A DNA stretch of 64,000 bases, from positions 46,356 to 110,355 of IMG/VR virus record IMGVR_UViG_2718218393_000006. One strand, written 5' to 3'. The notes below the pieces were generated by a model. The model saw nothing but the letters and a program-made list of their open reading frames with translations, was not told where the DNA came from and did not search any database. The position numbers and the translations under genes were made by a program. This document shows positions 1 to 64,000 of this stretch, in pieces. The first letter of the stretch is position 1. Every line of letters begins with the position of its first letter. The DNA comes from a virus (taxonomy: Duplodnaviria; Caudoviricetes).

Positions 1-290
1 GAGGCGGCCGGGTCTCGCGGGATCGCCTTGCGCACAGACCAGAGATATCGATACAGCTCGCGGATGCAGGCAACGTATGGCGTGCGGCTCACCGGCGCCA
101 GGTGCAGCGCCTTGTGCAGGTATGGACCCGTGAAGGCCAGCAGCTGGTCCCCGTCTATGATCAGCGGATCTCGCCCATCCAGCCAGTCCTCAAACCTCTG
201 CAGGATGTCGCGGTATGCCCGAATGGACCGATCCGCAAGTCCCTTGTTATCAGCTTTGAAGAGGAGAAACTCTTCCATCAGTCGATTCAT
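1..290 (-). CDS. N-terminal part of a XerC/D-like tyrosine recombinase of a neighbouring element (runs off the window edge)
   Basis: Manual minus-strand translation from ATG at 290 after a GGAG RBS: MNRLMEEFLLFKADNKGLADRSIRAYRDILQRFEDWL...SRTPYVACIRELYRYL...PRDPAA, typical of the SAM-like core-binding domain. Not in the ORF track because it is truncated. Confidence 0.7.
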   Translation of the reverse strand, partial: MNRLMEEFLLFKADNKGLADRSIRAYRDILQRFEDWLDGRDPLIIDGDQLLAFTGPYLHKALHLAPVSRTPYVACIRELYRYLWSVRKAIPRDPAA

Positions 291-328
291 CACGGCTCCA
301 AAAAAGGGACCCACTAGCAAAATAACCT

Positions 329-686
329 GTGGAATTGTGGATTGCCGCCGAAACCCGGCTAAAACCCTGCCCAATCAACATTTTACCATTCCACAAAATC
401 CACCAAAACAGGGTTTTCTGGGTTTTGAAACTGTGGGTCAAAAAATAGGCAGCACTCCGAAACCGTGGATTGCCCTCACCTCCTTTTTTCTCCGCTTTCT
501 TTCTCTTTCTCTTTGATTTTTTAAAAGAAAAAAGAAAGAAAACCAAGGGGCGACTGAAATCGCGCTGTGGAGAAATCGGCAATTCCGTGGAATAGAAAAT
601 GAAACCGTGGATTAAAAAACGAAACCGTGGGCATGCTTTTCAGCAAAATCAATGACTTGCAACGGACCAGCGTTCAAATCCACGGG
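329..686. repeat. Cluster of CCGTGGA(T/A)T / TCCAC motifs around a pyrimidine/purine AT-rich tract (possible origin or binding-site array of the neighbouring element)
   Basis: GTGGAATTGTGGATT (329), TTCCACAAAATCCAC (389), CCGTGGATT (463, 605), CCGTGGAAT (585), CCGTGGG (625), ATCCACGG (678); T/C-rich then A/G-rich tract at about 480-545. Confidence 0.5.
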
Positions 687-968
687 ATTTTCTTGATTGC
701 ATGCCATGGGTTTTGCTTGAGCAAGCCAGCCGGCCTGTCCGTCGCCTTCTGGAGCTGGCAGACGGTTAGGCAGACGGTAATTGATGCAGTAGCAAAGGGG
801 CAGAAACGGCAGAAAGGGATTGTGAAAAGCGAAGTCATAGAGCCGGGAAATCATTTCCGCATCGGGAAATACGATGCAGCTGTGACAATGGTTACAGAGG
901 GCCATAAAATGTGACATGCGGAAATGAATACTTGATAATTCATTGATATCATTGATTTGTCGCGTAGA

Positions 969-1026
969 CTTGAAAACCGTCGTGGGTGCGAGCCCACCGT
1001 GAGTTCGAATCTCACCGCTTCCGCCA
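969..1026 (+). tRNA. 3' half of tRNA-Ser(UGA): duplicated att core, not a complete tRNA
   Basis: CT-TGA-AA anticodon loop, long variable arm (GTGGGTGCGAGCCCAC), T-arm GTGAGTTCGAATCTCAC and CCA end. Upstream bases give no D-arm or 5' stems. Confidence 0.85.
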
Positions 1027-1142
1027 AATTCTAAGCCGTCCATACCCGTGCAAATCAGCGTATAACGCTTATCTGGCAAGGGCTTGGGCGGCTTTTCATT
1101 TTCTCGCCTTGCGCTGCTTTGCGCCGCTTTACGTGGTTCCTA

Positions 1143-1165
1143 GCGCCCCAAATGCGCCCCAAGTT
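1143..1165 (+). promoter_or_regulatory. Putative integrase arm-type sites (left)
   Basis: GCGCCCCAA-AT-GCGCCCCAAGTT; the same motif with the same 11-bp spacing is at 63972-63993. Confidence 0.6.
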
Positions 1166-1170
1166 TTCAA

Positions 1171-1191
1171 CCCGCCCATGGCGGGTTTTTT
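1171..1191 (+). terminator. Rho-independent terminator
   Basis: CCCGCC-CAT-GGCGGG followed by T6. Confidence 0.6.
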
Positions 1192-1207
1192 CATGCCTGG
1201 AGAAAAC

Positions 1208-1825
1208 GTGAAAACCATCGCCACATTCTCGCAAAAAGGCGGCTCGGGTAAGTCTACCCTGGCCGTTCACCTGGGCGTCGCCGCGGAAGAGGACAGCTGC
1301 AAAGTCATCATCTTGGACCGCGACGATGCACAGGCCTCAAGTTCGCGCTGGGCCGCGTGCCGCGCAGCTGCAGCTCCCATCGTCCTCAAGACACCTCCGT
1401 CGAAGCTCCAGGGCGCACTCGATGCCGCCAGGACCAAGGCCTTCGGCCTGGCCATCATCGACGGGCCTCCGCACTCCTCGCCGGATGCCGCTGCAATCGC
1501 GCGGATCGCCGACATCATCCTGATTCCCGTCCGGCCGACGGCATTCGACCTGGCCGCGGTCGGCAATGCAGTGAAGATTGTCACCGCCGCGGGCAAGCAG
1601 CCGCTGTTCGTGCTGTCCGCCTGCCCTTCTCGCGTGCCGGAGGTAGCCGACGCACGCCAGGCACTGGCCGACTTTGGTGACGTGGCGCCGGTGGAGATCG
1701 GCGAACGCATTGCATTTTCACGCGCCATCGCCACCGGCCGATCGGTGACGGAGTTCGACTCTCGCGGCAAGGCTGCGGCCGAGATTCGTGCGTTGTGGCA
1801 GTGGATCAAGGAGAGGGCGAAATGA
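1208..1825 (+). CDS. parA: Short ParA/ParF-type partition ATPase
   Basis: Deviant Walker A QKGGSGKST, IIDGPP, ADIILIPVRP, KAAAEIRALW; GTG start after GGAG. Confidence 0.9.
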   Translation: MKTIATFSQKGGSGKSTLAVHLGVAAEEDSCKVIILDRDDAQASSSRWAACRAAAAPIVLKTPPSKLQGALDAARTKAFGLAIIDGPPHSSPDAAAIARIADIILIPVRPTAFDLAAVGNAVKIVTAAGKQPLFVLSACPSRVPEVADARQALADFGDVAPVEIGERIAFSRAIATGRSVTEFDSRGKAAAEIRALWQWIKERAK

Positions 1826-2067
1826 GTAAGACCAGCCTGAAGGATTTCTTGGGCGCCGGCGAGGCGGAGCTGCCCGCCAAGGAAGGGAAGCCGCTGCCGG
1901 AATACGTGTCGATCAAGGTGAAGGTCCACCCCGACGACCATCGCCGGCTCTCGGACCTAGCCAAGGCGGAACGGCCGTCCAGCCTGCAAGACCTTGGCGT
2001 GGAAGGCTTCAATCGCGTGCTTGCAGAGCGCGGTCTGCCGCCGCTGCGCCCCTACAAAGATGGGTAA
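1822..2067 (+). CDS. ParG-like ribbon-helix-helix partition protein
   Basis: 81 aa overlapping the parA stop (ATGA); beta-strand SIKVKV then helices (HRRLSDLA...SLQDLGVEGFNRVL). Confidence 0.7.
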   Translation: MSKTSLKDFLGAGEAELPAKEGKPLPEYVSIKVKVHPDDHRRLSDLAKAERPSSLQDLGVEGFNRVLAERGLPPLRPYKDG

Positions 2068-2140
2068 ATGCCCATTTGGGCAGTTGCCCACTTGCTCACC
2101 TGCTCATTTACCCATTTGCGCACATGCGCAATTGCCCACG
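2061..2140. repeat. Ten 8-bp-period degenerate repeats (centromere-like)
   Basis: TGGGTAAA TGCCCATT TGGGCAGT TGCCCACT TGCTCACC TGCTCATT TACCCATT TGCGCACA TGCGCAAT TGCCCACG. Confidence 0.8.
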
Positions 2141-2155
2141 GAATTGGAGAGTTAA

Positions 2156-2272
2156 ATGATCGACATCGACGCCATCATCGATGGCATGGGCTGGTCGCTG
2201 GATGCCAGCGAGCGTGCAGATATGCGCCGGCTGTATCAGGCCATGCTCGCTGCCGCGCCGTCGCCCAATTGA
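2156..2272 (+). CDS. Small hypothetical protein (38 aa)
   Basis: GGAG RBS; MIDIDAIIDGMGWSLDASERADMRRLYQAMLAAAPSPN. Confidence 0.4.
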   Translation: MIDIDAIIDGMGWSLDASERADMRRLYQAMLAAAPSPN

Positions 2273-2357
2273 CACACAATCCGCGCATCATCCGCTGTAA
2301 ATTTGCGTAATTAACGCACCCTTGCCATGCTGATTGCAAATCTAGGAGCAATCCGCC

Positions 2358-2561
2358 ATGCGCCTCTACCTATCCCCCGACCGCTACTACGCTATCGCCA
2401 TCCAGCTGGATCTGTTCGACAGGCCGGTGATCGTGCGCGCCTGGGGCGGCCGCGGGAGCAGGCGCGGAGGCATGGCAACGGAACCATTCAGCACGGCGCG
2501 ACTCAAGGACATTGACCGTCGCCGGCGACGGCATGGCTACCAACTACACAGGCCCAACTGA
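2358..2561 (+). CDS. WGR-domain protein
   Basis: RYYAIAIQLDLFDRPVIVRAWGGRG pattern. Confidence 0.75.
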   Translation: MRLYLSPDRYYAIAIQLDLFDRPVIVRAWGGRGSRRGGMATEPFSTARLKDIDRRRRRHGYQLHRPN

Positions 2562-3091
2562 TGAAACTCTCCGCCCTGCTCCTCGTCGGCGCTCTTGCAG
2601 CGCCGTTTTCTATTGCTGCGCCGCTGCCGGCCGGCGCCGACTATGAGGTCGGGTTCTCGCCCAATGCCGGCGGCCTAGTACTGGTCTTGCAGGGCATCGA
2701 CGGCGCGAAGTCGTCGATTCTGGTCGCGGCCTACTCATTCACCAGCAAGCCCATTGCCGAGTCGCTGCTGAATGCCCACAAGCGCGGCGTGAAGGTGCAA
2801 GTCGTCGCCGACGAAAAGAGCAACCGCAAGGGTTATAGCGCCGCACAGTTCCTGGCCAATCAAGGCGTGCCGGTCCGGCTCAATGGCAACTATGCCATCT
2901 TCCACCACAAATTCATGGTGATCGACGGCCAGAACGTCGAGACCGGCTCGTTCAACTACAGCGCGGCGGCTGCCAATCGAAATGCCGAGAATGTGCTCCT
3001 GCTGCGCAACGTGAAGCCGCTGGCGAACAAGTACGCGGCTGAGTGGACAAGACTGTGGGACGAGGCCACCCCCTTGCCGAAGGCATACTGA
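2561..3091 (+). CDS. Secreted Nuc-like phospholipase D family endonuclease
   Basis: Signal peptide; VGFSP, AAYSFTS, HHKFMVID (HKD), TGSFNYS, NAENV. Confidence 0.9.
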   Translation: MKLSALLLVGALAAPFSIAAPLPAGADYEVGFSPNAGGLVLVLQGIDGAKSSILVAAYSFTSKPIAESLLNAHKRGVKVQVVADEKSNRKGYSAAQFLANQGVPVRLNGNYAIFHHKFMVIDGQNVETGSFNYSAAAANRNAENVLLLRNVKPLANKYAAEWTRLWDEATPLPKAY

Positions 3092-3115
3092 AATCCGTTT
3101 TGATATTCCCTCACC

Positions 3116-3158
3116 TGTGGTGTAATTTGAATTTGTACGAATTCATAATTTCACCACA
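3116..3158. promoter_or_regulatory. Long imperfect palindrome immediately upstream of umuD (operator candidate)
   Basis: TGTGGTG-t-AATT-TGAATT-tGTACg-AATTCA-t-AATT-t-CACCACA. Confidence 0.6.
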
Positions 3159-3584
3159 ATGGCCTCCATCCCCCACTTGATCCCGCAACCCGGCGGCCAG
3201 CCGGTGTCGCTCGTTCTGGCCCCGGTTCGTGCCGGGTTTCCGTCACCAGCTGACGACTACCTCGACGACAGCATCAACCTGCATGAGTACCTGGTGGAGG
3301 ATCCGCCGGCGACGTTCATCGTCCGTGTGCGCGGTGACTCCATGATCGGCGCCGGCATCGACAACGGCGACCTGCTAGTGGTGGACAAAGGGCTGACCGC
3401 AAACCATGGGGACATAGTGATCGCCGTGCTAGACGGCGAGTTCACCGTCAAGCGTCTGCACCGCATACGCGGTCACTGCGCGCTGATCGCCGAGAACCCG
3501 GCCTACCCTCCTATCCGGCTGGCCGATGGTCAAGAACTGGAGGTCTGGGGCGTGGTGCGCGGCTGCGTGAAACGGTTCCGCTGA
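3159..3584 (+). CDS. umuD: UmuD-like S24 peptidase subunit of DNA polymerase V
   Basis: [10 protein letters not shown] cleavage region, VRGDSM (Ser), FTVKRL (Lys). Confidence 0.92.
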
Positions 3585-4840
3585 TGTTCGCCCTGGTCGA
3601 CGGCAACAGCTTCTATGCGTCCTGCGAGCGGGTATTCCGGCCCGATCTCGCCGGCAGGCCCATCGTGGTGCTGAGTAATAACGACGGATGCGTCGTCGCC
3701 GCCAGCGCCGAGGCCAAGGCCTTGGGCCTGAAAATGTTCGGCCCCTTCTTCGAAATCGCCGGGCTCTGCCGGCGGCACAAGGTGGCGGTGTTCTCAAGCA
3801 ATTACGCGCTTTACGGCGACATGAGCCACCGCATGATGCGCGTACTGTCCGAGTTCGCGGTGGACCAAGAGGTCTATTCCATCGATGAATCCTTCCTGGA
3901 GATGGAGGGCATGCCCGATCTGGACAGCCACGGCCACCGCATCCGGCAAGCCGTTCTACAACGGGTAGGAATCCCAACATGTGTCGGGTTTGGCACATCG
4001 AAGACTCTTGCCAAGCTGGCCAACCGCGTAGCGAAGAAGCGCAGCGAATGGGGTGGCGTGTTCGCATGGGACTGGCTGACCGCGGCCGAGGCCGACGCTC
4101 TGATGGGGCGAATTCCCGTCGGGGATGTGTGGGGCATCGGCGGCCGACTAACCGAAAAGCTGGGCGCGATGGGCATCACCACCGCGCTGCAGCTCAAACG
4201 CATCGACCCGCGCCGGATCAAGCGTGCTTTTTCGGTCGTGGTGGAGCGCACAGTGCAGGAGCTGAACGGGGTATCCTGCCTGGCCCTGGAAGACGTGGCG
4301 CCGGCGAAACAGCAAATCATCGCGAGCAGATCATTCAGCGAAAAAGTCACCGACCTGGCCACCCTCGCCGCATCCGTCGCCCACCACGCCGCGCGCGGCG
4401 CCGAGAAGCTGCGCCAGCAGCGCAGCGCGGCCAAGTTGGTAGCGGTCCAAATTATGACCAGCCCGTTTTCCGATGAACCGCAATACCGACCCTATATCGT
4501 GGTGCCGCTTGTTCAGCCCAGCAACGACACGCTGCTGATCACCCGCGCGGCGTTGGCAGGCTTACGCCACGTTTACCGGCCAGGCTTCCGCTATCACAAG
4601 GCAGGCATCATGCTGCTTGAGATCGGCGACCAGGCCATACAGCAATCGGACCTGTTCGCTGCGCCGCCTGATCCGCGCCGCGCGCGGCTGATGGCTGCGA
4701 TGGACAAGATCAATCGGAACTGGGGACGTGGCACGCTGCGTACCGCCGCCGAGCAACTGACCGAGGGATGGCACATGCGGCAGGATCTGCGCTCGCCGTG
4801 CTACTCGACGCGGATTGACCAGCTATTGAGCGTCGGCTGA
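3584..4840 (+). CDS. umuC: UmuC Y-family DNA polymerase V subunit
   Basis: [28 protein letters not shown]-terminal W.MRQ...SP.Y.T. Confidence 0.95.
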
Positions 4841-5455
4841 TTTTGCCAGCGCCGGAGCCGCTTGCATCAGCTCGGCCGTGAACGGTGCCAGCATCGCCCT
4901 GGCCAGCTCCGGCTCGCGGCACGCCAGCCAGTCGCCGTAACGCTCGCGCGGCAGGATCACCAGCGAGCGTTTTTCATCGCCCAGCTTGTGCATGCGCTTC
5001 ATCAGCGGGTGCTCGTCGGCGTTGATTGTGATCTGCGTGAACGCATGCGAGACGCCCCCCTCCGGCTCTTGCCACTCCCGCCACATGCCGGCGACGGCGA
5101 AGGGCTCGCCATCGGCCCGGCCGATCCTTGTTCGCACTGCTTTGCCAGTCTCGTAGCAGGGCTCGAAAAATGCCTGCATCGGTACCAGGCACAACTGACA
5201 TTTGCGCCACGTGGCCTTGTACGTGGGTTTCTCACCAATCGTCTCAGCGCGTGCGTTCATGGTCGTAATGCGCACGCCAGGCGGCTGATGGCGCTTTGGC
5301 ACGAAACCATAGGTCGCCAGCCTCAGGCCGTCGCGAGTGATGATCGGCGCAGCGTAGTCCTGCCAGCAATCAGGCTTCCAAAGGCCGTCTTCGACCTCAT
5401 AACCAAAGTGCAGGCGAATCTGCTGCGCCGAGGGTGGTGTGAAGTTGACGCACAT
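4823..5455 (-). CDS. SOS response-associated peptidase (SRAP/YedK, abasic-site crosslinking)
   Basis: Met-Cys N-terminus, [14 protein letters not shown]...EKRSLVIL. Confidence 0.88.
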
Positions 5456-5502
5456 GCATACAGCATAGCAAAATCGCCAAACTATATTTAAAGATTGAAG
5501 AA

Positions 5503-5922
5503 ATGCTGAAAAGGCTTGCGGTGGTAGTTTGGTGGATAGGACTTTTCACACTTGCGATTGCTGCTTTTGCACAGCTTGGTATCGCATATGATGCATATGA
5601 GTGCAGACGCACGCACTCTGCACAGCTGGAAGCTGCCAAACATGAATACGAAAAATTAAAACGGCTCCCCACCCTGCCTCACAAGAGTCCATCTTCGTCC
5701 AATCCGCTCATGAATGACCCTGCACTAGACAAGAGTCTACAAGAATTCTCAGCAATGGTTGCCATGCAAAAGGAAGAGCAGGGGCTGAATGCCTGTATTC
5801 ACGACCACCTTGGATTTTCATTAGGGGCAGTGATATTTGCCATTATTGTGGCAGCCTGTTTCTGGAGCATAAGTTTTGTGTTGGGCGGATTTTTCCTCCG
5901 CCCACCTAGAACTCCGCAATAG
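5503..5922 (+). CDS. AT-rich moron, two-TM membrane protein
   Basis: Hydrophobic N- and C-terminal segments; orientation opposite to the lysis genes. Confidence 0.6.
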   Translation: MLKRLAVVVWWIGLFTLAIAAFAQLGIAYDAYECRRTHSAQLEAAKHEYEKLKRLPTLPHKSPSSSNPLMNDPALDKSLQEFSAMVAMQKEEQGLNACIHDHLGFSLGAVIFAIIVAACFWSISFVLGGFFLRPPRTPQ

Positions 5923-5930
5923 AATGCTTG

Positions 5931-6410
5931 TTACGGTTGCCGATCGGACTGAATCAACGCCTGACAGGCAGCGAGCTGCCTGGCGACGTCATCGGCTTCG
6001 CCGGCGAGCCGTAGAGCATCTTCTCCATGCGCGGCAAGAAAGTCGCCTCCCGCGGCACCATCACGCTGGCCGGCGCCGGCGGCAACTGCGGGCAGATCGC
6101 CGCGCTCGGCGGCAGGTTGCTGCTGGCGCAGCCGGAGAGCAGCAGCATGGCGAGCCAGAGCGGCTTGCAGTTCGAGTTGTCCATTTTCCAATTCCTTTTC
6201 GTAGGCGAGCGCCGTGGCCGCATCATCTGCTGCCGCCTGGTGCTCGCGCGCCCGGGCTGCCTGAGTGGCAGCTACCTGCTGCTGGGCCTGGCTGGCGCGC
6301 GCCACTGCGACGTCACGCTGGGCGATCACGGCCCGCATCTCCCAGCCCAGAAATGCCAAGGCCGCCAGAGCGGCGGCCAGTCCAATTTCCCTCCACGGCA
6401 TCATCATCAT
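5931..6410 (-). CDS. Rz-like inner-membrane spanin
   Basis: N-terminal TM then Ala/Gln coiled coil; ADDVARQLAACQ end; follows the endolysin. Confidence 0.8.
   Translation of the reverse strand: MMMMPWREIGLAAALAALAFLGWEMRAVIAQRDVAVARASQAQQQVAATQAARAREHQAAADDAATALAYEKELENGQLELQAALARHAAALRLRQQQPAAERGDLPAVAAGAGQRDGAAGGDFLAAHGEDALRLAGEADDVARQLAACQALIQSDRQP
5954..6184 (-). CDS. Rz1-like outer-membrane lipoprotein spanin embedded in Rz
   Basis: Alternate frame inside Rz; lipobox LLLSGC; Pro-rich. Confidence 0.75.
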   Translation of the reverse strand: MDNSNCKPLWLAMLLLSGCASSNLPPSAAICPQLPPAPASVMVPREATFLPRMEKMLYGSPAKPMTSPGSSLPVRR

Positions 6411-6661
6411 CCACCTCCTTTTGCCTTAGCCAGTACAACAATGCCGGCCCAGATCGCTCCCAGCAGACCGATCACAATGCCACCGGCCAGTGCCCGCAGC
6501 ACGGCATCCGCCACCCCATCCACCCGCTTGGCCAGCTTCACCGCCTCACTCACTCCAGATTCATCGAGTGCTTGGCGAGCGCCAGCCTTCGCTGCAGCCT
6601 CCAGCAGTGCCCGGAACTCTTCTCGCGGCAGCACGACTTCATCACCCATTTCATTCTCCAA
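6407..6661 (-). CDS. Small membrane protein of the lysis cassette
   Basis: 84 aa with a C-terminal TM; overlaps its neighbours. Confidence 0.55.
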   Translation of the reverse strand: MENEMGDEVVLPREEFRALLEAAAKAGARQALDESGVSEAVKLAKRVDGVADAVLRALAGGIVIGLLGAIWAGIVVLAKAKGGG

Positions 6662-7265
6662 AATAGGCCCGATACTTCGGGCGCCGAACGACCATCACGT
6701 TGCGGACATGCGTATTGGTGATATCGGCGAAGGACTGCCCATAACCGGCCTGCTTGCGCCGGGACTGGCCGCTGGCCTTGTCCAGCCCGCCGAACCAACG
6801 CGCCGGATCGCAACCCGCCATATTGGCGCACAAGCGGCGTCGTTGCAGCACCGAGCCGAAGCCGGAATTGTAGGCCGCGTCCATCATCGCCAGCCTGTCC
6901 TCTCCCTCGGCCCAGCGGATCAACCGGTAGTTGTCCCGGTTCTTCAGCACCATCGCCGTCAGCTGGCAGTGCGGATCAAAGGCGTTCACCCAGCCCCAGC
7001 CCCGCAGCTCTGGATGGCGCGCCGCCATCTCCTGGATCGCGTCGAAGCGCACGCTGCCGTCCGCCCGATACGCCTTGGTGAACTGGCCGAGCCCGGCGCC
7101 GTACTCGCGGGAAGTCTTCAGGACCGCCCACTCGCGCCATCCGCTCTCCTGCTCCACCTGGGCCGCCAGCACGGAACGCGACGGCATGTCAGGCCAATGC
7201 TGTGTCGCGGCGGCATTCAACAGCGGCAGCAAGGCCAACGCGCCGGCGCTCAGCCCCGCAGCCAC
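6651..7265 (-). CDS. Endolysin, lytic transglycosylase (SLT) family
   Basis: QVEQESGW catalytic Glu, GLGQF, AAYNSG. Confidence 0.85.
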   Translation of the reverse strand: MAAGLSAGALALLPLLNAAATQHWPDMPSRSVLAAQVEQESGWREWAVLKTSREYGAGLGQFTKAYRADGSVRFDAIQEMAARHPELRGWGWVNAFDPHCQLTAMVLKNRDNYRLIRWAEGEDRLAMMDAAYNSGFGSVLQRRRLCANMAGCDPARWFGGLDKASGQSRRKQAGYGQSFADITNTHVRNVMVVRRPKYRAYFGE

Positions 7266-7540
7266 AGCACACCGCCGATCACCACGGCCGCCATGAACAG
7301 CCGGTCGGCCAGCACCACCAGCGCGGCGCCGGTAGGAGCATGCAGGGCGATGTCAGCAGCCTCAGACACGTCGACATGGAACAACGCCTTGCGCAGCAGC
7401 AGCGCCACGCCCACCAGCACCGGCAGGGCCAAGCCGAGTTGAAGCCAGGTGACGGCGACGACGCGGTCAATCCAGAGCAGCGCCAGCGCCGCCGGCAGGA
7501 TGAGGGCGTAGATTCGATAGTCGTGTAGTTTTTTCAGCAT
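7250..7540 (-). CDS. Putative holin
   Basis: 96 aa with about 3 TM segments, directly upstream of the endolysin; start MLKKLH after GGAG. Confidence 0.65.
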   Translation of the reverse strand: MLKKLHDYRIYALILPAALALLWIDRVVAVTWLQLGLALPVLVGVALLLRKALFHVDVSEAADIALHAPTGAALVVLADRLFMAAVVIGGVLWLRG

Positions 7541-7557
7541 GATTGCTCCCAAATGAA

Positions 7558-7848
7558 TCAGGGCCGGTTTTGCCGGCCCTGGTGGATTGCTCTTGCGTTG
7601 TTGATCAGCACCGCGGTGTAAATCACCGCAAGGATGGCGTATGCCGGCCATGGCGGCCGCAGCCACCAGCACGCGGCCAGCAGCGCCAACTTGGTCAGCA
7701 GCAGCGCTGCCTGGACGCCGACCCGGCGCATGATGCGCGCCAGCCAGCCGTTGGCCTCGCGTCCGATCCCGGTGCGCAGCGCGTACCAGGTGCTGGCAAT
7801 GTCCAGTAGTTGCTGGATGGCCACGATGAACATCAGCAGGCGCATCAC
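7558..7848 (-). CDS. Small multi-TM membrane protein (DUF5658-like)
   Basis: LLDIASTWYAL...GREAN motif; hydrophobic. Confidence 0.55.
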   Translation of the reverse strand: MMRLLMFIVAIQQLLDIASTWYALRTGIGREANGWLARIMRRVGVQAALLLTKLALLAACWWLRPPWPAYAILAVIYTAVLINNARAIHQGRQNRP

Positions 7849-8156
7849 AACGCACTCACCGTCGTGGCATTCGCGAGTTGTGCGCGCAGATCCGCGATTT
7901 CCGCGTCGCGCGCCTTCAGTTGCTGCTGCAGCGCCTCAACCTCGGCCAGCGCGTTGAGGTTGAGCGCGGCGGCGATGTCGCCCAGCGGCTCGCCGGCGGC
8001 GCCGGCCACCAGCGCCACTGGCTGGGCCATGCCGGTTTCCGCTCTGGACTCACCGGTCAATGCGTTTTTGGCCTCGGCGGCGTAGATCACATGCGCGCCG
8101 GCGATGCCGGCCGCCGTGCCGCGCACCAGGAATTCATACAAATAGGGTTCGCTCAT
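7845..8156 (-). CDS. Hypothetical phage protein
   Basis: Couples to its neighbours; C-terminal coiled coil. Confidence 0.6.
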   Translation of the reverse strand: MSEPYLYEFLVRGTAAGIAGAHVIYAAEAKNALTGESRAETGMAQPVALVAGAAGEPLGDIAAALNLNALAEVEALQQQLKARDAEIADLRAQLANATTVSAL

Positions 8157-8163
8157 ATAGCCC

Positions 8164-9066
8164 TCAGAGGTCTGTCATGGTTGGAATTCGCCATTTCTGG
8201 CCGTTGCTGAAAACGTGCGTTGGCCCATTCGGACCGTCCGTGATGTATGCGATGCCGGATGGCGACGAGTTGGCGGCCGGCAGCGTCGCCCGGGTGAAAT
8301 ACCCGACATTGACAACCCCCGCCGTCACCATGTTGCCGTTTCGGGTATCGACGAACCACCGCCATGGCGCCGCGCTCCACCCGCCAACGCCAAAAATCCC
8401 GTCGTTTCGCAGCGCGAGCTTTGTGCCGTAGACGCCCGTACATTCAAACGAGATGGCTGCCACGCTCGAGTCACCCGTGCCGCCTGCATTTCGCACCCGC
8501 AGCGCGGCCGAACTATCACCGCCCACCATCACGCAGTTCACCGCTGCCGACAGCGGCCGGCCGTCTGCATCCGTCGCCGCAGGGGTGATGTTGCCGGAGT
8601 GCCAGACGCGATACTCATTACCAGACGCCTCCATCAGCATCAGGGTGTCGGCGCCATAGCCCTTATGCACTAACGCCACTCCGCTCTTGCCAGGGCGATG
8701 CAGGCCCAGGGACGGATAGTCGGTTCCTGTTGCCCCGGCAGAACTCAATGTCAGCGTGCCGCCGCTGTATGCGTTTGAATCGTATGTTGTAGGTGTGGTT
8801 TTCCGGATACTGGCGGTGTAGGGGCTATCAAGAGCAATCGCGACGACGCCGTAGCCGGTCAGCGTCGTCGCCTTGTCGGCTTTGCCGCCGAGGGCGCCGG
8901 AAATGGCCCGCCACGATGGCACCTGCCGCGTGCTGCCGTCCTCCGCGACGATCGTCGCCGTGTCCGAGTTCTGGTCGAACACGCTCCAGTAGCTGCGCGC
9001 GGCGACATACCACGCCTGCTGCATTTTCCCCAGCCCCGCGGCGAGACCTGCCCAATCATCCGCCAT
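8164..9066 (-). CDS. Tail fibre / receptor-binding protein
   Basis: KADKATTLTGYG and GGWSAAPWRW..D..GNM fibre motifs; follows the tail tip genes. Confidence 0.75.
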   Translation of the reverse strand: MADDWAGLAAGLGKMQQAWYVAARSYWSVFDQNSDTATIVAEDGSTRQVPSWRAISGALGGKADKATTLTGYGVVAIALDSPYTASIRKTTPTTYDSNAYSGGTLTLSSAGATGTDYPSLGLHRPGKSGVALVHKGYGADTLMLMEASGNEYRVWHSGNITPAATDADGRPLSAAVNCVMVGGDSSAALRVRNAGGTGDSSVAAISFECTGVYGTKLALRNDGIFGVGGWSAAPWRWFVDTRNGNMVTAGVVNVGYFTRATLPAANSSPSGIAYITDGPNGPTHVFSNGQKWRIPTMTDL

Positions 9067-9295
9067 TTTCTGCCCCCTCCAAAGAATCAGCCCCGCCGGT
9101 TTGATCCTGGCGGGGCTTCGGGAAATTTGTTTTTACGGCCCGGATTCTGTCCAGCATCTGCCGCATCTCGTCGTTGAGCAGCTCCGGCGGCAGGCTGGCA
9201 ACCCAGCGCCACAGCACGTCCCATTGGTCGCCCAGGGGCGGGTACTGCGATTTGCGTGCGGCGCGGTGATCGCCGTGGTGATGGATCTGCATCAT
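9056..9295 (-). CDS. Tail-associated small protein
   Basis: R..YPPLGDQ.D.LW...I.AVK..FPK pattern; located in the tail operon. Confidence 0.55.
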   Translation of the reverse strand: MMQIHHHGDHRAARKSQYPPLGDQWDVLWRWVASLPPELLNDEMRQMLDRIRAVKTNFPKPRQDQTGGADSLEGAENGG

Positions 9296-9657
9296 GTCGT
9301 CACCTCGAACACCGCGGACTGCATCGGCCATGCCTCAATCTGGATGTGATGCCGCCCGGGCAGCGAGAACGACAGCTCGCACTCGCCGTCGTCGCAGCCA
9401 TACGACGTGCCGTCCAGAACCAGCAAGCACGGCGCCGGCAGATCGCGCAGCACCATGCCGTCCAGCCGGGCCGGGTTCAGCGGCCGCACCTCGATCACCC
9501 CGTCGCTGCGGATATACTGCGTCAGCGGGTCAGCCTCGCCCTGCAACAGTAGTTTGCCGCTGGCGAACTCCACCTCGACGTTTTCGAGCGAGGCGACGCC
9601 CGTCTGCAGAATACGGCCGGTTTCCTCCTCATACTCAATGATGCTGATTTTCTCCAT
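9292..9657 (-). CDS. Tail-associated hypothetical protein
   Basis: In the tail operon; GGGG RBS. Confidence 0.6.
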   Translation of the reverse strand: MEKISIIEYEEETGRILQTGVASLENVEVEFASGKLLLQGEADPLTQYIRSDGVIEVRPLNPARLDGMVLRDLPAPCLLVLDGTSYGCDDGECELSFSLPGRHHIQIEAWPMQSAVFEVTT

Positions 9658-9662
9658 GTCCC

Positions 9663-12600
9663 CTATCTCCTGTACAACACCGCGCCGTAGCGGATCTGGC
9701 CATTTGCGCTGTAACCGCCGATGCTCTCAACTCCGACGGCAACAGTCTCGCCAGCCGATACATCCAGTACCAGGACCCCGCTACCATTGCTGATCCCCAC
9801 TGCGCGGCCACGGGCTCGCAGCGTGATGCTGGGAAACGGCGCATCGCCGAACACTAGCAGGGTGCCTCTGTCTGAGCAGTAGAATGGGAAATTGAAATTC
9901 CAACCTGCTGCCTGCCAGCCGCTCAGTGTCACGGTCCTCGTATCGTTTTTACTGACTGCCTCGCCTCGGATCTGAACGGTGTCGACCATCAGATTACGGA
10001 TGTATGTCGCGTCTACGCCGTTGGCGTCGACCACGACATTGCCGTTCTGCGTGATCCGCAGGCTCTCGGTATCGATCTGGCCGACGCTCAACTTCCCTTT
10101 GATGTACGCCGCACCGATCCCCGTCATGTCGACCACGACATTTCCGGCCGCGTCCCTGATCGTCAGTCCCCGGGTGTTGATCTGCGCGGCGTCGATTGAG
10201 CCGTCGACAATGACCCGGCGGCCGATGATTGAGCCGTCGGAGATCATGTCGCCGGCAATCGCCAGCGCCGGGCGCCCGTTGATGCTGGCGACGATGAACA
10301 CCTGGCGCGAGCCATTGCCGTCTGGCTGCGACACAACAAACCGGTCAGCCAGAAAATCCACCGCGCTGCCGTTTTGATCGGTCCTCAAACCTATGCCGGC
10401 AATTTTTCCGGAGGCGTTCAGCTTGATGATCTTCTCAGCCATCACGCCGTCCACCGTCCGGCCGACCTCCTGCAGGGAGGCCGTGTGGTTGCCGACCGTG
10501 GTCTGCATCGTCACAACCTGGTCTGTCAGCGCCGAGTCCGCCGCAACGCGGGCTTTGGACTCCTCGATGATGCCGGCGGCGTTGTCTTTTACTTTGGCGG
10601 CCAGCAGCGCCCTCTCGTTGGCCTCCTGCGAAATGGCATCACCCAACGTCGATAGTTGCCGCTTGGCGAAAGCGTAGTGGTTGCCCTGTGTGCCGCGGAT
10701 CTCGTCCGCTGTCAGCATCTGCTGCATCTGCGCCTGGATCAGCGAGTTCACGCTGCCCTGGACGCCAACAGCTTGCTCGATCGGCGTCCGTAGCGACTCT
10801 TGAAGCTGCGCAGACGTGAGGCTGTCCTTGAGCTGGTCAAGCAGCGCCCCGGGATCTTTGACCGTTTGCGCCTGGGCTTGAGCAAAAGCGCTGACATTCC
10901 CCCAGGTGTCGTACACGCGCAGCCAGAAGTAATAAGTCACCCCAAGCTGAAGGCCCTGCCAGCTGAACGTAGAGGTCGGAAAAGCCAAGTCGGCCAACTT
11001 GACCGGGCTGGCATCTCCAGAGGTTGTGCTGTAGAAAAGCTCAGCCCTCGCGATGTCTGGCCGCCCCGCGGGATACGTCCACGCCAGGTCGATCTTCATC
11101 GCCCCGCCCACCGCCGTCAGCGTCGGCGCCGGCGGCGGCGTCACCTGCCCTTGCGTCTGCTGGTTGCCGGCAACAGGGATGCTGACGACGCCGGTTACCG
11201 ATACCGTCGACACCCGGACATCGTAACTGCCGGGCACCACATCCGTGATTTCGGCGTGGTTGCTGACCTGATCCGGGAGCACTACCCAGTTTCCGCCATT
11301 CTGCCGATAGGTCACCCGATATCCACGTAGGTAAGGGTGCACAACCGCCGGCCAGTCCACCAACAGCTTCACCTTTCGGCTACCGTCTGGCGCCAGACTG
11401 GGCTGCTCCTGCAGCTGGACAGCCAGGACTGGCGGCATCGCGCCAGGGTCGGGCAGATTGCTGGTTGGCGCCGGGTCGAAGCGAAGACCAGTCTCGATGG
11501 CAGTCCATTTGTTCGCGTCGTACTGCAGGCCCGAGATTTCGAACTCTCCGTTGTCCACCGACTTGATGGAAACGCAGGTCCATAGGTCTGGCTGCAGGTT
11601 GGTCGCGATCAACACCCAGGTGGCGCCGGCGACTGGCTGGGCCGGATACTGCGAAACGATGGTCAGGGTATCGGTCGTGCCGGGCGATGCGACAACACCA
11701 CGGCGAACTGGCACGCCATCGGGGCCGGACACCTCAAGCGTGTAAGTCACGCCTGATTGAAGCGTTACCGGCGCATCCAATTTGACCACCGTGCCAACGA
11801 CCGACACCACCCGACCGCCCATCCGCGCGCCGGCCACATGGAAGTCGGACGTCGCGAACAGATCGCCCGGCTGCAAATCCGCGCAATAGGCCGCAGCCTT
11901 GAAAGCCACCATTTCGGTACTGCGCTGCGCAGTCTCCAAGATGTACCGGCCGCAGCGTCGCGCCTGGCCGCGCGTAACAGCCCCCATCGCCACCGCGGAG
12001 GTCTGCTGCAGCCCATAGGTCAGCAGCCCTTGGCCGTGTTCAGCGTACTCCACCGCGCGCCGGTAGCGGTCGCTAGGATCCGTCCAGGCCACCGCCGCCG
12101 CGGTGAAGCGCCCATTCTTCGGCGTGGACGAATAGGTGAATTTGCCGTCGATAACATTGGTGGCGTTGAAGTGCTTGACCGGCTGCTTGCCAGGCATATC
12201 TGCGACGATCCGAATGCCTCCGGCCGACCAGTATGCCTGGCCGCAGAAGCTGCTCACGATGTCGGACACGACCTTCCAAGCATCCTGCGTGTCCTGCTGA
12301 AAATTGTGGAACTGGAACCGCGGCTCGAACCCGCCGTACCCATCGGGGACAGACTGGTCGCACCACTGGGCTATCGCATACATCCCCCACCGGTCCATGT
12401 TGGCGGCGGGAATGTTGATGCCGAAGCGATTGTCCGTGCAGTAGGTCCAAAGATACCAGACGGGATTGCTGGTCACCGCCGGCTTGAAGTTGCCATCCCA
12501 CGGTCCGGTGTACGTGCGCGCGACCGGGTCGTAATTGCTGGGTACTTGGCACTTCAGCTGCTGCCACAGCACCGACACTGTGGGCATCCGGCTGAACTGC

Positions 12601-13319
12601 CGCGCGTCGAACTTCAGCGCTAGCACCGACAGGTTCGGGTAGCGCAGCTGCGCGTCGATGATGCTGGTGAAGGATGTGAAGACGGTCTGATTGGCAAGGT
12701 ACTGCGTCGTGCTGTCGGGCGTGATCCGGCGAACGCGAACCAACCACGGGCCAGCGCCGGTCAGCGGCAGCCGAGTGCTGCGCTGATAGTTGGCCGTGGT
12801 CTTGTCGGAAATGGTGACAATGGCCGCCTGGGCAAATTTGCCATTTGTCGGCGCCAGATCGATGGCGTACTGCACCGACGCGCCGCCGGTGTCACCGGTC
12901 TTAGAATCGGTGGAGCGCAGGCCGGCGGGCAGCGAGACCGTCACCCGGATGGCGGTGGCGTTCACATCCGCCACAGTTTGTGTGATCGGATTCGTCGACT
13001 TCACCTCCAGGCCCACGCCGATCTCGGTTTCGACAGCCGGGAACCCCGGAATCGCTGGCTGCGTTTGGGTGCCTGTGCGATACGAAACCTGCATGTTCTG
13101 GAAGTTAAACGAACCGTCAGGATTCTGGATCGGCGTGTCGTCCAGGTAAATGCTTTTCAGCGGATTGGCCGGGTCGGCTGGACCGCCGGTTTCTCCATGG
13201 CCCAGCAGCACCATCATGCGGCCGTAGCTGATCGACTGCGCGGTATCAGGCGACTCTACCGGGGTGTGCTGGCTGCCTCCGCCGCCGCCCTTGGCGCCAA
13301 AGATTGCATCGTCGGACAT
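9663..13319 (-). CDS. Tail tip / host specificity protein J
   Basis: GAKGGGG start, IYLDDTP, YPNLS, NPVW, FN3-like segments, DUF1983-like C-region. Confidence 0.92.
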   Translation of the reverse strand: MSDDAIFGAKGGGGGSQHTPVESPDTAQSISYGRMMVLLGHGETGGPADPANPLKSIYLDDTPIQNPDGSFNFQNMQVSYRTGTQTQPAIPGFPAVETEIGVGLEVKSTNPITQTVADVNATAIRVTVSLPAGLRSTDSKTGDTGGASVQYAIDLAPTNGKFAQAAIVTISDKTTANYQRSTRLPLTGAGPWLVRVRRITPDSTTQYLANQTVFTSFTSIIDAQLRYPNLSVLALKFDARQFSRMPTVSVLWQQLKCQVPSNYDPVARTYTGPWDGNFKPAVTSNPVWYLWTYCTDNRFGINIPAANMDRWGMYAIAQWCDQSVPDGYGGFEPRFQFHNFQQDTQDAWKVVSDIVSSFCGQAYWSAGGIRIVADMPGKQPVKHFNATNVIDGKFTYSSTPKNGRFTAAAVAWTDPSDRYRRAVEYAEHGQGLLTYGLQQTSAVAMGAVTRGQARRCGRYILETAQRSTEMVAFKAAAYCADLQPGDLFATSDFHVAGARMGGRVVSVVGTVVKLDAPVTLQSGVTYTLEVSGPDGVPVRRGVVASPGTTDTLTIVSQYPAQPVAGATWVLIATNLQPDLWTCVSIKSVDNGEFEISGLQYDANKWTAIETGLRFDPAPTSNLPDPGAMPPVLAVQLQEQPSLAPDGSRKVKLLVDWPAVVHPYLRGYRVTYRQNGGNWVVLPDQVSNHAEITDVVPGSYDVRVSTVSVTGVVSIPVAGNQQTQGQVTPPPAPTLTAVGGAMKIDLAWTYPAGRPDIARAELFYSTTSGDASPVKLADLAFPTSTFSWQGLQLGVTYYFWLRVYDTWGNVSAFAQAQAQTVKDPGALLDQLKDSLTSAQLQESLRTPIEQAVGVQGSVNSLIQAQMQQMLTADEIRGTQGNHYAFAKRQLSTLGDAISQEANERALLAAKVKDNAAGIIEESKARVAADSALTDQVVTMQTTVGNHTASLQEVGRTVDGVMAEKIIKLNASGKIAGIGLRTDQNGSAVDFLADRFVVSQPDGNGSRQVFIVASINGRPALAIAGDMISDGSIIGRRVIVDGSIDAAQINTRGLTIRDAAGNVVVDMTGIGAAYIKGKLSVGQIDTESLRITQNGNVVVDANGVDATYIRNLMVDTVQIRGEAVSKNDTRTVTLSGWQAAGWNFNFPFYCSDRGTLLVFGDAPFPSITLRARGRAVGISNGSGVLVLDVSAGETVAVGVESIGGYSANGQIRYGAVLYRR

Positions 13320-13356
13320 TCATGCTCCAAAAACAGAAGAGCCCGCGCGCAGCGGG

Positions 13357-13968
13357 CTATACAAGTACGGGTGAGTTGGTGGGCAGCGCCCCGGTGCCGA
13401 TGTCCTCGACGCTGACGCCGGCAGAGATCACCGTGCCGGCAATCAGCATGGTGCCGGTGCCGATCGGGATCGGCAGACCCTGAGCGCTGGTCTGCTGGGC
13501 ACCGTTGAACCAGTAGTTCGGCTTGCCGTCCTTGGCCTGCCAGTCTGGCTGCTTGGGGATGGGGGTGAGCAGCTGGATTGCCCCTCCGATCATCATGCTT
13601 GCACCAACGCCATAGCCAGCAGTCACTGCGGCAGCACTCCAACCAAGAGGGTTCCACCACGCCAGAGCGATAATGGCCGCACCTGCAACAATCCGAAGCC
13701 CAGCGCTGGCGCCCACCACTACCGGCATGATGAGGATGTCCCCCTTGCTCACCAGTACGATCTCGTCTTCCTCTACGTCGCGGCCGGCCACCGTGATGCG
13801 GTAGCCAACCGTCTCCGGATCGCTCTCGCGCAAGTGCTGGGCAAACCCTGGCCAATTGGCCTCCAGCATCCGTACGGCCTCGCCGACGCTGTCGACATAG
13901 GCGGCAAATTCCCTCACGAACTTCTCGCCCAGCTCTCCGCCGAGGCGGACGGTTCTTTTTTCACTCAT
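13357..13968 (-). CDS. Tail assembly protein I
   Basis: VRLGGELG..F, MPVVVGA, NYWFNG...AQGLPIP. Confidence 0.88.
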   Translation of the reverse strand: MSEKRTVRLGGELGEKFVREFAAYVDSVGEAVRMLEANWPGFAQHLRESDPETVGYRITVAGRDVEEDEIVLVSKGDILIMPVVVGASAGLRIVAGAAIIALAWWNPLGWSAAAVTAGYGVGASMMIGGAIQLLTPIPKQPDWQAKDGKPNYWFNGAQQTSAQGLPIPIGTGTMLIAGTVISAGVSVEDIGTGALPTNSPVLV

Positions 13969-14644
13969 GGCGTGGTCTCACAACGGTTACGGTGCAGCGA
14001 CGCCACCAGCCGCCATAAATGCCGATCTGGCTTGGCTGGTTGTAGAGCTGGTGAAGGATCCGGCTGTCGCCGAGATAGACGGCAACGTGGTTGACCACGT
14101 TGGCCTCGCACATCATGAAGATCAGATCGCCGCGCTGGATTTCGTCTGTTACGACGTCCACCGGCGCCGAAGCCAACCAGGCGGCAAACGGATTCTCGCC
14201 ATGTCGCCAGAAGTCCTCTCTGGCCTCGGCGCGGGGCAGCCTGATGCCGGTTTCGCACCGGTGCCAGTCCTGCGCCAGGCTGAAGCAGTCAAACATTCCC
14301 CAGCAGAATGGCCGGCCCTCGTAAGGCGCCTGCCAGCCGCCCGGATCGGTCAGCGTGTGCTCGCCGTTCGGCCAGCTGACGATGTGCCAGGGCAGTCCGG
14401 TCCGCTCGCACATCACACGATCCACAAGCGACGGCTCAGCAGTGTCGTCGGGGTGGCTGTGCCAGATGCCGACGACTCGGCCCAATTGCTCCGCGGCGGC
14501 GTAATCTACCGGGTCGAGCTCGAACTGCGAGCGGGGATCGCCGGCGATGTTCCTGCACGGGTAGACGCGCCCGGAGTCCAGCAGCACTCCGCAGGCCTCC
14601 TGCGGGTGCGCCAGCTCCGCCAGGTGAAGCATTTCGTTGATCAT
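13961..14644 (-). CDS. Tail assembly protein K (JAB + NlpC/P60)
   Basis: PQEACG, WHSHP, DCFSL, NHVAVYLG. Confidence 0.9.
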   Translation of the reverse strand: MINEMLHLAELAHPQEACGVLLDSGRVYPCRNIAGDPRSQFELDPVDYAAAEQLGRVVGIWHSHPDDTAEPSLVDRVMCERTGLPWHIVSWPNGEHTLTDPGGWQAPYEGRPFCWGMFDCFSLAQDWHRCETGIRLPRAEAREDFWRHGENPFAAWLASAPVDVVTDEIQRGDLIFMMCEANVVNHVAVYLGDSRILHQLYNQPSQIGIYGGWWRRCTVTVVRPRHE

Positions 14645-14702
14645 CAGGGTTCCAGGAACGAAGAAACCCGCCGAAGCGGGTTGTTGGTTGTATTGAGGTC
14701 GT

Positions 14703-15401
14703 TCAGCCGTAGCGACGCAGCCCCAGCAGCCCGGGGAAGTTGGTCTGGTTCCCACGGCACTGGCAGTCGCTATAGCGCTTGCCGCACGCATCCTTGTTGG
14801 TATCACTCGTCGGCTTGCCGTCGACGTCGAACATGGCCGCGCTGGCATAGCCGCACGCCGCGCTCCGATACTGTGTCTGAGCAGGGCAATAGACGCTGGC
14901 CATTGTGTTTGGAACCGTCTTGCCCTCCAGATCCAGCGCGCTCACCAGCTCAAACTGCAGAACCGTGCCGTCATCCTGGGTACGCCGGTTCACGAACCAG
15001 ATTTCCTGCTGGTGGAACTCGGGCGAGCCCGCCAGCGCGCCGCCGTCCAGGAACTTGGCGTAGGTGACCATGCGCGTCACCCTCCAACCGGCCAGGCCTT
15101 TGAACTGACGCACCAGCTGGGTGAAGATGCCGTAGATCGGGCCATTGGCGCCCATCACCGCGTTCGCAATGGACAGTGTGGGCCGCGGCGCGCTGCCCTG
15201 GACGGACTTTTCGAATCCCTCGGCCTGGATTGCCCAGGGCTGATACTGCTGCCCCATGAAGCTGATCGGGTTGGTGCTGGCGTCTGTGCCGGCCGGCGTG
15301 AAGTACTGCGTCGGGTACTGCGTGCCTGGCGGCGGGGCCAATTGAAAAAGCTCCACCCTTGCATCAAGGGTGAAGCCTTGGACGTCTTGCTGGATTTGCA
15401 T
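14703..15401 (-). CDS. Minor tail protein L
   Basis: PRPTLSIAN, FELVSALD, C-terminal Cys cluster. Confidence 0.9.
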   Translation of the reverse strand: MQIQQDVQGFTLDARVELFQLAPPPGTQYPTQYFTPAGTDASTNPISFMGQQYQPWAIQAEGFEKSVQGSAPRPTLSIANAVMGANGPIYGIFTQLVRQFKGLAGWRVTRMVTYAKFLDGGALAGSPEFHQQEIWFVNRRTQDDGTVLQFELVSALDLEGKTVPNTMASVYCPAQTQYRSAACGYASAAMFDVDGKPTSDTNKDACGKRYSDCQCRGNQTNFPGLLGLRRYG

Positions 15402-15415
15402 ATTAAAACTCTAGG

Positions 15416-16087
15416 TTATTTACTAGCAGACGCTGCTGCCAGAGCAGGTGCAGATGCATCAGTCTTTTTTTTAGGATCGGCCCCATTGACTGGCTTATGG
15501 TTGTCAACTGGCAAATCAGCAACCTTCTGAAGGAGATCCGAATCAACTTTGGAAGAACCCATTGCGCAGTCTGCCGCCATCATTATTGATCCGAATACAA
15601 TTTTCTTATTCGAGTCCGCACCGGCACTCTCGCTTTCTTTAAGAATGACCGAAACATCTTGCACATACGCCTGATTGACCGCACTCATTCTTTTGTAAGA
15701 CAAAATGCTTGAAAAAGTTTTATCCATTGTGCCCTGTATACCATTTGCTGCTCCAGACATTCCAGCCCAACCTTTTGCAGCAGTCCCCTTTGCGACCACA
15801 GACAACACTGAGCCAGAAAGAACACCCACCGACCCGACTAAAAGCTTAGAGCCATCATCAAGCGCGCCGCCAGCTTCATAGTAATTCAAAACCTGTCGAC
15901 AGAATGTAGTTGCCTTAATATAAGTGGAAATCGCATCTTCAGATGTGCAGAACTCAGAATTTTTCTTCAAACAAGGGAAATTGTTTTCATCTTGCCAAGG
16001 CCATTGCGCACGAAACGCAACACAGCCAGACTCCAAAACAAGAATAGCACTCAAAAAAGCCAATTTAGCCGCATCCATATCATCCAC
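15416..16087 (-). CDS. AT-rich moron between tail genes M and L (possible lipoprotein)
   Basis: Clear drop in GC, own AT-rich upstream region, signal-like N-terminus ending ESGC. Confidence 0.6.
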   Translation of the reverse strand: MDDMDAAKLAFLSAILVLESGCVAFRAQWPWQDENNFPCLKKNSEFCTSEDAISTYIKATTFCRQVLNYYEAGGALDDGSKLLVGSVGVLSGSVLSVVAKGTAAKGWAGMSGAANGIQGTMDKTFSSILSYKRMSAVNQAYVQDVSVILKESESAGADSNKKIVFGSIMMAADCAMGSSKVDSDLLQKVADLPVDNHKPVNGADPKKKTDASAPALAAASASK

Positions 16088-16209
16088 CTAACCGATTCAC
16101 TTTTTCTATTTAGCTCCTTATTCCCAGGAATATTATTAGAGGTATTACTTACCAATCAAAATTCCAACATCATTTTCATCAACGTTTAATATCCCACTCC
16201 TCTTTAAAT

Positions 16210-16554
16210 CTAATTTGCATCAAAAACTTGCTCGAAAATACAAATGAGACTAACTACGCCCATCACTGGATCCGTACGTTTCCAAGGCTTCTGGCAAACA
16301 ACTTTGACCTTATTGCCATCCGCCCCCGTGAACCAGAACCAGGACACGCCGCGTTGTTTTGTCAGAAAAACATCAATCGCAGCAATTTCAACCGGTGACC
16401 GGTTGTTGAAAGCCAATGTGAATGTGTCGGCCAGATTGTTGATCCCGGCCGGCGCCCGCTGGCTGTAGCCATCACCAAACTTGGAAACCGTCACCGCTGG
16501 CGCGGTTTCGGTCTCCATGTTCACGGATGGCGTCCAAGTGAATGTATCCGCCAC
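16210..16554 (-). CDS. Minor tail protein M
   Basis: TFTWTP, KFGDGYSQR...GIN, FEQV. Confidence 0.88.
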   Translation of the reverse strand: MADTFTWTPSVNMETETAPAVTVSKFGDGYSQRAPAGINNLADTFTLAFNNRSPVEIAAIDVFLTKQRGVSWFWFTGADGNKVKVVCQKPWKRTDPVMGVVSLICIFEQVFDAN

Positions 16555-19427
16555 TATGCGTTCCTCGCGCCGTAAAGCATGCCGCCCTGCCGCAACTCTG
16601 CGGCGATGCCCTGTTTCACCATGGCCTTCATTGCCTCGGCCATGCCAGCCATCATCGCGCTGCCCTGGGCATCCCCTTGCGTCTGCTTGCCGCCGGCATC
16701 TTGATAAATCACCGTCTGGTTGATCACCACGTCGCCACCGCCTGCGCCTCCGGACGCTCGCACGCCCAGCCGACCATCAGCGCCGCGCGTCAGTGGCATT
16801 ACTGCCTCCGGCCCGGCCTCGCCCAATACTCCCAGCCCTCCGGCATGCGCGAACCCGGTAGGCCTGTCGAACACGCCTCCATTTGCGAAGAACTGCACGC
16901 CGCGCGACCATGCCCCACCATCTGCCTGCGCGGTCCATGTCGGAGTGCCGACCTCCACCGGCGCCGCCGCCTGGGTCGGCACCATGCCGGAAATGAAGCC
17001 CACCGCCTGCGTTAACAGGCCGGCAGCAGCCTTCGCCACCATGATCTTCTCGATCTCCTGCAGGATCGCCGCGGCGAAGCTCTTCCAGCCAAGCTTGCCG
17101 GTCTCGAAGAATTGGGTGAGCGTGGACTCCATGCTGTGCGTCATGGAATTGAAGACTCCGCTGGCAGCGCGCGCATTGTTGTTGGCAATGTCCTGATACG
17201 ATGCCCAGGCATCCGCCCAGCCAGTGGACCACCGCTGCTGAAGCTCAATCTCTTGCTGGATGGCCGGGATTTCCTGCTCCCGCCGGACTTTTGCCCCCTG
17301 GCGCAGTTGCTCAACGACTTGCGGGTATTGGGCGATAAACTCCTGGTCCGTCAGGTTGACCTTGCTGGCCGCGGTGGAGATGGCGGCCCGCAGATCCTGC
17401 TCGATCTTCAGCTGCGCAGCGTAGAGTTTGCGTGCCTGCGTCGATGCGCCGACCAGATCACGCTCTTGCTGCAACTGAGCCAGTTGCTGAGCGGTGGCAC
17501 CGCGCCACTTGTTGCCAGCATCCAGCGCGGACTTGCTCGCCAGTTCCTGGTTGTGAGCGGCCAGCCGATCCTCCATGTACTTGCGCTGCAACGGGATCAC
17601 CTGCTGGTACTCGGCAATCGCGTTCTTGATCTGGCCGTCGCTCATCTGCCCCAAGCGGAACTGCTGCGGCATGTTGAGCTGCGTGCGCAGCTCGGTGATC
17701 CGCTTCTCCGCAGCGGTCAGCTTCGCTAGCCGGCTATCGTCGCCGTCGGCCAGCATGCCGATCTGCGCCCTAGCCTCCGCCAGCATCGCCTGGGCGCGCG
17801 CCATCTCCTGATCAGTCTGGCGGGCGGCGTGGTCGATCTTGGTGCGCGGCGGCTTCTTGTCCTTGTATTTCTCGTTGATCGCAGCGATGGCGTTATTGCG
17901 CATCTTTGGCGTGACCTGATCGCCTGCCATGATCATTGCGTCGAAGTCGCGCATGCGTTCCGCGATTTCCTTCTGGCGCTTCTCTGCCGGGCTGGCAAAC
18001 TCAGTTTGGAAGCGGTCGTATCGAGCGCGGGCTGCAATTCCTTCTTGGTTGACTTGCTCGACTTGGGCCTTCAATTGAGCGGCACTGGTTTCCTTCGCCA
18101 GATCGGCCTGGAGCTTTGCATTTCTCGCTCTTAATGCGTCAGCTCGCGCCTTATTGCCCGCGCCATACCCCGAGTTTGTCGGCGCCGCCATCAGACTGGC
18201 GATTTCCGCTTTGTTTGCCGCAATCTCCTCAGCCTTGGACTCCTCCCTCCCCCACCCCTTCATTGCATCCCACGCTTTGCGGACGCCCATAGCGACGCCC
18301 TCCCAAGCCATGGCGATATAGCTTAGATTCGGCCCACTGACATTCTTCAGGTGGTCGTCCAGGGCCTTGGACAGGGCCAGCTGGGCACCTTGCACATCTC
18401 CCGACCTCTGAAGAGCCACGATCTGCTCGTACTGGGCCAGCGTCAGGAAATGCATCTGGTTGTTGAGCTCGACAGCACTCTTGGAAGGGTCGCTTAGTGC
18501 CTTGGCAAACTTGGTCGCGGCATCTGCGGCATCGCCGCCGGTAAGCTTGGCATAGCGCTGCGCCGCATCGGTAATCAGCTCAATCTGCTTACCGCCCACC
18601 TGGCCAGTCTGGATCATCTGATCCATCAACTCGCGCATGGATCCGGCGCTGACGTGGTTGGCGTCCGCCAGCCGCTGGGCCATGGTCTCAAACGACGACG
18701 AGGTCATCCCGACATAGTTGCCGGTCAACGCTATGGCGTTGTTGAAGGCCTTGGCCTCTTGAGTGCCTTGGTAAAAAGCTACCGCAATGGCACCAACCGA
18801 GGCCACGCCGGCAGTGGCCATCAGGCCGAACGGAGAAACCAGCGCACCCAGCATTTCATGCAGGCCGCCGGCGCGCTCCATCAGCACCATGAACGAGCCG
18901 GGCATGCGGCTGAAGTTGCCAGTCATGGCCTCGTGGGCCAGGACAATCAGCTCTCGGGTCGAGCCCGCATTGGCGAAGGTCAGCGCCTTGAATCCCTCGG
19001 CGGACGCGACGGCAGTACGGCCGGCAAGCTCCTCCGCCTTCGCGGCGGCCTTGGCGGCCTCCTCCTCCCGGTGCCAGGCATCGATCTTCTTGCCGATGTC
19101 GTAGGCCTGCTGCTGGATCTGCTGGCTGAAGCCACTGTACTGGGCCTGCAGAGCAGCTTGCTCAGCCTTGTTCTTGCCCAGCATATCCAGCTGCTTCTGC
19201 AGCGACTGGATATAGGCATTGGCGGCGCGCTCACTTCGCTGGATGGCTTCAACCGTCGCATCAACACCGGGCACATAGTCGTGCGCCATCTTGCGGCCGG
19301 CGCCGCCGGCGGAGATCGTTGCCTGCTCCGTGCGGCCGGCCGCATCCGTCACTCTGTCCAGCGCCTTGGTCGCCTCATCCAGTTGGCTGGTATCGACCGA
19401 AAACCCAAGCTCTGCGTTGTCAGCCAT
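16554..19427 (-). CDS. Tail tape measure protein
   Basis: 957 aa, Ala-rich and helical; lambda-type C-terminus FANGG...GEAGPEAVMPL. Confidence 0.93.
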   Translation of the reverse strand: MADNAELGFSVDTSQLDEATKALDRVTDAAGRTEQATISAGGAGRKMAHDYVPGVDATVEAIQRSERAANAYIQSLQKQLDMLGKNKAEQAALQAQYSGFSQQIQQQAYDIGKKIDAWHREEEAAKAAAKAEELAGRTAVASAEGFKALTFANAGSTRELIVLAHEAMTGNFSRMPGSFMVLMERAGGLHEMLGALVSPFGLMATAGVASVGAIAVAFYQGTQEAKAFNNAIALTGNYVGMTSSSFETMAQRLADANHVSAGSMRELMDQMIQTGQVGGKQIELITDAAQRYAKLTGGDAADAATKFAKALSDPSKSAVELNNQMHFLTLAQYEQIVALQRSGDVQGAQLALSKALDDHLKNVSGPNLSYIAMAWEGVAMGVRKAWDAMKGWGREESKAEEIAANKAEIASLMAAPTNSGYGAGNKARADALRARNAKLQADLAKETSAAQLKAQVEQVNQEGIAARARYDRFQTEFASPAEKRQKEIAERMRDFDAMIMAGDQVTPKMRNNAIAAINEKYKDKKPPRTKIDHAARQTDQEMARAQAMLAEARAQIGMLADGDDSRLAKLTAAEKRITELRTQLNMPQQFRLGQMSDGQIKNAIAEYQQVIPLQRKYMEDRLAAHNQELASKSALDAGNKWRGATAQQLAQLQQERDLVGASTQARKLYAAQLKIEQDLRAAISTAASKVNLTDQEFIAQYPQVVEQLRQGAKVRREQEIPAIQQEIELQQRWSTGWADAWASYQDIANNNARAASGVFNSMTHSMESTLTQFFETGKLGWKSFAAAILQEIEKIMVAKAAAGLLTQAVGFISGMVPTQAAAPVEVGTPTWTAQADGGAWSRGVQFFANGGVFDRPTGFAHAGGLGVLGEAGPEAVMPLTRGADGRLGVRASGGAGGGDVVINQTVIYQDAGGKQTQGDAQGSAMMAGMAEAMKAMVKQGIAAELRQGGMLYGARNA

Positions 19428-20174
19428 TGCTGCTCCTCGATTCGAAATACACCATGTCCAACTGCATGATCAGCTCCACCTCGCGCGGCGACGGATTCGT
19501 CTGGGTCATGGCATTCCATGCCGCCATATCAGCCCAGCCGATGGGCAGAGGCCCAAACTCCGACTGCCCGCGGCGAACGGAGAGCTCACCGAACCAGCGC
19601 CAAACGCCGGAGAGCAACTCAGGAAATGCGCAAGGCGGGTCAAGATCAGCCGGCCGGATGCCGGTGGCCTTCCAGATGGATTGCAGGTGCCGCGCCGGCG
19701 CTACGCCGTCGGCGCCTGGTCGGTGGAGTCGGAAGTAGTGCTTTGCCCAGTCGAGGAGTCGCCGGGCTTGCTCCCGAAAAAACTCTCGTCGTCCAGATGG
19801 GCACGCTGCACCTGACGCTGTATCCAGGCGTGGCGGCGCATCAGCTGCAGCACAACCTCGGGGCTGTATGCCACCGGCTGGCCATTGTCGGTCAGGCCGG
19901 CGAGCCCTACGACTACAGCCGCCGCGCGCCGAGCCTCCAAATCGTCCTTCTCGGCATCGGTCAGCGGCAGATTCTCGCGCCCCTCCTTGAAGGCAGCGGC
20001 GGCGCGCTGGAACAGCTCAGCCTCTATCTGGCGGTCGTGGTGACGCACGCGCGCCGACTCGCGGCCGACGATGTCCAGCACCAGGCCATTCGGTCGCAGC
20101 GTCAGCGGATCGAGGATTTTCAGCGGTTGAGCGACATCGGCCAGATCGGCCAGGCTCGGGGAGGAAAGGTCCAT
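19420..20174 (-). CDS. Tail assembly chaperones G (19701-20174) and GT (-1 frameshift fusion ending at 19420)
   Basis: Slippery T TTT TTC at 19782-19776; the -1 frame is open into the 19420-19617 ORF (VWRWFGELS...PIGWADMAAW). Confidence 0.8.
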
Positions 20175-20234
20175 GCAATGGCTCCAGAAATGAGAAAACC
20201 CCGCCGTAGCGGGGTTCTGCTGTGTATTTGCGGC

Positions 20235-20561
20235 TTATCGCAATAGCCGGCTGATTGCCGCCTGCGCTTCAATAAGCCCGGTTACCGTGAACGGCAAGTG
20301 CTGCGCCTCGTTGTGAAGCGAGTCCAGTATCCGCTGCGCCTCCTCGGCGTGATAGCCACGAATCGCCCCGACATTGGCCTGGGCGTGCTGGATGTGCTCG
20401 GTGATGGCGATCATGTGCGACTGCGCCACGCGCTCCGGCGTGTCCTCGCCGCGATGCAGCGGAATCACTGCATCCGGCGGGGTGTAGCCGACCTGCCGTA
20501 CGCGCGGGCGCGCCAGCAGCAGGATCAGCAGGAATGAGGTGATGGCGAGGAAGATTCCCAT
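20235..20561 (-). CDS. Small membrane-anchored protein inserted in the tail operon
   Basis: N-terminal TM; followed by the hairpin CCCCGC-CGTA-GCGGGG at about 20199-20214. Confidence 0.5.
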   Translation of the reverse strand: MGIFLAITSFLLILLLARPRVRQVGYTPPDAVIPLHRGEDTPERVAQSHMIAITEHIQHAQANVGAIRGYHAEEAQRILDSLHNEAQHLPFTVTGLIEAQAAISRLLR

Positions 20562-20575
20562 GCCATCATTCTACA

Positions 20576-21793
20576 TCAGGCGGAGTTGCTCCGCTGGATC
20601 AGCAGGTTCGTACCGTACTGCGTGCCGGTCTGCGCTGCCGTGCCCGGATCGGCCAGCGCCTGTGCCTTGATGTTCAGCAGCACGCCGGCGTTCAGCTTGA
20701 TATCTTCGTCGGCGGACAGGATCTTCACGTTCCCCATCCGCAGCTTGATGAAGTCCACGCCATTGACGTCGAAGAACGGCAGATCAATCGCCACGTTGGT
20801 CTCATTGCGGAAGGCCTGCACCAGCGCCTGATCGCTGAAGTAGGCCGTGAAGTCGATGGTGACCTCATTGGTGCCCTCGATGATGGCCGGCGCCACCTTG
20901 GAACCCAGCACGCCGTCCGCGGCTTTCCGGCCATTCTGCAGGTTCAGCGTCATGCTGGTGATGTTGCCGACCGGCTGGCCGCCGATATACAGCGGCGCGC
21001 TGAACGCATCCATCGGCGCATTGGTTGGCGCGGCCGGATAGGTGGCGCCGTTGGCGACAGTGCCCTGCACCGAGTTTAGACCGACGAAATCGAAGCTCAC
21101 CTTCACCATCTCATTCGGCTTGGCCGTGATGGTCATCTTGTCGACGCACATGCCGGTGAACAGCTCGTATACGCCATTGCCCGGGATGTAGTGCTCGATG
21201 GCCATCGAGCCGGGCAGCGATGTGGCCAGGCCAACGGCCAAGTACTTGCCGATCACCGACACGGATCGACCAGCAGCGGCGGCCTCGTCGACCAACGCAC
21301 TGCCAGCAGGCGAGATGACGGTCAGCGTCAGCGCCTGGGCCGTCACCGCGTTGATCTGTGCAATGGCTACGTTATTGGCTCCTGCGGTGAAGCCTGCCAG
21401 CTTCACCCACACGCCGGCCATGAAGCCGTCGGCGATCCAGGATCCGGCCGAGCGGGTGACCGTGCCGGCGGCGCCGGCAATCGCTACCGACCCGGTGAAG
21501 GCCGGCCCGCTCACCCAAGAGTTGTCCATCGCGCAGGCCAACTCATCGTCCCAGCCGCCCAGCAGCAGGTTGCCGTCGAACTGGTAGTTCGCCTTGTACA
21601 TGCCCAGGCGCATGGACAGCACCTGGCGCGATACATTCAGCTCATCGGACTTCAGGGCATCGCGCTGGAACTGCGGCTTCAGGCTGGTGATTCGCTTCAC
21701 CTTGAATGCCGGGCTTGCCGGCAGCACGCCCTGCGCAGTTTCTACGCAGGTCGCTAGCCGGACACCAGAGCCGGCGGGGATATTCATTGCCAT
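20576..21793 (-). CDS. Major tail (tube) protein
   Basis: 405 aa, located between the terminator and chaperone genes. Confidence 0.8.
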   Translation of the reverse strand: MAMNIPAGSGVRLATCVETAQGVLPASPAFKVKRITSLKPQFQRDALKSDELNVSRQVLSMRLGMYKANYQFDGNLLLGGWDDELACAMDNSWVSGPAFTGSVAIAGAAGTVTRSAGSWIADGFMAGVWVKLAGFTAGANNVAIAQINAVTAQALTLTVISPAGSALVDEAAAAGRSVSVIGKYLAVGLATSLPGSMAIEHYIPGNGVYELFTGMCVDKMTITAKPNEMVKVSFDFVGLNSVQGTVANGATYPAAPTNAPMDAFSAPLYIGGQPVGNITSMTLNLQNGRKAADGVLGSKVAPAIIEGTNEVTIDFTAYFSDQALVQAFRNETNVAIDLPFFDVNGVDFIKLRMGNVKILSADEDIKLNAGVLLNIKAQALADPGTAAQTGTQYGTNLLIQRSNSA

Positions 21794-21808
21794 AGTGGCC
21801 TCGTGTGG

Positions 21809-22216
21809 TTATGGATTGCAGTAGCCGTAGTAACTGATGCTGATCGGCAGATAGGACCATGTGTCGGTGTGGATCGCCCGACCGCGGCTGGGCGGCTTGT
21901 CGACCCGGACGAAGCCGTCGCTGGCCGGCAACGCCAGCCCACGACGGAATAGAGCTTCCACCTGGTCCGCCATCTGGCCGGCCAGCCCGGTGCCCTCGCC
22001 CGTCGCCGTGCACGCCATCACCTGAAAGATGCCAGCGGCGCGGTTCATCGCATCCTCACCAATGCCGGCAGCAACGCTGCCCGCCGGCAGGTTGTCCACT
22101 CGCAGGTATGGCCGCGCCAGATCCGGTGTAAACGTCACGTCCTCCCAGGCGATGGGATAGGCGGTGAGCTGTGCCAAGTGCGCGCACAGCGCCGCCTCCA
22201 TGTCGGATGGGGTCAT
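21809..22216 (-). CDS. Tail terminator protein (DUF4128-like)
   Basis: IAWEDV.FTP...YLRV..LP, GIFQV. Confidence 0.75.
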   Translation of the reverse strand: MTPSDMEAALCAHLAQLTAYPIAWEDVTFTPDLARPYLRVDNLPAGSVAAGIGEDAMNRAAGIFQVMACTATGEGTGLAGQMADQVEALFRRGLALPASDGFVRVDKPPSRGRAIHTDTWSYLPISISYYGYCNP

Positions 22217-22821
22217 TTGTTGCTCCGATTGATCTGGTTTTGCAGAATGCGCGGCTCATGCACCCTGCCATAGTCGGCGATGTAGGAGGTTTGGCTGGTG
22301 CTGGTATTGGTGAGCCTGCTGGCGAGGCCGGGCGCGTTGTAGCTGGCCGCCTCCGTCAGGTTCATGGTCTTGCCGATAGCATCGAAGACGAATCCCTTCC
22401 ACTTGACGCACGACACGCGGAACATGCCCTGCGGCGCCTGCGTGGAGTAACCGTTCACAGTTCGCTCCGTCTGCCTGTCGAACCCCTTCAGCAGGCGATA
22501 CAGCCCGTATTCCAGAATCGGGCCATACGGCGCTGAGTTGGTCAGATAGAACACGTCGCCCAGCTTCAGCTCGTCGACCACGGCGCGAATCCGCATCGCG
22601 GTTGGCACGCCATCCGTATCGGTGTCCATGGTCCATGTCGTGTCGGGCGCGTTCAGGCTGGCCCGCATGTTGGCCATGAACTGGCCGGTGTCGATTGGCG
22701 TCGCGGCGCCCTGCAGCACCTCGTCGACCAGCTCGACTATCGCCACCTTCGCGACATTCTCCATACGGAGCCGCTGGTGGTCCGCCATAGCCCGGACCTG
22801 GGCTTGAAATGAAATGCCCAT
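22213..22821 (-). CDS. Neck protein, HK97 gp10-like
   Basis: TPIDTG, NSAPY..LEYG, STQAPQG. Confidence 0.75.
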   Translation of the reverse strand: MGISFQAQVRAMADHQRLRMENVAKVAIVELVDEVLQGAATPIDTGQFMANMRASLNAPDTTWTMDTDTDGVPTAMRIRAVVDELKLGDVFYLTNSAPYGPILEYGLYRLLKGFDRQTERTVNGYSTQAPQGMFRVSCVKWKGFVFDAIGKTMNLTEAASYNAPGLASRLTNTSTSQTSYIADYGRVHEPRILQNQINRSNK

Positions 22822-22833
22822 TTGCCCACCTGC

Positions 22834-23196
22834 TCACTTGCGAATCAGCAGTTCATGGGTAACAGCCACGCCTTGAGCGGACTCCGTAGCCACATGGGAC
22901 ACATTCCAGATTGCGCCATCCACGACCACAGAGTCATTTGGCGATGGCACAAAGGGAACAACAATGGCAGCCACAATCAATCGACGGTCTCCGGCTTGTA
23001 TCGACGTGCCGTTCACCTCTCCAGCGCCGATTTTTTGCGATACCCCTTTGCCCGTGTACTTAGCCACGACCGGTGAGGTGCGCCTCGATACTGGGTCAAA
23101 TTGGCCTGAGCCAGTCGCATGACTAAGCGTTATCGGTGCTCCGTATTTTTCGATCTGATCGGCAGCAATCTTGGCCATTCTCTGCCCAAGCGACAT
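22834..23196 (-). CDS. Head closure / head-tail joining protein
   Basis: Position; GTSIQAGD motif. Confidence 0.65.
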   Translation of the reverse strand: MSLGQRMAKIAADQIEKYGAPITLSHATGSGQFDPVSRRTSPVVAKYTGKGVSQKIGAGEVNGTSIQAGDRRLIVAAIVVPFVPSPNDSVVVDGAIWNVSHVATESAQGVAVTHELLIRK

Positions 23197-23197
23197 G

Positions 23198-23689
23198 TCA
23201 GCACCTCACCAGCTTGGAGCCGAACCCATTCAGCCAATGGCTGATCTTGTTCATGATGATGTCCGGCAATTCGCGTTGGATTCGCCCCGGCCGATAATTC
23301 ACCTGAAGCGAGCCGATGCGCACCATTGAAAGCCCGAGCGCGCCCTCGTCCTCGGTGCGGTCTTCCTTCAGCAGCATGCCAGCAAGCTCTGCAGTGCAAT
23401 CCAGCAGAACCCGCGGCATCTGGTTCTGAAGGATGTAGATGCCGTCGCGGTCGAACATCCCCGCGCGCGGCCAGCGCAACGACTGGCCGATCCGGATGCG
23501 CTGCCCCTTCCAGGGCAACTCATCCAGCAGTCGGGTCGCCATCACCAGCGCCGCTGCTTTCTGGTCTGCGGTTGCCCCGGTCCAGGCATCGGCATAGAGC
23601 CTGGTCTGCCAGAAGGCATCTGCATAGGCGACATCGCAGTAGCTATTGGAAGTCGGGCCGCCGACAGTCGTATCAAGCAGGAGCGCCAT
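23198..23689 (-). CDS. Head-tail adaptor (DnaT-like annotated family)
   Basis: SNSYCDVAYAD, WKG...QSLRWPR. Confidence 0.7.
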   Translation of the reverse strand: MALLLDTTVGGPTSNSYCDVAYADAFWQTRLYADAWTGATADQKAAALVMATRLLDELPWKGQRIRIGQSLRWPRAGMFDRDGIYILQNQMPRVLLDCTAELAGMLLKEDRTEDEGALGLSMVRIGSLQVNYRPGRIQRELPDIIMNKISHWLNGFGSKLVRC

Positions 23690-23894
23690 CGCCTTCACCG
23701 CCTTGAGTCTGGCCGTCCGTGTCATCGGCCCTCTTTTTCGGCTTGGCCTTTTCGCTGTACGGCTTATGCAGCTTCGGGTCGAAGTCTTCCTTGTTGATCA
23801 CCACAAAGCCGTCAACGACGTCCGAGTTCACGACCTGAACGGTCGACTGCGAGTAGTCATAGTTCGGCACGGTGCCAATAACGAGCGGGTCCAT
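23673..23894 (-). CDS. Small head-associated protein
   Basis: VVINKEDFDPKLH motif; AGGAG RBS. Confidence 0.55.
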   Translation of the reverse strand: MDPLVIGTVPNYDYSQSTVQVVNSDVVDGFVVINKEDFDPKLHKPYSEKAKPKKRADDTDGQTQGGEGDGAPA

Positions 23895-23941
23895 ACTTTC
23901 TCCTGAAGTGGGAATGGCGAGGAGAAGCCCTCGCCATTGGT

Positions 23942-25105
23942 TTAGCCTGCGATGCGAACGCCCAATTCGGGGCGGACAAGGCCAACGCCCCACAGCGAGT
24001 CGAACGCCAGGCGGGTACGATGGAACTCTTCGCGATAGGAGAGGCGCAGCGTCAGACCGGATACCGGGTCCGCCACCTGGAAGGTTTCATCCACCTCCTT
24101 AGTCAGGGACTCATTGCCAAGCTGACGGGAGGCAAACGCGAAAGCATCGCGATGAAACGCCAGGTTCACAACGTGGGGAGCGGCCACCTGCACGACCTCG
24201 CCGCCGCTTTTCGGCACGCGCAGCGCCGGGGCGGTGTTCACCGTAACGGTGGACGAACCGCCGGCGGACACCGGCGACAAGACGACATAGGTCTGCTTGT
24301 CGCCCGCGTAGGTCAGGATGTCACCCTGGACCAAATTGATGGCTGCGCCGGCAGCGGTCGCCAGCGTGATAACGCCGGTCGCGCCGCCATCCATCGAGCC
24401 ATTGCCAGGTTGTTGTGCGCCGCTGACGGTCACAGTGCCAGTGATCGAGCCGGCGTTGTGGGTCGGGATCTGCTGATCCATCGCCCAATCGAAACCCAGC
24501 TTGCGACCGATGATGCCTTCGCGGATCACGCCATCGTCGGCTGCGGCCATGGCGTTGGTGAACTGCGGCAGACCCAGCGCATTCGCTTCGCCATCCGGCG
24601 ACAGCACGATGCGGCGGTTTTGCGTCGGAGCCTTCTGGATACCCAGCACCTTGCGCGCCTGGGTCGAGGCGGACAAGTCGGAGGCAAACGGGGTCGTGCC
24701 CGGCGTGCCAACGAAGCCATAGACGCCCTTGTAGCAGTTCAGGATCGAGGCGTTGATCGTGGTGGCCAGCGACTCGATGGCGCTGGACAGTTGGATCGGT
24801 ACGACGCCATCGACGATCTGCGCCAGCTCTTTCTCGGTCAGGTAGAAAGGCGCTTCCTTCCAGTTGTTCAGCGGGATGCTGACCTTGCCCGGCGAGACCC
24901 CTTGCGGATCGGGCGCCACCGGGCCCGGCACGACGTCTTGTACCGGCACCATGGACGGCACTGGCACCTGAATGGTGTCGCCCTTCTCCTTCACTTCCGT
25001 GCCGAAGTCACTGTTCACCAGCGACGGCATCACGCAGTTGGAGCGCAGAGCCTTCAGACCCTGGGCGAAAATGGTCGGGACGAGTCCCTGCAAATTGTTC
25101 GGCAT
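23942..25105 (-). CDS. Major capsid protein (P22 coat gp5-like family)
   Basis: KGDTIQVPVP, NLAFHRDAFAFASR, FDSLWG...RPE. Confidence 0.88.
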   Translation of the reverse strand: MPNNLQGLVPTIFAQGLKALRSNCVMPSLVNSDFGTEVKEKGDTIQVPVPSMVPVQDVVPGPVAPDPQGVSPGKVSIPLNNWKEAPFYLTEKELAQIVDGVVPIQLSSAIESLATTINASILNCYKGVYGFVGTPGTTPFASDLSASTQARKVLGIQKAPTQNRRIVLSPDGEANALGLPQFTNAMAAADDGVIREGIIGRKLGFDWAMDQQIPTHNAGSITGTVTVSGAQQPGNGSMDGGATGVITLATAAGAAINLVQGDILTYAGDKQTYVVLSPVSAGGSSTVTVNTAPALRVPKSGGEVVQVAAPHVVNLAFHRDAFAFASRQLGNESLTKEVDETFQVADPVSGLTLRLSYREEFHRTRLAFDSLWGVGLVRPELGVRIAG

Positions 25106-25215
25106 TGATTACTCCAGCGGTTATGGACTGCCAGCCCCGCTGGCATTCGATCTGCGCGGTTTGCGCAAAAGAAAAAGGCCCGCCGGGTGACAGGCCTGAT
25201 TTGGTTGAAACTTGT

Positions 25216-25953
25216 TTAGACGACCTTGGTCTTGCCGGAGGCGATGGCGTCGAGGTTGGCCAGGAAGCCGGCCGAATCGTTGCGGGCCACTTTGCCGGCG
25301 CCGACGTTGACGGCTTGGCTGCCAGCCTTCGGCGCGCCAGTGCCGCTCGACGGCTCAAACAGATGAGGCGCGGACTCGGTCAGGCCGGAGACCCATTCGG
25401 AGATTCCCAGCGGCGAGCCATCTTTGCCGAATTGCGGCGCATCGCCATTCATGGCGGTGGCCTTACCCTCCACCAAGCGGAACATTGCACGACCGCGCAG
25501 CATTACGTCGTCGACGGCGGTCGAGCGTACGCCGGTCTTCGCAGCCGCATCGCGGATGGCGCTATCGATCAGCAACCCTTCCAACTGGCCCGAGAGCTTA
25601 GTTTTTTCGTCGCCGGCCGCCTTGATCTGCTTTTCGAAGTCGGCCTTCATGGCGGCAGTTCGCTCGGACAGCAGTTGCTCGAACTGGCCCGCGTCGATCA
25701 GCTTCTTGTCGCGCTCTTTCTGGTCGCGGTCCAGCAGTTCGCGGTACTTGTCGATGTCGACATCCTTGAACTTGGCGTCTCGCTCTTCCAGTTGACGCTT
25801 CAGATTGACGTTGTTGTCGCGGAATTCATCCAGCTTGTCCTTGCCTACCATGCCCTCCACCGACAGGACGAACTCGCCGCTCTGCTCGGTGTAAAAGCTT
25901 TGCAGTGCCTCCGGCACTTCGGACAGGGACTTAATGCGGGCTTTGAGACTCAT
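25216..25953 (-). CDS. Capsid scaffolding protein
   Basis: Charged coiled coil, APHLFEPSSGTG; upstream of the capsid gene. Confidence 0.75.
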   Translation of the reverse strand: MSLKARIKSLSEVPEALQSFYTEQSGEFVLSVEGMVGKDKLDEFRDNNVNLKRQLEERDAKFKDVDIDKYRELLDRDQKERDKKLIDAGQFEQLLSERTAAMKADFEKQIKAAGDEKTKLSGQLEGLLIDSAIRDAAAKTGVRSTAVDDVMLRGRAMFRLVEGKATAMNGDAPQFGKDGSPLGISEWVSGLTESAPHLFEPSSGTGAPKAGSQAVNVGAGKVARNDSAGFLANLDAIASGKTKVV

Positions 25954-26030
25954 TTGCTTTGACCTCCCAGGTCAGAAAAGAAAAAAGCCCCATCCACCGG
26001 ATGAGGCTTGAGATTGAGGTAATGCGTTGC

Positions 26031-26291
26031 TTACGCGGCCAGCTCGTATTTGGCGTTGAACGCAGCCGCAGGGATGGCGGAGACGCCCCGCTCATCGTTG
26101 ACGATGAAGTCGCCGGGGTTGATCACCACGGTGCCGCCGTGGGTTTGCAGCAACCCGCGCCCGGCCATATTGCGCAGGGCGTAAACGTGCTTGATTTCAT
26201 GGGCAAGCGGATTGCGCACAGCCGGGTGGTCGCCGGCGGCATTCCATTGCACCGCATCCACAATGGCTGATTTCAGCCTGTACTTAGCCAT
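26031..26291 (-). CDS. Hypothetical phage protein
   Basis: VDAVQW...PGDFIV...F...YE pattern. Confidence 0.6.
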   Translation of the reverse strand: MAKYRLKSAIVDAVQWNAAGDHPAVRNPLAHEIKHVYALRNMAGRGLLQTHGGTVVINPGDFIVNDERGVSAIPAAAFNAKYELAA

Positions 26292-27255
26292 ATCGGCTCC
26301 TCATTTCGTCGAGAGTAATCGGATTGCCTCGCTGGTCCAGCGCATCGGCCGGACTGAGAGCGCCGCGACGCCACATGTCGTATCGGCCACGCAGGATGTC
26401 GCGCTGCCTGGCTTCGGGCCTGCTGTTTAGCCAATCTTCGAAAGTGATATCTGATGGCATCACGCCATTCACCAGCGGCAGGATGATGGACCTGCAGCCC
26501 CAGTGCCGCGGCGTGCCACCATCGAAAGGTAGTTGATTGCCCAAGATCGGCGCGCCGTCCAGATCCCAGGTGGCGCCGTTGTAGCGCCGGCAGATGGCTG
26601 TCGTTCTGCTGTCCATCACGCTGACTTGCACCAGGCCGTTGATGGTATCGGCGTTGCTGCGGTAAACCGCCATCGCCGAGGATGCCGCCACTTCCTGGAC
26701 AAACGACCTGATCAGCGCATCTGCGTTTGCCTCTGCCGACACCTGGATCCCGCGAAGCGCCGCGATCACGTCATCAAGGCTCATGCTTCTGGCGATGGCG
26801 TTTTGCAGTGCAAGCCGCGCGCGCCACAGCAAATCCTGAGCTTGGCGCTCGTACCACGTTTTGAGCGTCGCTCCGAAAAGCATCAGGTCGGCCACGTCAA
26901 ACGGCGGCTTACGCCGGCGCCGGTCATCCTGCTGATCGCCCAGCGCCCGGCCGAGTGCCTGATCCATGGCGGCCGTCTGGATATCGGCCAGATCGCCGGA
27001 GTCGATCAGCGCCTCATCCGCCATGGCAGCATATGCTTCGCGCACCTGGCTACCCATGTCACCAAGCAGCGCTTCAAGTCGCCGCTGGCGCGCGTAGAGC
27101 ATCGTCACCGCCCAGGGATTACGCATCAGGACTAGGGCGACGATGGTCTCGATGATCTGCTTGACCCTATCCCGCCGCTCGCGCGCCGTCTCGGCTTCAT
27201 AGCGGATGACGTCCATCTGGTTGTCGAGGATGTCATCCCTGAGGCGGTCTATCAT
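26284..27255 (-). CDS. Minor head morphogenesis protein (SPP1 gp7 / Mu F-like)
   Basis: DSRTTAIC...PRHWGCRS. Confidence 0.8.
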   Translation of the reverse strand: MIDRLRDDILDNQMDVIRYEAETARERRDRVKQIIETIVALVLMRNPWAVTMLYARQRRLEALLGDMGSQVREAYAAMADEALIDSGDLADIQTAAMDQALGRALGDQQDDRRRRKPPFDVADLMLFGATLKTWYERQAQDLLWRARLALQNAIARSMSLDDVIAALRGIQVSAEANADALIRSFVQEVAASSAMAVYRSNADTINGLVQVSVMDSRTTAICRRYNGATWDLDGAPILGNQLPFDGGTPRHWGCRSIILPLVNGVMPSDITFEDWLNSRPEARQRDILRGRYDMWRRGALSPADALDQRGNPITLDEMRSRYG

Positions 27256-28591
27256 TTGTGGTCACCATGGGTGGGACAGCGCCGGCGGCGCGGATCAGCT
27301 CCTTCTCGTCGTCGATAGTGCGATCCGGCGGCAGCATCTCAGCCTCTTGCATGTTGAAGATGAACGTGTCGAGGGACATCGAGCCGGCTTGGTAAGCCTG
27401 CACCAGGCCTTGAAGCTGCTGCGGGCCGAGCTGGGTATCCACAAAATCGCGATTGATGGTGATTTTGATGTCGCCTGAGACGCCCATCCAGTCGGCCGCA
27501 CACTGCAGGACGGCGACGATGACACTTTCAGTCGCCGTTACCGTCCCCATCAGCAGCGAAGTCTCGCCACTGGTGCGGATGCGCGCCGTCTCAGCTGCCT
27601 CAACGCCGCGGCGCTGGTCGGCGAACACGGCAGCGCCAAGCACCGCCATCATGTGTTCCTTGCTTTCGAGCGCCTTCTCCAGGCTACCTAGGCCGGTGCC
27701 GTGAAACTCGGCATACTCCACGCGGCCCTGCGGATTGGGGATTTTCAGCAGCGTCGCCGACCCGATCATGATCGGCTGCTCGTTGTCATCAAGACCAGAC
27801 ACCCACAGCGTCGGCAGCCCGGTGAAGTGCCGTCCGTGCTCAAGGTCGGCGCTGCTGCGGTAATGCGACAGCGCGACGTTGGCCAGGCCCAGCAAGGGCG
27901 GCTTGCTGATGGCCTGCGTCCCCCCTTGCGGAGACAGCCAGAAGAACGGGATGCTGCTGAGCGCCGCGCCGCGCTTGGTCGGCGTCAGTTCCTCGACAAT
28001 GGCCCACTCGCCGCGCCCGGTGGCGTCGGCCTTCTGCCGCCAGATACGAGCCTTGTACGTCGAGCCATCGAGCATCAGCTCGCGACACTGGGTCACTTCA
28101 TTTTGCTTGTACGGGTCTTTCGGATCGGGGATGCATACCGACTCAGTCAGCACCAGCCAATTCGCGCCCCAGTTGATGATGTTCTCGGCGCGGTAGATCC
28201 GCAGATAGGCGCGAGCGCCATCGTGGTCCACTAGGATGCCAAGCCGGCCTTCGAGCAGGTTTTCACTGCACAAGTTCTTGATGAACTCCTGCAGGTTCAC
28301 GCCATCGGCAGTTGCATCTTGCCCCAGCGCAGCCAGACCATCTGGCAGCTCGATGATGGTCGGCTTCCTGGCGATGGCGCCGACGAAACCGTCCACCGAA
28401 CGGCCCATGGCCTCGTAATACAGAGCGCGCAGCTTATAAGCCTCGTACTCCTCGCCGGTCTGGCCGCCCAGCTTCGGCAAATATTTGGTGTTCGCGGCCT
28501 TGACTGCGTCCTCGCCGTCGTAGGCGTCCCGGCACCGCTGCCACTTGTCGATGTTGGCATCGTAATCGGGATGCGTGCTGTTGATCGGCAT
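27233..28591 (-). CDS. Portal protein (DUF4055 family)
   Basis: HPDY...WQRCRD, YLPK, KPPLL.LA...HYRSSAD. Confidence 0.85.
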   Translation of the reverse strand: MPINSTHPDYDANIDKWQRCRDAYDGEDAVKAANTKYLPKLGGQTGEEYEAYKLRALYYEAMGRSVDGFVGAIARKPTIIELPDGLAALGQDATADGVNLQEFIKNLCSENLLEGRLGILVDHDGARAYLRIYRAENIINWGANWLVLTESVCIPDPKDPYKQNEVTQCRELMLDGSTYKARIWRQKADATGRGEWAIVEELTPTKRGAALSSIPFFWLSPQGGTQAISKPPLLGLANVALSHYRSSADLEHGRHFTGLPTLWVSGLDDNEQPIMIGSATLLKIPNPQGRVEYAEFHGTGLGSLEKALESKEHMMAVLGAAVFADQRRGVEAAETARIRTSGETSLLMGTVTATESVIVAVLQCAADWMGVSGDIKITINRDFVDTQLGPQQLQGLVQAYQAGSMSLDTFIFNMQEAEMLPPDRTIDDEKELIRAAGAVPPMVTTNDRPPQG

Positions 28592-28593
28592 GG

Positions 28594-29871
28594 TTAATAT
28601 CCAGTTGGTTTGCTCACCGTCGCAGTTCGCTTGGCGATAGGCCACAGTCTGACGATGGGATAGGTCCCGGCATCGTTCACGTGGTCGACGCCGCTCTTCT
28701 TGTCCGGCTCGCCGTTGGCGTCATACGCCTGCTGCTCCAGTCCCTCGGTGAATTTGGGGCAGCGGCGAGTGTTCACCTTCAGGCGCCGCTCGCCGTTCGC
28801 ATTCAGCAGCATGGCGTTCGTCGACAACACCCGGTCTTTCACGGCAGGGTTGGCAGATCCGACGCTGATCGTGAAGCCGGCCTGCCGCAGGATGGTCAAG
28901 TCGGACTGACTGGCGCTTTTGCTGCTCGTGTTCTGCCCGCTGGCGTCCGGATAAACCGTGATCGAGTGGTTTTTCGACTTCCAGCGCTCAACGATCATTC
29001 GCGCCATCTCCGGCGTGTCCCGCACATCCACCAGCTCGTCAACGGCAATCGGATTGCCATCGCGGATCACATAAACCACCGCGGCCATCTTCAGCACGTT
29101 GAAGTCCATGCCGACGTGCAGCGGCTCATAGGGCTGCATCTCGGCGTCGGAGTGATTGAGCTTCCGGTCAAAACAGGGGTAGACGCTGCCGCTTGCCAAG
29201 TTGCAGAACTGCCCTTTCAGATAGGCGTCAATCAGCTGCGGCGGGTAGGTCAGGAACAGCGAGTCGATGTAGTCGTCCGGCAGGTTCGCCTCGTTGTCGT
29301 AGGTCGACGCCTGGATCAGCCCATACAGCGCGGACAGCCCTGGCTTGGCGGCGACCTGCTTCACGAACTGCTCGTAGACGAACTTGAAGCCCTCCGGCGT
29401 CGTGGTGACGTCTACGCCATTCTTGAGGTTGTCCACCTTGTAGCGCATCCGGGCAATGATCTTGCGCCAGGCCGCGCGCCCCTTCTCCGCCTTCATGACG
29501 TCCAGCTCGTCGCAGAGCGCTTTGCCGATCTTGAAGCCGATGATAGTCTCGGGCTTCTCCATCGACCTGCAGATGGTCGTGCCGCGGTACTTGCGCCCCT
29601 CGTAGACGTGGACTTCCTTGTTCGACTCGTTGATTTTAACCTTTAGGCCCCAATCGAACGCCACCTCCTCCACAGTTGGGTAGAAGATGTCGCGGATCTG
29701 GGCATAGGTCGGGGCGAAATACCCGGCGTTGATCAGCGGGTACTGCCAGAAGTGCTGCATCAGGCCGCCGCAGCCCACCCAGGTCTTGCCGGAACCGAAG
29801 CCGGCGACGTAGGCGCGGAACTTGTGATCCATGGCCAGGAAACGCGATTGCGGGACGTTGAGGCTAGGCAT
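28594..29871 (-). CDS. Terminase large subunit
   Basis: AGFGSGKT Walker A, CDE Walker B, TTTPEG, GMDFN, YPDASG, DHVNDA. Confidence 0.93.
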   Translation of the reverse strand: MPSLNVPQSRFLAMDHKFRAYVAGFGSGKTWVGCGGLMQHFWQYPLINAGYFAPTYAQIRDIFYPTVEEVAFDWGLKVKINESNKEVHVYEGRKYRGTTICRSMEKPETIIGFKIGKALCDELDVMKAEKGRAAWRKIIARMRYKVDNLKNGVDVTTTPEGFKFVYEQFVKQVAAKPGLSALYGLIQASTYDNEANLPDDYIDSLFLTYPPQLIDAYLKGQFCNLASGSVYPCFDRKLNHSDAEMQPYEPLHVGMDFNVLKMAAVVYVIRDGNPIAVDELVDVRDTPEMARMIVERWKSKNHSITVYPDASGQNTSSKSASQSDLTILRQAGFTISVGSANPAVKDRVLSTNAMLLNANGERRLKVNTRRCPKFTEGLEQQAYDANGEPDKKSGVDHVNDAGTYPIVRLWPIAKRTATVSKPTGY

Positions 29872-30652
29872 CGTCGCCCCGCTTTCTGGCGTCCTTCACC
29901 TCAACCACGATTTGGACTGGCGTCGGCTTATCGTCATCGCCATCGTCCAGGTCGCGGCGAATCTTGTCTGTCGCGGCTTGCTTTGCCGCTAGCTCCGCAC
30001 GGTGCATCTCCTCGGCCCTGCGCATTGCTGCAGCGTCGCGGAATAAACCGATGTGCTCGGCCACCTTGTTCAGTGCAGCCAGCTGGTCGTGCATCTTTAG
30101 CTCCAGGCCGTCTTTGCCCTGCTTCACGCCCGCATAGAGCAGCCTGGCGGCGCCCTTCACTCGGCGCGTGTCGGTGACGAATATCTTGCCGCGACCTTCG
30201 CCGGCGCATTCGGGGCATTCCGGGTGAGGATCACGGGTGGCGATGAATCCAAAGCCGCCAGCGATATCCGGCTGGTCGTCGCCCTTCTCTTTCGCCTCAC
30301 GCTGGGCCTGTTCGAACTCTGCCTCGGTCCATTGGTACTGGTGGCCGGCGCCCCAGCAGTGCCGGCAGTTGTCGCGACGGTATTGCACCAGATCGTTCGG
30401 GTCGGCGGTAGCGATTTGCCAGAGGCGATCCAGCACTTTGTCGGCGGTGATCTCGGTCCGATAGGAGCGTGCTTGCATCGCCTCTTCGATAGCGCGCGCC
30501 ACCCTATCATTTCTTATCAGCCTTGCCGCATTCGATTCTGCTGCCGGCCCCTTCGACTTATAACCGGCCCGCAGGTACGCGGCAGTTGCGTTCAGATCCT
30601 TGAGGTACTCCAGGACAAACAACTTCTGCTGCTTGGATATCTCTTTTGCCAT
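29864..30652 (-). CDS. Terminase small subunit with a Zn-finger insertion
   Basis: FVLEYLKDLNATAAYLRAGY; CRHC...CPEC. Confidence 0.9.
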   Translation of the reverse strand: MAKEISKQQKLFVLEYLKDLNATAAYLRAGYKSKGPAAESNAARLIRNDRVARAIEEAMQARSYRTEITADKVLDRLWQIATADPNDLVQYRRDNCRHCWGAGHQYQWTEAEFEQAQREAKEKGDDQPDIAGGFGFIATRDPHPECPECAGEGRGKIFVTDTRRVKGAARLLYAGVKQGKDGLELKMHDQLAALNKVAEHIGLFRDAAAMRRAEEMHRAELAAKQAATDKIRRDLDDGDDDKPTPVQIVVEVKDARKRGDDA

Positions 30653-30799
30653 GAGGCTCTCGCCTCCTCGGCGTTGTTGTTGCCCAGATCACCTCCTGTC
30701 GAGGTGGCTGGGCGGAGATTGGTCTGTCCTGCTGGACGGGTACGGATTCGGTGGTATGCGGCAAATGCTAGGCTCTCGCTATCGACTGGGAGCCCTGTC

Positions 30800-31027
30800 A
30801 TGGAACCGATCAACGTCTGGCCGTTTATCTCCCCGCTCATCCGCGTCGCCGCGCTGCTGCTGATGGCGCTGATCGTCGGCATGTTCGCTGCTGCCTACGT
30901 CAACCACAGGATGCTGCTGATGGACTATCCGTATCAGCAGCGGCGGAAATGGCGCACGCTGGCTTTCGAGGCGTGCTCCGTGGCCATTGTGGCGCTGGGC
31001 TCTCTCATGTTGTTCCTGCCGGCATGA
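30800..31027 (+). CDS. Small two-TM membrane protein
   Basis: GGGAG RBS; hydrophobic segments. Confidence 0.45.
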   Translation: MEPINVWPFISPLIRVAALLLMALIVGMFAAAYVNHRMLLMDYPYQQRRKWRTLAFEACSVAIVALGSLMLFLPA

Positions 31028-31169
31028 TTGGTTACTCCCAGGCCATCAGCACGCGATGGACTTCACGCAGATGGCAAAGGTCGGGGGATGCCATCAAATA
31101 TCCAGCATGCATTATCAGTGCATAGCGGTTAAACTACACCTTCTGCGACTAGAGCGATTGGGCCGAAGA

Positions 31170-31385
31170 ATGAAGTGGATTTATTTTGTTTTCTTGATAG
31201 TCGGACTTACTGCTGCCTGGGGAGTATGGAAGAAGAACTTCGATCATGGCATCACCGCGGCAGATTGCATGCAAAAAGGTCTCGAGCTGAGCTCAGATGG
31301 TTCATGCAAGGACAACAAGGCTGTAGCCAGTGATGCCAAGATGCAAAGCAGCAATCCAAAGGGGCAACCCAATAACGCCAAATAA
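31170..31385 (+). CDS. Small exported/membrane protein (moron)
   Basis: Signal-like MKWIYFVFLIVG; ends at the hairpin at 31390. Confidence 0.5.
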   Translation: MKWIYFVFLIVGLTAAWGVWKKNFDHGITAADCMQKGLELSSDGSCKDNKAVASDAKMQSSNPKGQPNNAK

Positions 31386-31389
31386 AAAA

Positions 31390-31417
31390 CCCGAACTCTA
31401 TACATAGTTCGGGCTGC
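31390..31417. terminator. Hairpin repeat, copy 1
   Basis: CCCGAACT-N8-AGTTCGGG-CTGC; related copy at 32426-32453. Confidence 0.65.
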
Positions 31418-31436
31418 AATATCTATTCGTCAAAAT

Positions 31437-32282
31437 CTAATTGGAAGGATTCTGTATTGCCCTCCCTGCCGTCCAATTAGACTGATCCAGTGGTTTGAGA
31501 TACAGAGGATCGTAGTCATAGTTATCTACACTGACCCAAGCGTGGAAGTTACACTCCCACTTCCCAGATTCGGCATCGACGTGAGGGTCGGCACCTTCTG
31601 CAATTTGCATTCTTTCCGCTGGCAGAGCAACCGGATTTGTCGTCATGAAAACTTTAACGTCAGCCCCGGGTTTTAATGTATTTGCAACAATTTGCACAAG
31701 TTGGGCGATGGTTTTGCAATCACCTTTAAGCATCCCATCTTGCTGGCAGGTTGATATGCCAGTAGAGGTGGAATTGTAATGAAATTGATTTGCAATTTGT
31801 CTTGATATTTCCTCTACCAATACTTTCCCTGGCATGTCTCTCGGTTTTTCAATATTTATTTTGCTACAAATTCTTTTCAGATCATCATTGAATTTTGCCG
31901 TGAGAAGGCTTGCAACACCCCGATTGGCTACACCCCTGCCATTATCATTAGCAAAGGCGCGCCAGCTAGGAACGACTTCTTGACCATAAGCTTGCCTGGA
32001 ATTCAACTCTTCGCTTAGCGCCGTGGAGAAATGCCCTGAGTGGGGCTGCACAAGACACCTAGTGAGTGGATTTTCGCGCTCCCAGTCACGCTTGACTACA
32101 ATCTTCCCGTTTTCTGTTCGAATATTATATTGCTTGTCATTTATGGTCCATGACTTATCTCTTGTGTCAAGTCCATTTTTTATCTTTTCGAATGTCTCAG
32201 CAGAAAGCCCAACCTTTCCTTCGCCTCTATTCCAATCTATTGAAATTGAGGAAGGTGCAGTACTGGATGATGATTGGATCAT
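31437..32282 (-). CDS. AT-rich moron with a transglutaminase/papain-like Cys-His-Asp triad; Ser-rich N-terminus
   Basis: GDCKTIA, FHAWVSV, YDYDPLY motifs. Confidence 0.6.
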   Translation of the reverse strand: MIQSSSSTAPSSISIDWNRGEGKVGLSAETFEKIKNGLDTRDKSWTINDKQYNIRTENGKIVVKRDWERENPLTRCLVQPHSGHFSTALSEELNSRQAYGQEVVPSWRAFANDNGRGVANRGVASLLTAKFNDDLKRICSKINIEKPRDMPGKVLVEEISRQIANQFHYNSTSTGISTCQQDGMLKGDCKTIAQLVQIVANTLKPGADVKVFMTTNPVALPAERMQIAEGADPHVDAESGKWECNFHAWVSVDNYDYDPLYLKPLDQSNWTAGRAIQNPSN

Positions 32283-32422
32283 GATTTTTTCATCTCATTT
32301 ATAAGGCCAAAATAAATTGCGACCTAGTGCATGAAATTACTTTTATCATATGAGCCCAACAAAAGCTTTCAAAAAACGCTCACCCTAGAGAAGAGTTCAC
32401 ACTGCGGAAGGAAGCTTTAAAA

Positions 32423-32453
32423 CAGCCCGAACTCTGGATGCAGTTCGGGCTGC
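32423..32453. terminator. Hairpin repeat, copy 2
   Basis: CAGCCCGAACT-N8-AGTTCGGGCTG-C. Confidence 0.65.
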
Positions 32454-32513
32454 TAAAATTTTCACAGTTGCATCAGACTGTCATGGCCAGCCACGCAACC
32501 TCAAAACCAAATC

Positions 32514-32903
32514 TTAATCAACCATCTTCACTTCACACTTATAGGTGTCTGAACCTACGGTGAACTGGCCATGGCCAGACCAGTCTGCATCGAGGGCAAA
32601 ACTGGCGATAAATGGGGCAAGATAGGTGCCGATCGCTGGAGGTGGCACAGATACCGCGGCTTCGCCATGAACGGCGCCAACCTTGGTTATCTTTCCATAG
32701 CCAGTGCTATGCATTGCACCCGTGACAGGAGCGGTGAAGACCGGCGGGTGCTGCGTCCCCTCATGGATGACTCCAGCGGCTTGGCCATGCAATGCGCCGG
32801 AGGAGGCATTGACCGTTACTGCAAGCACCATGCGGCCTGCGCCAACCATGCCACCTTCAGGGGTAAAGCTCAGCTTAAGCAAATACAGGCCTTCTTGTGC
32901 CAT
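32514..32903 (-). CDS. DUF1842-like beta-rich protein (moron)
   Basis: GLY...GAGRMVL.V.V...G...PP.F...VTG...L..DW..G.F pattern; start MAQEG after GGAG. Confidence 0.55.
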   Translation of the reverse strand: MAQEGLYLLKLSFTPEGGMVGAGRMVLAVTVNASSGALHGQAAGVIHEGTQHPPVFTAPVTGAMHSTGYGKITKVGAVHGEAAVSVPPPAIGTYLAPFIASFALDADWSGHGQFTVGSDTYKCEVKMVD

Positions 32904-33148
32904 AAGAAAATCTCCAGTGGATATATCGCAGATGGAATGACGACCTATCGTCTCCCCAACATCGGCAGGATGCATACCCACTCTAGGCGATGGCTCAGCT
33001 TATGGCCTTGCCCTTAAGGATAGGAACAAGACTATCGCAAACAATTACAGAATCCACTCAGCGCCATGGCTCACCAGTTAGTATTTTGTCGGCGTGAAAA
33101 TAGAAAAAGGCCGCGGTTGCGGCCTCCACAATTCCTCGAGATGATCCC

Positions 33149-33646
33149 TTAGAAAATCTCCATGCAACCCTTCGGCTGCGGCTTCCCAATGCCAACCTGC
33201 ATCAGCGGACTTTCGTAAATCCCCAAAGCTGCCATTTGCATCAGGGTTTCAATTGCTGACGGCGCTTTGAATTGATGGCGTGAAAAAGTCCCATGCGAAT
33301 CACCCAGCCAACCATCTTTATTGATCCAGGCCTTATAAACAGACACATCCTGATCATCGCCAGCGTGAACAAAGTCCAGCAGCAGAGCAATGTCGCCGAT
33401 TTCACCGCCGTATGCAACCGTTTTAGTCCTAAGCTCCACCTGCCACCCAAAAATCTCGAGCACGATCCCCGTTTCGGATGATTTGCGTTTCTTGACGATT
33501 CCGGAAATTCCCGATCCAGACATGGCCGTAAACCATGTCGTCAAGGCGTCCTCGAAAATTATCTTATAGCCAGTAAGTCGGTCACAAAGCTCTACCGATT
33601 CGTACTGGAGCTGGGTGGCTTTCCTCAATCTCTCTTGCATATTCAC
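33149..33646 (-). CDS. Hypothetical protein
   Basis: 165-aa ORF with a downstream hairpin at about 33105-33125. Confidence 0.55.
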   Translation of the reverse strand: MNMQERLRKATQLQYESVELCDRLTGYKIIFEDALTTWFTAMSGSGISGIVKKRKSSETGIVLEIFGWQVELRTKTVAYGGEIGDIALLLDFVHAGDDQDVSVYKAWINKDGWLGDSHGTFSRHQFKAPSAIETLMQMAALGIYESPLMQVGIGKPQPKGCMEIF

Positions 33647-33697
33647 AATACTCCATAGTCATGGAGCAACATTATGCCATCCGGAAGACGCATTCAG

Positions 33698-34132
33698 CTA
33701 CAAGACAGCTGTTCGTATGTGTCCGCCGCTGTACACATCCATGCTGATCGCCACCTCCACAGCACGGGGAGCATCGGCACCTGCGCGCATAGCCGCCAGC
33801 GCGGGGATCTTGCCAGAGCCAATGGCCATGGGTGCCGGCCAGGACTCGGGGGCAAGGCACTCATCGCTCACCATGGCCAGCCGCTCGCCATCCCACACCA
33901 AAGCGGCGAAGTCGGCGTTTTCGCCAGGCTGATCAGCGCGGCCTTCAATCCATGCCAGCGCGTCAGGTACGCTGCGAGTGACTCCTGCCATTCCGATGAT
34001 GACCGGGCGCCCACTCCAGCGGTTGGTTTCCAGTCGGTGCAATTTCTGCAGGTCGTCAGCCAGGATGACTTCCTCGGCCGTAGCGCGGCCGTCCGCGGCC
34101 ATGGTGATGCCGTCGAATGCGATGGTAGTCAT
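33698..34132 (-). CDS. Ntn-hydrolase (HslV/proteasome beta-like) phage peptidase
   Basis: MTTIA..G.MAAD, AIGSG, D..SGG. Confidence 0.7.
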   Translation of the reverse strand: MTTIAFDGITMAADGRATAEEVILADDLQKLHRLETNRWSGRPVIIGMAGVTRSVPDALAWIEGRADQPGENADFAALVWDGERLAMVSDECLAPESWPAPMAIGSGKIPALAAMRAGADAPRAVEVAISMDVYSGGHIRTAVL

Positions 34133-34492
34133 GTGCCATCTCGGAGGTGGTCGTTAATACCACTTTGCCGTTTTGATGCGTTTTTGCCAGGTGAATACCT
34201 GGCCCTGTTAATACCAGTAGCGTTTTCAACCCGCGCATGGGGTTAAACCCGCATAGTTACGGCGGCACCCTGCTACAATCCACCCAATTGACATGAATGG
34301 AGGTTAAGATGCCACTCCGTATGATTTATATCGTTGCGCTGCTGGTAGGGCTGCCGACTGTGGCCGGCATACTGTTGACCAATGTCGTAGCAGACACTGC
34401 CGGCTGGAAATGCGCTGAGAAGGGCTACCAGATGCGGGATGGCAAGTGCCCCGCTCCGGAAAGCCGTGGTGGCTAATTTAAGGTGAGCAAAC

Positions 34493-34786
34493 ATGGAAGC
34501 ATTCCGCATTCGCATCAAAGACGGCAGGACGATCGCTGGCATTGCATACAACCATAGCCGGATAGACATCCTCCCCGGAGAGTACGAAGCGCACTTTGCT
34601 GAAATCACCGTCAGAATTGGTGGGGCGGAGAGAAAAGAATTGGCATTGACTGTCATGGACGTCCATCCAGACCCAACCGCGCCCGACAAGTCCCTTACTA
34701 TCATGTCCAGCGAGTTCCCTCATGACCTGGATGGCTTTCCGAACACAAGTAGGACCAGCTCTATTGAAGTGTTGGAGCGCCTCTAG
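34493..34786 (+). CDS. Hypothetical protein
   Basis: AAGGTGAG RBS; 97 aa. Confidence 0.45.
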   Translation: MEAFRIRIKDGRTIAGIAYNHSRIDILPGEYEAHFAEITVRIGGAERKELALTVMDVHPDPTAPDKSLTIMSSEFPHDLDGFPNTSRTSSIEVLERL

Positions 34787-34976
34787 CCTCCCGGCGCAGC
34801 TCCGGCACGATCTTCACGTCCATACACTCCATCGCAATGTCCACCGCGCGACGTTGGATCACCTCCATCCGGTGCGGACTGATCGACTGGCCGTCGTACT
34901 CGGCCACCAAGGACTTGATCCGTTCCTCGGCGGTCGCGCTGTCGAACTGGACGCGGGCGGTGATGTGCTGGGTCAT
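34761..34976 (-). CDS. Hypothetical phage protein
   Basis: GGAG RBS; phage-like codon usage. Confidence 0.5.
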   Translation of the reverse strand: MTQHITARVQFDSATAEERIKSLVAEYDGQSISPHRMEVIQRRAVDIAMECMDVKIVPELRREARGAPTLQ

Positions 34977-34978
34977 GG

Positions 34979-35170
34979 CTATCTCCGTACCAGTTTGATG
35001 AGTGCGCGGCGGGTGAACGTGGCGTGCTGCCGGTTACGGTGAAATCGCACCGTGATCTCGTCGGCGTCTCGGCAGATGACTCGGCAGCGCGTGCCGGTGA
35101 TCAGCACCAACTCGGCGCCGCGGCCCCAGGGCGCAGCCTCGTAGACGATGGTTGTGTGACGTAGCCGCAT
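34979..35170 (-). CDS. Hypothetical phage protein
   Basis: GAGG RBS; coupled to the next gene. Confidence 0.45.
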   Translation of the reverse strand: MRLRHTTIVYEAAPWGRGAELVLITGTRCRVICRDADEITVRFHRNRQHATFTRRALIKLVRR

Positions 35171-35278
35171 GCGGGCCTCGGAAATGAAAAGCCCTTCCTA
35201 TGGAAGGGCTTGAAATGGAACTGGCAATTAGTCCAGTGATATCAACATGACAACAGGGAGTAAAAAGCTGTTTCCGCG

Positions 35279-35860
35279 ATGAAATATGGAAACGACATGA
35301 ATAAAATTGCTATAATTGCATTCGGCATGGCATTCAGCACCCTTGCAATGGCTGAAAACGGAGCAAATACGACCTACCCTGCAGTAATCTTCAATCAAGA
35401 CTTATCGCAGAAGCTGATCAAGCTCTTGCCAAAGACGGCTCCGGTGTACAAGCTTGGTGAAATAACTACGCTTATGGCACCAGCTCCGGCACTAAAAAGC
35501 ATGAGGGTAATAGCTGTAGACTCTGATCGAGCAGGCCTTGAGACATACAATACGGAAAATCTCCCTCCGTATGAGACTCAAAAGCAGCACGCTGGCGGCG
35601 CACGGCTCAATGTAGTAACGGTGGAAGTAGGTTTTGGCAGGGCCTACGCGAAATACAATGGAGCAAACCTTTCATCTACCGATACGGCTATTTGCCAAGA
35701 CTGGTCTGGGATATGGAGACCTTGCCAGAACGGTGAATTAGTCGGTGGTTGGATGCGAACCTGGAATGCAGCAGGCCGCGGGGCAGGTCAGTTTGAATCT
35801 TGGTCTACTTCATTGAATATGCCGACCAACACATATCACGCAAATATTAAGGTCCATTAA
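35279..35860 (+). CDS. Secreted YolA/DUF4879-like protein (moron)
   Basis: Signal peptide; VVTVEVGFG, C...GELVGGW.R.W, STS.N motifs. Confidence 0.6.
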   Translation: MKYGNDMNKIAIIAFGMAFSTLAMAENGANTTYPAVIFNQDLSQKLIKLLPKTAPVYKLGEITTLMAPAPALKSMRVIAVDSDRAGLETYNTENLPPYETQKQHAGGARLNVVTVEVGFGRAYAKYNGANLSSTDTAICQDWSGIWRPCQNGELVGGWMRTWNAAGRGAGQFESWSTSLNMPTNTYHANIKVH

Positions 35861-35885
35861 ACCTTATTACACTGACGAGGCTTAT

Positions 35886-36311
35886 ATGCTAATCCTTTCG
35901 ACTTCCGAACAGAAGTTAGCCGCCACACAACGTGTGGTTGCTAATGGACAAGCATCCAACTTCTCGCAGTTTTTGGAGAAGGCAAAGTCTGACGCATCGG
36001 CGTCCGCTCAAGTCTCGTCAGTGCCCAGCTCACCAAACCTGGAAAATCTCACCACTAATGAAGCATATGACGTGCTATCGGGTCTGGCCAAGTCAGGAAA
36101 ATTGACGCCTGAAGAATATCAAACCATGGCGCCAACGGTTTATTTAAGGGCCTTGAATGAAGGGCAAGGGAGCCCGCAGCCCGAGCGATTCGACTTGCTT
36201 TCTGGCGTACAAAGCCTTATCGAAAACAGCAAGATGATTGGTAGGTATGATCAGGTCCGCGCGCAAACTCACGGTCTTGAACTTTTAAAGGCATATCAGA
36301 CAAATTCATGA
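35886..36311 (+). CDS. Hypothetical protein (moron)
   Basis: GAGG RBS; terminator hairpin GAAGGGCGG-CATCAG-CCGCCCTTC directly downstream. Confidence 0.55.
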   Translation: MLILSTSEQKLAATQRVVANGQASNFSQFLEKAKSDASASAQVSSVPSSPNLENLTTNEAYDVLSGLAKSGKLTPEEYQTMAPTVYLRALNEGQGSPQPERFDLLSGVQSLIENSKMIGRYDQVRAQTHGLELLKAYQTNS

Positions 36312-36481
36312 AGAAGGGCGGCATCAGCCGCCCTTCTTTCTTGGCCCTGCTAATCATTTACTAACGGCGGGGCCATTTCATTTCCGCCGGACGCGACAAG
36401 CCACCCGCAAGGGTGGCATCTCAAACCGTTCGACGGTCAATCAAATTATATATGTGATGTTATATCGTTTCATTTAACTGG

Positions 36482-36973
36482 TCAAGCTCTCAGGTTTCGC
36501 TTGGCGCGATTCCAGACCTCTTGTGTCAGCCTCGCCACAATCGCGTCGTACTGCGCAGCGTGCATGCCCAGCCGGTCGCGCTTGAATCGCAGGTCTGGCA
36601 GCTTGAAAGTGCCGGCAGCGTCGATCTTGCCGCGGTAGTGGTTCAGCAGGATGTCGCGCTCGTTCACGCTGCAGCCATTCGTCACCCGGGCCCGGCCGCC
36701 GCCCATCGACACTCGCATAGTGCCGTAGCTGATGGCGCGCTCCACGGCCAGCACCTGGCGCAGGTCCAGCACCTCGCCGGCACCCTTGAGATATCTGCAG
36801 GACTCGCACGGATCGTCGTCCTCGAAACAAGCCGGGCAACGGTTCGCGCGGAACTTGCCTTCCAATCCGGGAGAGCGGTCCTTGCCATTACCCTGGCGTT
36901 GCCATTTCCCCCACTGTTCCAGCGCACATAGCGCCTTCAGCTTGTCGTCGTGTTCCAGTTCGTTCATCACCAT
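36482..36973 (-). CDS. Putative late-gene antiterminator/activator (Q position)
   Basis: LEQWGKW N-terminus, CxxC pairs; last gene of the nin operon before an AT-rich promoter region. Confidence 0.5.
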   Translation of the reverse strand: MVMNELEHDDKLKALCALEQWGKWQRQGNGKDRSPGLEGKFRANRCPACFEDDDPCESCRYLKGAGEVLDLRQVLAVERAISYGTMRVSMGGGRARVTNGCSVNERDILLNHYRGKIDAAGTFKLPDLRFKRDRLGMHAAQYDAIVARLTQEVWNRAKRNLRA

Positions 36974-36986
36974 TGCACCGCCCCTT

Positions 36987-37442
36987 TCACATGCCAAACC
37001 GACCAATCAGCGCGGCCTCAGCGCGACCATCGTCTTTCACCCTGGCGAACAGGCAGGCCTGGGCCGGGAACAGCTCCGCGGCGCGAGCCCGGCTGCCGTC
37101 CTTGCCATCCTTGCGGCCCGCCCGCTTCTGCCACTGCTGAGGCGTGACGAACGATACCGGCAGGCCCAGGCCCGCGCAGACGCCCTCCACGATGCCGGCG
37201 CTTTTACCAAAGTTGAACATGCTGGTAACGCCCTGGCCGCTCATCGCCCCGACTTTCTCGATCACCACATGCGCGCTGGCGTGCTGCCTGAGCAGGCTGG
37301 CCAGCAGCGCCGGCGACACACTCCGCTTGGTGGTCTTGCCGCTCTTCAGCTCTACAACCGGCATGTCGTAGACGTCCAGCAGCTGATCTCCGTCCAGCAC
37401 CGCGATGGCGCCGTTGATGCCCGGGTCGATTCCTAGCCTCAT
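36987..37442 (-). CDS. RuvC-like Holliday junction resolvase
   Basis: GIDPGINGA, VIEKV, VTPQQW, DGRAEAALI. Confidence 0.85.
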   Translation of the reverse strand: MRLGIDPGINGAIAVLDGDQLLDVYDMPVVELKSGKTTKRSVSPALLASLLRQHASAHVVIEKVGAMSGQGVTSMFNFGKSAGIVEGVCAGLGLPVSFVTPQQWQKRAGRKDGKDGSRARAAELFPAQACLFARVKDDGRAEAALIGRFGM

Positions 37443-37801
37443 GCGGCCTCCCTCCTGAGTGCTTCTTTGTTCACGATCACCAGTCCGCCGGCCGCCAGCT
37501 TTTCCAACGTCAGCACGATGGCCCTGTTCATCTCCGCGCGCCGCTCGTCGCGCGAAAGCTTGTTGCCGTTGCCCAGCTCGTGATGGCAGCCCGGGCAGAG
37601 CGCAGCAGTCAGCGCATCGGCCGACTTCATGCCCATGCCTTTCCCTTCGTCGCGGTGCGCGACCTGGATGCCGTATGCGCCGCAAAGGACGCAGAACTTG
37701 AGCGAACCCACGGCGGCCAACCAGTCGGCGTTCTTCGTCGTGTCACGCCGGCCGGTGCCAGGCGTGGAGCCAGGGCGAGGAACGATTTTGCTTGGCTTCA
37801 T
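37439..37801 (-). CDS. His-Me finger putative nuclease (DUF968/YbcO-like)
   Basis: CVLCG...AH...KGMGMK..D..AALCPGCH. Confidence 0.75.
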   Translation of the reverse strand: MKPSKIVPRPGSTPGTGRRDTTKNADWLAAVGSLKFCVLCGAYGIQVAHRDEGKGMGMKSADALTAALCPGCHHELGNGNKLSRDERRAEMNRAIVLTLEKLAAGGLVIVNKEALRREAA

Positions 37802-38235
37802 GCCGCCTTCTTCCCGTACGCTGAGCCCAGCCCGAATTTCACGCCCTTCTCCGCGCCGAACGCATGGATCAGCTCCAGCAACTCGCCCATCTCGCGGATG
37901 CTCATGTCGCTGGTGCGCTGGCCCAAGATCACGAAGCCCGTGCCATCGATGTTCGGCACCACCTTGGTCCGACGCAGGCTGGCGGTCAGCAGGTCTTTCC
38001 ATTCCTCCGCCGTCAGATTGTTGCCGTACCAGTCCAGTTGCTCGCTGATGTCCGTCAGCGCGGCCCACATGGCAGCGTTCTGGCTCAAGTTGCGGATGCT
38101 GGCGGTTTGGATCGTGACCTTTAAACCTCTGCCATCGGCGGCCTCGTCCAGCATCTGGCACGCCAGCTGATATGCGCGGGCCATGCGCGGCCGGAGATCG
38201 GCGCCGGTCTGGATGGTGAGCGCTTCCCGGCTCAT
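37798..38235 (-). CDS. ninB: NinB/Orf-family recombination protein
   Basis: RNLSQNAAMWA.LTDIS.Q..W.G..L..EEWK, RTSDM. Confidence 0.85.
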   Translation of the reverse strand: MSREALTIQTGADLRPRMARAYQLACQMLDEAADGRGLKVTIQTASIRNLSQNAAMWAALTDISEQLDWYGNNLTAEEWKDLLTASLRRTKVVPNIDGTGFVILGQRTSDMSIREMGELLELIHAFGAEKGVKFGLGSAYGKKAA

Positions 38236-38906
38236 GCAGCCTCCCGCGGAGACGCTGAGCGCTGGTCGACCAGCTTCAGGATCTTGTCCGCTTGCTCCGC
38301 CCCCATCTCGTTCCGCTCCAACAGCGGTCGCGAGGAGCCGGCCAGCATGACAGTCTTGGCAATCGCAGGGCTGCCCAGCAGCATGGGTGGCTCGCAGCGC
38401 AACCTAGCCTTGCGGTTATCGGCTTCGAACTGGCCGATCATCACCGGCGGATACTCCGGCACCTCTTGCCGGCCGGCGAATGCACGGTAGCGGCTTTCGA
38501 AATCGCGTGCCACGAACGGCCAATCGTCCTCGGTTTTCGTGCCAAGTGCGATCCAGCCCCCCATCTCCGCCAGCGCGCGGTGGATCAGCGGGTCGTCGAA
38601 CACGACACTGCGGTAGGTGCCGACGTGGCGCAGGGCCTTGTCGACCTTGTGCCAGGCTTGCAGGGCCTTGTCCTGGCTGGAGCCGGCAGTCATGCGGATC
38701 AGGTCGGCCGGCTTGGGCATGAACTGGCCGTTGTCGGGGCTGGTGACGTGGCGGTTCATGGCCTCACGGAACACGGCCAGGTCCAGATGCTTCAGGGCGT
38801 TCCAGTAGATCGTGATCGCGGGCGTCGTCAGCGGCTTGCCGTAAAGCTCGGCGACCGCCTGGAGCAGGCTGACGAATGTGTCGTAGTCGTTCTGTTGCAT
38901 GGTCAT
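38232..38906 (-). CDS. Replication protein, helicase-loader position (DUF6475-like)
   Basis: FMPKPADL, VVFDDPLIH...GGW; follows the initiator. Confidence 0.65.
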   Translation of the reverse strand: MTMQQNDYDTFVSLLQAVAELYGKPLTTPAITIYWNALKHLDLAVFREAMNRHVTSPDNGQFMPKPADLIRMTAGSSQDKALQAWHKVDKALRHVGTYRSVVFDDPLIHRALAEMGGWIALGTKTEDDWPFVARDFESRYRAFAGRQEVPEYPPVMIGQFEADNRKARLRCEPPMLLGSPAIAKTVMLAGSSRPLLERNEMGAEQADKILKLVDQRSASPREAA

Positions 38907-39709
38907 GCATCCGTAGGTTCGTCGCCAAAGAGCATCCGCTTAGCCTCTTCAGCAGCGGCACGGTTCTGTTCGGCAAGGGTTGGCTTGCCACCGGATGGGC
39001 GGCTGGATTGAGGGGTGTCACGGTGCAGCCATTCGGCCTTGAAGCCCTGCCAACCGCGCTCGGCGGAAATTTGGATCGCCTGGGCCAACGTCAGGCCGGC
39101 AATTGCGGCTTCGCGCTCGATGCCGGCAAGGGCGGTGGCAGTCAGCGGTGCGCGCTTGGCCTTGCGGATGAGCAAGAAGTCGGCGGCATGCAGAGGATCA
39201 ACTCCCCTCAGTTTCAGGTCTTTGGCTGTAAGGGGCTTGCTATTTTCGTCGTCCGCGGACGCGGGCGGAGTACTGTTTTTACTACCATCTGTGTAACTAT
39301 CTGGTAAGCCATCTGGTATAGGTTCGCCCTTCTGGGCGTTTCGTTTCGCCCGTTTGGGCGCTTCCATTTGCCCATTTGGGCAGATGAGATGCCCGTTCAG
39401 GAAAATGGATTCGTCCACGAAGGCATACCACAAAGTCCGGTCGTAGCCCTGGTCGTTGTAGTTGCCCTTCATGATCACGCCGTGGCGGACAAGGCTGTCT
39501 AAAACGCGGCGAATTTGCTTCTCAGACAGGTACGGGAACAGCTCGCCAAAGGCCTTGATGCTGTTGTATGTCCAAGTCCGTCCGTCGTAGAGGTGGCGCC
39601 CATTAGCCTTGTTCTTGGCAATCCAGAACGCCATGTTGTTGATGAACACTGCCTCCTCTACGCCATACATGGCGGCATGGGCGATATCGAACGAGTGAAC
39701 TACGCTCAT
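38903..39709 (-). CDS. Replication initiator (O-like, winged helix)
   Basis: DGRTWTYNS...FPYLS, DRTLWY; RKAKRAPLT...RGWQGF C-domain; internal iterons. Confidence 0.8.
   Translation of the reverse strand: MSVVHSFDIAHAAMYGVEEAVFINNMAFWIAKNKANGRHLYDGRTWTYNSIKAFGELFPYLSEKQIRRVLDSLVRHGVIMKGNYNDQGYDRTLWYAFVDESIFLNGHLICPNGQMEAPKRAKRNAQKGEPIPDGLPDSYTDGSKNSTPPASADDENSKPLTAKDLKLRGVDPLHAADFLLIRKAKRAPLTATALAGIEREAAIAGLTLAQAIQISAERGWQGFKAEWLHRDTPQSSRPSGGKPTLAEQNRAAAEEAKRMLFGDEPTDA
39326..39402. repeat. Four iterons (putative phage origin) inside the initiator gene
   Basis: GCCC-N3-TGGGC starting at 39326, 39348 and 39370, degenerate at 39391 (spacing 22, 22, 21). Confidence 0.7.
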
Positions 39710-39871
39710 TCCCGCTTGCCTCCATCGGTATTCGTTGCCATAATTTCTCCTGATCTTGATTAACCCCCGCGAGGCCCGGCCAGGCCGTTGACCGGGGGTT
39801 TTTCTTTTCCTGCAAGACTGCGAGACCTGCCCTCTGATATGCTTAAATCCCATTTGCATACAGGAGGCTGT

Positions 39872-40099
39872 ATGAAGACCTTCATCAACAAAATCAGATA
39901 CGACCACTCGAACGGATATGCAGCAGTGGAGTTAATGATTCCTGCCGATAACGACGAGCTCGGATCGGTGGTCACCATTGATGTAGAAATCCCCATCAAC
40001 AAGGCCTATGAGTCGAGCTACGGCGTCCTCATGGAGATGGCTATCCGCGAGGCTTGTCGCCACCACGCTTGGCTCGATAAAGCGCTCCGCCCGGCCTAA
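39872..40099 (+). CDS. Small antisense-oriented hypothetical protein
   Basis: AGGAGG RBS; 75 aa. Confidence 0.5.
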   Translation: MKTFINKIRYDHSNGYAAVELMIPADNDELGSVVTIDVEIPINKAYESSYGVLMEMAIREACRHHAWLDKALRPA

Positions 40100-40246
40100 G
40101 CTCATCCGCAATCGCGGCCTTGATCGCTTGCGGCAGCTGCGCGCTCAGTTCGCAAAGCTGCTGCTGCGTCGCCCCTAAGTCCGCCCGTAAGCCAGTCACC
40201 ACGCTGCTCAGCGCATTGATCTGCTGCTGCAACTGTTCGATGTCCA

Positions 40247-40759
40247 TCACTCCCCTCCCTTGATCTCGTGCGCCCGGCCGCCAGCGCCCGGCACCTTGTA
40301 CGCGCTCAACTTGCATTGCCCGTTCTCGCCCGGCTTGTAGACCACCAGCACGGCCGGGAACGGCGCCTTCGCCTTTGCCCCATCGAACCGCAGCCGCTTG
40401 TCCAGCGCGCGGATCTCCGCGGCCTTCAGCGCGTGGCGATGGAACCAACGGGTATCCGTCCGCGCCGGCACCAGGCAGACCACCAGCGCGCCATCGATGC
40501 TGGAGCAGTAGGCCTTGGCCATCCACAGCTTGATCTGGTGGCCGAACGGCGGGTTCATCCAGACGACGTCCCTGCCCCAGTCCTGGGCCAATCCATCCTG
40601 CTCGCGCGTGAAAAATCTCTCGCACTTGGCGTTCTCCGGCGTCGCGCAGACGTCCAGCGTGAACCCGAACTCCGCGTGCAGCTGGTCGAACAGCTCCTGC
40701 GGTGTCGGCCACTCGTCCGTTTTGCTGCTGAAATGCACCTGCTCGCTCAGATCCGCCAT
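40247..40759 (-). CDS. Phage DNA N6-adenine methyltransferase
   Basis: DEWPTP, FTLDVCA, WMNPPF, LVPARTDTRWF. Confidence 0.9.
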   Translation of the reverse strand: MADLSEQVHFSSKTDEWPTPQELFDQLHAEFGFTLDVCATPENAKCERFFTREQDGLAQDWGRDVVWMNPPFGHQIKLWMAKAYCSSIDGALVVCLVPARTDTRWFHRHALKAAEIRALDKRLRFDGAKAKAPFPAVLVVYKPGENGQCKLSAYKVPGAGGRAHEIKGGE

Positions 40760-41040
40760 CAGGCGGCCTCCGCGAGCGCATAGTCGTTGGCGGCTTCGCG
40801 AGGCAGGAACGGGGCGAGGCGCTCATCGCCAGTGAGTTCGTACAGCCTGGCGCGTTCCGCAACAGAAAAACGCGCCGGGCAGTGCGAAACCTTATCCCGG
40901 TTTATCTTTCTCCTCAGCGAATTGGGGTTTATGCCCAGCTCGTCCGCCAAGTGCTTCAACTTCAGCCCCGTCCGATCCTTCCAGTCGGCAACGACCTGGT
41001 AGATCACCACATCGATCTCAGAAAACATGGTTCGCAACAT
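40759..41040 (-). CDS. CII-like HTH regulator
   Basis: LADELGINPNSLRRKIN; first gene of the leftward early operon. Confidence 0.6.
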   Translation of the reverse strand: MLRTMFSEIDVVIYQVVADWKDRTGLKLKHLADELGINPNSLRRKINRDKVSHCPARFSVAERARLYELTGDERLAPFLPREAANDYALAEAA

Positions 41041-41283
41041 TTCCTTGAAAAGTGATCATTTTCAAAGGTTTAGTGCTTTGCCATACTTCACTCAGCACCA
41101 AGCCAGACCCGCTACAGCGCCTCGACCGGCTACCACCTTGGAGCGCGATGCGGGAGTTCTTTGACAACTGGATAAAACGCAAAGGAAATCCATAAATGCA
41201 TGCACAAAGAAGTGGCGCCAGGCTGTCATACACACCGCAATCGTTGCAGCTATCGCAGGGAGCGAGTAAAGACGCACACGCAG

Positions 41284-41350
41284 AAAGAATAACAATTTGT
41301 TATTCTTTTAGCAATAACATTTTGGGAGTTCCAGGCAATAACAATTTGCT
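41284..41350. promoter_or_regulatory. Operator cluster (OR-like)
   Basis: 25-bp palindrome AAAGAATAACAA-T-TTGTTATTCTTT (41284-41308) plus two further CAATAACA half-sites. Confidence 0.75.
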
Positions 41351-41363
41351 GTCAAATCGCAGC

Positions 41364-41729
41364 ATGGAAAGTAAAGAATTTCGTCGTGCCAACTTGCTTG
41401 CCTTGATCGAGCAATATGGAACAATCAGGCACCTAGCCGAAAAGGTTGATGTGGCCCCAAACCATCTGAGCCTTGTGAAAAACCATGTAAGAAACATGGG
41501 GGATAAGCTTGCGCGTCGCATCGAGGAGGCTGTAGGAAAGCCAGTGGGCTGGATGGACTTGCCTCACGATGGTGGCGACTTGGACCTAGCCCAAGATGTG
41601 GCATCAGTTACGATCACAGCTCAGTCTGAAGAGGAGCTCGTGAAGCTCCTGCGCGAAAAGGGCGAAGCCTACGCGTTCGAACTGCTCCGCAAGGCATTCA
41701 TGGAGCAGGAAAACAAAAAGGGCGACTGA
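41364..41729 (+). CDS. CI-like HTH repressor without an S24 peptidase domain
   Basis: RRANL..LI..YG....LAEK....PNHLS..K...RNMGDKLARRIE...GKP.GWMD; 121 aa. Confidence 0.75.
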   Translation: MESKEFRRANLLALIEQYGTIRHLAEKVDVAPNHLSLVKNHVRNMGDKLARRIEEAVGKPVGWMDLPHDGGDLDLAQDVASVTITAQSEEELVKLLREKGEAYAFELLRKAFMEQENKKGD

Positions 41730-41748
41730 TGTCGCCCCACTCTACCCT

Positions 41749-41946
41749 CTAGGCCGCAAACCTGGCCTGGGTCAAATCTAGACTACTCACATCCCCGCTC
41801 CGCACAAACTCCAAGGAGCCATCTTGGTAGCGCCTGAGCGCCACTTCGGCGACAACCGGGCCGCGCGCGTCGAAACCAGCTCTGTGGTGATGACAGTTTG
41901 CCGCATGCACACATGGCGCATGAGCGGTATTGCAATTGCTCTGCAT
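41749..41946 (-). CDS. Small Cys/His-rich ORF (candidate LuxR-controlled antirepressor)
   Basis: GGAG RBS; 65 aa; lies downstream of the lux-box-like palindrome. Confidence 0.5.
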   Translation of the reverse strand: MQSNCNTAHAPCVHAANCHHHRAGFDARGPVVAEVALRRYQDGSLEFVRSGDVSSLDLTQARFAA

Positions 41947-42031
41947 TCCTAACTCCGTTTCAGGTGCTCAATCGTAGCCGTCTGTCATATGTCACTACTG
42001 ACATCTTCTTGTTTTATTGCCACATTGTCCC

Positions 42032-42049
42032 ACCTGACATCTGTCAGGT
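42032..42049. promoter_or_regulatory. lux-box-like 18-bp palindrome
   Basis: ACCTGACA-TC-TGTCAGGT; same ACCTG...CAGGT ends as the V. fischeri lux box. Confidence 0.6.
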
Positions 42050-42125
42050 CATTACTAGAAATAGTAAGAAAATCTGTACACAGTAAAAATACGTATTTAT
42101 AAATACATGGTTTAAATGCCATGTA

Positions 42126-42878
42126 TTATTCGCATGCCCCGATCTTGTACATCAGCTGCTCTACAGTTGACGCCTCGTAAGTCTCCATCAGGCGTCCGAT
42201 GTGGTAATCGATTGTGTAGACACTCTTGCCTAAAGCTGATGCCACCTCTGCTCTTTTAAACCCTCGCTTACAATACAGATCGATTACGGTTTGCTGGATT
42301 TTGCTCGTTTTAGCAATTCGTGCGTTTGAGGCAAAAACTCTATGCGCGACCTCGGCCAGATCGGGAAGCAGCATTTCGAGCAAATCACGCAGCGCGCGGT
42401 CGTCTTCCACCTGGCGCCCAATCATCGACAGCACGTATCGAACACCGCCGCCCTTATCGGCAATGTAGGTCAGGCCATGCGTTAGCTTGTGGTGCTCGCA
42501 ATCAGAGACGAACCTCCGCTGCGCCTGGGTCAGGCCCTGGGCGTAGAGCCGCGTCGACCACACAACCGGCTCACCTGCGGACGCCCTCACAATGGGGTCA
42601 ACCTTCACGTAACCACGCTCTACGTACCGCAGCAACCAATCCTCAGACCAGCCGTGATTTATGTACAGCGATGGCACCTTGGTCCCGTAGAACGTCGCCA
42701 ACAGCGTCGGCGCACCGCCGGCTACCGTGCACACCAGAGCCAGGGCCGCGTCAAGATCATCGCGCGTCCGAGCACGCACCAGCATGCTGCGCAGCGCTGC
42801 AGCAGCGCAGATTGCTGCATTGATTCTGTTATTGGATATCGCCGCGACTTCCGGCAGCTGATCGATAGCTGTCGTCAT
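42126..42878 (-). CDS. LuxR-family autoinducer-binding transcriptional regulator (solo, phage-encoded)
   Basis: W..RY...Y..VDPIV, VVW and HG match the AHL-pocket residues; C-terminal HTH (AEVASALGKSVYTIDYHI). Confidence 0.85.
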   Translation of the reverse strand: MTTAIDQLPEVAAISNNRINAAICAAAALRSMLVRARTRDDLDAALALVCTVAGGAPTLLATFYGTKVPSLYINHGWSEDWLLRYVERGYVKVDPIVRASAGEPVVWSTRLYAQGLTQAQRRFVSDCEHHKLTHGLTYIADKGGGVRYVLSMIGRQVEDDRALRDLLEMLLPDLAEVAHRVFASNARIAKTSKIQQTVIDLYCKRGFKRAEVASALGKSVYTIDYHIGRLMETYEASTVEQLMYKIGACE

Positions 42879-42942
42879 GAGTCCTCCCCGTCTATTCAAG
42901 GTAGGACATTTCAACGACGCAGAAAACCGCGCCGCCGATTTC

Positions 42943-43278
42943 TCAGCGTGCGGTGGTCAGTAGCCGCTGCACCAGGCGCCAGACTTCGTCCGGCCCTTTG
43001 CTCAGCATTTGCTCAGCTACATCTTCCAGCGAGTCCGCAGAGACGTAAGGGGCCTCCGTGCTCGCCAAGGGCGTCTTACGCCCCTTGCCTGTCTCCAGCC
43101 ATGTCAGCGAGACCCCCAGCGCCTTCGCAATGCCCGGCAGCTTGGCAGACTCGCGATTGCGACCATTCTCCAGGTCAGCAACTATCGACCGACTGCAACC
43201 GGCCCGCCGGCCAAGATCTTCCTGGCGCCAGCCGCGGCGCATGCGCTCGGCCCTGATTCGATCACCTCTTACATTCAT
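42943..43278 (-). CDS. XRE-family HTH regulator
   Basis: GDRIRAER...WRQEDLG...SRSIVADLENG...IAKALGVSLTWLETGKG. Confidence 0.85.
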   Translation of the reverse strand: MNVRGDRIRAERMRRGWRQEDLGRRAGCSRSIVADLENGRNRESAKLPGIAKALGVSLTWLETGKGRKTPLASTEAPYVSADSLEDVAEQMLSKGPDEVWRLVQRLLTTAR

Positions 43279-43535
43279 GCCGCATTGTCGATTACGGCAG
43301 AGATGCCATGGCACCATTCAGAGATGGCATTACATCACAATCGGGCGCAAAAAAGCCCGCGTGAGCGGGCTTGTTGCGGGCGCCAGGTGTTTTTATCTGA
43401 ACGGGTGGGCTCAGCCTGGGCTTGAGGTGAGTCTGCCGGTGGTGGCCGGCGCGGTCAAGACAAAGGAAAACCCGCCGGAGCGGGTTAGGGAAATTGGCAA
43501 GTATATTTTGCCGCTTCAAGCGGAAGGATTGTAAA

Positions 43536-44573
43536 TTACAACACACTAACTAAATAGGCCAACTCTCTCTGGTAGCGGGTAACAGACGAATTTACTTGAA
43601 GCCTCTTCCCTTCCACAGTATGAAAACCACCTATTTGAAGCTTTGAAATAGGGATGCTTTTTGCACCACTAATTCGACCTGAAGAAACGAAATCATCAGT
43701 TAGAACAAATGCATCCGCAGGATCTGACACATCAAAAGCATGATAAAATTTTTCTGCAATTGAAAGCGCACGCTCGACATACATTTTTGATGCTCTATCA
43801 GGCGTGGAACGTATTCGACTTTTCGAACCTACCATTGTCATGACAATTGCAGCTACTTTAGGCACTGACAATCCCCCAGCACGTTCATTCCATACCGCAA
43901 AATCTCGCTTATTATTATGAAGCATATCCAACGTAAGCTCCAGCGACTCAATAGAGTGCTCGTCTACTCGCACAGGTATAACCAATGCGTCTGCAGCACA
44001 CCATGCAAGATGGGTTCCGCCCGCATAAAATGGGCTTGTATCGATGAGAACGCCTTCAGCTTTTTTTTCTTTTGCCTCTTCCGCTAGAACATTTTTCAAG
44101 CTCTCCAGCAAAGACTTCACAGCTTTGGGATTGCTTTGCGAGTGCGCCAGCTGCAGCTGCTGATAAAGTGTCGAAGGAAATGCAAACATTTCAGCATCTC
44201 CAGGAACAACATAGCTCGGCTTTGTTGTTTTAAAAGCACCACAATATTGAGAAACTCTATATGAAAGATCAGATGGCTTTTCACCAAATGCAGGACCAAG
44301 CAGTACAGGCTGCAAGCCCTTTAGAATAGTCACCTCTGGAGTTTCATCACGCATTAGAGTTTCACTCAGATTGCACTGAGGGCAAACATCTGCGACAAGC
44401 ATTGGCCTTCTGATACTCATTTCAAATGCCAAATTGAAGCTAAGCGTGGACTTGCCGACACCACCTCGTAGTGTAGTGACGGCATAGTTTTTGTATTTTA
44501 AATCTCCCGCTCTGACGAAGCCTTCTTCCACGACTTTTCGATGCGTTTCAAAGATTTTATCCAGGCCACCCAT
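43536..44573 (-). CDS. Orphan ParA/Soj-family ATPase (AT-rich)
   Basis: LRGGVGKST (Arg at the signature Lys), ADVCPQCNLS, LIDTSP, ADALVIPV; start MGGLDK. Confidence 0.85.
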   Translation of the reverse strand: MGGLDKIFETHRKVVEEGFVRAGDLKYKNYAVTTLRGGVGKSTLSFNLAFEMSIRRPMLVADVCPQCNLSETLMRDETPEVTILKGLQPVLLGPAFGEKPSDLSYRVSQYCGAFKTTKPSYVVPGDAEMFAFPSTLYQQLQLAHSQSNPKAVKSLLESLKNVLAEEAKEKKAEGVLIDTSPFYAGGTHLAWCAADALVIPVRVDEHSIESLELTLDMLHNNKRDFAVWNERAGGLSVPKVAAIVMTMVGSKSRIRSTPDRASKMYVERALSIAEKFYHAFDVSDPADAFVLTDDFVSSGRISGAKSIPISKLQIGGFHTVEGKRLQVNSSVTRYQRELAYLVSVL

Positions 44574-44624
44574 TTTAGCTTCCCCAAATGTTGAGTTTGT
44601 ACGGCAGACGAGTTGAGCATAGCA

Positions 44625-44779
44625 TGCAGGTGGTGCAGGTGCAACGAAGAAGTGCAGGTGGTGCAGGTGAAACGAAGAAGTGCAGGTGGTGCAGGTGCAA
44701 CGAATAAGTGCAGGTGATGCAGGTGAAACGAAGAAGTGCAGGTGGCGCAGGTGCAACGAAGAAGTGCAGGTGGTGCAGG
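44625..44779. repeat. 5.5 tandem 28-bp repeats upstream of the ParA-like gene
   Basis: Unit TGCAGGTGGTGCAGGTG(C/A)AACGAAGAAG at 44625, 44653, 44681, 44709, 44737; partial at 44765. Confidence 0.95.
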
Positions 44780-44877
44780 AGTTGACGGTAAAAATAAAGA
44801 GAGCACTCAACTGCGCCAAGCCTCGGCCGGTTCATCACCATTCAAGTGGCGGGGCAGAGATTGGGCTCCGACACCTG

Positions 44878-45072
44878 CTATATGGACACATACCGCCAAG
44901 TCTTGAGCCCCATCTTGAGTGCGGCAAACTTGGCGGATTCCTTGTTGCCCCATAGCGGGGTAGCGCTCAGATCCAGGGCTTCGGCCAGTGTGTGGCCGGC
45001 CTCGGGCTTGTCGCGCTGGTACACGTACCACTTCACCTTATCGCCAGTCGTTGCCAGTACGTAGGTCGCCAT
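44878..45072 (-). CDS. Small hypothetical protein
   Basis: AAGGG RBS; 64 aa. Confidence 0.5.
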   Translation of the reverse strand: MATYVLATTGDKVKWYVYQRDKPEAGHTLAEALDLSATPLWGNKESAKFAALKMGLKTWRYVSI

Positions 45073-45134
45073 GTTGAGCCCTTTAACTGTCGGCATCTCC
45101 GCAGCACGCACTCGTCCACCGTTTGCGGCTGTCT

Positions 45135-45548
45135 TTATTTCTTCTCAAGCCAATAATGCATCCGACTGTCCGGGTCCTCCATCAAGGATTTGCACATGTC
45201 GGAATACTGGAAGAGCAGTCCATCAAAACCTTCGTTTGCTAAGGCTTTTGACTCGATCTGGGTGTGTAGCAGGAGCTTTGATCGAGCGTATTCCGGCGGC
45301 TGCCCCTCCATCAGCACTTCAAGCATCTGCATCGCATGGAGAGCAGATGTCTTACTTGCCTTTGCAGCTGCCTTCCATTTGCTGTCCGTCCGCCCTGATT
45401 CTTCTGAGACCGTTGAAACAATTGTGTAGTAAGCGGCGCATGCAGCCATGTCGTCCGCGAGATTTGCAATGGCCGTTGGTGTGTCATATGCCTTTGCAGG
45501 GCTGGTAGCCAACAGGCCAATGCTGGCCGCCAATACACACACCTTCAT
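45135..45548 (-). CDS. Exported hypothetical protein
   Basis: Signal peptide ending AKA; CAAYY motif. Confidence 0.6.
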   Translation of the reverse strand: MKVCVLAASIGLLATSPAKAYDTPTAIANLADDMAACAAYYTIVSTVSEESGRTDSKWKAAAKASKTSALHAMQMLEVLMEGQPPEYARSKLLLHTQIESKALANEGFDGLLFQYSDMCKSLMEDPDSRMHYWLEKK

Positions 45549-45624
45549 CTCTGTCCCATCAGATGCGGCAGACGCCTCTGTCGCAACTCCGTGAACACAG
45601 ACTTTTCGTCGAAGCCGCCGGACA

Positions 45625-46020
45625 TCAGCATCCCAGCCATGGCGCAATATCCGACTTGTTCTGCACCGCATCCGCCCAGGTACTCATCGGAGTAGCTTTG
45701 CCGTTCTTAATCGTCCAGCGCATCAAAAACTCTCTGTAGTAGCGAGCATCATCCGGTGTTGGTGGCGGCGCCGCGGCGATGATGTGCAGCAGCTGATTTT
45801 TAGGGTCGCCTCCAGTGTTCGTCAGCTCCGAAAATCTCTTGTCGATCTTGAAGCGGCAGGCCTTAAAGGCGTCCCACGCCGTGCCGTGCGCCGCGCTAGG
45901 GATCGCCTTCAGCGCAGCCTCAATCCGTGTCATCGAATCGGCGTAAGTTGCGGTCGGCACCAGAGCCAGGATGCAAGCGAATACCCATACCTTCACAACC
46001 CTCTCCTTTACCCGCATCAA
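45625..46020 (-). CDS. Exported hypothetical protein
   Basis: Signal peptide ending TYA. Confidence 0.5.
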   Translation of the reverse strand: MMRVKERVVKVWVFACILALVPTATYADSMTRIEAALKAIPSAAHGTAWDAFKACRFKIDKRFSELTNTGGDPKNQLLHIIAAAPPPTPDDARYYREFLMRWTIKNGKATPMSTWADAVQNKSDIAPWLGC

Positions 46021-46053
46021 AGGGCGGCTCGGTCACTTACCCCTGCCAGAGCC

Positions 46054-46461
46054 TCAGTCTGTAGCCGTCTGTACAACTGACATAGAGGCTGACTGGTCGA
46101 TCAGCACTCGGAAGCGAGCCTCCTGCTCGGCCCCCGCCACGCCGGCCACCTCCTTCAGATTGCCACCACAAAACGCTCCGTTCGGTTCAGCGCCAATCAC
46201 TACCGATCCCGGGTTGCTCCTCAATCTGACAACCTCGCCAGCCCCTAGGAGGGCGCGCAACTTTCCATTCACGTAGATGCGGGTATCACAGGCTGAGCCG
46301 ACCATTCCAGCGTCACGCTTCACCAGTATCTGCGCACTCCCTTCACCAATATCCATGACTTTGCTCGGCTCTACCGGCCTTGCTTTTGCAAAAGAAACTG
46401 GCTGCGTCGCGCAGGCGCTCAGGACAAGTGAAAAAGCAATGCACATTGAAATTTTCCACAT
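46054..46461 (-). CDS. Lipoprotein (superinfection-exclusion candidate)
   Basis: Lipobox LSAC; VKRDAG.VGSAC...YVNG; located in the immunity region. Confidence 0.65.
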   Translation of the reverse strand: MWKISMCIAFSLVLSACATQPVSFAKARPVEPSKVMDIGEGSAQILVKRDAGMVGSACDTRIYVNGKLRALLGAGEVVRLRSNPGSVVIGAEPNGAFCGGNLKEVAGVAGAEQEARFRVLIDQSASMSVVQTATD

Positions 46462-46543
46462 GTGAAGCAAACCCAATGGTTGACATTGGCATCTTACACT
46501 TGGCTACAAGCCAAGCCAATCTGCATTACTTTATCGGGATCGA

Positions 46544-47149
46544 TCATGCCAAAAGTAGTTTGATGAAACTCAGCACCGCCAATGGACCCCGGTGCCTAAT
46601 TTCCTCTGCCAGCTTCTCGTCAGACAACTTGGGCAGCATGCCTACCGTGGCATGATTATTGTCCAGCCACGCGTTCGGAAGGCCAGCAGCCACTTCGATC
46701 TTCCTGGCGATCTCATCACCGCAGCGCCGCTCCCCTGACTTGACGGTGCTTAAGTAAGAGGGCGATGTCCCTACCTCGCTGGCAAGCTTTGCCGCCATGC
46801 CACGAATTGCCAAAATGGACATAAGGTTATCTCGGCGAATTCCATATACGTCCTTCAGCTCGCCAAGGGGTTCTACGGGAACGTCTGCATCCCCGCCTCC
46901 AGGGAAGTCCATCCAGCCTCTCGGCTTACCAACAGCGGCCTCAATCTTTCTGGCCAGCAATTCCCCCACCCTCTTCTTGTCGTTCTTCACCTGACTTAAG
47001 TAATTCGGCTTGATCCCAAGCTTGCTCGCCAGCTCGGCCGTTGCCCCTCGGCGTGCCACAAGTGAAAACAGCTTCTCCTTGCGCACTTCGAAAACGTCGG
47101 CAAATCCGTGCCCCTCTTCACGCTGCGTCTCTTCGTCATCATCGCTCAT
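46544..47149 (-). CDS. Repressor-like protein with two tandem HTH domains, paralogous to 41364-41729
   Basis: Two copies of R..L..L...RG..A.LAS..G..P.YLS.VK...R.G...ARKIE.A.G.P..W.D. Confidence 0.75.
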   Translation of the reverse strand: MSDDDEETQREEGHGFADVFEVRKEKLFSLVARRGATAELASKLGIKPNYLSQVKNDKKRVGELLARKIEAAVGKPRGWMDFPGGGDADVPVEPLGELKDVYGIRRDNLMSILAIRGMAAKLASEVGTSPSYLSTVKSGERRCGDEIARKIEVAAGLPNAWLDNNHATVGMLPKLSDEKLAEEIRHRGPLAVLSFIKLLLA

Positions 47150-47210
47150 TCCAACCTCCCGTCTCCAATGCCAGCATCTTACAGCCATGGGTTGGGCGGC
47201 GTGGCGGGCA

Positions 47211-47295
47211 ATTACACAATGTAATTGCATTAAAGCAACACAACCAATTGGAAATATCATTTTGTTATTGATTGATGAATATCTGTTTGTTATTG
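47211..47295. promoter_or_regulatory. Operator cluster (OL-like) / early rightward promoter region
   Basis: ATTACA-CAA-TGTAAT palindrome and two TTTGTTATTG boxes (47261, 47286) matching the 41284 operator half-site. Confidence 0.6.
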
Positions 47296-47996
47296 TTACC
47301 CCATCAGCACAGCAACACAGTGCACCGATCTCTAACAACCAGCAGCGATACGGCACAGCCCAGGGCGCGCAGCAAGGCACCCCCTGTCAGGTCTCAGACC
47401 TGAGGAAGCGATGGCCAAGTCATGCAGAAGCACCTGCATGTCGCGCAAGAGGTTCGCAAGGAGCGGACCAATGACAGCGCAAGCGCCCACCCCACCGTGG
47501 CGAGTAACGGGGGAGTGAAGTAGAAGGCCGCTTTGAGAGAGGCGGCACACTGGATGGGATCGCGCACTGGACATGCGCAAGCGGCGGCAACCGCGAGGCC
47601 CAAGCTGGAAAGTAGGTGTCTGCCAGCCTCATCCAGTGTGAGCGGTAAACAGGCGAGAGCGGCCTGAGTAAAACGGCTTATGCGACTGGCCCGGTCGTTA
47701 AACGGGCACCCACACGCCTGGGTCCTTTGGCTGGACAGCGCCAAGAGCGGGCCTCCTCAGTTCCCAGCCGTGTAGGTCAACGCCAGGAGAAGCATGGATA
47801 TATTTTTGCTCTGGCTTTGGATTCTGATTGGTTGGCGCCCGCGAGAGCGACTTTCCTCGCGCGGCAAGGAAGTCAGATCCACTACGGCAGTAGCATCGCC
47901 ACCACCTCAGATGGCCTGCGCGAAGGGCGCGCAGTAGCCATCGCCAACCTGAGAGACGGGCCGCTTCGGCGGCCGAGACAACTGAAAGGACATCGC

Positions 47997-48176
47997 ATGA
48001 GCGAACAGGGTTTCACGAAGGGCCAGGCGGTCAGCTTCACCACCATCCACGGCCGCGAAGGTAAAGGCAAGATCATCGACATCACCAAGGGCGCCAAGGG
48101 CGACTTCATCAAAGTGCAGGAAGACGGCAGCGACAAGGTGACATCCTGCCGCCCGAAGCAGCTGAAGGCCGCCTAA
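47997..48176 (+). CDS. Small SH3/KOW-like protein
   Basis: AAAGGA RBS; strong codon bias; 59 aa. Confidence 0.6.
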   Translation: MSEQGFTKGQAVSFTTIHGREGKGKIIDITKGAKGDFIKVQEDGSDKVTSCRPKQLKAA

Positions 48177-48593
48177 GCCGCCGCCGGCGACAGCCGGCTG
48201 CATTGCTGAACGCCTTGTGCGAGCAAGTGTAGCGCTGGCCGCGCTTACCGGGCGCCACCCGGGCAGGAGCCACAAGACGTTCAGCAATGCAGTGTAGACC
48301 CCCGTACTGTGCCGGGGCCGCTTCGGCGGGACACCTTCCGGTTGCGCACCCCAACCGACTGCGCAGATGGGTGGGTCACAGAACACCGTAGACCCTTGCA
48401 GCAGCGCCGGCAGCCTTCACAGGTAGTCTGATGCCGGTAGGACCGCTGATTTCAGCGGTGGGGCCGAGGGCCACGCCCTCCCCGGCTGGATGATGGATCA
48501 TGCCAGTCGCCCCACCCCTGCGATTCGCAGGTTTCTCCTCAGTTTTCCTTAATTTACCCGGCCCTCGCGCCGGGTTTCTTTTTGGAGTTCGCC

Positions 48594-48773
48594 ATGCACA
48601 CCTTCACCGTCGAATTCGTGCCGCGCGCCAAGACCAAGGGTGCCACCCTCCGCATCGAGGGTGTGCAGGCATCAGACAGACACTCCGCCATCATCCGCGC
48701 CGCCAGCCAGGAGCGAATCAACGCTGCCAACTACAAGCCGCGCGCCACCCTTCAGCGAAAGGAAGCAGCATGA
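48594..48773 (+). CDS. Early hypothetical protein
   Basis: GGAG RBS; coupled to the next ORF. Confidence 0.55.
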   Translation: MHTFTVEFVPRAKTKGATLRIEGVQASDRHSAIIRAASQERINAANYKPRATLQRKEAA

Positions 48774-49018
48774 TCGCCAACGCTACCGCGACGCCGGCCG
48801 CCGCGCAGATCAACGTCGACTGTCGCAAACTGCAGGCCGCCAACTCCGGCTGCTATGCAGTGCATGCGATGTCCGGGTTTCGCGTCCACTTCCAGTATCC
48901 ACGCACCCGCCGCCGCATCGACAACCTGATCGTGCTGGCCCGCAGCAAGGGCGAGGCGCTGGATCGCGCCGGCGCCATGCTGCCCGATTACCTCCCCACT
49001 GGAATGTCGCGGCTATGA
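48770..49018 (+). CDS. Early hypothetical protein
   Basis: ATGA overlap; phage-like codon usage. Confidence 0.5.
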   Translation: MIANATATPAAAQINVDCRKLQAANSGCYAVHAMSGFRVHFQYPRTRRRIDNLIVLARSKGEALDRAGAMLPDYLPTGMSRL

Positions 49019-49109
49019 AGGCGCGGATCAAATACGCCCTGGGCGGGCTCGTCGCCACCTCCCTCTTCTTCGCCGCAGTCACTTTGGCTCAGGCCGTGGA
49101 GCAACTCCA

Positions 49110-49379
49110 ATGACCGCACGTCAGTTCCTCCCTATTCAAGGTGCCATCGCCCGCCACATTTACGGCGAACGCCTTGCCGCAACTCAGCCACTCGACTGTC
49201 CGCCGGCGCAGAGCGACTGGTCCGACGCAGACAGTTGCGAGGCCACCATGGCGATGGCCGCGCAGGTGCTGTCGCTTGTCAACGCGATGCCGGACGGGCC
49301 GGCACGGCGCCAAACAGTTCGATTGCTGGAGTCGGCTCGTGCGAGCTACGCCCAGGCAGTGACGAGGGATGCCGCGTGA
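49110..49379 (+). CDS. Early hypothetical protein
   Basis: GGAG RBS; ATGA overlap. Confidence 0.5.
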   Translation: MTARQFLPIQGAIARHIYGERLAATQPLDCPPAQSDWSDADSCEATMAMAAQVLSLVNAMPDGPARRQTVRLLESARASYAQAVTRDAA

Positions 49380-49562
49380 TCCGCACCATCCCTCTCGATC
49401 GGATGCACAACACCTTGAAGTCGCGCCAGATCCAGCAAGGCGGATCGTTGAAAGACACCCCGCCGCACGCCAGGCGCGCCGCCAAAAAACAGCGCGAGCG
49501 CCATGTGATCGAGGACATCCTCTTTCAGCTCAACGCGCCTTTAACGAATAGGAGCAACAAGG

Positions 49563-49973
49563 ATGATCGCAAACCTCTCAGGCGCGTCTGAGCTGATCAG
49601 CGCCGCCAACCTGCTGGCCGAGTTTGTTGCCCGGGTGAACAGCTACTTCGATCAGATCAAGCCGCGGCCGTCTTTCGCCATCAAGGTGAAGGGCCAGGCG
49701 CTTATCGGCGAGATCGCCATCCCGTGGGAAAAGCACCCAGGCCTTGCTTTCACCATCCGCGAGCTGAGCGACGCTGAGGCAGACGCCCTAGGTGGCCGGC
49801 TCCGCAGTTCTCTCGAAGCCTCCATCGACCGCCTCGGCACAAGCCAGCCGCCGGCGCCGAACGTCGTGCCGATTGAGGCGGCGCGCAAGATTGAAGCTGA
49901 GCAGAAGCCCATTCAGTCCAGCAGCAACGATGATCGTGAAGGCTTCTTTGGCACTCGCAGCGTATGGGGATGA
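49563..49973 (+). CDS. Early hypothetical protein
   Basis: RBS; operon context. Confidence 0.55.
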   Translation: MIANLSGASELISAANLLAEFVARVNSYFDQIKPRPSFAIKVKGQALIGEIAIPWEKHPGLAFTIRELSDAEADALGGRLRSSLEASIDRLGTSQPPAPNVVPIEAARKIEAEQKPIQSSSNDDREGFFGTRSVWG

Positions 49974-50160
49974 CCATGAAACGAACCGAATGGAAGCAAG
50001 CCTGGCGCTTCGTCCGCGCCATGTGGCCGCAGATCAACCAGGGCGACGGATGGAAGCACCTCACCGCCCAGCAGCGCCAAGCCGCCAACCACCTCGACCA
50101 ACGCAACACCGCAGCGCCAGCCCACAAGCTGGCGCTTCCGTTTTAAGACCGGAGACAATC

Positions 50161-51033
50161 ATGCAATTCCATCAGGCACAGCGCAAAAAGGCCAAGCTAC
50201 GGCTGGCACTGACTGGCCCCAGCGGAGCAGGCAAAACCTACGGCGCGCTCGTGGTTGCCAAGGGCCTGGGCGGCAAGATCGCCGTCATCGACACCGAGCG
50301 CGGGAGCGCATCGCTTTACTCTGACATCGTGGACTTCGATGTCTTGGAACTGGACCCGCCTTATACGCCTGAGCGCTTCCTTGAAGCGATGAAGGCCGCA
50401 GAGGCTGCCGGTTACAGCACGGTAATCCTCGACAGCATCACCCACGAATGGAGCGGCGTTGGCGGCTGCTTGGAAATGAACGACGCGCTGGCCAAGGCCA
50501 AATTCAAGGGCAACACCTGGTCGGCCTGGAACGAGACCACCCCGCGCCATCGCGCCTTCATCGACGCCATCCTTCGCTCGCCCATGCACGTCATCGCCAC
50601 GATGCGAAGCAAGACCGAAACAACCCAGGTCGAGGAAAACGGCAAAAAGAAGGTCGCAAAGCTGGGCATGAAGTCTGAGCAGCGCGACGGGCTGGAGTAC
50701 GAATTCACTGTCGTCCTGGACATCTCGCACGACGGCAATATCGCGCTGGCCAGCAAGGACCGGACGCGCCTCTTCGCAGACCCTGTCCGCCTGAGTGCCG
50801 AAACAGGCCAGCTGCTGCTGGAATGGCTGGAGAGCGGCAAAGACCCGGCGCAGATGATGGCCGAAGAGGTCGACATGGCCATCGAGGCGATGCGCGGCTG
50901 CGACAACCTGGGCTCGCTGCAGGGCATCTTCGCCGGCGCATGGAAGCGCTGCGACGAAGTGAACAAGGCCCGGCTGAAGGCTGAATACGATCAACTGAAG
51001 TCGGCACTGGAAACCAAGGAGCAAGCCGCATGA
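50161..51033 (+). CDS. Sak4-like (AAA_24, RecA fold) single-strand annealing recombinase
   Basis: GPSGAGKT, IDTERGS, ILDSITHEW, EYEFT; next to ssb. Confidence 0.8.
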   Translation: MQFHQAQRKKAKLRLALTGPSGAGKTYGALVVAKGLGGKIAVIDTERGSASLYSDIVDFDVLELDPPYTPERFLEAMKAAEAAGYSTVILDSITHEWSGVGGCLEMNDALAKAKFKGNTWSAWNETTPRHRAFIDAILRSPMHVIATMRSKTETTQVEENGKKKVAKLGMKSEQRDGLEYEFTVVLDISHDGNIALASKDRTRLFADPVRLSAETGQLLLEWLESGKDPAQMMAEEVDMAIEAMRGCDNLGSLQGIFAGAWKRCDEVNKARLKAEYDQLKSALETKEQAA

Positions 51034-52067
51034 CAACCGCCGCCCTCCCCGCCGTCTCGCTGGAGATCGACGCCAGCCAAGCGCCTACCATTTACACCGG
51101 CAAAGGCCTCAATGTGTATTTTGAGTACATCAAGGCCATGGTCAACGAAGTACCGGATCTGACCACCAAGAAGGGCCGCGACCGCATTGCCTCGCTCGCC
51201 TACAAGGTCAGCCAGAGCAAGACGGCTGTCGAGAAGCCGGGCCGCGACTACCTGAAGCTGGTCAAGGAGCTGCCAAAGAAGATCGAGGATGAGCTGCGCG
51301 ACTTCGTCACGCAATGCGACGCCCTCCGCGACTCGGTTCGCAAACCTCTGACCGACTGGGAGGCGGAGCAAGCACGCATTGAGGCTGAACGCATAGCCGC
51401 GGAGAAGGCTGCCGAAGAGGCTGCTGCCCTCGCCCGCCAGATCGAAGCCGATCACGAAATCGGCCTGCTGATGAACCGCGAGCATGACCGCCTGGCCGAG
51501 GAGAAGCGCCAAGCTGATCTACGCGCCCAGCAAGAGCGTGAGGCCGAGATTGGTCGGCAGGCCGAAGAGAAAGCGCGACGCGAAGTTGAGGAGAAGGCCG
51601 AAGCCGAACGCCAAGAAGCCATGCGACGCGAACTGGAAGCCAAGCTCACCGCCGAGCGCGCGGAACAAGAGCGCCAGGCGGCAGAACAGCGCGCCAAAGA
51701 CGCCGAGGCCCGCGCCGCCAGCGAGAAGGCCGAGGCCGAGGAGCGCATCCGCCAGGCCGAGGCGAAGGCCGAGCAGGACCGCCTGGAAGCTGAAGAACGC
51801 GCCAAGCAGGCCGCAATCCAGGCTGAAGCCAACCGCATCCGTGCCGCAGAGGAAGCTGCAGCGGCCGAGCGCCGCCGACTGGAGCGGGAAGCCGAGGCCA
51901 AAGCAACAGAAGAACGCCGTCGCGCAGCCGATACCGCCCACCGGGCCAAGGTGAACCGCGAGGCGCTGGACGACCTGATGGCCACCGGGCTGACCGAAGA
52001 CCAAGCCAAGGCAGTGGTCTGCGCCATCGTCAAAAAACAAGTGCGCCACGTCGCCATCCAATATTGA
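51030..52067 (+). CDS. Phage coiled-coil protein
   Basis: PDLTTKKGRDRIAS N-domain and a long EAK-rich coil. Confidence 0.7.
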   Translation: MTTAALPAVSLEIDASQAPTIYTGKGLNVYFEYIKAMVNEVPDLTTKKGRDRIASLAYKVSQSKTAVEKPGRDYLKLVKELPKKIEDELRDFVTQCDALRDSVRKPLTDWEAEQARIEAERIAAEKAAEEAAALARQIEADHEIGLLMNREHDRLAEEKRQADLRAQQEREAEIGRQAEEKARREVEEKAEAERQEAMRRELEAKLTAERAEQERQAAEQRAKDAEARAASEKAEAEERIRQAEAKAEQDRLEAEERAKQAAIQAEANRIRAAEEAAAAERRRLEREAEAKATEERRRAADTAHRAKVNREALDDLMATGLTEDQAKAVVCAIVKKQVRHVAIQY

Positions 52068-52074
52068 GGACGCC

Positions 52075-52497
52075 ATGAACAGCATCACCTTTGACGGCCG
52101 CCTGGCCGCCGACGCCGAACTGCGCTACACGCAGAGTGGAGAGCCGATCCTCACCTTCCGCGTGGCCAGCGACATCGGCTACGGCGACCGCAAGTCCACC
52201 AACTGGTTCAGCTGCCAGATTTGGGGCAAGCGTGGCGAGTCGCTGAAGAACTATCTGGCCAAGGGCCAGCAAGTGACCGTGTACGGCCAGCTGTTGCTGC
52301 GCGAGTGGCAGGACAAGGACGGCAACAAGCGCCTGTCTCCCGACGTCCGCGTCAACGAACTGAGCCTGCAAGGCGGCCGGCAGGAGGAAGGCGGACAGCC
52401 CTCGTCGCGCCAGGAACCGCCGGCCGCGCCGCGTCGTCGTGAGCAGCAATCGCCGCCGCCCATGGATGACTTAGACGACGACGGGATTCCCTTCTAA
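52075..52497 (+). CDS. ssb: Single-stranded DNA-binding protein
   Basis: GRLAADAELRYT...; acidic DDDGIPF tail. Confidence 0.95.
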   Translation: MNSITFDGRLAADAELRYTQSGEPILTFRVASDIGYGDRKSTNWFSCQIWGKRGESLKNYLAKGQQVTVYGQLLLREWQDKDGNKRLSPDVRVNELSLQGGRQEEGGQPSSRQEPPAAPRRREQQSPPPMDDLDDDGIPF

Positions 52498-52594
52498 CAA
52501 TGCCAGTAACAGCCCATCGCCGGCGCATGTGGATACGCGCCGCCATGATCAAGCAAGCCCGCCTCGCGCGGGCTTCATCAATTCTGGAGCCACC

Positions 52595-52942
52595 ATGCAA
52601 AACCCCCGTGACATCCGCCGCAGCACCGGCCTCAACCAGCAGCAGTTCTGGGGCGTCCTCGGCGTCACCCAATCCGGCGGCAGCCGGTACGAAAACGAGC
52701 GCAACATCCCCAAGCCGGTCCAGACCCTAATGAACGTGGTCCACGTCCACGGCATCGACCTGTCCAAGATCACAGCCGAGAACGCCCAGGTCATCCGCGC
52801 GCTGCTGGCCGGTGAACTGGATGTTTCCGCCCTGCTCAAGACCGCCGAGCACATGCGCAAGCTCTCGGCGGCCGCGGCCGGCATTGCAGCCGAGGCCGCG
52901 AACACTTCTTTGCTGGTTCATGGGCTGAAGGAGGCCGCATGA
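52595..52942 (+). CDS. RsaL-like XRE HTH protein
   Basis: NQQQFW...GVTQSGGSRYEN...P.PV resembles the RsaL HTH signature. Confidence 0.7.
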   Translation: MQNPRDIRRSTGLNQQQFWGVLGVTQSGGSRYENERNIPKPVQTLMNVVHVHGIDLSKITAENAQVIRALLAGELDVSALLKTAEHMRKLSAAAAGIAAEAANTSLLVHGLKEAA

Positions 52943-53290
52943 GCAAACAGCCCAAGCAGCAGCTGGAGAAATATCACGGTGAGCTGAATCTCCACATCAC
53001 CGACGGCGAACACGATCTGCCGATGGGCCGAGCCCGCGTCGACTGGGAAGCCCCCCCCCGGCAGCAACTACTCCGGCGCCCATCTCTTCACCGCGGCGCT
53101 GCTGGGCGCTCAGCGCCATTTCTCAGCGCTGATGAAAGGCCTGGGCCTGCGTCACCGCTGGCGGATCTATGACGACGCCGGTAACAGCATCAGCCTGCAG
53201 GACTTCGACGCGAAGCTGGCCGAGGCCAAGGCGCTGAAAGAGCCGCTGACGTTGAAGCGGCTGGGTATTCAAACCGTTTCCATTGATTGA
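52939..53290 (+). pseudogene. Hypothetical gene frameshifted at a C9 tract
   Basis: With C8 at 53051-53059 the frame continues with phage-like codons to TGA at 53290. Confidence 0.6.
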
Positions 53291-53316
53291 TTCGCCTCAA
53301 CACCCTGGAGAACCCC

Positions 53317-53829
53317 ATGGATCAACGTACTACCGGCCTGTACCCGAAATTCACCGTGCGCCGCAACGATGGTCGCGACCAGTCCAGCGGCGACCGCGCT
53401 GGCGCCGAGTATTTTGTGCTTGACCTGACGTTCGACCCCTATGCCGTTCCCGCAGCTCTGGCCTATGCCGACGCCTGCCGCGCGCCGTTCCCGCGGCTGT
53501 CTGACGACATCGTCGCCAAAGTTTTCGCCCCGCGGACACCGCAACGCGATGAAAACGGCTGGTGGCTCCATCCGGTCCTGTGCTGGCAAGAGGATGAGTC
53601 CTTCCAGCTGAGGGAGTGGCTGGAAGGTTACGGCTACGAAATTTCCGTCATCGAGATGGACTGGGCCGAAAATAGCGACGAACTATTCGAGGCCCTGGAA
53701 GAAACCGGCAGTGTCTGCGGCTGGTTGCCCCTCAGCCCCGACGGTGAAGGCTGGTACCTGTCCGGAATCTACGACACTGACGATGGCCCCGCCGCCGCCT
53801 GGATTCGCAAGATACAGGAGGCTGCATGA
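53317..53829 (+). CDS. Hypothetical phage protein
   Basis: YFVLDL..DP.A..A..AYA and RDENGWW.HP...WYL..I.DT.DGP modules. Confidence 0.65.
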   Translation: MDQRTTGLYPKFTVRRNDGRDQSSGDRAGAEYFVLDLTFDPYAVPAALAYADACRAPFPRLSDDIVAKVFAPRTPQRDENGWWLHPVLCWQEDESFQLREWLEGYGYEISVIEMDWAENSDELFEALEETGSVCGWLPLSPDGEGWYLSGIYDTDDGPAAAWIRKIQEAA

Positions 53830-54779
53830 CCTGGTTCAACAACGCAACCCTGTTCCGGCTCACCGATGCGCCTGACGCCATCCGCCTGAGCGAGGCCCTG
53901 GCCAAGCGCCCGTTTCAACCCTGCATGGGACTGGATTGGTTCAGCGAAGGCTGGGTAGCGCCGGCCATCCACTTGGAAGAGCCGGTATTCGCAACGCGCG
54001 GGCACATGCTGGTGAGCCTGCTGCGCGAGGACAAGGTGCTGCCACCTGCGGTGATCCGCAAGGCCGTCGACGCCTTGGTCGCCGAGATCGAAGCCAAGGA
54101 GCTGCGCAAGGTCGGCCGCAAGGAGAGGCTGGCGCTGAAGGACCAAGTGACCGACGACTTGCTGCCGCGCGCCTTCGCGAAGCCGTCCCGCGTACCGGCG
54201 CTCATGGCTGGCGGCTGGCTGATCGCGGATACCGGCAGCGCGCCGCGCGCCGAGGCGCTGGTCTCCAAGCTGCGCGAGGCGCTGCCGCCCTTCCCCGCCG
54301 CGCTGCCGCGCACCCAGATCGTGCCGCGCACCGCGATGACCGACTGGCTGGCTGCCGGCGAAGCGCCGGGCGCGTTCGAGCTGGATGAGGATGCGGTGCT
54401 GAAGGATGGAAGCGAAAACGGCGCCGAGGTCCGCGTCAGCCGCATCAACCTGACCAGCGACGAGATCCGCCAGCACATCGCCACCGGCAAGCAGGCCACC
54501 AAGCTGGGCTTGATCTGGAACGAGAAGATCCGCTTCCAGCTGACCGACACGCTACAGCTGAAGCGCATCCAGTGGCTGGGCGTGCTGCAGGACGAGGCCA
54601 GCCAGGCCGGCGACGACCGCGAAAGCCTGTTCGAAGCCACCTTCATCCTGATGAGCGAAGAGCTCGGTGAGCTGGTGGAAGCGTTGGTGGAGGCGTTGGG
54701 TGGCCTGGAGGACAGCCAGGCTCGTCCAGGCGCAGTATCAACGACGCCGGCGCCCATGCCCGTCATGAGTACTCCCTAG
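53826..54779 (+). CDS. rdgC: Recombination-associated protein RdgC
   Basis: WFNNATLFRL, EDKVLP, LLPRAF, EIRQHI..GK..TKL.L.W. Confidence 0.92.
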   Translation: MTWFNNATLFRLTDAPDAIRLSEALAKRPFQPCMGLDWFSEGWVAPAIHLEEPVFATRGHMLVSLLREDKVLPPAVIRKAVDALVAEIEAKELRKVGRKERLALKDQVTDDLLPRAFAKPSRVPALMAGGWLIADTGSAPRAEALVSKLREALPPFPAALPRTQIVPRTAMTDWLAAGEAPGAFELDEDAVLKDGSENGAEVRVSRINLTSDEIRQHIATGKQATKLGLIWNEKIRFQLTDTLQLKRIQWLGVLQDEASQAGDDRESLFEATFILMSEELGELVEALVEALGGLEDSQARPGAVSTTPAPMPVMSTP

Positions 54780-54847
54780 GACTGAAGAGCCAAAACCCCA
54801 ATGCCCGCTACATGCGGGCTTCTTTTTTGGCGCAAGCGCGCCAGGAG

Positions 54848-55063
54848 ATGAGCATGAATACCCACATCAGCACCATGCGCTATGCGCTGGAAATCGCCAC
54901 TTTGTCCCGGCTGCTCGACGAAAAGGAGCGCCACATCCAGATGCTGCAGGACACCATCGCCATCAAGGACGAGCAGTTGGCAACGATGGTGACGTGCGCC
55001 AAGGAGCTGGGGGATCGGCAGGCGGCGGCCGATGCGGTCGGTATCCCGAGGATTGCCGCTTAA
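54848..55063 (+). CDS. Small coiled-coil hypothetical protein
   Basis: AGGAG RBS after a terminator hairpin at about 54803. Confidence 0.45.
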   Translation: MSMNTHISTMRYALEIATLSRLLDEKERHIQMLQDTIAIKDEQLATMVTCAKELGDRQAAADAVGIPRIAA

Positions 55064-55097
55064 GCAAGGCCACTGGCCGTTTAAGACGGCGTGTGGA

Positions 55098-55283
55098 TTA
55101 CGGGTACTGAACTTCCCACGTACCGTTTCTCGAGTCGTGCCATAGGATGCTGCGGCAATGCCTGCACTCATACATGGTGCGATGGGCATTCTCACCTCCC
55201 ATCGTGGTCTGCTTGTCCAGGTGTTTTTTAACCTCATCGGCTCCGGCAGTGCCAGCAACTATCGGTCCACAGAATCCGCACAT
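55098..55283 (-). CDS. Small Zn-ribbon protein (antisense moron)
   Basis: AAGGAG RBS; MCGFC...CRHC. Confidence 0.55.
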   Translation of the reverse strand: MCGFCGPIVAGTAGADEVKKHLDKQTTMGGENAHRTMYECRHCRSILWHDSRNGTWEVQYP

Positions 55284-55514
55284 GATGAGCTCCTTTTCTC
55301 GTTGATGCTCAGGATTACCACCGACTGTGATGATTGTGAAGTGACCAGTGTTTAAACGCGGCCCATGCGGGCCATTATTCATGGAGCCAAGCATGAGCCT
55401 GTATCGGATATGCAGTCGCTGTGATTTCCGCAGGCCGCTGGCTGGCGGCGCGTATGTGACGACACCGAGCGGCGCCGGGAGCGAGTGGCGCTGCAAGATA
55501 TGCAAGGACATCAA

Positions 55515-57431
55515 ATGATCCGCGACCAATTCACGCTCGACCTGAACCGCGAGCTCATCATCGATAACTTCGCCGGCGGCGGCGGCGCTTCCACCGGTAT
55601 CGAACTTGCGCTTGGGAGGCACGTCGACATCGCCATCAACCACGATCCTGAGGCCGTGGCGCTCCACAGCATCAACCATCCGCAGACCGACCACCATTGC
55701 GAAAGCGTTTGGGATGTGAACCCTCGCGACGTGACACAGGGGCGCCCGATCGGTCTGATCTGGTTCAGCCCGGACTGCAAACACTTCAGCAAAGCCAAGG
55801 GCGGAAAGCCGCGCAACAAGCGCATCCGCGGCCTGGCCTGGGTGACGCTGCGCTGGGCGTCGCTTCCGTGTCCCAGCAAACCACGCGTGATCTTCCTGGA
55901 GAACGTGGAGGAGTTCCGCACATGGGGGCCGCTGCTGAGCGATGGCAAGCCGTGCCCGAAGAAAAAGGGCCGCACCTTCAATAGCTTTCTGAACGCCCTT
56001 GCTCGACACGGATACAAGGTCGAGCACCGAGAGCTGCGCGGCATGGACTACGGCGCGCCGACCATCCGAAAACGCCTGTTCCTCATTGCCCGCAGTGATG
56101 GCCAGGCCATCGTCTGGCCAGCCCCTACCCATGGAGATCCGGACAGCGCCGAGGTGAAGGCCGGCAAGCTCAAACCTTGGCCAACGGCGGGCAATGACGT
56201 GATCGACTGGAGCATTCCGTGCCCGAGCATTTTCGAGCGCACGCGTCCGTTGGCGGAAAACACGTTGCGCCGCATCGCCCGCGGCATCAACCGCTATGTC
56301 CTGAACACGGCGAAGCCGTTCATCGTCAAAGTAAACCACGGTTACGATTATTTCCGCGGACAAGCGATCGACGACCCCATGCAGACCGTTACCGCCAAGC
56401 ACGGCTATGGCCTGGTAGCGCCGGTGTTGACCGAGTGCGCCAATGCCAGCAGCCAGCGCTGCATGCCGGCCGATGAGCCGCTGCGCACGGTCTGCGCTGA
56501 AGTGAAGGGCGGGCATCATGCATTGATCGGCGCGACGCTGGTGGGGGCTGGCGGTCCGTCCTATGGCGGCAAGCCGCGAGCGGTCGACCAAGCCATGCCG
56601 ACGCTGACGACCGAGTCGCACCACGCTGTTGCGGCCGCGACCTTGATCAAGCACTACGGAGGCAACTACAAGGGTGCCGGCGTGGATCTGGCTGGGCCGA
56701 TGCACACAACTACTACCGTTGACCATCACGCACTGGTCGCCGCCCACATCACCAAGTTCCGATCCGGATCGACCGGATCTGGAGCCGACGAACCGCTACA
56801 CACGGTGACGGCCGGCCCAAAAGAAAACCCCGCCGGCGCGCCGCATGCGATGGGAGTTGTCGCCGCCCATCTGGTCCGCCAATTCGGTAATAGCGACGCC
56901 GCGCCGGCCGGCGCGCCGGTCGGAACTGTCACTGCTGGCGGCGGAGGCAAGACCCAACTGGTGGCCGCCAACCTGCTGAAGCTGTACGGCACCAGCCAGG
57001 ACGGACAGCCCGTCAGCCAGCCCATGCCCACGGTGACTGCCGGCGGCAACCACATCGCCGAGGTCCGAGCCTTCCTCGTGAAGTACTACAGCGAGGGCGG
57101 CCAGGATCAGAGCCTGTATGACCCACTGCATACCGTTCCCACCAAGGACCGCATGGGCCTTGTGACCGTCGCCGGCGTCGACTACCAAATTGCCGACATC
57201 GGCATGCGGATGCTGGAGCCGCGCGAACTCTACGCGGCGCAGGGCTTCCCGAAGACCTACGTAATCGACCCCGTCATCAACGGCCGGCGCCTGCCGAAGC
57301 ACGCGCAAGTCCGGATGGCCGGCAACAGCGTCTGCCCACCGTTGGCTGAAGCGCTGGTGCGCGCCAACTGCGCGGACATGATGGCCTGGAGTAGCGCCGA
57401 GATGAAGCAACGCCGGAGCATCGCCGCATGA
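55515..57431 (+). CDS. DNA cytosine-C5 methyltransferase with internal repeats
   Basis: FAGGGG, SPDC, ENV, R.RLF, GNSVCP; repeated PL.TVT units. Confidence 0.92.
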   Translation: MIRDQFTLDLNRELIIDNFAGGGGASTGIELALGRHVDIAINHDPEAVALHSINHPQTDHHCESVWDVNPRDVTQGRPIGLIWFSPDCKHFSKAKGGKPRNKRIRGLAWVTLRWASLPCPSKPRVIFLENVEEFRTWGPLLSDGKPCPKKKGRTFNSFLNALARHGYKVEHRELRGMDYGAPTIRKRLFLIARSDGQAIVWPAPTHGDPDSAEVKAGKLKPWPTAGNDVIDWSIPCPSIFERTRPLAENTLRRIARGINRYVLNTAKPFIVKVNHGYDYFRGQAIDDPMQTVTAKHGYGLVAPVLTECANASSQRCMPADEPLRTVCAEVKGGHHALIGATLVGAGGPSYGGKPRAVDQAMPTLTTESHHAVAAATLIKHYGGNYKGAGVDLAGPMHTTTTVDHHALVAAHITKFRSGSTGSGADEPLHTVTAGPKENPAGAPHAMGVVAAHLVRQFGNSDAAPAGAPVGTVTAGGGGKTQLVAANLLKLYGTSQDGQPVSQPMPTVTAGGNHIAEVRAFLVKYYSEGGQDQSLYDPLHTVPTKDRMGLVTVAGVDYQIADIGMRMLEPRELYAAQGFPKTYVIDPVINGRRLPKHAQVRMAGNSVCPPLAEALVRANCADMMAWSSAEMKQRRSIAA

Positions 57432-57455
57432 CCTTTCCCTTCTACATCCGGCACG

Positions 57456-57701
57456 TTAGCGATACAGCCCCAGGTCAGACCCCGGAGGGGCCAACTTCAG
57501 CACTATCGAGTCATATCCCCAGCCAACAGCATTAACCACGACTGCGCAGACTGCGAGGCCGCCCGCCAGGGTGTACTGGCCATAAATGCCCCACACAATC
57601 GCCGCCAGCATCATTAAACCCCCAGCGATTTTTAGCACCGCCTGAATCATTCCCCTGAACGTCATCAGGACATGGAAAAGGATGCCTTTTAGCAGCTCCA
57701 T
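57456..57701 (-). CDS. Small two-TM membrane protein (antisense moron)
   Basis: Hydrophobic; AGGGG RBS. Confidence 0.5.
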   Translation of the reverse strand: MELLKGILFHVLMTFRGMIQAVLKIAGGLMMLAAIVWGIYGQYTLAGGLAVCAVVVNAVGWGYDSIVLKLAPPGSDLGLYR

Positions 57702-57818
57702 GGCCGCCCCTTATGCAAAAGGAAGGATTTTCCCATGAACCCGCACCACCTGGAACTGATACCCGACACCGGCGCGGCGCTGGCAGCAGCCAACGCGGCC
57801 CACGCGGAAGGAGTGACC

Positions 57819-58520
57819 ATGCCCAACGTCAATGAGAAGCCGATCCTGTTCTGCGCCGAAATGGTCCGTGCGCTACTGGCCGGCACTAAGACGCAGACGC
57901 GGCGGGTGGCAAAGCCGGTGAAGCATCCAGATTTTGGCAACCTGTACGAACCAGGTGCCATGGTGCTGGAACGCGAACCACAGCATGTCATTAACCGCGC
58001 ATGCCCATACGGCCAACCTGGCGACAGGCTGTGGGTACGGGAGACCTGGGGGGTGATCAGCCACTCTTGGGACAAGGCCGGCAATATGGTCGATTGGGTG
58101 CCGGATCGGCCGGCCACACCAATCCTAGAACTGCCATTCGGCCGAGTTTACTACTCCGGCCACGTCATCTATGCGGCCGACGGCTATATGGAGTGGGCGG
58201 GCGATGACGATGGCGGCGGTGAGCCTCGGTCGGCATGGAAGCCCAGCATTCACATGCCGCGCACTGCCAGCCGCATCCTGCTGGAAATCACCGACGTCCG
58301 CGTCGAGCAGCTGCAGGACATTAGCGAGGCGGATGCGGTGGCTGAGGGGTGCGTCGCTGAGCCTTGCGACCACTCGCGGCAGAGCTGCGAGGACATCGGC
58401 TGCTACGGGCCGACAGCTGCAGGCGCATACCACTGGCTGTGGAATCGGCTCAACGGCGCCGGCAGCTGGGACGCAAACCCGTGGGTGTGGGTGATTGAGT
58501 TCAAACGAGTGGAGAAGTGA
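57819..58520 (+). CDS. ASCH/PUA-like phage protein
   Basis: KPILF...GTKTQTRR, GDRLWVRETW, WKPSIHMPR, NPWVWVIEF; alternative in-frame start at 57735. Confidence 0.75.
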   Translation: MPNVNEKPILFCAEMVRALLAGTKTQTRRVAKPVKHPDFGNLYEPGAMVLEREPQHVINRACPYGQPGDRLWVRETWGVISHSWDKAGNMVDWVPDRPATPILELPFGRVYYSGHVIYAADGYMEWAGDDDGGGEPRSAWKPSIHMPRTASRILLEITDVRVEQLQDISEADAVAEGCVAEPCDHSRQSCEDIGCYGPTAAGAYHWLWNRLNGAGSWDANPWVWVIEFKRVEK

Positions 58521-58939
58521 CCATGCAACCCAACACCAAACCCGTCACGCCGCCGGAGTTCGTGGCCACATCCTACGCCCGCGCGTTCAATGCCTGCCAG
58601 GCGATGGTATCGGCGCAGCATGCCGGGCCTATCACTCCGGACATGATGGCCGCCTGGGATAACGGGCGGCGCGTCGTCAATGAGGCCGATGGCGCGCAGG
58701 CGCTGAAAGCCATCTCGATGCTGCAGGCGGCGCTGAAAGAGGCCGAGGACGAGCTGTGCCACCTCGGAGCCGAGCTAACGAATGAGGGGTGGGACACCTG
58801 GACCATCAAGTTGACGCTGGATGTGATCCGCATCGCGCTCTACGGCGGTGATGGCGACGGCCAGGGACCGGAGCATTTTGAATCCGCCCGGGCAGCGCTC
58901 CAAGCGCAGCGTGACAAAGAAGACAAGGAGACCGCGTGA
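58517..58939 (+). CDS. Hypothetical phage protein
   Basis: Coupled operon ORF. Confidence 0.6.
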   Translation: MTMQPNTKPVTPPEFVATSYARAFNACQAMVSAQHAGPITPDMMAAWDNGRRVVNEADGAQALKAISMLQAALKEAEDELCHLGAELTNEGWDTWTIKLTLDVIRIALYGGDGDGQGPEHFESARAALQAQRDKEDKETA

Positions 58940-59316
58940 TGCAACCCAACACCAAACCCCGCCAGGCATGGAGCCACAACAACGACACATTCCCATGCGA
59001 CACCCTGCGCGAGCTGATCAACAAATACGGTCTCGAGCCCGGCGATGTCGTGCATATCGGCGACGTGGAGGAGCATGGCACTGACTGGATAGACGCCAGT
59101 GACGTGATCGAACAGATCGCCGACCGCGGCGCCGATTATGGCGGCGAGTTTGCGGACGACTTCCCGGACGTGTCGGCCGAGGCCAAGGCCGAGTTGGATG
59201 CATTCCTGGCGCGTTGGCAGGCAGAACACTGCGTGGCCAGCTTCTTCCTGGTCGTAAACGTCCGGCAGCACACCATTACCGAAGCGGATATGGAGGAGGC
59301 AACATGCAACCCCTGA
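58936..59316 (+). CDS. Hypothetical acidic phage protein
   Basis: AGGAG RBS; coupled. Confidence 0.6.
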   Translation: MMQPNTKPRQAWSHNNDTFPCDTLRELINKYGLEPGDVVHIGDVEEHGTDWIDASDVIEQIADRGADYGGEFADDFPDVSAEAKAELDAFLARWQAEHCVASFFLVVNVRQHTITEADMEEATCNP

Positions 59317-60329
59317 CCCAACTGGCGGACTCGCAGAGCGGGCGCGGCCCATACGGCGTAGACGCCGACTATTTCCACCGCCAACTGCCGCGCATCATCC
59401 TGGGGCTGGAAAACTTCAGGCCGGCAGAACTGGCGCGTGAGTTCGCCCGCATGGCGATATCCGCAGACGCCGCCGCGGCCCGCGACGAACTGTTGCCGGC
59501 CACCAAGCATAGTGGCAATTCCAGAGACGAAGTATTGTGCATGGCCGCTCAGATGGCACTGGACTACATCGCCAGGATCCACGGCGCGCCAGCGAGGGAT
59601 GATCTGGAGCTTGAGTCAGCATACGTCACACTCAGCCTAATGCGCGCCCTGGATCCCTACATGTCGGCCGCTGGAAAAGACCGCAATCGACAAACCCATG
59701 AAACCATCTGCGCTCTTTACAACGCCGGACGTTGTATCGACCTCCAGCAGCCCGCGCCGGCGATGACGCAAGTCGAACTTGACGTCATAGCAAACCTGGT
59801 CGAGTTGACCAGGTTCGTCACCCTGGCGATGGATGATAGCGAGGAGGAAGGACGGGTACACCTGATCGACTCCGACAATTTCGACTTTATCAGTGCCCAG
59901 CTGGATGGGCTGGATGAATTACCGGACGACAAGCCCGGCTACACACTCGGGCCGGCTGGTAAGGCGGAATGGGCTTTGCGCCGCTTGCTCGCCGCCGCGC
60001 CGCAGCTGGCCCAGCCCCAGCAGCCTGCCGTGATCGAAGAGATCGCCGCCGAGCGCCGGCGGCAGATCGAGGTCGAGGGATGGACGCCTGAGCATGATGA
60101 CCAGCACACCGGCGGACAGCTGGCAGATGCGGCATCGTGCTACGCGCGGCTGGGTGCTGGATGGTCTATCGGGGCATCTCATCGCTGGTGGCCATTCGAT
60201 TCACCTAGGCTGAATCCCGGAACGCGCCGCCAAAATTTGGTTAAAGCCGGCGCGCTAATTGTGGCCGAGTTGGAGCGGATCGACCGTGCCGCCGCGCCGC
60301 AGCCGAAGGAAGGGAGCAGCCATGACTGA
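59304..60329 (+). CDS. Mosaic hypothetical phage protein
   Basis: GGAGG RBS; C-terminal ERRRQ..EGW.PEHDD...LVKAGALI.AE.ER module. Confidence 0.65.
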   Translation: MQPLTQLADSQSGRGPYGVDADYFHRQLPRIILGLENFRPAELAREFARMAISADAAAARDELLPATKHSGNSRDEVLCMAAQMALDYIARIHGAPARDDLELESAYVTLSLMRALDPYMSAAGKDRNRQTHETICALYNAGRCIDLQQPAPAMTQVELDVIANLVELTRFVTLAMDDSEEEGRVHLIDSDNFDFISAQLDGLDELPDDKPGYTLGPAGKAEWALRRLLAAAPQLAQPQQPAVIEEIAAERRRQIEVEGWTPEHDDQHTGGQLADAASCYARLGAGWSIGASHRWWPFDSPRLNPGTRRQNLVKAGALIVAELERIDRAAAPQPKEGSSHD

Positions 60330-60618
60330 AATAGTAGGGGAAAAGGAAGCACTACGTCGCCTTTATGCAGCCCTAAACAGTCCGTGGAAAGCCGGGCCGA
60401 AGTGGGCGACATATCAGAGACAGACCGTCGAGGCCGCCCTTGATGTGATCAAACAGCTTCACGACGCCGCGCCGCTGCCGGCCCAGCAACGCACGATCAC
60501 CGACGACGAACTGCTTGATGCGTTTTGGCCTCATGTTGAAGTGCAGCGCACTGGCACGATTCGCGGGCTGGTCGATGGACTACGTGCTGTCGAGAAGCTG
60601 GTGGCACCGCAGCCGTAG
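60322..60618 (+). CDS. Hypothetical phage protein
   Basis: GGGAG RBS. Confidence 0.5.
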   Translation: MTEIVGEKEALRRLYAALNSPWKAGPKWATYQRQTVEAALDVIKQLHDAAPLPAQQRTITDDELLDAFWPHVEVQRTGTIRGLVDGLRAVEKLVAPQP

Positions 60619-60632
60619 GAAAGGGGTGAGTG

Positions 60633-60785
60633 ATGGCCGTCTACGTTGACGACATGCGAGCCAACTACGAAGGAGACCCAGCAACGTTAACGTGGGAATC
60701 GCCTGCTATTTTCAGGGGAGTGGAGGCTGAAACTAATTTAATTGCCGCACATGGCTTATATAGATTTCCAAGCCATGCGCGGTAA
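60633..60785 (+). pseudogene. Truncated DUF4031-like gene remnant
   Basis: Starts MAVYVDDMR, then the sequence turns AT-rich after about 12 codons. Confidence 0.45.
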
Positions 60786-60794
60786 TAATTAATT

Positions 60795-61445
60795 TTAACG
60801 GCCGCCGAATTTGAACGTGTAGTAGGCGCTGATCGCGGTTGTCGATCTGCCGGGATTATATTCAATGATGTAATCGTTGCCAAATGTCAAAGGGCTATCT
60901 GTCACAATGACAATGGAGCCCCTGCTGTCGTTGCTCGGGACCGGGGTATGCTGCACTGCTTGGCCGGGAGAAACAACTTGGCTGCCATTAAATAAGTATA
61001 TCCAGTCGAGGCTTCGGTTCGGCGTATTGCCATCGGGAGTAGAGTACTGGACAGTGAGATAGGTTTTCCCATCTTGGTTCTTCTGGTTGGTTACGATCAA
61101 TGTTGTTACTTCGGATTTCAAGTATTGCCCATTGACCAATACTACAGTGGCGCAAATGGAATCGTTGCCGGTGTTGTTATTCACGATAAAACCGACCGTG
61201 TACGGTCCGTCGTTAAAGTCGTAGCCTTGAACCGTGAGAGTTACCTCTCCCTCAAGATCTGTTGCCGCTGCTATTGCAACTGGGTTGCCAGTAGCCTGAA
61301 ACCCTGGCCATATACCAATCCTAGAATCCCTGGATGCGGAAATGGCCTTGTAGCTTGCCTTGACCGAGACCGTACTGGTGACAACCGTGTTGTAAACACG
61401 TGTACTTCCCATCACTGTTGAAGCCTTTTCGAAAATATCGCTCAT
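60795..61445 (-). CDS. AT-rich moron, beta-strand-rich hypothetical protein
   Basis: GGGAG RBS; very AT-rich upstream region at 61500-61715. Confidence 0.7.
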   Translation of the reverse strand: MSDIFEKASTVMGSTRVYNTVVTSTVSVKASYKAISASRDSRIGIWPGFQATGNPVAIAAATDLEGEVTLTVQGYDFNDGPYTVGFIVNNNTGNDSICATVVLVNGQYLKSEVTTLIVTNQKNQDGKTYLTVQYSTPDGNTPNRSLDWIYLFNGSQVVSPGQAVQHTPVPSNDSRGSIVIVTDSPLTFGNDYIIEYNPGRSTTAISAYYTFKFGGR

Positions 61446-61755
61446 TTCCCACTCCCAAAGTTAAGTATGGAATATTTACGCATCACCAATGAGGCTGAGG
61501 CGTAATGGGATTTTATAGTTAATTTATTTATTTGCTTGTGTATTTGAGGTGGAAATTCTGGCAAAAAGAACTGCATTTGTTAAAGTAGGAATCAAATATT
61601 TATTTATGATTAGAGATTTATCGAATCGCGAGGTGTATTTAGAAATTATTCTAATTAGGCTGATCGACTTTAAGTCTAGGTTAATATTACCATGAGAATT
61701 ATATAGTTTCATGCTTAGGCCGCCTTAGAGCGGACCTTTCTATTTGGAGAAATCA

Positions 61756-62391
61756 ATGCAACTGATAGGCCTAGCCGGGCCTCTGAAGTCCGGCAAAGAC
61801 ACCATCGCCGACTACCTCGTCGCCAGGCACGGCTTCGTGAAGGTCGGTTTCGCGGACAAGATCAGGGAGGAGCTGCAGACCATTGCATTCCCCTCTGCTT
61901 GGCATGACTTCACAAACCAAGACATCAAGGAGAATATTGATCCCGCTTTGGCGATTATGTTTTGCGCTGATCATGCATTTGTCGCCTGGCTTGTGCATCG
62001 GAAAATACTCGAACACTCAGCAAGCGACTATCGCTATGCCCGATCTCCCCGCTGGCTCCAGCAGCAGTGGGGCGACTACCGCCGCGCGACGGCCGGCTGG
62101 GACTATTTCATCTGCGCGGTGCGCGAGCGCATCGAGGCATCAACGGCGCCGGTTGTCGTGTCCGGCCTACGCAATGCCGCAAGCGCCCCGATCCCGACCG
62201 CCGAGGCCGATTTGATCCGGCAGCTGGGCGGCTGGGTCTGGCACATCGACCGGCCAGGCTTCGAGGCGTCAGCCGAGCACACGACAGAAATCGCCCTACC
62301 GCGCCACGCGCGCGACCTCACCATCGACAACGACAGCGACGTCGAGGCACTGCTCGAAGTCGTCGACCTGACCATCGGGGCACTGGCATGA
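61756..62391 (+). CDS. Deoxynucleoside monophosphate kinase-like protein
   Basis: IGLAG...SGKDT, FADKI, SPRWLQQ.WG, H..E. Confidence 0.8.
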   Translation: MQLIGLAGPLKSGKDTIADYLVARHGFVKVGFADKIREELQTIAFPSAWHDFTNQDIKENIDPALAIMFCADHAFVAWLVHRKILEHSASDYRYARSPRWLQQQWGDYRRATAGWDYFICAVRERIEASTAPVVVSGLRNAASAPIPTAEADLIRQLGGWVWHIDRPGFEASAEHTTEIALPRHARDLTIDNDSDVEALLEVVDLTIGALA

Positions 62392-62579
62392 AGCAGAACA
62401 CCCCGCTCACGAAAAGGCCGCCCACGTTGGCGGCCTTGTTGTTTCCGCAAGCCGTGCCGGAGAGTATGCGCGCCCTGCCCTCTACCCTCCATCTGGAGCG
62501 GCACAACAAGGGCCAGTCGTTCAGCCCGGCGCACTGGCCGCGAAAGCACTCATCGCAAGAAATGATATAAGGAGGGAAA

Positions 62580-62843
62580 ATGGATAACCAGATCGCCTAC
62601 CTTCCCATTACTTGGGTCCGAGCTGACATGTATTGCCGTTGCACAGGCGAGCCCATGGACGCCGTTTCGGTCAGAATACGAGAAGGCCATTGGGCAGCCG
62701 GCAAGCATTATAAACGCACGGCGCAGCGCGTTCTTTGGATCAATTTGATAGAGGCAGCAAAATGGGTCGAGCAACAGCCGAACGTCGAAGGAGTCTTCCA
62801 GAAGGGGTCGAAGTCCGGGAAGGATCGCGAGGAAGCAGCATAA
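62580..62843 (+). CDS. xis: Excisionase
   Basis: Small basic protein (YC..TG...G.W..GKHY...WIN) overlapping the int start. Confidence 0.75.
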   Translation: MDNQIAYLPITWVRADMYCRCTGEPMDAVSVRIREGHWAAGKHYKRTAQRVLWINLIEAAKWVEQQPNVEGVFQKGSKSGKDREEAA

Positions 62844-64000
62844 GAATCAGCTTTATCTGGAATGGCGAGCGGCGCAAGGAATCACTAAAAATCGAAGCGA
62901 CTGCATCAAATATCAAGTATGCATCCAGATACCGCAGTGAGGTACTTAATGCGATTGAGCGCGGCACCTTCGATTACGCCAGATTCTTTCCAAAATCCTC
63001 CGAGGCTCGCAAGTCAGGAACCCCAAAACGCCAAACATTCCAAGCAGCATGGGATGCCTATATTGATGGAGCCAAAAAACTCGCCATCCTCTCCCCCTCC
63101 TCAATACTGAGCATGAAGAAATGGGCAAAGGCCCGAGTGCTTCCGAAATGGGGAGATTACAAACTCAATGAAATATCAACACCCGACCTGCGGGATTGGA
63201 TTATATCCCTAAATGAGTCCCTGTCTTCCAAGTCGATTAAAAGCTGCGTTGGTATCGTCTCTAATATCCTGTCACAAGCGGCGACAGACCAGCTCATTCC
63301 AAATAATCCACTTGATCCCATAAAACTCAGGACTGTTATTGCGAGAAAACAAAAGCCAACGGAGGATGAGGCGGACCCATTCAATGACGAAGAGGTGAAA
63401 GCGCTTTTAACGGCTTGCAAATCGACCGAATATAGGTCGCTTATTCAGTTCGCTTTTAGCACTAGCCTTAGAATCGGCGAACTTATCGCTCTAAAGTGGG
63501 AGCATATAGACGAATCCAGGGGGATGATTCAGGTCCGTGACAATGCCGTCGACTCAGAAGAAGGGCTAGTCGAAAAAGGAACAAAGACGAATCGAGTCAG
63601 AGAGGTGCCGCTACTCCCTGCCGCCAGGGATGCCATAGCCTCAATGAAGCCTATTACCAGGCTTCTAGCCATCGGCGGATACATCTTCATAAATCCAAAC
63701 ACACGTCGGCGCTGGAGCGGCGAGAGAACATTGATCGATCACTGGAGAAAGGTCGTCACTGCCTCAGGCATCCGATACCGCAATCCTTATCAGACCAGGC
63801 ACACCTTTGCATCAAAGCTCTTGCTCTCAGGGGAGCCTGAGCTTCTTGTGGCCAAGCTACTTGGGCACACGACAGTGGAAATGGTCCGCAGGCACTATGG
63901 CAGATATATAAAGTCGGCAGATGGCCTCAAGCTTGCTGGGGAATATGATGAGTTTGGCCGGATTGACGAAACGCCCCGCCAGCGCCCCAAGTTGGCATAA
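62762..64000 (+). CDS. int: Tyrosine integrase with an arm-binding N-domain
   Basis: LRIGELIALKW (R), KGTKT, YQTRHTFAS, LLGH, HY. Confidence 0.95.
   Translation: MGRATAERRRSLPEGVEVREGSRGSSIRISFIWNGERRKESLKIEATASNIKYASRYRSEVLNAIERGTFDYARFFPKSSEARKSGTPKRQTFQAAWDAYIDGAKKLAILSPSSILSMKKWAKARVLPKWGDYKLNEISTPDLRDWIISLNESLSSKSIKSCVGIVSNILSQAATDQLIPNNPLDPIKLRTVIARKQKPTEDEADPFNDEEVKALLTACKSTEYRSLIQFAFSTSLRIGELIALKWEHIDESRGMIQVRDNAVDSEEGLVEKGTKTNRVREVPLLPAARDAIASMKPITRLLAIGGYIFINPNTRRRWSGERTLIDHWRKVVTASGIRYRNPYQTRHTFASKLLLSGEPELLVAKLLGHTTVEMVRRHYGRYIKSADGLKLAGEYDEFGRIDETPRQRPKLA
63972..63993 (+). promoter_or_regulatory. Putative integrase arm-type sites (right)
   Basis: CGCCCC-GCCA-GCGCCCCAAGTT, matching 1143-1165. 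Confidence 0.6.

Follow-up and report, generated by a model that had tools for sequence, protein, structure and literature searches.

A candidate quorum-sensing input module with a CviR-like LuxR solo and a small Cys/His gene in a Chromobacterium prophage

Gene organization and prophage setting

The source phage is an integrated lambdoid prophage of Chromobacterium, a betaproteobacterium, located on a 5.04-Mb contig, and the stretch of its DNA analyzed here (64 kb) is called the window. On the minus strand the window carries a module composed of an xre gene (43278-42943), a LuxR solo gene (42878-42126), a palindrome (42032-42049) and a 65-aa Cys/His ORF (41946-41749), hereafter smORF. All elements of the module described in an earlier note on this DNA were found, each where that note had placed it.

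The first gene of the pair, xre (42943..43278, minus strand), encodes a 111-aa HTH protein with an HTH_3 match of 1.4e-10 and matches to PHROG repressor families, which bears out the claim that an XRE gene precedes luxR. Its start at 43278 is fixed by homologues, which begin there, so that a longer start (ATG at 43317) was rejected; its pN/pS was 0.09. The xre and luxR genes lie on one strand with a gap of 64 nt and no predicted terminator between them. This pair is retained in the related loci L003-L007 and L016, while luxR, promoter and smORF are present without xre in L008 and L009.

An intrinsic terminator lies upstream of xre (43345..43372, minus strand), with a perfect hairpin of 8-bp arms at 43353-43372 followed by a T-run, and the hairpin also precedes xre in L003, L007, L016, L017 and L018. 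It is a predicted insulator of the module from the adjacent ParA-like cassette. The ParA-like gene next door belongs to a separate cassette, which relatives lack. The Rfam scan of 40500-48500 matched no family. No match was obtained when the locus (blastn) and LuxR (tblastn) were compared with 50,697 phage records, and two scans with LuxR patterns, of genome contigs from which the source genome or very close ones may be missing, confirmed no relative.

The phage LuxR protein

The luxR gene (42126..42878, minus strand) encodes a LuxR solo of the acyl-HSL-receptor type, which is CviR-like in sequence and in its fold model. The length of 250 aa was counted from the ATG common to the homologues (42878); a longer start, TTG at 42914, was rejected because the homologues begin at 42878. 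The autoinducer-binding domain (PF03472, Autoind_bind) scored 57.1 bits against a cut-off of 23, and the pN/pS of luxR was 0.11. By sequence the closest solved relative was CviR (4e-14). The structural model (pLDDT 80) aligned over its full length to CviR, TraR, LasR and QscR, with CviR as the best fold relative in both domains; the model has four C-terminal helices and gave 230-243 aligned columns with full-length CviR, TraR, QscR and SdiA.

Throughout the family, residues W82, Y86, D95, P96, W108, G136 and S152 do not vary, and in alignment they fall on the CviR pocket; the earlier note had likewise read an AHL pocket in this protein. In the alignment, the first six correspond to W84, Y88, D97, P98, W111 and G138 of CviR, and we take W57, Y61, D70, P71, W85 and G113 to be their equivalents in TraR. 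The DNA-binding domain is atypical, with a 2-residue deletion and loss of a Glu conserved in canonical LuxR proteins, and its GerE match of 15.2 bits was under the cut-off of 23.5. We take the protein as a diverged CviR-like receptor, which may bind an acyl-HSL.

The earlier note found no luxI in the window. This agrees with our search of the entire 110-kb provirus record, in which PF00765 (LuxI) had no match; control genomes also gave none, so the result is an absence of match only. The same provirus record holds a second LuxR solo, beside tail-fibre genes, and protein P0003 is a LuxR 61% identical to that of the window.

The small ORF and the CI-like repressor

The smORF (41749..41946, minus strand) encodes a 65-aa protein with an N-terminal PC[IV]HxxNCHH motif and is a candidate antirepressor. 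It is retained as an ORF of 65-69 aa in 10 loci, all related ones included, its pN/pS of 0.09 is about that of xre and luxR, and it neighbours luxR in eight of eight LuxR loci. A Shine-Dalgarno sequence, GGAG, is found at 41953-41956. A profile search of 1.84 billion proteins returned 11 matches, seven of them proteins of 63-69 aa, and searches of Pfam, PHROGs, NCBIfam, PDB sequences, the ESM Atlas and BFVD folds gave no match. The model of the protein was of low confidence (pLDDT 70) and had no fold relatives. Judged from the pattern of substitutions, the smORF is a real gene under purifying selection, from a tiny unnamed family. Its transcript would end at an intrinsic terminator (41719..41738, minus strand) that has an 8-bp stem with 6 GC pairs and a T-run, overlaps the stop codon of the CI-like gene and is conserved among relatives.

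As the earlier note stated, the smORF converges on a CI-like HTH gene without an S24 domain. This gene (41364..41729, plus strand) encodes a 121-aa repressor without a peptidase domain that matches the PHROG repressor families 5736/12107, and Pfam S24 had no match in it. The immunity operators, TTGTTATT-type dyads (41284..41324, no strand assigned), lie in the gap that separates the CI-like gene from the early lytic operon and are unlike the two dyads of the smORF promoter described below; a half-site of this type recurs at 47263-47300.

Comparison with sister prophages revealed a mosaic boundary inside the CI-like gene. The conserved block extends from ~43440 to ~41620, so that the C-terminal tail of the repressor (from ~41620) belongs to the module: relative to L003-L007 the head of the protein is ~35-40% identical and the tail ~100%. 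The DNA-binding head and its operators have been exchanged between relatives, and the tail travels with the smORF. Subtypes of the smORF track subtypes of the CI tail whatever sensor is present, and the variable C-terminal half of the smORF protein changes along with the tail type. Because the two are physical neighbours, this co-inheritance could be plain linkage. Some sister prophages keep xre and the smORF and have a different HTH gene in place of luxR. The C-terminal helix motif of XRE resembles that of the CI-like protein.

The smORF promoter zone

The first 27 nt beyond the stop codon of luxR show a neutral rate of variation. The regulatory zone between luxR and the smORF is strongly conserved, with 12 of 152 sites variable, compared with 53% of four-fold sites. 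Among six relatives none of the 29 sites of the core promoter varied, and neither did any of the 18 sites of the palindrome, whereas in the flanking genes 53% of four-fold sites did (30% in the slowest gene).

From this conservation we propose a smORF promoter on the minus strand. It comprises an extended -10-like element, TGGGACAAT (42024..42032), with a predicted transcription start near 42017, a -35-like hexamer, ATGACC (42047..42052), 17 bp upstream of the -10-like hexamer, and an upstream element (42074..42098) that is partly retained in all three LuxR clades and variable at 3 of 25 sites. The motif TGGGA[A/C]AAT is unchanged across the three clades despite diverged flanks, and GTGACA or GTGACC takes the -35-like position in the other clades. 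A consensus scan for sigma-70 promoters called none here, and a sigma-54 reading of the -10 zone was rejected since the GG/GC spacing does not fit. This promoter architecture was found only where the middle gene is luxR; in L017 and L018, with another HTH gene in that slot, the promoter zone is different. The terminator scan found none between luxR and the smORF, so transcripts from the xre promoter could simply continue into the smORF. Both the first dyad (D1, below) and the hairpin past the luxR stop were rejected as a luxR terminator, given that a T-run is absent and that scan was negative.

Downstream, the leader varies at 6 of 77 sites and contains three further TGACA/TGTCA pentamers (41983..42004, minus strand), which together with the palindrome make the densest such cluster of the window: five pentamers lie within 80 bp, where ~5e-5 such windows are expected per whole 64 kb. 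Conserved RNA structure in the 71-nt leader was rejected, with zero consensus pairs and a z of -1.1.

Two dyads occupy the promoter. The first, D1 (42052..42067, minus strand), is TTACTA-N4-TAGTAA, is unique in the window and is centred at -42.5 of the proposed promoter, which makes it a candidate activator site. A dyad in this register (-42 to -43) occurs in the window, in L008/L009 and in L016, with a sequence that varies by clade, and D1 of L007 shows a compensatory double change.

The second, D2 (42032..42049, no strand assigned), is the palindrome ACCTGACATCTGTCAGGT, which spans -32 to -15. It lies past the luxR stop, and the smORF ATG at 41946 is 85 nt beyond it, in line with the distance reported earlier. 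D2 has perfect 8+8 arms, a 2-bp spacer, ACCTG...CAGGT ends and the spacing CTG-N8-CAG rather than CTG-N10-CAG. It has no second copy in the window or the 110-kb record, and among 2.9 million viral contigs it was found in the five sister prophages only. By itself a perfect palindrome of this size is nothing unusual: the window contains 23 of them, against 8.2 +/- 3 in Markov simulations. D2 is identical in seven of seven close relatives and is lost in the LuxR clades at 43-45% identity, which differ in their recognition helices as well; in L008/L009/L016 only the GTCA of the right arm is left.

The earlier note took this palindrome for an activating lux box. The present analysis does not favour that role, as D2 is centred at -23.5, in the spacer, which is a repressor-type position, and is missing from the two more distant LuxR-smORF clades. 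Under the inferred promoter built on TGGGA[A/C]AAT, the one model conserved across three clades, class II centring (-42.5) fits D1 and not D2. D1 appears the better candidate for an activating LuxR site, and D2 more likely acts as a brake to which XRE or LuxR itself would bind. Three other readings of these sites were rejected: a host CviR site, because the spacing differs; an operator of the CI-like repressor, because the immunity region has TTGTTATT-type CI operators at either end; and a LexA box in the smORF promoter, because the sole CTGT-N8-ACAG of the window is at 52760, at chance level.

Proposed mode of action and alternatives

We give about even weight to the view that the locus serves as a quorum-sensing input module, organized in the manner of the TF-smORF induction modules found in plasmid-like phages, and that it acts through the following steps. 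The xre and luxR genes would be co-transcribed from a short promoter behind the insulating terminator, and LuxR would bind an acyl-homoserine lactone that comes from the host or from a neighbouring cell. Alone or with XRE, LuxR would then control the dedicated smORF promoter (~42017-42098). The smORF protein would bind the short, helical C-terminal tail of the peptidase-less CI-like repressor and may bind the similar tail of XRE too. The repressor would be inactivated without cleavage, opening the early lytic operon by an SOS-independent route of induction. On such a scheme the prophage probably uses cell-density signals to decide on induction.

This reading draws on the observed gene content, folds, selection, conservation, synteny and mosaic boundary. 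In particular, we counted for it the receptor family and pocket, the selected smORF, the conserved promoter zone and the co-inheritance of smORF and CI tail, together with the lack of S24 in the CI-like protein, the chance level of the only LexA-box-like site in the window (52760), CI operators that differ in type from D1 and D2, and the precedent of Apop and ARM81ld (PMC10432266). Counted against it were a consensus scan that called no sigma-70 promoter, the spacer position of D2, the linkage of smORF and CI tail, the atypical DNA-binding domain of LuxR with its GerE score below cut-off, the possible read-through into the smORF, parts that are not homologous to those of ARM81ld, the Phaeobacter xre-luxR(-luxI) operons that favour lysogeny, and the low-confidence smORF model without fold relatives. 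Of the interpretation in the earlier note, a phage quorum-sensing receptor wired to a smORF beside a non-cleavable repressor is backed by the comparative evidence, and the palindrome as activating lux box is not.

Since D2 has a repressor-type position, the sign of the response could be the opposite. The same wiring would then run with reversed sign or logic: D2 would be an operator in the promoter spacer, where LuxR (with HSL or, like EsaR, without it) or XRE shuts the smORF promoter, and quorum signals would stabilise lysogeny or only gate induction, as in Phaeobacter. Such an operator agrees with the location of D2 at -32 to -15 of the conserved promoter model, with its lux-box-like ends and invariance within the clade, with the operator array that the three additional leader pentamers suggest, and with the lysogeny-promoting xre-luxR operons known in integrated prophages (bioRxiv 10.64898/2026.07.02.736140). 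However, the L008/L009 and L016 clades lack D2 yet keep LuxR, promoter and smORF, luxI was not matched here whereas the Phaeobacter modules carry it, and a solo receptor with a smORF beside a repressor better fits the pro-lysis modules of Aeromonas. We regard the reversed sign as unlikely, though the strongest of the alternatives.

It is somewhat less likely still that the smORF protein is another small metal-binding factor, such as a regulator of transcription or translation, an exclusion factor or a co-repressor reinforcing CI, merely encoded beside the repressor gene. Its conserved Cys/His motif suggests a zinc knuckle, it is unlike Qtip, the ARM81ld smORF or any known antirepressor, and linkage can explain its co-inheritance with the CI tail. 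Nevertheless, its position and size, its dedicated regulated promoter and a repressor partner without peptidase fit the TF-smORF pattern, and its variable C-terminal half switches with the tail type.

Least probable of the three is that LuxR is a lysogenic-conversion or eavesdropping regulator unwired to the smORF (by HSL titration, pairing with host CviR or control of host genes), the smORF promoter being under XRE and/or phage repressors only: the palindrome and D1 each occur just once in the prophage, so that no LuxR regulon is readable from sequence, XRE persists in sister loci where LuxR has been replaced, and another LuxR solo is present in the record, but the promoter zone is replaced entirely when the slot holds another HTH gene, L008 and L009 retain luxR, promoter and smORF without xre, and luxR and smORF are never separated among the LuxR loci.

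Beyond the input module proposed above, we tentatively suggest, as a possibility we hold with some doubt, that Chromobacterium lambdoid prophages share a portable cassette of xre, an exchangeable sensor (CviR-like LuxR or small HTH protein), the Cys/His protein and a repressor tail. The smORF protein would dock on a helical tail common to CI and XRE, heteroimmune phages with unrelated operators could be induced via one module, and the promoter, having one dyad at -42.5 (D1) and another in the spacer (D2), might integrate an activating quorum signal with a repressing input.

Implications

To our knowledge, phage eavesdropping by a LuxR with a small antirepressor has been demonstrated only in a handful of Aeromonas linear plasmid-like phages. 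VP882-type vibriophages perform the same eavesdropping with another receptor. The present locus points to a separate origin of the same logic, out of non-homologous parts and in ordinary lambdoid prophages integrated in a betaproteobacterium. Two more points would carry weight if borne out: a small protein that targets the tail would induce a repressor lacking any self-cleaving domain, and sister prophages could exchange what fills the sensor slot, a matter relevant to how co-resident prophages escape being triggered together. Whether the phage LuxR activates or represses is a question that the two-dyad promoter makes directly testable, and the CviI/CviR system of Chromobacterium serves as a standard model in the laboratory, where colour gives an easy read-out.

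Comparison with known systems

Compared with CviR of Chromobacterium (PDB 3QP5, 3QP6, 3QP1), the phage LuxR keeps the equivalents of pocket residues W84, Y88, D97, W111 and S155. Identity is merely ~23-26%, however, CviR Y80 is replaced by Trp, and the DNA-binding domain is two residues shorter and under the GerE threshold. The CviR site is a 16-bp CTG-N10-CAG dyad (PMC12114271), in contrast to the CTG-N8-CAG of D2.

The hth / xre-luxR-luxI switches of Phaeobacter inhibens resemble the present locus in being xre-luxR operons in the lysis-lysogeny control region of integrated prophages. They carry luxI, however, and where the window has a smORF they have an hth gene in counter-orientation; these prophage xre-luxR(-luxI) operons act in favour of lysogeny and not of lysis (bioRxiv 10.64898/2026.07.02.736140).

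VqmA(Phage)-Qtip of vibriophage VP882 was previously offered as the precedent. It shares with the proposed module a phage copy of a host receptor that controls a small cI-inactivating protein, on our side by inference. The receptors differ (VqmA/DPO versus LuxR/HSL), and VP882 is a linear plasmid phage whose qtip is counter-oriented and has no XRE partner (PMC10432266).

The closest precedent is the XRE-LuxR-smORF module of the Aeromonas linear plasmid-like phages Apop and ARM81ld (PMC6456758, Silpe & Bassler 2019; PMC10432266, Silpe et al. 2023), in which a smORF switched on by XRE, LuxR and C4-HSL inactivates cI and leaves it uncleaved (PMC10432266). The proteins are dissimilar: against ARM81ld, XRE gave an E of 0.1, the smORF gave no alignment and LuxR was 20% identical, so the modules are analogous, not orthologous. 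The arrangement differs as well, since in the window the smORF follows luxR in the same orientation and is convergent with the repressor gene, whereas the Aeromonas smORF is counter-oriented upstream of xre. The window phage is integrated and lambdoid, in contrast to the linear plasmid-like Aeromonas phages (par, telN); its repressor lacks an S24 domain and its promoter has two dyads. What the modules have in common is an xre-luxR pair with a LuxR solo lacking a synthase, an adjacent unannotated smORF of 50-70 aa with its own promoter (here proposed from conservation), a location beside phage regulatory genes and, by analogy, an expected cleavage-free, SOS-independent action on the repressor.

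Prophage setting and layout of the module

A lambdoid siphovirus gene set is encoded in the window, which covers the right-hand 64 kb of an IMG/VR provirus record of 110 kb. It includes structural genes for tail fibre J, tape measure, portal and terminase as well as replication and early genes for an O-like replication protein, NinB, a methylase and a CII-like regulator. Exact copies of the LuxR and XRE proteins were found on a 5.04-Mb contig, and cluster mates almost identical to them carry the names of Chromobacterium piscinae, C. vaccinii and C. violaceum. Therefore, the element is an integrated Chromobacterium prophage.

All the features described in the earlier note were found in the window. 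On the minus strand, xre (43278-42943, 111 aa, HTH_3) is followed after a 64-nt gap by luxR (42878-42126, 250 aa). Past the luxR stop lie a neutral-rate stretch, a strongly conserved zone containing the perfect palindrome D2 (42032-42049), and a 65-aa Cys/His ORF (smORF, 41946-41749, minus strand) directly preceded by a Shine-Dalgarno sequence. The smORF unit ends in a clear intrinsic terminator (41738-41719). The convergent CI-like gene (41364-41729, plus strand, 121 aa) has a stop codon that overlaps the loop of this terminator. The CI-like protein matched phage repressor families, and no peptidase domain was found in it by domain search. No LuxI-family match was detected in the whole 110-kb record.

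Upstream of xre, a unit of about 90 nt (about 43346-43440, minus strand) lies between intrinsic terminators at 43486-43469 and 43372-43345. It has a promoter-like start (TTGACC-N17-CAGACT), is kept in the related loci L007, L016 and L018, gave no Rfam match, and is a candidate small RNA.

A second LuxR solo, unrelated to the first, is encoded outside the window (L002:1258-1980, minus strand; about 9644-10366 of the whole record, G000:C1). This 240-aa protein has an Autoind_bind match and a GerE score close to threshold, and its gene lies beside two tandem XRE genes and genes for tail fibres. There are probably two prophages in the record, with one LuxR apiece.

LuxR receptor

The Autoind_bind score of LuxR was far over threshold, and its best solved relatives by sequence were CviR entries (4e-14). 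Both domains of the AlphaFold model (pLDDT 80) aligned with known receptors, CviR first, followed by TraR, LasR, QscR, RhlR and SdiA. The residues lining the acyl-HSL pocket of CviR are retained and invariant across the phage family, with the sole exception of CviR Y80, which is replaced by Trp. The DNA-binding domain is atypical: its GerE score (15 bits) is under threshold, the usual Glu at its start is missing, and it is two residues shorter than that of CviR. Only a handful of relatives were found, every one from Chromobacterium or IMG/VR proviruses, and no description of a Chromobacterium prophage LuxR was found in the literature searched.

The small ORF

By its pattern of conservation, smORF is a genuine gene. 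An open frame of 65-69 aa is retained in every related locus, and pN/pS among six close relatives was 0.09 for smORF, compared to 0.09 for xre and 0.11 for luxR. Searching 1.84 billion representative proteins with a profile gave 11 matches, seven of them proteins of 63-69 aa sharing the N-terminal motif PC[IV]HxxNCHH. No named protein alike by sequence or fold was found in the databases searched. The predicted structure is a beta-hairpin plus a short helix, with the Cys/His head unmodelled. The exact smORF and CI-like proteins were missing from a 15-billion-protein collection that does contain this genome's LuxR and XRE, so the annotation of the source genome probably omits the two genes or calls them differently.

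Proposed promoter and candidate operators of smORF

The promoter zone was aligned with two distant LuxR-smORF clades, L008/L009 and L016, whose LuxR proteins share 43-45% identity with that of the window. TGGGA[A/C]AAT was invariant across clades despite diverged flanks and may be read as an extended -10 (TGn plus GA[C/A]AAT). A -35-like element, (A/G)TGAC(C/A), lies 17-18 bp upstream. A simple consensus scan of this zone called no promoter. The conserved model predicts a transcription start near 42017 and would place D2 at -32 to -15, where a bound protein blocks RNA polymerase.

Site variation was compared in six relatives, taking as neutral reference the four-fold degenerate sites of three genes, of which 53% were variable (30% in the slowest gene). 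The first 27 nt past the luxR stop varied at about the neutral rate (15/27), and between 42098 and the start of smORF variation was confined to 12 of 152 sites. No variation was seen at promoter positions -35 to -7 (0/29) or in D2 (0/18). The palindrome occurs once in the window and once in the record; elsewhere in 2.9 million viral contigs it was found in five sister prophages only.

The earlier note took D2 for an activating lux box. The palindrome proved real and strongly constrained, but under the conserved model it occupies the promoter spacer, and it is lost in the distant clades, where the right-arm GTCA alone remains. A spacer operator is the likelier role. In every LuxR clade, however, a dyad is centred at -42 to -43 in the proposed numbering, the classical position for lux-type activator sites. 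The window's version, D1 (42052-42067, TTACTA-N4-TAGTAA), shows a compensatory double change in L007, and L008/L009 and L016 have another, GC-richer dyad in the same register. D1 type tracks LuxR recognition-helix type, a pattern that common descent would also yield. From these comparisons, D1 is the better candidate activator site.

The smORF leader (41947-42017, 71 nt) is nearly invariant (6/77 sites variable). No conserved RNA fold was found in it; such constraint without a fold suggests protein-binding sites, possibly repeats. D2 and three more leader TGACA pentamers form the window's densest cluster of such pentamers.

A perfect palindrome, TCAGGTCTCAGACCTGA, was also observed at 47384-47403, within the leader that belongs to the other early promoter region. 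One 8-nt arm of D2 is contained in it exactly, and its ACCTGA hexamers are those of D2 arranged the opposite way; chance alone would be expected to give one such 8-mer match.

Linkage of the module to the repressor tail

The CI-like repressor has operators of a different type from D1 and D2, namely TTGTTATT dyads (41284-41324). Half-sites of the TTGTTATT type recur near 47263-47300, which places them at either end of the 6-kb immunity region, adjoining the one-domain and the two-domain HTH repressor genes.

Sliding identity between the window and the close relatives L003, L005 and L007 showed conservation over a block that begins at about 43440 and ends at about 41620. One edge is the terminator separating the module from a ParA-like gene (43536-44819), which is absent from the sister prophages. 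The fall of identity to background at about 43440 indicates that this gene is a separate inserted cassette rather than a partition locus belonging to the LuxR module. The other edge lies inside the CI-like gene. The last ~40 residues of CI are identical in relatives, whereas identity falls to only 35-40% in the HTH head and the operator regions are not related. Immunity specificity has thus been swapped while the repressor tail stayed linked to smORF, luxR and xre. In a comparison of five locus types, the C-terminal half of the smORF protein, which is variable, tracks the CI-tail type, whatever the sensor gene. A C-terminal helical motif of XRE also resembles the CI tail, weakly by BLAST (E 0.09) and clearly in family alignments.

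In L017 and L018, the LuxR slot is occupied by a 107-126-aa HTH protein, with xre, smORF and the convergent CI retained and a smORF promoter zone that differs from LuxR loci. L008 and L009 are without xre. L009 and L017 are from one genome (IMG genome 2654587666, proviruses 000003 and 000006), which is thus a polylysogen with two module versions. These paralogous modules use LuxR in one and the small HTH protein in the other as sensor and differ in smORF and CI-tail types, offering a natural polylysogen for testing separate triggers.

Comparison with known systems

The interpretation in the earlier note was supported in part, and quorum-sensing input remains the most likely reading. We give about an even chance to such input reaching prophage induction by way of a small protein that targets the non-cleavable repressor at its tail. 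LuxR would pass the signal to smORF, whose product would act on the CI-like tail and lead to induction; the ligand, dyad partners, sign and target are all putative.

The sign could possibly be reversed, the quorum signal favouring lysogeny. In integrated Phaeobacter prophages, xre-luxR-luxI operons promote lysogeny (2026 preprint, bioRxiv 10.64898/2026.07.02.736140).

For induction through smORF, the closest known parallel is found in Aeromonas phages Apop and ARM81ld. In their XRE-LuxR-smORF module, XRE and LuxR together with C4-HSL switch on a counter-oriented smORF, and the protein made from it inactivates cI without cleaving it (PMC10432266). Pairwise comparison with the ARM81ld sequence found no similarity for XRE or smORF, and the LuxR proteins are 20% identical. 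Therefore, the Chromobacterium module is analogous to that of ARM81ld and not orthologous, and it differs from both Aeromonas phages in orientation, phage lifestyle and repressor type.

What the first reader, a model, noticed from the sequence alone, without database searches (positions are those of the whole stretch)
43536..44812. Orphan ParA-like ATPase with an upstream 5.5 x 28-bp tandem repeat array
Seen: an AT-rich 345-aa ParA/Soj-fold gene whose deviant Walker A has Arg in place of the signature Lys (LRGGVGKST), with no ParB or RHH partner nearby. About 50 bp upstream of its start lie 5.5 near-identical 28-bp units containing 11 GCAGGTG boxes at alternating 9/19-bp spacing. A C/A variant alternates between units, giving a 56-bp super-period. 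The array is bracketed by complementary AGTTGAG (44611) and CTCAACT (44806). The unit is not a multiple of 3 and has no spacers. Established: type III toxin-antitoxin loci (ToxIN) put a tandem repeat RNA array directly upstream of a single gene, and prophage immunity regions are defence hot-spots. Inference: a two-part repeat (RNA or DNA) plus ATPase module, either a defence/abortive-infection system or an unusual partition/regulatory one. It is distinct from the true partition pair at 1208-2140.
Basis: partly seen in the sequence, partly recalled or inferred. Interest (0 to 1): 0.85.

Follow-up and report, generated by a model that had tools for sequence, protein, structure and literature searches.

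The report
Solo ParA-like gene with phased operator array
A prophage carries a 1.3-kb mobile cassette with one unusual ParA-type ATP-binding protein whose promoter sits in a strictly spaced array of CCTGCA boxes; this gene-plus-array unit recurs across bacterial phyla, is apparently undescribed, and its function is untested.

Summary
A 28-bp x 5.5 tandem array (44625-44779) with 11 GCAGGTG boxes at 9/19-bp spacing lies 51 bp upstream of a 345-aa ParA/Soj-fold gene (43536-44573, minus strand).

The array is not a local oddity. In 84 of 84 homologous loci with enough upstream DNA, sense-strand CCTGC boxes precede the gene (mean 6.1, against 0.56 antisense). Spacings are almost only 9, 19 or 28 bp. 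The last box pair usually fills the spacer of a sigma-70-type promoter, so most boxes lie upstream of the predicted start. They are therefore DNA sites, not a ToxI-like RNA.

The protein has an invariant Arg for the signature Lys. It also has an invariant Cys where Soj-type ATPases have the catalytic Asp, the residue mutated to make ATP-trapped dimers.

The cassette (about 43487-44809, low GC) fills a variable cargo slot in the prophage immunity region. Elsewhere it sits beside CI-like repressors or next to IS1-family transposases. It has no conserved partner gene and is essentially absent from plasmids.

Best reading: a self-contained, autoregulated cassette in which the ATPase binds its own box array. 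Its benefit to the carrier (exclusion, defence or IS-linked) is untested. This scan met the same cassette before in other genomes.

The parts
43536..44573 (-). ParA/Soj-fold P-loop protein, 345 aa. Walker A reads LRGGVGKST, with Arg36 in place of the signature Lys. Cys64 sits in place of the catalytic Asp of the A' motif. Walker B Asp178 is kept.
   Evidence: Translation. Pfam and PHROG hits. AF2 model pLDDT 94. Z 25-27 to McdA/Soj/ParA over residues 26-345. Residue alignments to Soj D-to-A trap mutants. Invariant residues listed.
44574..44609 (-). Predicted short 5' leader carrying the Shine-Dalgarno GGGGAA (44580-44585).
   Evidence: Read from the sequence. The transcription start is inferred from the -10 element and was not measured.
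44616..44644 (-). Predicted promoter: -35-like TTGCAC (44644-44639), 17-nt spacer filled by the last box pair, extended -10 TGcTATGCT (44624-44616).
   Evidence: Read from the sequence. The same layout, box pair followed within 2-5 nt by TAnnnT, occurs in 36 of 74 non-redundant homologous loci, 21 of them with TGnTAnnnT. The strict consensus scan called no promoter because the -35 matches only 3 of 6.
44625..44779 (-). Array of 5.5 units of 28 bp, each with two direct (CA)CCTGCA boxes 9 bp apart and pairs 28 bp apart. Proposed DNA operator or nucleation sites.
   Evidence: TRF. Box positions. Family-wide conservation of the boxes and the 9/19/28 spacing. An independent perfect 28-bp x 3.6 array in a Peptococcaceae MAG.
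44802..44817 (-). It lies at the cassette's upstream boundary.
   Evidence: Homology to related proviruses resumes at 44810-44821.
43469..43486 (-). Intrinsic-terminator-like hairpin 50 bp after the ATPase stop codon, at the cassette's downstream boundary.
   Evidence: Homology to related proviruses resumes at 43464-43486.
43487..44809 (-). The whole cargo cassette of about 1.32 kb, with low GC.
   Evidence: Related proviruses L098-L102 share both flanks at 86-88% identity but hold unrelated DNA in between. GC profile.

Best explanation
The region is a self-contained, horizontally mobile one-gene cassette. Its promoter is built into a phased array of direct CCTGCA boxes: two boxes 9 bp apart, with pairs every 28 bp. 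The boxes act as double-stranded DNA sites.

The only protein that always travels with the boxes is the ATPase. I therefore infer that the ATPase, as an ATP-bound dimer or higher oligomer, binds the array, covers the -35/-10 spacer, and represses its own transcription.

The protein lacks the catalytic Asp (Cys64) and the signature Lys (Arg36). It is therefore probably a slow or non-hydrolysing, long-lived ATP-bound DNA binder rather than a cycling partition motor.

The 28-bp period turns each successive pair by about 120 degrees, so 3 x 28 = 84 bp is about 8 helical turns. This would let bound protein wind around the DNA, as in partition-type nucleoprotein complexes. The window's 5.5 near-identical units are a recent amplification of a shorter functional core.

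The cassette is expressed cargo of the prophage immunity region. Its pay-off for the carrier is not known; exclusion or defence against other mobile DNA is the leading guess.

Shown: the anatomy, family-wide conservation of boxes and spacing, the fold, the active-site substitutions, the cassette limits, and the contexts.

Inferred: who binds the boxes, autorepression, weak hydrolysis, and the biological role.
For: - Boxes are present in 84 of 84 loci, mean 6.1 sense against 0.56 antisense. Distances are 9 (131 times), 19 (223 times) and 28 (46 times).
- Only the box core and the spacing carry information; the linkers are unconserved.
- The last pair lies between TTG.. and TG.TA...T promoter elements in the window, the RsoM1USA phage, and loci L004, L009, L025 and others.
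- No other gene is conserved with the tnp-less cassettes. No further box pairs occur in the 110-kb provirus.
- The homologue in Ralstonia phage RsoM1USA (73% identity) has 5 boxes directly before a TATAAT.
- Fold Z 25-27 to the DNA-binding ParA-type ATPases McdA, Soj and ParA.
- Cys64 aligns with the Asp that is mutated to Ala in the ATP-trapped Soj and ParA crystal forms. Arg36 aligns with the signature Lys. Both are invariant in 16 sequences of 58-84% identity to the window protein.
- The cassette limits are set by relatives carrying other cargo.
- Distant relatives with a canonical KGG motif (phi297, Acinetobacter plasmids) have no array.
Against: - No binding, transcription-start or expression data exist.
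- The model shows no separate DNA-binding domain, only a ParA core with insertions.
- Direct repeats fit poorly with a two-fold symmetric ParA dimer.
- The consensus promoter scan called nothing in the region.
- In about a third of loci a small basic protein and an IS1-family transposase are adjacent and could be the box binders there.
- The box core is invariant, so no protein-DNA covariation test was possible.
- The Aeromonas plasmid relative (34% identity) also has Arg in the Walker A but shows no CCTGCA boxes.
Confidence: 0.55

Rival explanations
1. The cassette is an anti-phage or exclusion system, a lysogen-expressed moron like lambda rexAB. The ParA-like protein senses or blocks incoming DNA, and the array only sets its expression level or acts as a self-titrating site. 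This is compatible with the best explanation for the cis-element. It is a rival only for the biological role.
For: - It fills a variable cargo slot in the immunity region of related proviruses.
- CI-like neighbours are the most frequent families next to tnp-less cassettes: HTH_3 in 9 and Peptidase_S24 in 8 of 136 ORFs.
- In RsoM1USA it lies beside attP, a typical moron site.
- phi297's distant relative sits directly after the repressor gene.
- A sibling IS1-type element carries an AAA_21/AAA_15 ATPase of the OLD/AbiEii type in the same slot.
- Earlier scan notes place the cassette in the rexAB slot of E. coli prophages (not re-tested here).
Against: - No PADLOC model matches.
- Neighbours are rarely defence genes: only a few methyltransferases and 2 HEC-09 hits.
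- No effector domain (nuclease, pore or similar) is present in the model.
Confidence: 0.25
2. The boxes are bound by some other protein, and the ATPase is only the regulated product. Candidates are the small basic KGG-type protein, the IS1-family transposase's HTH, or a host factor.
For: - 28 loci have the transposase gene divergent from the ATPase with the array between them, and 20 loci have the small protein gene convergent right at the ATPase stop codon (26 loci carry it in all).
- No obvious DNA-reading domain exists in the ATPase.
Against: - The window, RsoM1USA, L003, L005, L011, L012 and about 30 other loci keep the boxes without either gene.
- Other copies of the same IS in the same genome have no boxes, and their homology ends about 30 bp short of the array.
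- Hosts span Pseudomonadota, Acidobacteriota and Bacillota, which argues against a host factor.
Confidence: 0.15
3. It is a minimal partition or positioning system. The array is a centromere, as in type Ib loci with upstream iterated repeats, and the ParA-like protein both binds it and moves it.
For: - ParA/Soj fold.
- Iterated repeats upstream of parA overlapping its promoter are the type Ib layout (established knowledge).
- The non-integral helical phasing resembles segrosome-type arrays (inference).
Against: - No centromere-binding partner gene is present.
- Only 11 of 72,556 plasmids hold even a relative of at most 34% identity.
- Carriers are integrated prophages and chromosomal sites next to IS elements.
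- The catalytic Asp is missing, so the ATP cycling needed for partition is doubtful.
Confidence: 0.08
4. The ATPase is an accessory factor or target for IS1-family transposition, analogous to the MuB, TnsC and IstB ATPases. The array-ATPase complex would attract or regulate the transposase.
For: - 32 of 92 loci carry the transposase, 28 of them in the same divergent position abutting the array.
- The association is scattered over the whole ATPase tree, with at least 4 independent changes.
- Divergence of the two proteins is barely correlated (r 0.1 after removing near-identical pairs). This suggests repeated association rather than one inheritance.
Against: - The IS is multicopy without the ATPase: 13 transposase matches against 1 ATPase match in one MAG.
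- About half of the loci with enough flank lack any transposase.
- No terminal inverted repeats enclosing the unit were found.
- All known transposition ATPases are AAA+ proteins, not ParA-type (established knowledge).
Confidence: 0.1
5. It is a type III toxin-antitoxin-like module in which the array is transcribed and processed into 28- or 56-nt RNAs that neutralise the protein.
For: The resemblance is superficial: 5.5 tandem units directly upstream of a single gene, in a prophage.
Against: - The fold is ParA, not ToxN/AbiQ.
- The predicted -10 lies downstream of the array, and there is no terminator between array and gene.
- Linkers are unconserved.
- The RNA is less structured than 199 of 200 shuffles.
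- No Rfam hit.
- In many homologues the boxes are not in a regular tandem unit.
Confidence: 0.03

Closest known systems
Type Ib plasmid partition loci with an upstream repeat centromere-operator (TP228 parFG-parH, pB171 par2, pSM19035 delta-omega). Named from established knowledge. Solved ParF and delta structures appear among the structural matches.
   Same: A ParA-fold ATPase gene preceded by iterated short direct repeats that overlap its own promoter. The phasing is not an integral number of helical turns.
   Different: - No small centromere-binding partner gene.
- The protein is 345 aa with insertions.
- The signature Lys and catalytic Asp are replaced.
- It is found on prophages and next to IS elements, not on plasmids.
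Autoregulating ParA proteins that read DNA themselves (F SopA at repeated CTTTGC boxes, P1 ParA at parOP, pCXC100 ParA). From established knowledge, not tested here.
   Same: Precedent for a ParA-type protein binding repeated boxes in its own promoter and repressing it.
   Different: Those proteins use an extra N-terminal DNA-binding domain and work with a ParB. Here the model shows no extra domain and there is no ParB.
Soj/ParA D-to-A 'ATP-trap' mutants and McdA (PDB 2bek, 8jml, 8ray, 6nop)
   Same: Best structural matches, Z 25-27. The family's invariant Cys64 sits exactly at the Asp that was mutated in these trapped ATP dimers.
   Different: Here the substitution is natural and invariant, and it is combined with Arg for the signature Lys. 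These proteins bind DNA non-specifically and have partner proteins.
BcsQ (YhjQ), the ParA/MinD-class cellulose-secretion regulator
   Same: Many family members are auto-annotated as BcsQ. There is weak similarity over the P-loop to A' segment (E 7.5e-5; TIGR03371 29.9 bits). From memory, BcsQ also has Arg and Cys at the two key positions; no alignment was printed to confirm this.
   Different: The score is far below the family cut-off of 157.85 bits. There is no bcs gene context. Overall the protein is closer to Soj and McdA.
Lambda rexA-rexB and other immunity-region morons
   Same: The same kind of genomic place: lysogen-side cargo beside the repressor genes, exchangeable between related prophages (earlier scan notes).
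   Different: No sequence or fold relation. A function in exclusion is untested.
ToxIN type III toxin-antitoxin
   Same: 5.5 tandem units upstream of one gene.
   Different: The fold is different, the repeats are DNA sites upstream of the promoter's -10, and the RNA is unstructured.

Membership tests
ParA/MinD (SIMIBI) deviant-Walker-A ATPases | ParA/Soj alpha-beta fold | tested here: met
   VIA-align Z 25-27, rmsd 2.2-2.5 A, 236-252 residues aligned to McdA, Soj and ParA. Foldseek E about 1e-11.
ParA/MinD (SIMIBI) deviant-Walker-A ATPases | Signature Lys at the start of the deviant Walker A (KGGxxK[ST]) | tested here: not met
   Arg36 is invariant in 16 family members. It aligns with the Lys of Soj.
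ParA/MinD (SIMIBI) deviant-Walker-A ATPases | Catalytic Asp of the A' motif (second Asp of D-x-D-P-Q) | tested here: not met
   Cys64 is invariant in the 16-member core set. It aligns with HpSoj D41 and with the Ala of the D44A and D41A trap mutants.
ParA/MinD (SIMIBI) deviant-Walker-A ATPases | P-loop Lys and Walker B Asp | tested here: met
   G40, K41 and D178 are invariant in 35 sequences down to 25% identity.
Type Ib partition system | Small centromere-binding protein gene next to parA | tested here: not met
   No ORF is conserved with the cassette in tnp-less loci. A terminator follows the gene in the window.
Type Ib partition system | Iterated repeats upstream of parA overlapping its promoter | tested here: met
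Type Ib partition system | Carried by low-copy plasmids | tested here: not met
   Only 11 of 72,556 plasmid records hold a relative, all at 34% identity or less. The window lies in an IMG/VR provirus.
Type III toxin-antitoxin (ToxIN-like) | Toxin is a ToxN/AbiQ-type endoribonuclease | tested here: not met
   ParA fold. No PADLOC hit.
Type III toxin-antitoxin (ToxIN-like) | Repeats are transcribed from an upstream promoter and fold into a structured antitoxin RNA | tested here: inconclusive
   The predicted -10 lies downstream of the array. The RNA fold z is +1.9 and there is no Rfam hit.
BcsQ (TIGR03371) | Score above the curated family cut-off | tested here: not met
   29.9 bits against a cut-off of 157.85.
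Known anti-phage defence proteins (PADLOC-DB v2) | Match to any defence-system model | tested here: not met
   0 families at E up to 0.01.
Iteron replication origin | Adjacent initiator (rep) gene | tested here: not met
   No rep-like gene is conserved with the cassette.

The most novel reading that the evidence does not exclude
A naturally ATP-locked ParA-like protein that nucleates on its own 28-bp-phased box array forms a new kind of single-gene mobile-element module. It would be either a one-protein exclusion or defence device carried in the rexAB-type slot of prophages, or a DNA-bound landmark that recruits or regulates IS1-family transposases. This would be the first ParA-type counterpart of the MuB, TnsC and IstB ATPases.
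Probability: 0.25. Interest if true: 0.85.

Novelty: new variant of a known kind. Interest (0 to 1): 0.62.

Why it matters
ParA-type ATPases are understood as two-part machines: an ATPase plus a partner that triggers hydrolysis. This family has about a thousand members at E<=1e-10. It travels alone, has lost the catalytic Asp and the signature Lys, and always carries a precisely phased set of DNA boxes in its promoter.

If the protein reads those boxes itself, it is a compact model for how a ParA fold gains sequence specificity and works as a static switch.

The family recurs in the lysogen-expressed cargo slot of temperate phages and beside IS1-family transposases in several phyla. This points to an unstudied role in conflicts between mobile elements. 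The role is directly testable with a 1.3-kb fragment.

Tried and rejected
- ToxIN-like RNA reading: rejected on fold, promoter position, unstructured RNA and absence of an Rfam hit.
- Translated N-terminal extension through the array (427-aa ORF): rejected. The unit simply lacks stop triplets, and all homologues align from the ATG behind a Shine-Dalgarno.
- Hidden partner gene: none found. The 84-aa ORF overlapping the stop codon (43292-43546) spans the terminators and is not conserved. The small KGG-type protein of IS-linked loci has no tblastn hit in the window.
- Terminal inverted repeats around the transposase-ATPase unit: none found.
- Co-divergence of transposase and ATPase: weak, r 0.1 without near-identical pairs.
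- Multicopy cassette within one genome: not seen, one copy in each of 5 MAGs.
- Box-protein covariation: impossible, because the core is invariant. More distant relatives (phi297, Aeromonas and Acinetobacter plasmids) show no recognisable alternative array.
- Literature: searches for ISMhu11, ParA-like defence and IS1 passenger genes gave nothing relevant. The RsoM1USA paper only names ORF57 as a 'ParA family protein'.
- The 178-aa neighbour (45135-45671) has no relatives in viral contigs.
As a result there is no precomputed gene context and no RNA-seq test of the transcription start.

Full report
**What is there.**
- Tandem Repeats Finder reports a 28-bp unit repeated 5.5 times at 44625-44779 (92% matches, score 275).
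- On the + strand it holds 11 GCAGGTG boxes alternately 9 and 19 bp apart.
- The pair pattern CCTGCANNNCCTGCA occurs six times, only here, against 0.79 expected. It occurs nowhere else in the 110-kb provirus record that contains the window.
- The array lies 51 bp upstream of a minus-strand gene, 43536-44573. The gene has 345 codons, an ATG start, a GGGGAA ribosome-binding site, and 41-47% GC in a 58-65% GC background.
- Pfam AAA_31/CbiA and PHROG 164 'ParA-like partition protein' match it; PADLOC does not.
- The frame is open through the array, but only because the unit has no stop triplets. All homologues align from the ATG.

**The array is a family trait.**
- A 73%-identical gene in Ralstonia phage RsoM1USA sits next to attP. 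It is preceded by five (C)ACCTGCA boxes ending at a TATAAT.
- I collected 92 loci from genomes, viral contigs and metagenomes.
- In all 84 loci with at least 150 bp upstream, the 250 bp before the gene hold 3-12 sense-strand CCTGC boxes. The mean is 6.1, against 0.56 on the other strand.
- Distances between neighbouring boxes are 9 bp (131 times), 19 bp (223 times) or 28 bp (46 times), and almost nothing else.
- A position matrix over 121 pairs shows information only in (c)(a/t)CCTGCA and in the spacing; the linker is free.
- A Peptococcaceae MAG has its own perfect 28-bp x 3.6 array with a different linker.
- The window has the largest array of 74 non-redundant loci. Its near-identical units and 56-bp super-period indicate recent amplification of a shorter core.

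**DNA sites, not RNA.**
- In the window the last pair fills the 17-nt spacer between TTGCAC (44644-44639) and an extended -10, TGcTATGCT (44624-44616). The predicted start near 44609 therefore leaves the array untranscribed.
- A pair followed within 2-5 nt by TAnnnT is found in 36 of 74 loci by a strict pattern, 21 of them with TGnTAnnnT. Often a further box lies just downstream.
- The generic promoter scan calls nothing because the -35 matches only three of six positions. The promoter rests on conservation, not on that scan.
- As RNA the array folds worse than 199 of 200 shuffles, and no Rfam family matches.
- Terminator-like hairpins flank the unit at 44817-44802 and 43486-43469.

**The protein.**
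- The family is compact and isolated. Only 437 of 1.84 billion cluster representatives reach E<=0.001, with about twenty full-length clusters. The redundant set holds 988 members at E<=1e-10, many above 70% identity.
- The AlphaFold model is confident (pLDDT 94, pTM 0.92).
- It superposes on McdA, Soj and ParA with Z 25-27 over residues 26-345, with about 250 residues aligned. It is therefore a ParA core with insertions: an N-terminal helix, helices around 127-169, and a hairpin at 317-326. It has no separate DNA-binding domain.
- Arg36 replaces the signature Lys. Cys64 occupies the position of the catalytic Asp, the residue changed to Ala in the ATP-trapped Soj and ParA crystal forms. Both are invariant in the core family.
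- From established work on such mutants I infer tight ATP binding with little turnover. This is untested.
- Distant relatives with a normal KGG motif have no array.

**Context.**
- Five related proviruses share both flanks at 86-88% identity, up to 43464-43486 on one side and from 44810-44821 on the other. Between the flanks they hold unrelated DNA, for example a histidine-kinase-like ATPase plus a DUF4325 gene. The cassette is thus about 43487-44809, in a variable cargo slot of the immunity region.
- That slot lies between an XRE-LuxR operon (42126-43317) and further HTH repressors.
- No neighbour is conserved with such cassettes.
- Among 136 neighbouring ORFs of transposase-free loci, the commonest families are HTH_3 (9), Peptidase_S24 (8) and phage integrase (4), with assorted phage genes. 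Defence models are rare.
- Sequenced plasmids essentially lack the family.

**The IS link.**
- 32 of 92 loci carry an IS1-family transposase (PF03400). In 28 of them it is divergent from the ATPase with the array in between.
- 26 loci carry a small basic protein, in 20 of them convergent right at the ATPase stop codon. Three loci show the inverted arrangement, and two show deletions fusing both genes.
- The association is scattered over the ATPase tree, and the two proteins barely co-diverge.
- In the MAGs the transposase is multicopy (13 matches) while the ATPase is single copy.
- Other copies of the IS end about 30 bp short of the array and have no boxes.
- A sibling element carries an AAA_21/AAA_15 ATPase between the transposase and the small gene.
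- The cassette is therefore exchangeable cargo or a preferred neighbour of this IS, not part of its core. No terminal repeats were found.

**Interpretation.** The simplest account is a self-contained cassette whose product binds the phased boxes over its own promoter and represses it. The protein would be a long-lived ATP-bound DNA binder rather than a partition motor.
- What supports this: perfect co-occurrence, the absence of any other conserved protein, the promoter geometry, and the active-site changes.
- What is missing: any binding or expression data, and an obvious DNA-reading element. Direct repeats also fit a symmetric dimer poorly.
- Role for the carrier: open. Position argues for a lysogen-expressed exclusion or defence function, or for interplay with IS1-family transposition. 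Classical partition and a ToxIN-like RNA are disfavoured.

**Earlier notes of this scan.** They describe the same gene-plus-CCTGC-array cassette in other genomes, including E. coli lambda-type prophages where it replaces rexAB. My results agree on the array, the IS1 link and the phylum spread. I did not re-test the rexAB replacement. A neighbouring note calls the host Chromobacterium; I did not verify that.

Noticed in passing
window 42126-43317 (minus strand): An XRE-type HTH gene (PF01381) is followed by a LuxR-type autoinducer-binding protein (PF03472, E 1.8e-15) directly downstream of the cassette. This is a phage-borne quorum-sensing receptor module (also an earlier scan note).
   Followed up: no
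window 986-1825 (+), with repeats at 585-630 and 2080-2139: A second, small ParA-type ATPase (AAA_31/MipZ/CbiA hits in residues 76-130 of the long ORF) has short tandem repeats on both sides (20 bp x 2.3 and 24 bp x 2.5).
   Followed up: partly
window 2561-3091 and 3584-4840 (+): A PLD-like nuclease-family protein (PF13091) and a UmuC/ImpB-type Y-family polymerase (PF00817, IMS_C, DUF4113) lie near the start of the window.
   Followed up: no
L102:2931-4267: In a related provirus the same cargo slot holds a 337-aa protein with a weak histidine-kinase-like ATPase hit plus a DUF4325 (STAS-like) protein. Other relatives carry unannotated genes there.
   Followed up: partly
L123:2039-4810 (MAG contig G002:C17): An IS1-family transposase and the small KGG-type protein gene flank a 540-aa AAA_21/AAA_15 ATPase (OLD/AbiEii-like) in the position where other copies carry the ParA-like cassette. 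This suggests an IS1-type element with an exchangeable cargo slot.
   Followed up: partly
L008:3329-4876 and L010:3348-4405: Two independent deletions join a 5'-truncated transposase gene to a 5'-truncated ATPase gene. They remove the array and both gene starts.
   Followed up: partly
L009:3885-5067: A Peptococcaceae MAG has a perfect 28-bp x 3.6 array, but its ATPase gene is broken by a frame change and one TGA.
   Followed up: partly
window 41196-41729 (+) and 46544-47380 (-): Two HTH regulators hit the same PHROG families (5736 and 12107). The longer one holds two copies of the unit. They flank the immunity region that contains the cassette.
   Followed up: no
Small proteins at L004:5040-5300, L010:4403-4660, L006:3659-3874: A conserved 70-90-aa basic protein with the C-terminal motif GR.GG.KGG.ARA..L(T/S)PE.R.EIA.KAA.ARW matches no Pfam or NCBIfam model. 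It recurs beside IS1-family transposases.
   Followed up: partly
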